Positions 1-28,839 of a stretch of 28,839 bases of DNA are shown piece by piece. Each line of letters starts with the position of its first letter. The stretch's first letter is position 1. Origin of the DNA: Candidatus Krumholzibacteriia bacterium (lineage in GTDB: Bacteria > Krumholzibacteriota > Krumholzibacteriia > WVZY01); assembly GCA_036478295.1 (NCBI GenBank), contig JAZGDW010000065.1, positions 1-28,839 of the forward strand. The letters run 5' to 3'. Both the position numbers and the translations under genes were made by a program. The notes under the pieces are model-generated. The model ran no database searches. It saw only the letters and a list, made by a program, of their open reading frames with translations, and was not told the origin of the DNA.

Positions 1-1231
1 TCTCCTTGATTGCATCCATGAGCGAATAGCTTTCAGCCCCTGCCGCCAGCAGGCTGTTCCGCCCCGTAACGACCAGGCCGACGAAAGTGCCGATTACCAC
101 TACGGCAATGGGAATGGCGGCGTTGTACCACCTCGGTGCCGCTCCGTCCCCAAAGGTAATTTCCTGCTCTACATTGGACAAGGGAACGGCCTTTTCTCCC
201 AATACCAAACCCCGGGTGCGGGACCGTTTCTCAGCGCGCCGCATCGGGCCGAAATCACGCGTGGTCGCCGCGATGAGCAAACCGAATATCAGCGTTGCGA
301 CAGGATAGAAGCTGTATTGAATCGAGGACACAAACGTCGTGAACGGATTGCGGTCAATACCCGCCGCATCGAAGGCATCCTTGATCAGACTGATCTCAAA
401 ACCGATCCAGCTCGTGATGACCGCAATGCAGGCGACCGGAGCCGCCGTTGAGTCCACAATGTAGGAAAGTTTTTCACGTGAGATCTTGAGCCTGTCGGTG
501 ATGGGGCGCATCGTGTTGCCCACGATCAGCGTGTTCGTATAGTCGTCGAAAAAGACGGCAATCCCCATGAGCCACGTGGCCAGCTGCCCACGCCGCGGTG
601 TGGTCGCGATTTTCGAGATGGCATCGACCACGCCCTGGGTGCCCCCGATGCAAGAGAACACGCCGACCATTCCACCCAGCAGCAGCGTGAAAATGGCGAT
701 GGAAACATGGTCCGAACCGCTGCTCCCCGCCAGGGAATCGATGACGTAATGGTCCACTACGTAGAAGAAGCTCCGGATGGGGTTGCTGTCGTTTACGAAG
801 AAGGCCCCCAGCCACACACCGGCGAACAGCGCGATCACCACCTGACGAAAAATGAGCGCCATCACGATGGCGAGCAGGGGCGGCAACAAACTGAAGAATC
901 CGGGGAACGCCCTCTCGGTCGATTCCCACGTGGTTCCGGCGCTCACCAGTCTAACGGTGTACACACCGCTACCCGGAAAGACTACGTCGTCGAGCGTCGC
1001 CGGCAGGATTCCAGACCTGGAATATATGGGTCGGTGATCCTTGAGAATCTCCAGTGAGTAGGTCGCACCTTCCGAAGCAGCGGATATTTCGAAGGTGGTC
1101 GCGATTCCCGAGATGATGGCTTTGGGGGATTTGAGGGGCGAAGCGGCCTCTTGGGCCCGCCCCATCGTGGCGGTGAGCAGGAACGCAAAACAACTCAGCG
1201 TGGGAATGAGTCTGCTTGCGGTTGGGCTCAA
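1..1231 (-). CDS. Na+/H+ antiporter NhaC-family membrane protein (3' end runs off the window)
   Basis: Absent from the ORF track because there is no stop in the window. Manual translation from TTG at 1231 gives LSPTASRLIPTLSCFAFLLTATMGRA..., then GFFSLLPPLLAIVMAL and QLATWLMGIAVFFDDYTNTLIVGNTMRPITDRLKISREKLSYIVDSTAAPV, typical NhaC-family motifs. Start is tentative. Confidence 0.88.
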   Translation of the reverse strand, partial: MSPTASRLIPTLSCFAFLLTATMGRAQEAASPLKSPKAIISGIATTFEISAASEGATYSLEILKDHRPIYSRSGILPATLDDVVFPGSGVYTVRLVSAGTTWESTERAFPGFFSLLPPLLAIVMALIFRQVVIALFAGVWLGAFFVNDSNPIRSFFYVVDHYVIDSLAGSSGSDHVSIAIFTLLLGGMVGVFSCIGGTQGVVDAISKIATTPRRGQLATWLMGIAVFFDDYTNTLIVGNTMRPITDRLKISREKLSYIVDSTAAPVACIAVITSWIGFEISLIKDAFDAAGIDRNPFTTFVSSIQYSFYPVATLIFGLLIAATTRDFGPMRRAEKRSRTRGLVLGEKAVPLSNVEQEITFGDGAAPRWYNAAIPIAVVVIGTFVGLVVTGRNSLLAAGAESYSLMDAIKE

Positions 1232-1336
1232 GAACTCTCGCGATCGATTGGTTTGGAGCAGATAGCGATTTCACTTGCCAATGCGGGGGAGAATACCAGA
1301 ACGGTTGAAGATTCGCAAGGGACGAACATAGCGTTT

Positions 1337-1353
1337 TGCAACGGCGTCTTGCA
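1337..1353. promoter_or_regulatory. Candidate enhancer (UAS) palindrome TGCAA-N7-TTGCA
   Basis: Perfect 5-bp arms, same TGCA-N9-TGCA geometry as NtrC-type sites, about 115-130 bp upstream of the sigma54 motif at 1465. Confidence 0.35.
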
Positions 1354-1464
1354 CAACGAGCAATAACATATGCAGCAAAGAAATAGACGAAACATCACCC
1401 GCGGACGTATCTTCCGGGCGCGGGTATGTGGTGAACCGCGTGTGGGTTGCGTGCGCGGGCAATA

Positions 1465-1480
1465 TGGTACAGAAATTGCA
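1465..1480 (+). promoter_or_regulatory. Putative sigma54 (-24/-12) promoter upstream of the histone-like gene
   Basis: TGGTACAGAAATTGCA: GG-N10-GC spacing with TGG and TTGCA matching the TGGCAC-N5-TTGCW consensus, in an intergenic region. Confidence 0.6.
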
Positions 1481-1615
1481 AAATTACGCTGCAATTGTGT
1501 CCGGGTTCATTCTGTATGAAAAATGTTCAGATCAACACGTACTGTGTTCGATTACTAGTCATTCAGAATACAAACCCTCGTGTTTTGTGATGAAACACCT
1601 GAATGGTCGATGAGA

Positions 1616-1637
1616 CTTTCGAAACTATTTTCGAAAG
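1616..1637. promoter_or_regulatory. Operator-like inverted repeat CTTTCGAAA-CTAT-TTTCGAAAG
   Basis: Perfect 9-bp arms, 15 bp upstream of a TTGACA at 1653-1658. Confidence 0.45.
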
Positions 1638-1808
1638 GGTCGATATTTTTTCTTGACACTATTTAACGTTATATTAAATCATCACAAAACCACGCGTTGC
1701 ATCGCTCGAGAAAGATCGGAAGTTGTTTGCAACGTGGTAGCCATGCGGAGATGAAACGGGAAATATTGTTTTATTCTCCAGTCACCCTTACCCAAAGGAC
1801 GGATCGAC

Positions 1809-2159
1809 ATGGCAGCAAAGAAGAGACGGGCGAAAGCCAAGACGCGGTCAAAGGCCAAGCGCAGACGCAAGGCCAAGACCAAGGTCAAGGCCAAGCGCAA
1901 GACAAAGCGTAAGACCAAAGCCAAGGCCAAGCGCAAGACAAAGCGTAAGACCAAGGCCAAACGCAAGGCCAAGCGCAAGACCAAAGCCAAGGCCAAACGC
2001 AAGACCAAGCGCAAGACCAAGCGCAAGGCCAAGCGTAAGACCAAGGCCAAAGCCAAGCGCAAGACAAAGCGTAAGACCAAGCGTAAGACCAAAGCCAAAG
2101 CCAAGCGCAAGACCAAGCGCAAGGCGAGGCGCAAGGCGAAGACCCGGACCAGGAAGTAA
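1809..2159 (+). CDS. Histone H1/protamine-like, extremely basic low-complexity protein
   Basis: 116 aa, 52 Lys + 25 Arg (66%), no acidic residue. AAAGGA RBS before the ATG, MAAKK start, followed by an intrinsic terminator. Confidence 0.85.
   Translation: MAAKKRRAKAKTRSKAKRRRKAKTKVKAKRKTKRKTKAKAKRKTKRKTKAKRKAKRKTKAKAKRKTKRKTKRKAKRKTKAKAKRKTKRKTKRKTKAKAKRKTKRKARRKAKTRTRK
1869..2126 (+). repeat. Coding tandem repeat of AAG-NNN dicodons (KR/KT/KA)
   Basis: Recurrent blocks such as gccaagcgcaagacaaagcgtaagaccaa encode 43 consecutive K-X dyads. Confidence 0.9.
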
Positions 2160-2216
2160 GGGCAATCGTCGGCTTCGTCTAACGAGGCTTTAGGTTTTAG
2201 CTTATCGTTTCAAATC

Positions 2217-2258
2217 GAGAAAGGAAGAGGTCGAAACGCCTCTTCCTTCTCTTTTTTT
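2217..2258 (+). terminator. Rho-independent terminator after the histone-like gene
   Basis: Stem AAGGAAGAGG / CCTCTTCCTT with an 8-nt loop, followed by CTC and a T7 tract. Confidence 0.85.
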
Positions 2259-2355
2259 GTCTGAAAATCCACCGCTGGGTCCATCAGAAAAGCCCCGTCA
2301 CACTCCCGCCCGTCCCCCCGCTTCCGCCGGCTATCATGAGAGTTGTTCTTGTAAC

Positions 2356-2384
2356 TTGACAATCTGTATTGATTTACGTATACC
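2356..2384 (+). promoter_or_regulatory. Putative sigma70 promoter of the polyamine operon
   Basis: TTGACA (2356-2361), 17-bp spacer, TATACC (2379-2384). Confidence 0.6.
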
Positions 2385-2491
2385 TTGGTGTTGATGTCAC
2401 GCGAGGCGGCTGGCTACCGCTGCACCCCGGTACCGCCCGGGTCTCCCGGCTCGGTTTGTGGATCCAGTGCCGCTTTTTCCCTGGAGGAAAG

Positions 2492-3037
2492 TTGGCTTTT
2501 CGACCTACCAAGATGTGTCTCACCCGAGGTGTGGGAAGACACCGCGAGCGCTTGACCAGCTTTGAGCTGGCACTACGCGATGCGGGGATTGCGTCGTACA
2601 ATCTGGTGACGGTATCCAGCATCTTTCCCCCGAAATGCAAGCTCATCCCCAAGGCCAGGGGCCTCGGAATGCTGCACCACGGCGAAATCGTCTACTGTGT
2701 GCTCGCCCGGGGTGAGACCAGAGAATCGCACCGGCTGGTGGCGGCCTCGCTCGGGGTGGCAATCCCCGCGGACGCAGGGCGCTACGGCTACCTGTCCGAG
2801 CATCACAGCCACGGTGAGAGCGAGAAGCAGGCCAGCGAATACGCGGAGGATCTCGCGGCGTCCATGCTTGCGTCGACCCTGGGCATCGAAATCGACCTGG
2901 ACCAGGCGTGGGATGAGCGCAAGGAGTACTGGAAGATCGCCGGCCATATCGTCAAGACGACCAATATTACCCAGACGGCAATCGGCAAGAATAAAATGTG
3001 GACGTCGGTCGTGGCGGCGGCCGTGTTCTGCGGCTGA
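2492..3037 (+). CDS. pdaD: Pyruvoyl-dependent arginine decarboxylase
   Basis: SFELALRDAGIASYNLVTVSSIFPP with the Ser-Ser self-cleavage site, GYLSEHH, WTSVVAAAVF. Start moved to TTG 2492 behind GGAGG. Confidence 0.92.
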   Translation: MAFRPTKMCLTRGVGRHRERLTSFELALRDAGIASYNLVTVSSIFPPKCKLIPKARGLGMLHHGEIVYCVLARGETRESHRLVAASLGVAIPADAGRYGYLSEHHSHGESEKQASEYAEDLAASMLASTLGIEIDLDQAWDERKEYWKIAGHIVKTTNITQTAIGKNKMWTSVVAAAVFCG

Positions 3038-3069
3038 CGCGCGATTACGAGATTACCAAGGGAGGATTC

Positions 3070-3918
3070 GTGGAGCAGGGCTTCCTGGAAGACAAGCTCG
3101 ATCAGACCGGCCTGGAGCGCGATGACAACCGGTTTGTTTTGTCGCTCGTCCCCTACGAAGAAACCACGACGTACAAGAAGGGTACGAAACGGGGCCCCGA
3201 AGCGATTGTCGAGGCCTCCGGACACATCGAGTTGCTCGACGAAACGCTGCATATTGACGCGTCTCGCCATGGCATCCAGACCTTGCGGCCCGACGTCACC
3301 GATCTGGCCTCCATTACATCCCACGTTTCCGAGTTGTCCGCGTCCGGGACGGGCACGCTCTTCGGCTTTCTCGGGGGAGAACACTCGATCACGCCGGCCA
3401 TCCTCGAGGGACTTCATAGCGGGGATATCGGCATCGTGTGGGTCGACGCGCACGCCGATTTGAGAAAGAGCTTTCACGGCCGGGAAGATAATCACGCCTG
3501 CGCCGGTCGCAACAGCGTTCGCTTCGGGCAGCTGGTCCAGGTCGGCGTTCGCAGCCTGAATGCGGAAGAGGTCGAGTACCTCGAGCAGTCCGACCGGGTC
3601 CACTGTTTTCGCCACTGGGACAACACGGCAAGAAATGCCGTTCGGGCACTGCCGAAAACGGTTTATCTCAGCATCGACCTGGACGGCCTGTCGCCCACCC
3701 TCATGCGCGCGGTGGGCACGCCGGAACCCGGCGGCCTTTCCTGGGAGGAGATGCTGGACATCCTGGATCTGGTGTTCAAGGAGAAGGATGTGTTGGCATA
3801 CGACGTAGTCGAATTGTGCCCCCAGCCGGACGATGTGGTATCCAGCTATACCGCGGCGCGGCTGGTCTATAAGGTTATGGCCTACCACGCTTTCTACAAA
3901 CTAAGGGAGGTATCGTGA
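3070..3918 (+). CDS. speB: Agmatinase (ureohydrolase family)
   Basis: GGEHSIT, DAHADL, SIDLDGL and GTPEPGG metal-binding motifs. Start moved to GTG 3070 behind GGAGG. Confidence 0.9.
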   Translation: MEQGFLEDKLDQTGLERDDNRFVLSLVPYEETTTYKKGTKRGPEAIVEASGHIELLDETLHIDASRHGIQTLRPDVTDLASITSHVSELSASGTGTLFGFLGGEHSITPAILEGLHSGDIGIVWVDAHADLRKSFHGREDNHACAGRNSVRFGQLVQVGVRSLNAEEVEYLEQSDRVHCFRHWDNTARNAVRALPKTVYLSIDLDGLSPTLMRAVGTPEPGGLSWEEMLDILDLVFKEKDVLAYDVVELCPQPDDVVSSYTAARLVYKVMAYHAFYKLREVS

Positions 3919-4892
3919 AGCGCGAAGATTACACCCACACGCCGACGGATCCGATCGAGATCGAACCCGGAATGACCACCGACGAGCTCCTCGCCCGCAT
4001 GGAAAAAATCTCTTTTCAGGGACGACAACTCGCGCGGGCCGCCCGGGTTTGGCAAGCGGCACTGGAAGAAAACTCATTCGTCATGATGGGCCTCGCCGGG
4101 GCGATGACCGCGGCGGGCATGCGCCGCCTGGTCAGTCTCCTCATCGAGAAGCGCTACATAGACTGTCTCGTCTCCACGGGAGCCAACCTCTTTCACGATA
4201 TCTACGAAACACTCGGGACCCCACATTACATGGGCTCGCCGGATGCGGATGACGAGGAACTCCTCGGGCACCAGCTCGACCGCGTCTACGACACCTACGC
4301 CGATGAGAAGGAGTTCGAGAGAATCGACAACTGGATTGGGGAGTGGGCGACCACCCGGCTGGAGGACCGCCCTTACTCGACACGCGAGTTTCTCGCGGAG
4401 CTGGGCCGGGAGGTCAACGAGCAAAGCGGCGGCAGAAACCCTGGAATCCTCACAACGGCAGCCCGGCACGAACTGCCGATTTACTGTCCAGCGATTGCCG
4501 ATTCATCGATCGGTATCGGACTGGCCAGCGTGGAAAAGAATTTCATCTTCGACCTGACGGCGGATGTCAAGGAAACGGCCAGGTTGGCGATGAAAACGCC
4601 CACCATGGCTCTGTACTGCGGGGGTGGCACGCCAAAGAATTTCATCCAGCAAACCATGGTGACGGCGAAGCTGGCTGAGGATCGACCGGGCGGGCACAAA
4701 TACGCGGTTCAGATGATTACCGATGCGCCGCACTGGGGAGGTTTGAGCGGGTGTACTTTCGATGAGGCCGTGAGCTGGGGCAAGATCGACCCGCAGGGAG
4801 AACAGGTCACGGTTTTTTGCGATGCAACGATTGCCCTTCCTGTCGTTGTCTCCGCGCTGGTGACGCGCCTCGGCGGGCGCTCGCGCCGCTAG
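3915..4892 (+). CDS. Deoxyhypusine synthase-like protein (SpeY-type)
   Basis: GLAGAM, STGANLFHD, GGGTPKNF and GGLSGCTFDEAVSWGK (catalytic Lys retained). GTGA overlap with the agmatinase stop. Confidence 0.92.
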   Translation: MKREDYTHTPTDPIEIEPGMTTDELLARMEKISFQGRQLARAARVWQAALEENSFVMMGLAGAMTAAGMRRLVSLLIEKRYIDCLVSTGANLFHDIYETLGTPHYMGSPDADDEELLGHQLDRVYDTYADEKEFERIDNWIGEWATTRLEDRPYSTREFLAELGREVNEQSGGRNPGILTTAARHELPIYCPAIADSSIGIGLASVEKNFIFDLTADVKETARLAMKTPTMALYCGGGTPKNFIQQTMVTAKLAEDRPGGHKYAVQMITDAPHWGGLSGCTFDEAVSWGKIDPQGEQVTVFCDATIALPVVVSALVTRLGGRSRR

Positions 4893-4979
4893 ACCGCCCG
4901 GCCGAGCTTACGAGCCGCACCGATTACGGTACACCGTGTACAGGTGCCTCGTGGCCGTCCGTGAGCGGACCGCCGGCGA

Positions 4980-5360
4980 CTACTCGTCGCGGTGACGGTA
5001 CAGCAGGTAGAAACCGAGCAGGATGACGATGATGGGGAACACCGGCTTGTCGAGCAGGCCGACGGCGTAGAACAGCCAGACAAAACCCACAATTAGCAGT
5101 ATGCCCCCGCCGGTCGACGACCGGAAGAAGCCCTTGATCCTGGCCTTGGACAGTTCCGGATTTTCACGAACGCTTTTTAGTCCTCTGTCAAACGCACCCT
5201 CCATGCGCTTGACGCCTTCGCTCATGGCCTTGGAGAAACGGTTGGCGATATCGTCCAGCCGATCCTCCACCTTTTTCGCGCTTGAACTCGCCGAAGATTC
5301 GGTATCTTCGGTGCCGGTGGACTCTTCGGATTTCGGTGCTTCGGTTTCCTTCTTTGCCAT
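4980..5360 (-). CDS. Hypothetical small membrane protein (charged N-terminus, two C-terminal TM helices, LiaI/LiaF-TM-like)
   Basis: GGAGGGG RBS; hydrophobic hairpin GGILLIVGFVWLFYAVGLL...VFPIIVILLGFYLLY. Confidence 0.75.
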   Translation of the reverse strand: MAKKETEAPKSEESTGTEDTESSASSSAKKVEDRLDDIANRFSKAMSEGVKRMEGAFDRGLKSVRENPELSKARIKGFFRSSTGGGILLIVGFVWLFYAVGLLDKPVFPIIVILLGFYLLYRHRDE

Positions 5361-5393
5361 TTCATCCCCTCCGTGCGGAAAAGAAACACATGC

Positions 5394-6650
5394 TTAATTG
5401 CGAATTCGTTGAATGCTGCGGCTGGCGACGATGACCCCCATTATACTCAAAACTAGCATAATCGCAACAGCGGCGAGGAACACGTAAACCGCTTCCAGTG
5501 AGTAGGCAGTTTTTACCATGCCCACGAGATACACCGCGATCGATCCCACGCCGAAAACCAGAACGAACTTGATGGCGAAACTCACGCTGCGCCACCTGGC
5601 GGGTGTGAGCGCGGCGATCAAGCTGTTCTCGATCGGCTGCATACCCAGGCTGAAAAACACGTACACCGCAGCGCAGACAGCCAATATGTAGTCAGTAGTC
5701 CACGCCATCGCGAGCAAGAACGGCACGCTGGCCGCGTGGACCCCCAGGTAGGCATACCTCAGGTCGTAGCGGTCCGCCAGCTTCCCCCCGAACATCTGCC
5801 CGAATATGCCCATCAGAAAGACGAAGGAGGTAAGAACCGTCGCCGCTAGAGTCCCCGTTCCCTGTGTCTTGATATACGAGATGGCATCGAGGAGGTTGCG
5901 GAAAAAGGTCGTCTTGAGCTCGAGATAGGCGGGCAGGATGACCGTGTTCCCCCGGTACGTCAGCCCGCCCATTACCAGCGCGATACAGAGAATCAGGAAA
6001 TATTTCATGTAGGCGCCGCCCTCGCCCTCCGCGTCCTTGTGGACCGGGTTGGGTGTTTCGTCGACACGGATCAAACTCAGCAGGAACCCGGCAATAGTGC
6101 CGCCCGCTCCCAGGACGATAAAGGCGGTCTGCCAGGAGAATCCCCACGTAAGGAGTCCGGTGAGAAACGGGGCGCTGGCGATACCGAGATTGCCGAAGAC
6201 GCCGTTTATCGCCAGGGCATGCCCGCGCCGCTTTACGGTGCGGGAGATCAGCGCCAGTCCGGCGGGGTGATAGATGCTGGCGCCAAGACCGACCACCATG
6301 AGACTGGCGGACATGAGACGCGGTGTCTGCACAATGCCGGCGAGCATGAGCCCCAGCCCCATCATGAATGCACCGATGACCAGGAGTTTCTTCGCCTGCC
6401 AGCGGTCGGCCACATAGCCGGCGGGCAGCGCGCCAATGCCGTAACAAAGGTACATCAGGAAACTCAACCTGACGACTTCCTCCAGCGGCATCGAGAGAGA
6501 CTTCATCACCGGGATGGTGGCGGCCGGAAAAACCAGGATGAACATGTGGGTGAGGAAGTGGCACGGGCTGGTGAGAAGAAGGATCATCTTCTCCTCACGG
6601 CTCAAGGGCTCGTGCCTCGGTTGGCGCTGGATGGCGGTATACTGGGTCAA
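5394..6650 (-). CDS. MFS transporter
   Basis: About 12 hydrophobic segments; motif A variants AGYVADRWQAK and GGKLADRYDLR; GASIYHPAG. Confidence 0.9.
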   Translation of the reverse strand: MTQYTAIQRQPRHEPLSREEKMILLLTSPCHFLTHMFILVFPAATIPVMKSLSMPLEEVVRLSFLMYLCYGIGALPAGYVADRWQAKKLLVIGAFMMGLGLMLAGIVQTPRLMSASLMVVGLGASIYHPAGLALISRTVKRRGHALAINGVFGNLGIASAPFLTGLLTWGFSWQTAFIVLGAGGTIAGFLLSLIRVDETPNPVHKDAEGEGGAYMKYFLILCIALVMGGLTYRGNTVILPAYLELKTTFFRNLLDAISYIKTQGTGTLAATVLTSFVFLMGIFGQMFGGKLADRYDLRYAYLGVHAASVPFLLAMAWTTDYILAVCAAVYVFFSLGMQPIENSLIAALTPARWRSVSFAIKFVLVFGVGSIAVYLVGMVKTAYSLEAVYVFLAAVAIMLVLSIMGVIVASRSIQRIRN

Positions 6651-6960
6651 GTCGCTCGGTTTGTTGTCGTGAGGAATGGCTCCGTGGGCCGCGGGCCCCT
6701 CTCAAGGTTACCCCGGCATCCGCACTCCGGTTGCCCCGAGTGGCGAGTTTATGGTAGCCTTCCGTGAACGACCACACTTTTTTATTCCTCCCTTTAATTC
6801 GATCTTACCGGCGGGCGACCGGCTGCAAGGCCGGGGCTGTGCGACCGCGATGGTCGGCTGGCGAGCGGTGTCGCTCGCATCGGCCGGCTGCGAGCGCGGT
6901 GCGCGGCACCACCGCCGAACCGGGGTGTGGTGGGGCATTGTGAAAGGGGAGGTGGTAGCG

Positions 6961-8652
6961 TTGCACGCGACCGTTTTTTCCGGAACCATACTTGGCGTCG
7001 ACGGATTCACCGTAGAGGTCGAGGTCGATCTTTCTCGCGGAATTCCCAGCTTTTCCATTGTGGGCCTGCCCAACACGGCTGTGCGGGAAAGCCGCGAGCG
7101 GGTGACCGCCGCGATCAAGAACTCCGGGCTGGAGTTTCCGCTGGAGCGAATTACAGTCAACCTGGCCCCGGCCGACGTCAAGAAGGAGGGCGCGGCGTTC
7201 GATCTGGCTATCGCCATGGGTATCATCATCGCCGCGGCCCGCAAGAAGGTGCCGGATGATCCCGCCGTTACCGGGGGTGCCAGGCACAACACCCGCCTGC
7301 CGAAAACAATTTTTCTGGGGGAGCTGGCGCTGGATGGCTCGATCCGTCCGGTCCGTGGCATCTTGCCCGTGCTGCTGCACGGCAAGGTTGACGGTTTTGA
7401 ATGCGCCGTGATCCCGATGCAAAATTTTTCGGAATCCCTGCCGGTGGCGGGTATCGAAGTGTTTGGCAGCCGCAGGCTGCGCGATGTCGTGGACATCGTG
7501 CGGGTGGGGGGCGAGAGGATTGACGTTACCAGGGCCGACACGGCCCACACCGGGGCTGATACGAACAGGTCCGAAGGCGGCGGCGAGGGCGGGCGCGGCG
7601 GCGGAACGAACCGTGTGCCGCCGGGCGACACGTTACACAAACGGCGGGATGATTCGCACAGGTTCGAGTGCGCTCTGAGGCCCGGGGGTACCACCCGTTT
7701 CGATATGGAGGATGTGGTCGGGCAAGAGGCGGCGAAGCGTGCCCTGACCGTCGCCGCGGCCGGGGGACACCACGTGCTCGTGGTCGGCCCGCCCGGCGCC
7801 GGAAAAACCATGCTGGCCCGGCGTTTTCCGGCCTTGCTGCCGCCGCTCGACGAGCGGGCTTCGCTCGAAACCACCATGATCTACAGCATCGCGGGACTCC
7901 TGGCCGGTGACGGTCTGATACACGAGAGCCCCTTCCGGTCACCGCATCACAGCGCGAGTGAGGCGGGACTGATCGGTGGCGGCAACGTCCCGCGCCCCGG
8001 CGAAGTGACGCTCGCCCACAACGGGGTCTTGTTTCTGGATGAACTCCCGGAATTCAAGCGCCATGTTCTGGAAACGCTGCGCGAACCGCTCGAGGAAGGG
8101 CGTATCGTCATTTCCCGCGCACGGAACACGGTGTCATTTCCCGCGCGCTTCCAGCTCGTCGCCGCGATGAATCCCTGTCCCTGCGGTAACCTCGGCAACC
8201 CCGATCACCTGTGCCGCTGCACACCCCTGTCGATCGAGCGATATCTCGGAAAGGTCTCCGGGCCCCTGCTCGACCGCATCGCGATCCATGTCTTTGTGCG
8301 GCCGGTGGAGACCGCGGCGTTCGAAGACCGGACGGCCAGGCCGGCCAGCGGATCGATGCGGGACGAAGTGCTGCGCGCCCGGCGGTTCCAGTCGCTGCGG
8401 CTCGACGGCGAAGGCTCCCAGGTGTCCAACGCACAGCTGCCGGAGAGACTGGTCCGCAAGTTCTGCCGGCTGGATGGGGAGGCGAGCGCGCTACTCGAGC
8501 GAGCGCAAAAACGCCTCCGCATCAGTGCGCGGGGCCGGGGACATATTCTGAGGGTGGCGCGGACCGTGGCCGATCTGGAAGCAAGCCCCGACATTGGACC
8601 AGCCCACGTCGCGGAAGCGGTCCAGTACCGCCTGCGGGACCTGCCCGTTTGA
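6961..8652 (+). CDS. comM: YifB/ComM-family Mg-chelatase-like AAA+ ATPase
   Basis: IVGLPNTAVRESRERV, ITVNLAPAD, GELALDG, GPPGAGKT, LAHNGVLFLDELPEF, AAMNPCPCG, SGPLLDR. Start moved to TTG 6961 behind GGGGAGG. Confidence 0.93.
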   Translation: MHATVFSGTILGVDGFTVEVEVDLSRGIPSFSIVGLPNTAVRESRERVTAAIKNSGLEFPLERITVNLAPADVKKEGAAFDLAIAMGIIIAAARKKVPDDPAVTGGARHNTRLPKTIFLGELALDGSIRPVRGILPVLLHGKVDGFECAVIPMQNFSESLPVAGIEVFGSRRLRDVVDIVRVGGERIDVTRADTAHTGADTNRSEGGGEGGRGGGTNRVPPGDTLHKRRDDSHRFECALRPGGTTRFDMEDVVGQEAAKRALTVAAAGGHHVLVVGPPGAGKTMLARRFPALLPPLDERASLETTMIYSIAGLLAGDGLIHESPFRSPHHSASEAGLIGGGNVPRPGEVTLAHNGVLFLDELPEFKRHVLETLREPLEEGRIVISRARNTVSFPARFQLVAAMNPCPCGNLGNPDHLCRCTPLSIERYLGKVSGPLLDRIAIHVFVRPVETAAFEDRTARPASGSMRDEVLRARRFQSLRLDGEGSQVSNAQLPERLVRKFCRLDGEASALLERAQKRLRISARGRGHILRVARTVADLEASPDIGPAHVAEAVQYRLRDLPV

Positions 8653-8664
8653 CGACGAGGTGTG

Positions 8665-8703
8665 ATCGCGGGTCCTGTCAGCGAACAGCGCGACCGTGCT
8701 CGC
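8665..8703 (+). repeat. Short dispersed repeat family 2, copy A
   Basis: GGTCCTGTCAGCGAACA-N6-CCGTGCTCGC; the reverse complement occurs at 12936-12968. Confidence 0.85.
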
Positions 8704-8860
8704 TAAAGCTGCGCGCGGCCGCTACGTCCACCCGCTGCCACTCATACCGCGGCGCGAGGTGACCGGTAGCGCCGGATCCGTCAACCGGAAAAGCGTTGGT
8801 CGCGCGGCGTTTCTTCTGTATATTCATCGGATATTTTGGCGTATGCACGGGGGGAAACAC

Positions 8861-9535
8861 ATGAGGGCAAAAGGAATCAAGCAGGGCCAGCGGCGGCTCA
8901 ACACGCTGATCACCGGTATGAGCAAGGCAGTTGGGGCATCGCTGCCCTCTGTTTCACGACTCGCCCGGCGCAAACGGGATCCGTTTCGCATTCTGGTAGC
9001 CACGGTGCTCAGTTTGCGCACGAAGGACGAGGTCACCATGGCGGCGTCGAAGCGTATCTTTGCGGTGGCTGCCACAGTCGGCTGCCTGGCCTCCACGCCG
9101 GTTCGCGCCATCGAGAAGGCCATCTACCCGGTCGGCTTCTACAAGACCAAGGCGCGCACGATCAAAAATATCGCCCGCCGGTTGCTCGCCGAGTACGACG
9201 GGGTCGTTCCCGACTCGATCGATGAGCTTCTGACCTTCAAAGGTGTGGGCCGAAAGACGGCCAACCTTGTCGTGACCCTCGGTTATGGCAAGCAGGGCAT
9301 TTGTGTCGATACCCACGTGCACCGGGTCTCCAACCGCCTCGGACTGGTGACAACAACAACCGCCGAGCAAACGGAGTTCGCCTTGATGGACGTCCTTCCC
9401 GGCAAGTATTGGATCGGTTACAACGAACTGCTGGTGAGCTTCGGACAGAGGGTCTGCAAGCCCATCTCCCCCCTGTGCTCGACATGCCCGCTGGAGAAAA
9501 GGTGTCCACAGCTTGGCGTCGAGAGACATCGTTGA
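8861..9535 (+). CDS. nth: Endonuclease III (HhH-GPD, 4Fe-4S)
   Basis: DPFRILVATVLS, LLTFKGVGRKTAN, VDTHVHRV, C-X6-C-X2-C-X5-C (CKPISPLCSTCPLEKRC). ATG 8861 behind GGGGGG. Confidence 0.93.
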   Translation: MRAKGIKQGQRRLNTLITGMSKAVGASLPSVSRLARRKRDPFRILVATVLSLRTKDEVTMAASKRIFAVAATVGCLASTPVRAIEKAIYPVGFYKTKARTIKNIARRLLAEYDGVVPDSIDELLTFKGVGRKTANLVVTLGYGKQGICVDTHVHRVSNRLGLVTTTTAEQTEFALMDVLPGKYWIGYNELLVSFGQRVCKPISPLCSTCPLEKRCPQLGVERHR

Positions 9536-9709
9536 GCTGGCTGCGATGGCGAGGGGGGGCTCATGCTCAGACAGTCCTGGGGCGCACGAGCCTCATCCTC
9601 GTAGACACGGTTAGCGCGCCTGCGCACTGCTCCGCAGCATTTCGCTCATTGTGGCCAGCTGTCAGTGCTCAAGAACTCGCCTGAGCCCCCCCTCGCCATC
9701 GCAGCCAGC
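9536..9709 (-). repeat. Dispersed structured element family 1, copy 1 (126-bp core in a perfect 28-bp inverted repeat)
   Basis: Arms 9536-9563 and 9682-9709 are exact reverse complements. Core 9560-9685 is the reverse-complement homologue of 19634-19759. Confidence 0.93.
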
Positions 9710-10186
9710 CTAGATGTTCTTTACGAGAATAAGACGGTCCATGCCGTCCTGGTAGTAGTTGTTCTGGATACCGAGCGACGTGAATCCCCGGTGGTAGTAG
9801 AAGGTCCTGACCTTTTCGAAAGGCTTGTACTTGACGGTGTAGGAGAGCGTGGAGGCGATGATCTTGTTGACGCCGGCTTGCTCCATCCTCTTCTCCAGCG
9901 TGTCCAGCATCAGGCTCCCCAGCCCGAGACCGTGGTAATCCTCCTTGACCCCCATCCAGATGATCTCGGTGGTGCGGCTGTCCCTAAGTTCGAAGATGAG
10001 GAAACCGATGACCTCTTTGCCCGCGACCCCCACCAGCACCGATCTCTTGCTGAGCGAGGCCGCGATGAGCTCCACCACATCCTCCGGAAAGAACGTGGTC
10101 AGGGACCTGGCGAGCTCGACGATGAACGGCTTATCGGCGTTCTTCATATCGCGAATCTGAAACGGTTTGGAGGATTGTGCTGGCAT
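9710..10186 (-). CDS. GNAT-family N-acetyltransferase
   Basis: EIIWMGVKEDYHGLGLGSLML (acetyl-CoA motif A), RTFYYHRGF. Start placed at ATG 10186. Confidence 0.85.
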   Translation of the reverse strand: MPAQSSKPFQIRDMKNADKPFIVELARSLTTFFPEDVVELIAASLSKRSVLVGVAGKEVIGFLIFELRDSRTTEIIWMGVKEDYHGLGLGSLMLDTLEKRMEQAGVNKIIASTLSYTVKYKPFEKVRTFYYHRGFTSLGIQNNYYQDGMDRLILVKNI

Positions 10187-10428
10187 GGTGAAATTCCGGG
10201 GAAGTGGAAAAGCGCTGACGACGAGCTGACGCGATTGTACTGGCAGACGACCGATTATTGCAATCAAAAACGCTGCGCTCCCGGAATGGGTTTGCGGCAG
10301 GGGCTGTGTGTGCTACGCTGCACACGGCGTGACGGGTCCGTAGCCTCTCCGCGCGGGAACGGCCGGCACGCGATACAGCTCGTATCCACGCGAAGGCGGG
10401 CTCGTACCGCCACGGAGCGGCTGGAAAC

Positions 10429-10503
10429 GGGGGCTTAACTCAGCGGGAGAGTGCTACCTTCACACGGTAGAAGTCACTGGTTCAAATCCAGTAGTCCCCA
10501 CCA
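10429..10503 (+). tRNA. tRNA-Val (anticodon CAC)
   Basis: Acceptor stem GGGGGCT/AGTCCCC, anticodon arm CTACC-TTCACAC-GGTAG, T-arm ACTGG-TTCAAAT-CCAGT, encoded CCA. Confidence 0.97.
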
Positions 10504-10564
10504 TTCCTCCTGGACAGATTCGTGCAGACCGGGTCACCGGCTGGAGCGCGGGGGGACTACGCGC

Positions 10565-12877
10565 TCACGGGGTCCGCTCGGGTCGGGGCGAGCCGTCCAG
10601 CGGGATACCTTTCTCCAGCGTGACTTTCAGTTGCTGGGCCAGCCGCAGCAACTCCCGCTCGCCGCCGGTCGCGAACAGGACCTCGAGCAGTCCCAGCGCC
10701 CGGTCGACTTCCTTGATGTGTCCGAACGTCAGCGCCGCATAATACAACGCACGCGAATTGTCCGGGGCGTTCTCGAGCACGCGCATGTATGCGGCGTTTG
10801 CCGCCCGGAAATCACGCAGGCGTACAAGCGAATCACCCACACCCATCCACGCCTTGCTGAAACGGGGAGCCTGGTCCAGACAGTACCGGAAGCGGCGGAT
10901 GGCCCCTTCCTTGTCGTCCCTCGCCAGTGCGGCGACGGCGGTGTGATACGTGGCCAGGATATCCACGACCCGCGTGTAAAACGACTCGAGAGTGTCCCCG
11001 TTTCGTTCCAGGATGTTGTACTGATAAACTGGGGGATGATCTGTCAGAAAAGAGGGTTCCCCGCCGTCGACGACCCGGAACAAGCGATAGACATCGTTTT
11101 CATAGACGAGATTGAAGTGCCGGAGTCGCTCGGGTGCGAAATGCATCCGCTTCGCCACGGCGTCCTCGCCGAATCTCCGCAGTCCCGCCATGTAGAGCGG
11201 TGAATATTTGGATGTGTCGAGCAGTAAATCGATCGAGTAGACCACGTAACGAATTCCCGACGCTTTGCAGAAGGTGTACAGCGTGTCTTCGTGTTCATAG
11301 AATAGGGCGATGACCTGGCCGGTCCGCTGTGCCATCTTCTTCGTCGTCGCTCCCGGTACCAGCATCGTCTTGCGCCCGGCGAACGTAACTATCAGCGAGG
11401 ATAACTCGGGCGGAACAAGATACGGATCGCGTACGGAAGTGCGGCTCACCACGTAACGGACCAGGTCCAGGTCCGCGTTTCCCAGACTCACCGCTGCAAA
11501 GCCGTCCGGATTCACCGGCGACAACCCGAGAACACCACCGGCCCGATAAACGGCATTGGCCTTGCCCAGCGGCATCAGTCCGCTGGTGACGACCAGGAGC
11601 GCGCCAATAGCGACCAGCGTGCCGCGGCGTGCGAGGTGCTTGCCCAGCGCTACTCCGGAGACGGCGAGCAGCGGAAAAAGGATCAGTGCGGCGGCGTAAA
11701 TCGTGCCGCGGTCGAGCCAAAAGACGAGCACGCCCAGCAGGCCGACAAAGACGGGCGGCCACACGCGCCTGCCGGCGCGGAGAGAGAAGCCACGTAACGA
11801 CAAGAACGCCGGCGGCAGCAGGAAAATGAGCGGAACGAAGAATGCAAAGAGCGTGTACGGCGCGGGGGTCGAGCGGTCGTGCGACCACAGGAAACGGACC
11901 GACTCGGGGAGCAGCTGCGGATCCACTGGTTTGCCGGCGATGGACCGCAAACGATAAAACCAGTACTGGACCTCGGAGAGCGTTTCGACACCGCCGATGT
12001 GGATCGGTCGCAGCACGAGCAGGAGCGGCACGGCACCGGCCACCAGGTACGCCCAGCCCGGAACCCTCGACGGCAGTGAGTGTCGAACGTAACCGTACAC
12101 GGTCGAGACCACGATCAGAACAACGGGCCAGTCGGCGATAAGACGGCGGGCGTGGAGATATGGCAGAAGCGCCGCCGCGAAGATCATCACGGCCGCGTGC
12201 CAGGTGAGAAACGTTCTTCGGGCGCGATCGTCGCCTCCGGGAAGCAGGACGGCGACCGCACAGAACAGTGCGGCGTAGGCGGGGCCGGTTTCCCATACAG
12301 CGAGCAGCGCTAGCGTTGCCAGCGCCGACCAGATGGCCCGCGCCGTGGACGGCGTGCGCCGCCACGCGAGAAACAGCCACAAGTGCAGCGAGACGAGGAG
12401 CAGTGCAAACGGGCCGTGCAGGAACTCGCTGCCGAGGGTGATCCCAATCAGCGGGGGTGAAAACGCCAGCAGGAGCGCAGCGAGTAACCCGGACGTCTGG
12501 CATTGCCACAGCGATCGGGTAAAACCGTAGAACGTAAAGACACAGAGTGAAAAGACGAGGACGGTGAACAAACCGGCCACGTTCTTCTTCGGCATGTCGC
12601 TGAATGCATTCCCGAACCGGATCGCGGCCCCGGTCAGGTATTCGGCGCCAACCGCCTTGGTATAAGCCGGTGAATAGCCTTCCGGCCAAAAGAAGCGTGG
12701 GTCATGCTCGGGGAGACCTCCCTGGGTCCCGACGGCCAGCGCGTGCCGGTAATTGGTACCCGATTCCCCTTTGAAGTATGGGTAGGGTGTTCCGCTCGAG
12801 CCGCTGAGCCGGATCCATACCGCGGCGATGTACAACAAGATCAGGAGTATGCTGACGCCCGACTTTGGTAGGGTCAT
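10565..12877 (-). CDS. GT-C fold membrane glycosyltransferase (DPY19/STT3-like) with C-terminal TPRs
   Basis: N-terminal TM, loop FKGESGTNY...DPRFFWPEG, about 12 TMs, soluble domain DLVRYVVSRT...AGRKTML...GIRYVV, then TPR-like helices. Confidence 0.72.
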   Translation of the reverse strand: MTLPKSGVSILLILLYIAAVWIRLSGSSGTPYPYFKGESGTNYRHALAVGTQGGLPEHDPRFFWPEGYSPAYTKAVGAEYLTGAAIRFGNAFSDMPKKNVAGLFTVLVFSLCVFTFYGFTRSLWQCQTSGLLAALLLAFSPPLIGITLGSEFLHGPFALLLVSLHLWLFLAWRRTPSTARAIWSALATLALLAVWETGPAYAALFCAVAVLLPGGDDRARRTFLTWHAAVMIFAAALLPYLHARRLIADWPVVLIVVSTVYGYVRHSLPSRVPGWAYLVAGAVPLLLVLRPIHIGGVETLSEVQYWFYRLRSIAGKPVDPQLLPESVRFLWSHDRSTPAPYTLFAFFVPLIFLLPPAFLSLRGFSLRAGRRVWPPVFVGLLGVLVFWLDRGTIYAAALILFPLLAVSGVALGKHLARRGTLVAIGALLVVTSGLMPLGKANAVYRAGGVLGLSPVNPDGFAAVSLGNADLDLVRYVVSRTSVRDPYLVPPELSSLIVTFAGRKTMLVPGATTKKMAQRTGQVIALFYEHEDTLYTFCKASGIRYVVYSIDLLLDTSKYSPLYMAGLRRFGEDAVAKRMHFAPERLRHFNLVYENDVYRLFRVVDGGEPSFLTDHPPVYQYNILERNGDTLESFYTRVVDILATYHTAVAALARDDKEGAIRRFRYCLDQAPRFSKAWMGVGDSLVRLRDFRAANAAYMRVLENAPDNSRALYYAALTFGHIKEVDRALGLLEVLFATGGERELLRLAQQLKVTLEKGIPLDGSPRPERTP

Positions 12878-12935
12878 GAAGGCTCTCGTTCGTGAATCTC
12901 AGAATCCGGTGGGGGCACCTGGCCGTGCGCCGCTG

Positions 12936-12975
12936 GCGAGCACGGGCGGGGTGTTCGCTGACAGGACCTGCCGAT
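12936..12975 (-). repeat. Short dispersed repeat family 2, copy B
   Basis: GCGAGCACGG-N6-TGTTCGCTGACAGGACC on +, the reverse complement of 8671-8703. Confidence 0.85.
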
Positions 12976-12992
12976 GGCCCGTTGTCTACAAT

Positions 12993-15900
12993 CTATTGTA
13001 ATCTATCGTAGTCACGCAAGCGCGCATAAAGGGTCGGTTTCGATATGCCCAGCATGGCCGCCGCACGGCCTTTGCCGTCCACATGCGACACCATGCGCCT
13101 CGCCAACAGAGCTTCCAGCACCGGCAGCAGCGGCTTCGATTCCGAATAATTGCCCAAAGCGATTATCTGGTCGACGAGCTCGTCCAGTCGCCGGCTGGTG
13201 TGGCGGCCGGTCCCCATGACCTCTTTCAGGAAATCGTCAGGCAGTGATGACGATGTGATCAGATTGTCGTCGGACAGCACGATGACACGCTCCAGCACGT
13301 TTTGCAACTCTCGGACGTTTCCGCCCCAGGTCGCCTTCTGAAAGAGCTGGATTGCCTCCGGTGACAGCGTCTTGGGCGGTATGCCCTTTTCCGCGCAGCT
13401 CTTTTTTACATAATCGAGCGCGATCGCTAGCATGTCCTCCTTGCGTTCACGCAGCGGCGGCAGATCGATCAGGATGACCTTCAGTCGGTAGTACAGGTCC
13501 AGACGAAATTTGCCTTGCTTGCAGAGTTCCTCGAGGTCTTCGTTGCTCGCCGCAACGATGCGAACATCCGCCGTCAACCTCTGGTTGCCACCTAGCCGCA
13601 TGAAGCTTTTGCCATCGATGAAATGGAGAAGCTTGGTCTGTGTTTCGATCGGCATCACATTGATATCGTCGAGAAACAACGTGCCCCCGTCCGCCATTTC
13701 GCACAAGCCCAGTTTGCGCCGTACGGCTCCCGTGAACGACCCGCGTTCGTGGCCGAACAACTCGCTCTCGAGCAGATCATGGGGAATCTGCGCGCAGTGG
13801 ATTTCCTGAAACCGCTTCTTGTGCCGGGGGCTTTTGTAATGAATCGCGCGCGCTAGGACGGACTTGCCGGTGCCGCTCTCCCCCAGGATAAGGATACCGG
13901 AATCGGTGTTCTTGACTTTTTCCAACAGGCGGAAAATGTCCTTCATTGCTTCACTCTTGCCGATCAAACTCTCGAAACGAAACTTGACCTGCTCGTCATC
14001 CTGCATCTCGTCATCCTGAATCTCGAGTATCTCGCCCTTGAGGAACTGCTCGTTCAGGTGGAGCATCAGTTTCAGGCTGCCCGCTACCTGCCGCCCGAGC
14101 CACGTAAAGAAGTTGACGTTCTCTTTGGAAAGGGGGAGGCGATTCTTTTCCAGGTAGAACAAGAGGCATCCGAGGTCTTCGCTCATGGCTTTGAGCGGAA
14201 TACAGAGAAAGCCTTGTCCTTCCGGCGGGTCGAGGTCCGGTACCACATCGGAAAGATCCTGGGAATGACTGTCGACGAGTCCGCCGAGCAGGAGCGTGCG
14301 TCGGAAAAGAGCGTCGGTGCTTCTGGGCAGTGCGGCGCTGCGCTCTCCCGTGCTTCCAAATACGCGAAACTGGTTGCTGTCTGTCCTGAGCGCGAGGTAA
14401 CAGTCGGTGGGATCGACAACGCGCCTGGCCGCGTCCATGACCCGGCGGATGAATTCCCTGTGGTCGGTGGCGTAGTCGGTCAACGCGCTCAGCTCGTAGA
14501 AAGCCATCAGTAGCTCCTGCGATTCCTTGCCGCCGATCGGGGTTCGCGCCGGGTGGGCCCTGAGGACGTGCTGGAGCTTCACGAATTCCTCGGGCAGCTC
14601 GCGCCCGATGTCCGCGCGGATGAAGTCCTGTGCGCGGTCGAGATAGTGCCGCGCTTCGAGGTCATTCCCCGTTTGCGCGTGGATAAGCCCGATCTTCGCG
14701 AGTACCGTGGCCGCGAGCCTGTATTTCGAGAGCGCCGTGTATTGGGTGGACGCCCGTTCGTAGTGCTTGAGCGCCTCCACCTGCCGGTTTTGCTCACGTT
14801 CGAGGTCCCCGAAGATAACTTCGATCTGGGCGTTCTCGTATTTCGATCCGATTCGTTGGACCAGTTCGAACGCGGCGTCCGCAAATTCCTTTGCCTCTTC
14901 GAACCGCTTCTGCTTGAGGCACATCGCAGAGAGACGACGCAGCGCGCCCATCTCCTCGTTGATCGCCTGCCGCTCGTGCGAGACGTTCAGAGACACGCGG
15001 TAGTGTTGTTCCGCCGCTTCAAAATCCCCGTCCTCGAGCGCGATATCACCGAGCGTGGCGTAGTTGTCGGCGGCCAGCGGCGCGTTTTCGAGCGCTTCGC
15101 TGATGGCGAGGCTCTCCCGGCACTTGGCTTCCGCTTCCTTAAAATTGCGGCCTTCGAGATAGAGAAGCGCCAGGTTGAGGTAACCACCGGCGATTCCCGC
15201 CTGGTTGTTCTGGCGGCGCTTGAGCTCCAGACTGCGGTTGTAGTAATCCAGGGCCTTTTCGTATTCACCTTTGCTCTGATAGGCGAGGGCGAGGTTGTTG
15301 AAACTCGCCGCCAGCGAGTTGTCGTCGCCTGACCGCTCGCGTAGGTAAGCGCTCTGCTCGTAATAGGAAATCGCTTCGTCGTAACGGCTCGTGTTGAAGT
15401 GAACCACACCCATCAGGTTCAACGCCTGCGCGACGATCATTGGGTACTGGGTGGCGCTGAGCGTGTTCAAACTCAACCTGGATGATTCCATCGACATGTC
15501 ATAGTCACCGAGCCGGTACTGCAGCCATCCGATATCGTTCAGCAGTTGGGCCTGTTCCGGTATGGGCAGTGCCGAACGCAGGTCGTCTCGCGCTGTTTCC
15601 AGGAGGTCCAGCGCCTGTTTGAATTCGCCGCGTGCCTCCCACCGGTCGGCCAGTAGACGGTAGGTCCCGCTGAGTCGCGGCGCATTCTTCAGCTTGACGT
15701 CTTCTTCCGCCTCGTCGATGAGGTCTCTCGATTCGAGCAGCAGGCGTTCGGCATCCGCGGCGCTCCCCTTTTGCAGCAGGTCCAGGGCGAGTTCGTAATG
15801 GGCCAGCACCTGGTCCGCGAACGGAAGGCTCTCCAGGATCCGTTTGCCCGCCAGCCCGATGCACAACGAGACGACCGCGGGATTGCGCCTCTCGCTCTTC

Positions 15901-17618
15901 GTATCGCGCAGGTACGCGAGCGCATGCCGGGCGGAAAGATCGTTGTCCCCCGACCACAGGGCGTGAAGCAGCAGGAAAAAGTTGGGGAAGAAACGCTCGC
16001 GTTCACCGATCAGAATGACGGTGCGGTGGAGCTTCTTGCGCCGGGACTTCGGAATGCTGCCGTAAATGAGGTGCCGGAGCGCGACACTTTCGATGCGAAC
16101 GAAGAGCGATATGGAGCTCTTGCGCGGCAGTTTTCGATACGACAATTCTACGCTGCCGAGGGCAACGAGCCGGAGTATGGCGGCCCCGATGGTCTCGTTG
16201 GATTCCGAAAACACGGACATGACCAGATCAAGTGGCATCGCGAACCTCGCCACGGCAATGAACTCGAGAAGCTGCCGCTCCTCGGTTCGGAGCCGCTCGA
16301 GGCAGGCCTTGATCAGTTCCCCGGGCGGGTCGGTGTCGCACGGTTTCCCGCCGAGGTCGCGTAGCGTCTTACAGAGGTATCCCGCCAGTCGACCCGTTTC
16401 ATCCTGGGCGCTGTGCCCCTCGAGATCGATTTCGAGATACCCGTCCGCACTTTTTCGCCTGAGCTTATCCAGGAACTCGCTCAGCTCCTGCACTAAGCCG
16501 TTCGAGCGAACGCCGAGAATCACAGAGTCCCCGCTCGCGGCGGATGAATCGAGCAGTGCGGTCGAAAAATCAGAACTGGCGAACTCTCTCTCATCGATGT
16601 CATCGATGACCCACACGCGGTGGGACGGGGACTTTCCCTCAGCCGCCGATCGCTTGCGCCGGGCGGCAAAAAGGTCCCATTCGTCCATTACGGTTACCGA
16701 GCAAGCTTCCGAGCGCTGAAGCCGAACGGCGGCTCTCTGGAGAATACGGCTCTTGCCGGTGTAGGAATCCCCCTTGACCACGACGACGCTGCCGCTCACC
16801 CTGGCGCGCTCGACCACCTGGTTTACACAGTCCTTTATAGCAGGGCTTTCGTCTGCCCACCGGCGTGTGTCGGCCCTTTGCAACGGGCGCTGGAATAGCT
16901 GCTCGTACGCACCCCCAAGTGTCGTGACTTTGCCCGCCGCGATTGCCCCCGCGGTTTCCTGCAGCCGCCTGCAAAACGGGGGCAGGCCGAGATCGTCGAA
17001 TGGGGCATCGTCGGTGCGAGCGCTGATCTGACGAATCAGTCTCTCGAGGAGCGACAGGTGAATCGTCTCGCCTTCGGATTGTAGAAGCGGCGTCCGCAGC
17101 CGGGTCCCCGGGATGCCGGGGCGTGCCTGCACGGATGAGGATGCACCCCCGCCCGGCAGAGGTGGAATCACATAGGCGACGGGAAGCATCACGGCGCCCC
17201 CGGTCTCATTTATGGCGAATGCTCCCGGAAAAAGATCACTCACGTAGAAGTCATAGTCTTCGAAACGAGACAGGGTCCGTATCAGCGGATCAAACAACGT
17301 CTCCAGCTGACTCGCGTTGTCTGCTGACGCCGGCACGGGTTTGAAATAGTCCGTCAAGAACTCGATGCGGCCGCCCTCGACCGTCAGCGACAGAAGGGGG
17401 GGGCAGAATTCCGGGGCTATCGCCGCGGCCGCATCCGCGCGAAACCTCAGGACGCTGGGCAGAAAATCGGTGAGGGCCTTGGACTTGATGCTGAAACGTA
17501 GAAATGTTCGCTCGCTCACCAAATCGACCAGAGGGGTGAGACGCCAGGCGCCAGCCAGCCACGAGTCCCCAGTGGGTTCGAGGTTTTGCTGGTATGAATG
17601 AGAAGGGTGGAACGCCAT
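12993..17618 (-). CDS. Multidomain sigma54-dependent Fis-family activator (degenerate kinase-like N-terminus, P-loop NTPase, TPRs, GAF, AAA+, HTH)
   Basis: GDSYTGKS and VWVIDDID; multiple TPRs (ALNLMGVVH, SFNNLALAY); GESGTGKS, ESELFGHERGSFTGA, FRLDLYYRL, WGGNVREL; C-terminal AAAMLGISKPTLYARL. Confidence 0.92.
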   Translation of the reverse strand: MAFHPSHSYQQNLEPTGDSWLAGAWRLTPLVDLVSERTFLRFSIKSKALTDFLPSVLRFRADAAAAIAPEFCPPLLSLTVEGGRIEFLTDYFKPVPASADNASQLETLFDPLIRTLSRFEDYDFYVSDLFPGAFAINETGGAVMLPVAYVIPPLPGGGASSSVQARPGIPGTRLRTPLLQSEGETIHLSLLERLIRQISARTDDAPFDDLGLPPFCRRLQETAGAIAAGKVTTLGGAYEQLFQRPLQRADTRRWADESPAIKDCVNQVVERARVSGSVVVVKGDSYTGKSRILQRAAVRLQRSEACSVTVMDEWDLFAARRKRSAAEGKSPSHRVWVIDDIDEREFASSDFSTALLDSSAASGDSVILGVRSNGLVQELSEFLDKLRRKSADGYLEIDLEGHSAQDETGRLAGYLCKTLRDLGGKPCDTDPPGELIKACLERLRTEERQLLEFIAVARFAMPLDLVMSVFSESNETIGAAILRLVALGSVELSYRKLPRKSSISLFVRIESVALRHLIYGSIPKSRRKKLHRTVILIGERERFFPNFFLLLHALWSGDNDLSARHALAYLRDTKSERRNPAVVSLCIGLAGKRILESLPFADQVLAHYELALDLLQKGSAADAERLLLESRDLIDEAEEDVKLKNAPRLSGTYRLLADRWEARGEFKQALDLLETARDDLRSALPIPEQAQLLNDIGWLQYRLGDYDMSMESSRLSLNTLSATQYPMIVAQALNLMGVVHFNTSRYDEAISYYEQSAYLRERSGDDNSLAASFNNLALAYQSKGEYEKALDYYNRSLELKRRQNNQAGIAGGYLNLALLYLEGRNFKEAEAKCRESLAISEALENAPLAADNYATLGDIALEDGDFEAAEQHYRVSLNVSHERQAINEEMGALRRLSAMCLKQKRFEEAKEFADAAFELVQRIGSKYENAQIEVIFGDLEREQNRQVEALKHYERASTQYTALSKYRLAATVLAKIGLIHAQTGNDLEARHYLDRAQDFIRADIGRELPEEFVKLQHVLRAHPARTPIGGKESQELLMAFYELSALTDYATDHREFIRRVMDAARRVVDPTDCYLALRTDSNQFRVFGSTGERSAALPRSTDALFRRTLLLGGLVDSHSQDLSDVVPDLDPPEGQGFLCIPLKAMSEDLGCLLFYLEKNRLPLSKENVNFFTWLGRQVAGSLKLMLHLNEQFLKGEILEIQDDEMQDDEQVKFRFESLIGKSEAMKDIFRLLEKVKNTDSGILILGESGTGKSVLARAIHYKSPRHKKRFQEIHCAQIPHDLLESELFGHERGSFTGAVRRKLGLCEMADGGTLFLDDINVMPIETQTKLLHFIDGKSFMRLGGNQRLTADVRIVAASNEDLEELCKQGKFRLDLYYRLKVILIDLPPLRERKEDMLAIALDYVKKSCAEKGIPPKTLSPEAIQLFQKATWGGNVRELQNVLERVIVLSDDNLITSSSLPDDFLKEVMGTGRHTSRRLDELVDQIIALGNYSESKPLLPVLEALLARRMVSHVDGKGRAAAMLGISKPTLYARLRDYDRLQ

Positions 17619-17635
17619 ACGCCCTCGACAGAATG

Positions 17636-17667
17636 GTTAAGAAATTTTACGAGTAAAATTATTTTAC
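17636..17667. promoter_or_regulatory. Tandem palindromic operator sites GTWAA-N5-TTTAC upstream of the sigma54 activator
   Basis: GTTAAGAAATTTTAC (17636-17650) and GTAAAATTATTTTAC (17653-17667); an AT-rich island in GC-rich DNA. Confidence 0.6.
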
Positions 17668-17733
17668 ACTTGATAGCGGCAAAACTCAAGCGGATTTCGA
17701 CCGATGGGCAAACTCGCGTAGGGACGGGTTTGC

Positions 17734-18093
17734 CTAGGTAAAATAGAGGATTCGCCCGCAGTTTTCGCAGGCGAGCAGAACGTCCTTGGTCCTGAGGGAC
17801 GGGTACGAAGTGGGAAGGGTAACAAAACAGCCGAGGCAGAGGTTGCTGGTGACCGGCACGATCGCTCGTCCGAACGACTTGGCCAGTCGCTCGTAACGGT
17901 TTAAAAGTTGGGGCGTTATGCGCTTGGCCAGCGCCTCTCTGGCGTCCTGCAGCTCCGTGATCCCGTCGAACTTAAAGCCCATTTGCTTCATTTCCAAGGA
18001 GGTGTCCGTATCCTTTGCTTCCTTGAGCATCAAGTCCAGATCTTGAAGAGCGACGAGCAGTTTGACCTGTTCTTCCATGGAATCTGCCGTCAT
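17734..18093 (-). CDS. C4 zinc-ribbon protein (DUF164/zf-RING_7; short CT398/HP0958-like)
   Basis: LVALQDLD N-terminal helix, LLNRYERL, CLGCFVTLP...CENCGRILY. ATGA overlap with the EIIA gene. Confidence 0.85.
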   Translation of the reverse strand: MTADSMEEQVKLLVALQDLDLMLKEAKDTDTSLEMKQMGFKFDGITELQDAREALAKRITPQLLNRYERLAKSFGRAIVPVTSNLCLGCFVTLPTSYPSLRTKDVLLACENCGRILYFT

Positions 18094-18551
18094 GAAGCTC
18101 CCAGAGCATCGTGGAGTCGGGCGAAATTCTCAGCCTCGACCAGGCGCCTGCGAACCGGGGCGGTCTTGATCAGTTCCACGAGGTGGCCAAGCACCTGCAG
18201 ATAAAGGTTTTCCTTATCCTGAGGCGGCGCGATTATCAGAAAAAAAAGATGCGTCGGCTTCTTATCCAACGCATCGAAATCCACGCCTTCCCGCGAGCGG
18301 GCAAAGAGAAGGGTCAGTTCCTGGACTGCGAGTGACCGTCCGTGGGGGAAAGCCACACCCTTGCCAATGCCCGTGCTGCCGAGCCTTTCCCGAGTCATCA
18401 GCATCTCGAGAATCAAGTCCCGGTCTTTGAGCTGACAGGCCCCGCTAATACATTCGACCATTTCCGACAACGCCCCGCGCTTGTCCTTGGACTCCAGGTC
18501 GAATATACAGAGTGATTCCTGAAAGAATTCTGCGAGTTCCTGCGGCTTCAT
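18090..18551 (-). CDS. ptsN: PTS EIIA (Ntr/fructose-type) protein
   Basis: RERLGSTGIGKGVAFPHGR (phospho-His), GVDFDALDKKPTHLFFLI. Start at ATG 18551. Confidence 0.85.
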   Translation of the reverse strand: MKPQELAEFFQESLCIFDLESKDKRGALSEMVECISGACQLKDRDLILEMLMTRERLGSTGIGKGVAFPHGRSLAVQELTLLFARSREGVDFDALDKKPTHLFFLIIAPPQDKENLYLQVLGHLVELIKTAPVRRRLVEAENFARLHDALGAS

Positions 18552-18661
18552 TCGTGCTTCCGGTGTGCGCCGATTCAATATGAAACCTATCAGAAAACCC
18601 CACTCCTCTCAATACGAAAAATGCGACTTTTGAGGAATTTGCTGCTATATTCCTGTCCACT

Positions 18662-19591
18662 ATGAAAACTGAACACGCAAATGGCCTGGTCTTGCGTGTT
18701 ACTGGCCACGAATTGTGGGTGGACGTGGACGGCGAAATGGTTGTGTGTCTGCTAAGGGGACGTTTCCGCCAGAAAGGCCAGAACCTGCACGTCGTTGCCG
18801 GCGATCGCGTGCAGATCTACACGCACGGCTCTGCTGGTGGACCGGCGGCGATCGAAGGTCTGCTGCCACGGAAATCCTGGCTGTCCCGGCATGTCGGCGG
18901 ACGCCACGAGTCGGAACGGGTCATTGTGGCCAACGTCGACCTTCTTGTCCTGGTGGCGTCCCTTTGGTCGCCGCGACTCAGCCATCGTTTTGTCGACCGT
19001 GTTCTGGTATCTGCCGAAAGGGGCTTCACCAAGGCCGTTATCTGTTTGAACAAGATCGACAAGATGAAGTCGGGTCAAGACGTGGAGGCGTTCGTGAGCC
19101 TTTACGAGGGAATTGGGTACCCGGTCGTCCGTACTAGCGCCAAGACGGGCGAAGGGATCGAGCGGGTTGAAGCGCTGCTGCAGGGTGGCGTGTATGCGTT
19201 CGTCGGCCAGTCGGGCGTGGGTAAGAGCTCGCTGCTGAATCGGATCGACCCGAGTCTCGAGCTCAAAGTCAGGGATGTGGCTCGCAAGACGGGGCGAGGT
19301 CGTCATACGACCTCCTACTCTCAGCTCTACCCGATCAAGGGTGGATTCATGGTCGATACTCCGGGCATGCAAACCTTCGGGTTTCCCGGCACGGACAAGG
19401 GGGAGTTGTCGGCGTGTTTCCCCGAGTTCCGCGAGTTCGAGTCAGAATGTCATTACCAGTCGTGCACGCATTCGCACGAGCCGAAGTGCGCGGTGAAAAA
19501 AGCGCTGGAGAACAGCCGTATCGCACCCTCGCGCTTTGTGAGCTACGAGGACATGCTGGCCGAGATCGAGGCTCGAACGAAGCGACGCTGA
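18662..19591 (+). CDS. rsgA: Ribosome small subunit-dependent GTPase A
   Basis: OB-fold N-terminus, permuted NKID / GQSGVGKSS / GRHTT / DTPG motifs, zinc finger CHYQSCTHSHEPKC. Confidence 0.95.
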   Translation: MKTEHANGLVLRVTGHELWVDVDGEMVVCLLRGRFRQKGQNLHVVAGDRVQIYTHGSAGGPAAIEGLLPRKSWLSRHVGGRHESERVIVANVDLLVLVASLWSPRLSHRFVDRVLVSAERGFTKAVICLNKIDKMKSGQDVEAFVSLYEGIGYPVVRTSAKTGEGIERVEALLQGGVYAFVGQSGVGKSSLLNRIDPSLELKVRDVARKTGRGRHTTSYSQLYPIKGGFMVDTPGMQTFGFPGTDKGELSACFPEFREFESECHYQSCTHSHEPKCAVKKALENSRIAPSRFVSYEDMLAEIEARTKRR

Positions 19592-19612
19592 ATCTGCGTC
19601 CGCGGACACTGG

Positions 19613-19780
19613 GGGTGCGGCAGGATGGGTGTTCTCAGGCGAGTTCTTGAGCACTGACAGCTGGCCACAATGAGCGAAATGCTGCGGAGCAGTGCGCAGG
19701 CGCGCGACCGGGAATCTACGAGCACAAAGCTCGTGCGCCGAGGACTGTTTGAGCATGAGAGCACCCATCCTGCCACACCC
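19613..19780 (+). repeat. Dispersed structured element family 1, copy 2 (126-bp core in a 25-bp inverted repeat)
   Basis: Arms 19613-19637 and 19756-19780 pair at 23 of 25 positions. The first 72 bp of the core are identical to the reverse complement of 9614-9685. Confidence 0.93.
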
Positions 19781-19796
19781 GGAAAAGAGAGATTAG

Positions 19797-20903
19797 ATGG
19801 GCCTTGTCAAAAGAATGGAACGGGCCGGCAAGCGCCTTCTCATCCGGCTGACGACGTCCATCGTCCACACGGAGGCGTTGTCCAAAGAGGCCATCCTGTC
19901 TCCCCCTCCAAAGCGCATTCTGGTCATCCGCCAGCACAACCAGATGGGTGACATGCTCCTGGCCGTCCCCGCCTACCGGGCCATCAAGGAGACGTTTCCA
20001 GAATCCGAATTGGGGGTGGTGAGCGCGAGGATCAATCGCGACGTGCTTCTCAACAACCCGTACGTCGACCACGTCCACTTGTTCGCCGGCCTTAACCCGC
20101 TCCAGGTGGTTGCGTTGATCCGGCAGATGAGGCGGTACCGCTACGATCTCGTGATTGTTCTCCACACGGTCTCTTTCTCGTTTACGAGCGCCGTGCTTGG
20201 CCTTCTCTCGGGCGCCCGTTATCGTGCGGGCTCGACATCGCGACCCTTCAACAATCCGATGAGTTCGGCGTTTTACCACGTGGAACTTCCGCTGCCGGAT
20301 GAGAGGGAGCTCAGGGGCATGAATGAGGCGGAGCACAACCTTTACCCGCTGCGCGCGCTCGGCATTGCAACCGACGACATCAGCCCGTTGCTGGTGCCGT
20401 CGGAGGACAACGAGCGCTGGGCAGAAGGATACCTGGGCGAACACGCCCTGGAAGGCGCGCCGATCATTGCCGTTCACCCCGGTGCCGGCAAGGTCGGCAA
20501 CATGTGGCCGCCTGAAAAGTTTGCTGACGTCGTCAACCGTCTGGCCGAGGAGCGGCGGATCAACCTCTGTGTCATCGAAGGGCCAAGGGATTCCGATCCC
20601 GTGGATGCCTTTTGCCGTGTGGCCAGAACGGCCTGCGCGAAGCTGCAGGGCAGACCCATCGGCGACGTCGCCGCCGTTCTGAAGCGAGCCGATCTGGTAA
20701 TCTGCAACGACACCGGTGTGATGCACGTTGCCTGCGCGGCGGGTGCGACAACACTCGGCATCTTTGGCCCCACGGATCCTGTACGGTGGGCGCCGCGGTG
20801 TTCCAATCTGCATGTGGTGAGGGCCGAGAGCGGCCGGCTGGCCGCTCTCACACCGGAGACGGTGTACGAAAAGGCGCGTGCGCTCCTCGACGCCGGTGAG
20901 TGA
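19797..20903 (+). CDS. Glycosyltransferase family 9 (LPS heptosyltransferase-like)
   Basis: RILVIRQHNQMGDMLLAVP, AVHPGAG...WPPEKF, ICNDTGVMHVACA, IFGPTDPVRWAP. Confidence 0.92.
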   Translation: MGLVKRMERAGKRLLIRLTTSIVHTEALSKEAILSPPPKRILVIRQHNQMGDMLLAVPAYRAIKETFPESELGVVSARINRDVLLNNPYVDHVHLFAGLNPLQVVALIRQMRRYRYDLVIVLHTVSFSFTSAVLGLLSGARYRAGSTSRPFNNPMSSAFYHVELPLPDERELRGMNEAEHNLYPLRALGIATDDISPLLVPSEDNERWAEGYLGEHALEGAPIIAVHPGAGKVGNMWPPEKFADVVNRLAEERRINLCVIEGPRDSDPVDAFCRVARTACAKLQGRPIGDVAAVLKRADLVICNDTGVMHVACAAGATTLGIFGPTDPVRWAPRCSNLHVVRAESGRLAALTPETVYEKARALLDAGE

Positions 20904-20970
20904 GCCGGCGGCTCTACTGCGCCACCGCTTCGATCGTCGACGGCAGCACGACAGGGGTTGAGGTAGCGGC

Positions 20971-22743
20971 CTAGTAGATGGGACTCAGGGTGATATTCAG
21001 GCTGATGGACTCGTCAGCGGTCACGTTGATCTGATTGTTCCACACATTGAACCCGGGCTTCTTGACGGTGACCAGGTGGTCGCCAGCCTCGAGCTTCAGG
21101 GGCTTCCGCAGCGGTGTGACGCCGACACTCACACCGTCGACCAATACCTGGGCCCCCGGGACGGTCGAGATCATAATGCGACCGGTCAGTTTTTCCAGTA
21201 TGACAGTTCGTGTCGATAGCTCGCCGGGGGTGATGCGTATCACTTCACTGTACGTCCGGTACTTCGAATTACGGCACTCGAGAGAGTGAGGTCCCCTCTT
21301 CAGCTGGACGCGGAGCGAAGGGGCGGCGTCACCCCGGTACCTTCCGTCAATGTAGATTTCCGCCCACGGCTCGACCTTGACCCGGATCCATCCCTTGCGG
21401 GGCGAAGGAGGCGGTTTGCGGTCTTCCTCGGGCTTGGGTTGCACGTTGGGCGTGGGTTTGGATGTCACTGGGGGCTTCGCCGTATCGACAGGGGACAGCC
21501 CGCCTGGGGTATTGGCTACCGGTCCGGTGGACGTCTCCGGGACATCGGGGGCCTGCACAGCTCCTGCGGAATCGGCGGCGGCCGGCTGGGTGCTGTCTGC
21601 CGCCGCGACCATCTTGTCCAGTATCGCACCCGGCAGGTACGCAGCGCCCGGTCCGTTTGCGTCGAGGCCGGCGATCTGAGGGGGCCTGCGTGCGGAACCG
21701 CTGTTCACAACGCGCGACACGAGATCGTTCACGTGGCGTTGGACCGATTCCGGGGCCAGCGTGTACCCGAACCCTGCCGCCCCAAAGAGAGTTGCTGCGG
21801 CGATCGCCGCAACTAACCCCCTCCGGAGTCGGCTTTTCTGTGTGTGTCTGCGGACGGTCTTTGGGAGCATCACCGTTGCCCCGTCCGTACTCAACAGGTG
21901 TTTGATGCTTTCCGTCGCCTCTTTCAACTGGTCGAGGCCGAGATATTTTTCGATGGCTTTCTTGAAATCGCCGGCCGATTGAAATCGGGCCTGGCGGGCC
22001 TTGTTCATGGCCTTCGAAATCAGCGATTGGACCGACTGCGGTACCTCGACGTTGAACCTCGACGGGTGCGGAGCGTTCTTGTTCAGGATGTTCTGAATAA
22101 CACTCATGTAGCTCTCGTCGTGGAATGGCTGCACGCCGGTGATCAATTCGTAGAACATGGTGCCGAGCGAAAAAAGATCGCTCCGGTGGTCGACGCTTTC
22201 GCCGTACGCTTGCTCGGGAGACATATATAACGGTGTGCCCAATATGGAATTCGCTGCGGTGTGCTGCGTTGTGGACTGGGTGAGCTTGGCCAGACCAAAA
22301 TCCGTGATCTTCACCTTGCCGGAACGCGCGATCATGATGTTTCCCGGCTTGATATCGCGGTGGACGATCCCCTTGGCGTGGGCGTGTTCGAGACCCAGAC
22401 ATATTTGATAGGTAAGGGCGAGGGCCACGTCGACGGGCATTTGTTTCCAGCGATCGAGGATTTCGCGCACGCTCTCGCCCTCGATGAACTCCATCACCAT
22501 GTGATACGAACCGTCTTCGGTCCCGAAGTCGATGATCTTTACGATATTATCATGATCGAGTGAGGCCGCTGCTTTGGCCTCGAGAACGAAACGACGGGTG
22601 AAGTTCTCGTCTTCGGTGAGATGTGGGTGTAGCTTCTTGATCGCCACGACGCGGTCGAGCGAGGTCTGGATTGCCCTGTAGAGGACCGCGGTCCCACCGG
22701 AAGCAACAAGTTTGAGTATTTGATAGTTCTTGTCGTTGGGCAA
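20971..22743 (-). CDS. Hanks-type Ser/Thr protein kinase with TM helix, Pro-rich linker and two PEGA-like domains
   Basis: VAIKKL, HRDIKPGN, TDFGLAK, GTPLYMSPEQ, DLFSLG; TM GLVAAIAAATLFGAAGFGY; ISTVPGAQVLVDGVSVGVTPL. Start TTG 22743 behind GAGGTG (GTG 22752 is an alternative). Confidence 0.93.
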   Translation of the reverse strand: MPNDKNYQILKLVASGGTAVLYRAIQTSLDRVVAIKKLHPHLTEDENFTRRFVLEAKAAASLDHDNIVKIIDFGTEDGSYHMVMEFIEGESVREILDRWKQMPVDVALALTYQICLGLEHAHAKGIVHRDIKPGNIMIARSGKVKITDFGLAKLTQSTTQHTAANSILGTPLYMSPEQAYGESVDHRSDLFSLGTMFYELITGVQPFHDESYMSVIQNILNKNAPHPSRFNVEVPQSVQSLISKAMNKARQARFQSAGDFKKAIEKYLGLDQLKEATESIKHLLSTDGATVMLPKTVRRHTQKSRLRRGLVAAIAAATLFGAAGFGYTLAPESVQRHVNDLVSRVVNSGSARRPPQIAGLDANGPGAAYLPGAILDKMVAAADSTQPAAADSAGAVQAPDVPETSTGPVANTPGGLSPVDTAKPPVTSKPTPNVQPKPEEDRKPPPSPRKGWIRVKVEPWAEIYIDGRYRGDAAPSLRVQLKRGPHSLECRNSKYRTYSEVIRITPGELSTRTVILEKLTGRIMISTVPGAQVLVDGVSVGVTPLRKPLKLEAGDHLVTVKKPGFNVWNNQINVTADESISLNITLSPIY

Positions 22744-22748
22744 TAATC

Positions 22749-23504
22749 TCACCTCGCCAGCACTAGACGCTCGGCTAGGTAAGAGGGAAGACCTTCTGAC
22801 AAGATTTTGTCCTGGCAAGTGGAAATATCATAGGGGACACGGAGAAACTCGATGCTTTCCTCTTCTTCATCGAGAATCACGACACACGCGTCGGGGTTCT
22901 TGTCTCTAGGCTGGCCGGTACTGCCGACGTTGACGAAATACCTGTATCCTTCCAGGATCTTCACTTTGGATTCACGGACGACTTCCATGCGACCCCGTAC
23001 TTCATCCATACGGACCAGAAGCGGCAGGTGCGTGTGCCCGACAAAGCAGAAGCGCTGACCAATCGACGAGAGAACCCCTCCGACCTCTTCGAGGCCGTGA
23101 ACATAACTGAAACGCATCGGTTCGATGGGAGACGCGTGGGTGAAGCAGTAGTCGCCGTCGATATAGACCAGCGGCAGGTTAGACAGCGTGGTAAGGTCTT
23201 CCTCGTCGAGTTGGTTCCGCGTCCAGTCCACCGACGCCTGGGCCATGGGATTGAAATCATGGCTCGGAATGACGCCCGCGACGGCCAGGTCGTGATTGCC
23301 GGCGAGAATCAAGTTCGCCTCATCCCGCAGAATCGCCATGCACTCCTTCGGATTCGCGCCGTATCCCACGAGGTCTCCCAGGCAATACAGCTGGTAAGGC
23401 CCGAGCTTCTGGATGAAACCGAGCACGGCTTGCAGAGCTTCCAGGTTGCCGTGGACATCAGAGATCAAGACGTACCGTGTTTTCTGCGCTGTGGAGGTCT
23501 CCAT
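22749..23504 (-). CDS. Calcineurin-like metallophosphoesterase (putative Ser/Thr phosphatase)
   Basis: SDVHGN, LGDLVGYG, GNHD, FTHAS, GHTH, VNVGSTGQPRD. GGAG RBS. Confidence 0.92.
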   Translation of the reverse strand: METSTAQKTRYVLISDVHGNLEALQAVLGFIQKLGPYQLYCLGDLVGYGANPKECMAILRDEANLILAGNHDLAVAGVIPSHDFNPMAQASVDWTRNQLDEEDLTTLSNLPLVYIDGDYCFTHASPIEPMRFSYVHGLEEVGGVLSSIGQRFCFVGHTHLPLLVRMDEVRGRMEVVRESKVKILEGYRYFVNVGSTGQPRDKNPDACVVILDEEEESIEFLRVPYDISTCQDKILSEGLPSYLAERLVLAR

Positions 23505-23513
23505 GGTCGTCGA

Positions 23514-24860
23514 TCACTCCTCGTAGATGAACTCGTGCTTGCCGATTCGAATCTCATCGTGATTCTGCAAGATGTGTTCCTTTACAGCTTTGCCTCCGAC
23601 GGTCACCTTGCGGCGACCGTTCAAGTGGCGAAGTACGTGGCCGCCGTTGTGTGGCACGATCTCCGCGTGCTGTTTGGCCACAAGAAAGCCGTTGATCTCT
23701 ACGTCGGCCGATTCGTCTTTTCCCATCACGATCGGTTTACTCAGCGCGATTCTCGAGTCACTCGTTTTCCTGACCAGTTGTGGGGTGACACCGTTTCCGT
23801 CAATCGGAGGCATTGGCTGGTTGGGCACCTGGCCGGGTCCGAAGATGACCGTTTGGTCGAAGGGAGCGATGTCGGGACCGCCGGCGACTTCGATACCGGT
23901 TTGCTTTTGAAACTTGAGTGTGTGTTTGCCGATGACAATCTCGTCGCCGGGCTTGAGTCTTGCGCGGCCGACCTTCTTGTTGTTGAGGAGTGTTCCGTTC
24001 AGACTGTCACAGTCGCGAATGTAGTAATGTCCCTTTTCTTTTTCGAGTACCGCGTGAAGGCGCGAGACGGCGAGGTTATCGACAACGATTTCATTGTCCG
24101 CCGTGCGCCCAATGTTGAAAACGGGGCGGTCGAGAACCCAGTGACCGATTTCTCTGTCCTTGAACACCAGTGTGACTACCGGCGGTTTGGACAAATACAT
24201 ATCTGTAACGTTTTCCCGGTCTGGCTCCTCGATCATCTTGGCGTCACCGGCGTACTTGACCAGCAGGTCGTCGTAGACGGTTATTTCCAGCGGACGCTCC
24301 GCCGACAACGTGTAGGTTTTGACCAGGAAGTCTTCGCGGAAGCTCCGTTCCTTTGGCGTTGGTGAAGAGGCCTGGTGGCAAAGGGCCGTCACCCTCCCCT
24401 TTTCATAGCGCAGGATCAGCAAGACGGCCTCCTGCATCGCACAGACGATACGGCTCTTGCCCTCGTTCTCTATCTTGTCCAGCACCTGATCCAGATCAAC
24501 GAGAGACGTCAGTAATTTCAAGGCCGGCTTTTTCTGAAAGAGGATGAGCAGTGAGTGCAGGATCTTGTTGTTGACTTCAAAGCACGTCATTTGCGGCGAC
24601 ATCACCTGGCCGGCTGTCAACAAAAAGTCCTTGATCGTTGTCTCACTGAACTGTGAGTCTTCGATCTTGCCGGCGCTGTAGATCTGGCCTTCCCGGAAAA
24701 AAAGGCAGAGCTGCCGATCGTCGTCCACCATCTCGAGATAGCATGGGTGGTCGTTGCTCCGCTTGACCGTATCGGCAATCACCGAGTTCAGGTCTGTCGG
24801 CGAGTACTCTTCGTAGCTCTTAGCAATTCTCAGGTAAGGCAGCTCTATTCTCACGGCCAT
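23514..24860 (-). CDS. Double-FHA domain protein with uncharacterised N-terminal region
   Basis: FHA1 IGRTADNEIVVDNLAVSRLHA...DSLNGT; FHA2 MGKDESADVEINGFLVAKQHA. Start is ATG 24860 or GTG 24881. Confidence 0.88.
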   Translation of the reverse strand: MAVRIELPYLRIAKSYEEYSPTDLNSVIADTVKRSNDHPCYLEMVDDDRQLCLFFREGQIYSAGKIEDSQFSETTIKDFLLTAGQVMSPQMTCFEVNNKILHSLLILFQKKPALKLLTSLVDLDQVLDKIENEGKSRIVCAMQEAVLLILRYEKGRVTALCHQASSPTPKERSFREDFLVKTYTLSAERPLEITVYDDLLVKYAGDAKMIEEPDRENVTDMYLSKPPVVTLVFKDREIGHWVLDRPVFNIGRTADNEIVVDNLAVSRLHAVLEKEKGHYYIRDCDSLNGTLLNNKKVGRARLKPGDEIVIGKHTLKFQKQTGIEVAGGPDIAPFDQTVIFGPGQVPNQPMPPIDGNGVTPQLVRKTSDSRIALSKPIVMGKDESADVEINGFLVAKQHAEIVPHNGGHVLRHLNGRRKVTVGGKAVKEHILQNHDEIRIGKHEFIYEE

Positions 24861-24915
24861 GATCCTTTTTGGAACATCCACAGGACGGCTTTATGTCATC
24901 GCGTGCTCGAAAAGG

Positions 24916-24930
24916 GCAAAAAGCATGCCA
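24916..24930 (-). promoter_or_regulatory. Putative sigma54 (-24/-12) promoter of the FHA-phosphoesterase-kinase operon
   Basis: Minus strand reads TGGCATGCTTTTTGC (GG-N10-GC), 35-55 bp before the start codon. Confidence 0.75.
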
Positions 24931-25155
24931 GAGAAGAGCTTAGGCGGACGAGATGAATCATTGTATTTGCCTACAAGACAAATAGATACACGCCCGACTT
25001 TCGTGCAGGCTTTTGTCCCGGTTCGGCGATGCATTAGCGTGACGGCGGACGCAAAATGCCGGACGAACGTTGACGTGCGCTGTCCAGCATGCTTCAAAAG
25101 GTGTCGTTGCTCCTCAGGATTCCCGGTAAGGGCGGTGAAAGGCAGGATTTTTCAC

Positions 25156-25185
25156 TTGAAAAAGGTGGGCGGAATCGTGTACAAT
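25156..25185 (+). promoter_or_regulatory. Putative sigma70 promoter of the cold-shock gene
   Basis: TTGAAA-N18-TACAAT, implying a 5' UTR of about 120 nt as is usual for csp genes. Confidence 0.55.
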
Positions 25186-25310
25186 AGTCAGGTGGTTGAG
25201 GATCTAACAGTTATGTACTAAGGGCTCGGTATGTAAGGCAGCATGATGACGGTCGCGGGGTTCTGCATATCCTGGCGGCTTTTTTTGTCTGTAAAAGGGG
25301 GATAATACGA

Positions 25311-25529
25311 TTGCGTATGACCGGTCAAGTAAAGTGGTTCAACGAAAGCAAGGGCTACGGGTTCATCAAGCAGGAATCAGGTAAGGATATTTTCGTTCAC
25401 TACTCCGAAATCCAGGGTGACGGTTACAGGACGTTAGCCGAGGGTGAGACGGTCGAATTCGAGACGAGGGAAGGACCGAAAGGTCTCGAGGCGACCAAGG
25501 TGTCGCGGACGGCGCAGCCGCAGGGGTGA
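25311..25529 (+). CDS. Cold-shock protein (CspA family)
   Basis: [15 protein letters not shown] (RNP1), DIFVHYSEI (RNP2). ATG 25317 is an alternative start. Confidence 0.96.
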
Positions 25530-25555
25530 TAGCACGGCGGTGATCGCCGGATCGG

Positions 25556-27265
25556 TTAGCTGACTTCCTCACTGATCCGTTGGAGATTTTTCTTCGCTTT
25601 ATCGTTGCCGGGATCGATCTCCAATGCTTTAGACCAGGCCTTCTGGGCCTCATCGATTTTGCCCATCTTGTAGTAGGCGTTGCCGAGGTTCGTGTACGCA
25701 GAGGTGTTGTCTGTGCTGCGGCCCAAGGCCTCGTTATACATCTCTACGGCCTGATCGTAATGTCCCCGCTTAAAAAAGATGTACCCCAGGTTGTTGTAGG
25801 CGGCGTGTAACGACGGGCTGAGCTCAACCGCTCGCTTGAACGCGTTGCTCGCGTTGCTGTCATCATCGAGTTCGGTATAGGCCAGCCCGAGGTTGTTGTA
25901 CGCTTCGGCGAATTCGGAATCGACCTTCACCGCTTCGAGAAACTGATCCCGTGCCATCTCGTACGCCCCGTTGTGAAAACTCGTCACCCCGAGATTGTTG
26001 AACTTCTTGGCGTCCTTCTTGGCGTGGCGAACCTGCTCGGTCTCACGGTGTTTCTTTCCCTCCTCCATGTATCCCAGCATCTCTTCCTGGTACTCTGCGA
26101 TGCTGTCCATGCGGGTTTCCCAACTCTTTTGCTGACGCTGGATATCCTTGACTGTGGAGGAAATCGCGTCTTGCGAGGAAGTGACCCGCTTTTCCATTTC
26201 CTCCTGGGCTTTGAGGGTTGATTCCAGCTGACCCTTCAGGTTGGCGGTCGGCGCCGAGTTGTGTTTCGAATAGTGCTCGAGTTGTCTGGAAATGTCCTCG
26301 GTATGTGCCTGAAGCTTGTTGAAATTTTGGCGCAGGTCCAGGACGATCTCCGACACCTTGGTGGTAAAGCCTTCGACGCTGCCCTCCTGTTTTTCGATCT
26401 TCCTTTGCAGGGCGTCGAGCTTGAGCGTGATTTCCTCGCTCCCGTTCTTGTCCGGTTTGGGCATCGACTCGATTGTTTTCTGCAGGGCGTCGAGCTTTCG
26501 TGCCATTTCCTCGTTCACGCTTGTGTCCGGTTTGGGCATCGAGTCGATCTTCTTCTGCAAGACCTCGATCTGTCTTGCGACCTCAGTGTCGGATGACTTG
26601 CCGTCGGCCTTAGGGCTAGAGTCGATCTTTTCTTGCAGGGCATCCAGCTTGCGCATCATTTCCTCGTGAGCGGCGCTGTTGTCGGGTTTCGACATTGAAT
26701 CGATCTTCTCTTGCAAGGCCTCGATCTGTCTTGCGACCTCGGCGCCGGATGACTTGCCGTCGGCCTTGGGCATCGAGTCGATTTTTTTCTCGAGGTCCTT
26801 TTTGAGCTCTTCCAACACCTTGGATTGGCTTTTCTCCGATTCTGCGAAGCTCTTGATCAGCTCGGACACGCTCTGGGTTTGAAACTTCCAGATCTTGTCG
26901 ATGTCCTTCGCGAGGGTCCCGGAGACTTCCTTCGACAGGTCCGCGGATGAGGCCTGGGATGTTTTGGAGGTCTTGGCCGGTTTGTCCAGCATCGAAAAGA
27001 TCAGGTCGAACTGGCAGTCGCCGGTCTTGGTCTTGTAGAAGCGACACGACTCCTTGATGCACAGGAGGTGTGAGGGAATGTCCTTCTTGGACGTTTTCTT
27101 GGCTTTGGTCGAAGTCGCAGCAGGGGCTTCCTTTCCTTCTTCGTAGCCCAGGATGACGATGTTTTCCTCATCGCTCGATTTGGAGCTGGGCGGGCTCTCA
27201 TCGATAATGAGCGTGCTCGCGTTGTCGTCTCCCAGCATATGGGATATAAAAGGACAGATTTTCAT
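25556..27265 (-). CDS. TPR protein with Cys-containing N-terminus and repetitive coiled-coil
   Basis: ATG 27265 behind GGGAGG. Four C-terminal TPRs (FNNLGVTSF, AYNNLGLAY, AYNNLGYIF, AYTNLGNAY). Confidence 0.88.
   Translation of the reverse strand: MKICPFISHMLGDDNASTLIIDESPPSSKSSDEENIVILGYEEGKEAPAATSTKAKKTSKKDIPSHLLCIKESCRFYKTKTGDCQFDLIFSMLDKPAKTSKTSQASSADLSKEVSGTLAKDIDKIWKFQTQSVSELIKSFAESEKSQSKVLEELKKDLEKKIDSMPKADGKSSGAEVARQIEALQEKIDSMSKPDNSAAHEEMMRKLDALQEKIDSSPKADGKSSDTEVARQIEVLQKKIDSMPKPDTSVNEEMARKLDALQKTIESMPKPDKNGSEEITLKLDALQRKIEKQEGSVEGFTTKVSEIVLDLRQNFNKLQAHTEDISRQLEHYSKHNSAPTANLKGQLESTLKAQEEMEKRVTSSQDAISSTVKDIQRQQKSWETRMDSIAEYQEEMLGYMEEGKKHRETEQVRHAKKDAKKFNNLGVTSFHNGAYEMARDQFLEAVKVDSEFAEAYNNLGLAYTELDDDSNASNAFKRAVELSPSLHAAYNNLGYIFFKRGHYDQAVEMYNEALGRSTDNTSAYTNLGNAYYKMGKIDEAQKAWSKALEIDPGNDKAKKNLQRISEEVS
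26395..26790 (-). repeat. Five coding tandem repeats of about 25-26 aa
   Basis: Units of the form KIDSMPK(A/P)D...E(V/M)AR(Q/K)(I/L)(E/D)ALQ. Confidence 0.85.
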
Positions 27266-27296
27266 CGTACCGTTCCTCCCGTCTGAAACTTCAGAC

Positions 27297-28839
27297 TCAT
27301 AATGATGTGACCTTTTCAAGCACCGGCGCTTCTCCGGCCATTTCTTTGAGATATTTTTCGTAATTCCGTTTTGCCATTTCTTCGATTTCCTCGAAATCGG
27401 GCTCCTCACTCATGATTCTCAGGTACACGCTATGTGCGGCATCAAAGCGGTTCAGCTTCTGGTAGCATTGGGCGGTGCGGAGCAGGTAGTTTCTCCGCTC
27501 CTCCTTGCTCAGGGCCGCCAGCGGAATGGCCTTGAGGATGACGAGGGCCGCCAGCGGTTGGTCTTTCTCCATGTAGTAGGCGGCGAGACAAAGCTTACGT
27601 TTGATTTCCTGTCCGACATTCTCCGGTATGAACTTGAGGAGCTGCTTGGCTTCATCGTATCTTCCCAGGACCATTGCCCGCTCGATCAGGCGCAGGGTTT
27701 CCACGGCGTGGAGCCTGCCCGCTTCGAAACGGGCGTAGAGGGAATCGAAATCCTCTCCGGGTTCATCTCCCAGTGTTATCTCGCGCTCTTTTTGTGGCGG
27801 TGGGGGAACGACCGTTTCCGGCGGCTCCGACTCCTCCGGTGGTGGAGGAATGAGTGTTTCCGGCGACTCTGGCTCCTCCGGCGGCGGGGTAACGACCGTT
27901 TCCGGCGGCTCCGGCTCTTCGGGTGCCACCGGTGCCTCGGCGTCCTCCCGCTCAACCGGTGGCGAATCACCAGCCGCCGCAGGTTCTTCCGCAGTTGCCA
28001 GAGTGTCCACCGTTTGGTCCCGCTCGCCGTCCCCGGCCTCGCGCGATTGATCCTGCTCGCCAGCCGGTTCCTGCGGCTGCTCGGGTGGCGTCGCCATCGG
28101 GTCCTGGCCCGGGGGGGTCATGCCCGCTACTTCCGGTGAGGCCGACGGAGCACCTGCGCCGTGGGTGTCCAGCGTAAAGTCGCGCCCGCCGAAATGTTCG
28201 ATTTCAAAACCACCGGTCGTGGGTTCGACCTCGGGTCTCAGGTGACTGACGTCGTCGTAGAACTTCTGGACTGCGGGCTCGTCCCGGTGACGGTCGAGGA
28301 TGCTGGTGATCACCCTCGCGTCCTCGGGAGACTGCGCAACGACTTCACGAAAGATGTCGACGGCCCTTTCGAAGCGCCCCTGTTCGAGTGTCAGTTCGGC
28401 GTAGAAGCTGAGGAGATCGACGGGCAGAAACTTCTCCTGCGACTTCGTGTCCAGCCACGAGAGCAGATCGTCCCGCAGCCGTCTGTCCCGGGCGATCTTC
28501 TTGATGTGAAGTAGAGCAGCCTCGTTCTTGTTCGTGCTAAGCGCCGCTTCGATGAAGACGTAGTCGAGTACGAGGCTTTCGCGGCTCTCCTGCAAGTAAG
28601 GTTTGAGGAGGTCGATAATGACCGGTGCTTTGGACGCGTTCTTCTCCATCACGGCGGCGAAGCGTTCGGCGGCGCAGAAATCGTCTCCCTTGACGATGTA
28701 CAGGCGAGCCAGGCTGATGTTGAGTTCCTCTTGCGGGACCGCTACCCGGTCCTTGACCGCCTCTAGCCGCGCTATGGCGTCTTCAGCCATGGAAGGCGTG
28801 AGTGCCGCCCCCTGGCACAGCTTGGGAAATGCTTTGACG
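27297..28839 (-). CDS. Large TPR-like helical protein with acidic Pro-rich linker (5' end outside the window)
   Basis: The frame stays open from 28790 to the window edge. TPR-like helices flank a P/E-rich low-complexity region. Confidence 0.8.
   Translation of the reverse strand, partial: VKAFPKLCQGAALTPSMAEDAIARLEAVKDRVAVPQEELNISLARLYIVKGDDFCAAERFAAVMEKNASKAPVIIDLLKPYLQESRESLVLDYVFIEAALSTNKNEAALLHIKKIARDRRLRDDLLSWLDTKSQEKFLPVDLLSFYAELTLEQGRFERAVDIFREVVAQSPEDARVITSILDRHRDEPAVQKFYDDVSHLRPEVEPTTGGFEIEHFGGRDFTLDTHGAGAPSASPEVAGMTPPGQDPMATPPEQPQEPAGEQDQSREAGDGERDQTVDTLATAEEPAAAGDSPPVEREDAEAPVAPEEPEPPETVVTPPPEEPESPETLIPPPPEESEPPETVVPPPPQKEREITLGDEPGEDFDSLYARFEAGRLHAVETLRLIERAMVLGRYDEAKQLLKFIPENVGQEIKRKLCLAAYYMEKDQPLAALVILKAIPLAALSKEERRNYLLRTAQCYQKLNRFDAAHSVYLRIMSEEPDFEEIEEMAKRNYEKYLKEMAGEAPVLEKVTSL
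27795..27922 (-). repeat. Three 42-bp coding tandem repeats (PEEPEPPETVVTPP-like)
   Basis: Equivalent positions at 27807, 27849 and 27891 give an exact 42-bp period. Confidence 0.85.

Follow-up and report, generated by a model that had tools for sequence, protein, structure and literature searches.

The window analysed here, a 28,839-nt contig (C279) of the Candidatus Krumholzibacteriia assembly G000 (3.5 Mb, 316 contigs, 91% complete), contains two copies of a nearly constant sequence, each of them enclosed in long self-complementary arms that differ from one copy to the other. Which kind of element keeps its centre and changes its ends is the question that this locus raises. The initial annotation had aligned the core at 9560-9685 with the reverse complement of 19634-19759, and both segments are indeed homologous (90.6% over 128 columns), including a stretch of 72 bp, at 9614-9685, that is the same in both copies. 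The inverted repeat of copy 1 is also perfect over 28 bp, as had been described. That of copy 2 was found in its place with arms of 25 bp, but these contain two mismatches. The coordinates of all these parts are given in Table 1.

Table 1. Positions of the two element copies and their parts in the window, and of the members of the MITE-like subfamily in other contigs and loci
Feature	Position	Strand	Remark
Copy 1, long form	9536..9709	.	Absent in strain X1
Copy 1 left arm, 28 bp	9536..9563	+	9539-9545 is the inverted copy of 9700-9706, retained in the empty allele
Copy 1 strand A of the conserved core	9565..9580	+	Here GCTCAGACAGTCCTGG; family form GCTCARACAGTCCTCG
Copy 1 variable inner hairpin region	9581..9619	+	
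Copy 1 strand B, first part (CTGCG)	9620..9624	+	
Copy 1 optional 48-bp insert interrupting strand B	9625..9672	+	Only in G000 and G001; minus strand with a GC-GGA-GC minihairpin
Copy 1 strand B, second part GAACTCGC	9673..9680	+	
Copy 1 right arm, 28 bp	9682..9709	+	9700-9709 also in the empty allele
Copy 2, long form	19613..19780	.	Strand A on the minus strand
Copy 2 B-side arm, 25 bp	19613..19637	+	
Copy 2 48-bp insert	19647..19694	-	Identical to the copy 1 insert
Copy 2 strand A	19739..19754	-	
Copy 2 A-side arm, 25 bp	19756..19780	-	Two mismatches to the B-side arm
MITE-like subfamily members	C30:32273-32479, C253:5995-6252, C316:7210-7416 (G000); L014, L020, L035, L042		

Copy 1 occupies the entire gap between the stop codons of two convergent genes, one nth-like (endonuclease III-like) and the other encoding a GNAT protein, and copy 2 is flanked by rsgA on one side and by a gene for a family-9 glycosyltransferase on the other. 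The element is strongly structured (folding z of -7.9 and -8.6 against 200 shuffles), and both of its strands fold far more stably than shuffled sequences. Scanning of copy 1 for promoters and terminators gave neither, and no U-tail terminator was present. By eye, some inserts of the family contain a TATAAT-like hexamer, which stands just 13 nt from a TTGAGC box. Elsewhere in the window there are a tRNA gene (10429-10500), a coding array with a 12-bp period in a 116-aa ORF without Pfam match (1793-2168), coding repeats of 75-78 bp and of 42 bp in TPR proteins (26394-26823 and 27796-27925), and a gene for a 1541-aa protein (12993-17618) in which TPRs, a GAF-like region and a sigma-54 activator domain were recognised by eye.

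The two window copies belong to a larger family. Of the complete copies in G000, 17 in all, 9 are of the long and 8 of the short form; inspection by eye added two that are degenerate and three that are halves. The unit is not the 126-bp core in two copies, as had been taken; the conserved part is a motif of two strands, A and B. The expectation that other copies would also have flanking inverted repeats, and that these would not be the same in all of them, was borne out, since 17 of the 17 complete copies are closed by an outer stem (approximately 22-29 bp) and each stem is specific to its copy. Long and short forms are distinguished by a precise insert of 48 bp that splits the second conserved block; 48 of the 72 bases that are identical between the window copies (9625-9672) correspond to this optional insert, missing from the short form. 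When the phylum was searched (201 genomes), only G000 and G001 had exact matches to an insert motif. Other matches with one mismatch (four that were inspected and one in G001) were discarded as chance matches in coding DNA.

The arms of the two window copies are only 48% alike. The initial description of arms that share only their innermost bases needs correction: across the members of the family the arms are related and co-vary. For the 14 copies of the main type, the similarity of the inner 11 bp of the arms was 0.80, against 0.30 for composition shuffles, and that of the distal 15 bp was 0.45, against 0.34 (0 of 200 shuffles reached either value), while the flanks gave 0.30 for both real and shuffled sequences. 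As judged from these alignments, the arms are homologous between loci, strongly in their inner part and weakly in their distal part. In three G000 copies the insert is 95-100% identical, yet the arms are 48% and the inner hairpins 51-63% similar. Because inserts are nearly identical where arms and hairpins differ, the 72-bp identity is best read as a putative recent conversion of a patch.

Beyond the genus, the conserved unit consists of strand A, GCTCARACAGTCCTCG, and strand B, CTGCGGAACTCGC, the latter with variants. Exact strand A was found in 24 of the 201 genomes of the phylum, with 0-17 exact matches among the family members, and its reversed control in none of the 201. In the GTDB genomes it was present in at least 129 stretches, although some chance matches of a 16-mer are to be expected in so large a collection; the titles among the matches listed include Proteobacteria, Actinomycetota, Patescibacteria, Planctomycetota, Nitrospirota, Spirochaetota, Bacillota, Omnitrophota, Gemmatimonadota and others. 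Five genomes of Adlercreutzia, cultured gut Actinomycetota, contain 26-40 exact matches each. The B partner accompanies strand A in 161 of 185 distinct contexts and is missing from 24. The two strands appear in both possible circular orders: in 96 of the 185 contexts A, hairpin and B follow each other inside the closing stem, as in the window, and in 65 the order is B, hairpin and A. Nested and stacked forms also occur. Searches of a plasmid collection with two blastn queries and a first pattern search of metagenomes gave no match, and among viral contigs the motif was present in only one.

Copies of the element are also combined with other repeats. Three of them lie within an additional outer repeat of constant sequence, and fusions to repeats of other families are found among the half copies. 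The enclosed copies belong to a MITE-like subfamily, with the element inside a constant outer inverted repeat, CCTTRATCCGTCA, common to families of the class; by eye, some members have 4-bp flanks resembling duplications. A second repeat family, whose core begins with GGGTCCTGTCAGCGAA, has 23 exact-pattern matches in the genome, many with short copy-specific closing arms, and two degenerate copies in the window (8668-8760 and 12900-12971). A third module, GGCTCYGTCAMCAA, has 31 matches (contigs C75, C76, C77, C114, C224 and C241 of G000, and others) and forms tandem mosaics at gene ends; half copies of the element are joined to it. The stand-alone GIY-YIG gene of C114 has one such mosaic at its 3' end.

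No gene was found that could be linked to the movement of the motif, and the suggestion that a copy might stand beside a RAYT, a reverse transcriptase or an IS110 gene was not confirmed. The Y1/RAYT family (PF01797) gave no match in 11 genomes (G000, G001, G003, G011, G023, G086, G202, G203, G205, G207 and G208), most of which are incomplete, in a search whose control matched in 6 of 14. Reverse transcriptases were not detected in G000, G011 and G086, and the motif is not found near the two loci that encode them in G207 and G208. IS110 was likewise not detected in G000, and IS110 loci elsewhere lack the motif. A DUF772-type transposase was not found in 10 genomes, and the IS91/Y2 profile gave no match, its control likewise matching nowhere. 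Ten GIY-YIG loci of five motif-rich genomes (G000, G011, G203, G207 and G208) are not flanked by the motif, and the stand-alone GIY-YIG gene of G000 adjoins a different repeat family; around the GIY-YIG, reverse transcriptase and IS110 loci the motif was absent over about 1.5 kb.

Of 136 ORFs chosen among the neighbours of the element, 121 were compared with Pfam at an E-value of 1e-10, the other 15 being already recognised or overlapping repeats, and gave varied housekeeping genes with no recurring transposase or nuclease family; at this cut-off the IS4 of locus L106 was missed, and small or distant enzymes could escape. Clustering of 846 ORFs from 189 loci did not yield any recurring mobile-element protein either. 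The IS4 located between two copies in L106 was considered as a mover and rejected, as it is a passenger with its own terminal inverted repeats. Inverted pairs of the betaproteobacterial form flank either IS4 or an AT-rich orphan gene in L106 and L107 (Sulfuricella) and in L109 (Gallionellales), which indicates that doublets can enclose cargo.

The strand on which the element folds was studied in 120 outer helices with a score of at least 20, namely all 17 of G000 and, from elsewhere, 66 of 79 plus 37 of 65. G·T mismatches were on A', the strand opposite A, in 104 cases and on A in 49, and G·A mismatches in 80 and 23, respectively, these counts and those of the loops containing related, non-independent sequences. 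G000 alone gave 10 mismatches on A' and 2 on A. Short terminal loops of the GNA type (triloops) are formed by A' in 82 of 114 contexts and by A in only 1 of 114. According to PMC13037366, GCGNAGC minihairpins are exceptionally stable as DNA and far less so as RNA, the RNA melting figure in that source referring to a four-base loop.

In addition, among 41 distinct copies of the Coriobacteriia type, 18 outer-helix pairs and 8 of 11 inner-helix pairs change on both sides, with a covariation score that 0 of 500 shuffles reached. For the covariation, the outer pairs (columns 1-22) and the inner helix were used; the predicted pairs of the core never vary and so provide no covariation evidence. One G·T pair is retained in 39 of the 41 copies, and 48 of 68 copies keep A·G as their 16th pair. 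The asymmetry between strands, the loops, the covariation and the kept non-canonical pairs together suggest that selection maintains the shape of the stems on a single strand, most probably in the form of single-stranded DNA.

Nevertheless, the strong covariation and the conserved G·T and A·G pairs suit RNA equally, and only the type of loop and the orientation favour DNA. A structured RNA, released from a closing stem of freely variable sequence, had been put forward from the beginning, and such a module (an mRNA stabiliser, a processing signal or a small ribozyme) could have been copied around the genome. The stems do vary, both circular orders are present, as in the circularly permuted hammerhead, twister and hairpin ribozymes, and copies are situated at gene ends and inside operons. 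At the hisA-hisF junction of Adlercreutzia, moreover, the orientation is single and A' is always the mRNA strand. In the wider sample there is no fixed orientation to transcription: A' was on the mRNA for only 16 of the 49 genes with the motif downstream (75 ORFs were used for orientation, 67 confirmed by Pfam and 8 judged). The GNA triloop is a motif of the DNA type, and copy 1 ends in no terminator of the U-tail kind. Rfam, at gathering and E-value thresholds, recognised only tRNA in the window and, for copy 1, miRNA-hairpin noise far below the cut-off; the core, which the initial annotation had not recognised as a named family, matched none, nor did any of 20 + 20 other loci at the cut-off. 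With the loops and the orientation on the side of single-stranded DNA, an RNA module is quite unlikely. Resemblances to the hammerhead, the hairpin ribozyme and the k-turn were rejected by eye against their consensus, the core not giving the pairings of the first two.

The behaviour of the element between close strains was followed in a marine-sediment DNA run, X1, containing a strain 96-98% identical in the flanks, with one assembled contig per site (alignment tables). Copy 1 is missing from a 3181-nt contig of this strain, which joins 9538 to 9700 through six other letters, CCCGAC. The empty allele is not palindromic and still has the right arm's outermost 10 bp; in the filled allele, CCCGAC is replaced by an inverted copy of the kept bases that ends at a 3-bp microhomology. 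The difference between both alleles would correspond to the pattern of a template switch. No target-site duplication was evident at copy 1. Allowing one mismatch, the six letters agree with 7 of 16 arms and with 1 of 16 flanks, although 692 of 2000 arm shuffles equal that result; the empty allele, arm-like in composition, may be the remnant of an older copy.

At the site of copy 2 one X1 contig leads from 19591 to 19780, reads back along 86 nt to 19695 and goes onward from 19756. With matching depth, it leads from rsgA into one arm and the A half in reverse, stops exactly at the start of the insert and continues with the other arm, and on this alignment copy 2 of X1 is a flipped short form. 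The X1 alleles may reflect either gain or loss. In runs X3, X4 and X5 no joint was seen at either site. In G001 the copy-2 site is a short spacer that lacks the element, and no nucleotide-level orthologue of the copy-1 junction was found in this genome. Presence and orientation thus vary between close strains, and the proposal of a non-autonomous mobile element is supported.

Both persistence and change were observed in Adlercreutzia. The hisA-hisF junction was found in 15 of the 16 species searched, and all 15 have the element there, with arm and hairpin types in differing combinations and with half copies stacked upstream. Of 12 cases at a second junction, 9 were filled and 2 degenerate; the remaining one was empty, its flanks being 97% identical, and there loss is as likely as gain.

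These alleles bear on the alternatives in which the arms belong to the site. If only the core were mobile, it would insert into, or be exchanged within, palindromes owned by the site, and the initial annotation had suggested insertion into the centre of palindromes or terminators. The copy-2 site of X1, where a different short core lies reversed and the arms on its two sides both align to one and the same arm, would fit this explanation, and so would the homogenised inserts in copies with unlike arms. However, the site of copy 1 has neither a palindrome in its empty allele nor anything like a terminator, and 0 arm-like palindromes with a spacer of up to 30 nt and no core were found in G000. 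The homology of the arms between loci and the replacement of the arms, too, at one Adlercreutzia site make mobility of the core alone very unlikely.

It has also been considered that the arms are made afresh in each insertion by inverted duplication of the host flank. The outer 10 bp of the copy-1 right arm, present in the empty allele and copied in inverted form on the left of the filled one up to the microhomology, would be the trace of such an event. At copy 1 this part of the earlier proposal can account for no more than the outermost 7-10 bp, with uncertain polarity, and not for the remaining arm: the 10 bp in common could have been left by an older copy, the inner arms are conserved family sequence and the distal ones weakly homologous, and the Coriobacteriia arms lie inside a longer element and retain non-canonical pairs. 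As a general origin of the arms, this duplication is highly improbable. Equally improbable is a host-selected chromosomal signal on single-stranded DNA (for priming, replication restart or protein loading, like ssi/primosome assembly sites) spread by gene conversion alone, because, although GNA minihairpins are known from the single-strand initiation sites of phages and plasmids (PMC13037366) and the lack of a transposase link and the long persistence at one site across a genus would agree with it, the distribution is patchy in the phylum, copies are lost and flipped between strains, and the motif is present in unrelated phyla.

The element is, in our opinion, probably a non-autonomous and dispersed REP/REPIN-like repeat acting as folded single-stranded DNA, whose stems are co-edited by template switching and by overwriting from copy to copy. 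The A' strand would fold as a rod: an outer stem of about 22-29 bp, then a conserved irregular internal loop, contributed by A' (CGAGGACTGTYTGAGC) together with B' (GCGAGTTCCGCAG), and lastly the inner hairpin. As a fixed sequence would be needed only in the internal loop, either end could be closed, giving the two circular orders, and the stems would need only to pair. A trans-acting, structure-specific enzyme of single-stranded DNA would recognise this loop and seed copies at gene ends, often on older copies. Resident copies, in which a mosaic of arm, hairpin and insert modules is observed, would be overwritten in patches by others. Template switching at the hairpin, the pattern of which was observed in one strain (X1), would copy changes from arm to arm, and could lengthen the stem by a few bases of the adjoining host DNA and invert the core; it has been reported to homogenise the arms of inverted repeats and to invert spacers (PMC8604942, PMC8794818). 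The perfection produced by template switching would not be the sole force on the arms, because G·T and A·G pairs are conserved in them. Seeding, patch overwriting and template switching would together produce a nearly constant core inside copy-specific self-complementary arms.

A bolder form of this reading, which we consider unlikely, is that the A'/B' loop is the recognition or catalytic core of undescribed pan-bacterial selfish single-stranded DNA elements which move outside the HUH-Y1, IS110, DDE and reverse-transcriptase routes. The chemistry would then be performed by an unrecognised host-encoded enzyme or by active folded DNA, either a natural deoxyribozyme or a self-priming structure, and the presence of both circular orders with free stems would have the look of a catalytic or tightly recognised core.

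These data define a compact and testable two-strand motif for repeats of many phyla, cultured gut Actinomycetota included, and their turnover at strain level was seen without any of the usual movers. They also advise caution in RNA discovery, since strong stem covariation is found here alongside loops of DNA type and no fixed orientation to transcription. No description of the element was found in the literature, exact motifs included, in a search that motifs given solely in figures or supplements would escape.

Comparison with known repeats reveals partial similarities. With the MITEs ERIC, Correia/NEMIS, RUP and bcr1 (PMC3733652) the element shares a size class of 70-300 bp, terminal inverted repeats, strong secondary structure and a position beside coding sequences; however, its termini are not constant, its arms end in different sequences and copy 1 has no target duplication. 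The mutation of quasi-palindromes by template switching, as described in PMC8604942 and PMC8794818, includes the arm homogenisation, stem extension and spacer inversion seen in X1, but it is a mutational process which accounts for neither the dispersal nor the conserved non-canonical pairs.

The closest likenesses are with repeats read as single-stranded DNA. Like the REP, REPIN and BIME sequences (PMC3733652), the element is a short, gene-less, intergenic palindromic repeat at gene ends, multi-copy, arranged as singles, inverted doublets and mosaics, and its hairpins are probable substrates as single-stranded DNA. REPIN-like inverted doublets about 187-192 bp apart, with a short central palindrome between them, were observed in Adlercreutzia (L326, L327 and L338-L342). 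According to the same source, REP stems have 6-13 bp, are constant in each family and carry a GTAG or CGTC tag, whereas those of the element have 22-29 bp, are copy-specific and co-vary. No constant tag of the GTAG/CGTC type was found in the A'-strand flanks of 11 G000 copies, what stays constant is instead the two-strand motif inside, present in both circular orders, and Y1 is missing from the 11 genomes searched. The NTS/SRM repeats, associated with the Ssn GIY-YIG nucleases of single-stranded DNA (PMC11893778), likewise contain a strand-specific hairpin read as single-stranded DNA and extend over many phyla, but the element has neither their CGTC-type motif nor, in the five motif-rich genomes, a flanked GIY-YIG gene. 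The mover of the element, if found, could be a new structure-specific enzyme of single-stranded DNA, as in the case of the CGTC-type repeats and Ssn. Although the tag, the RAYT and the flanked GIY-YIG gene that define these systems do not accompany it, the element works like the REP/REPIN and CGTC/NTS repeats.
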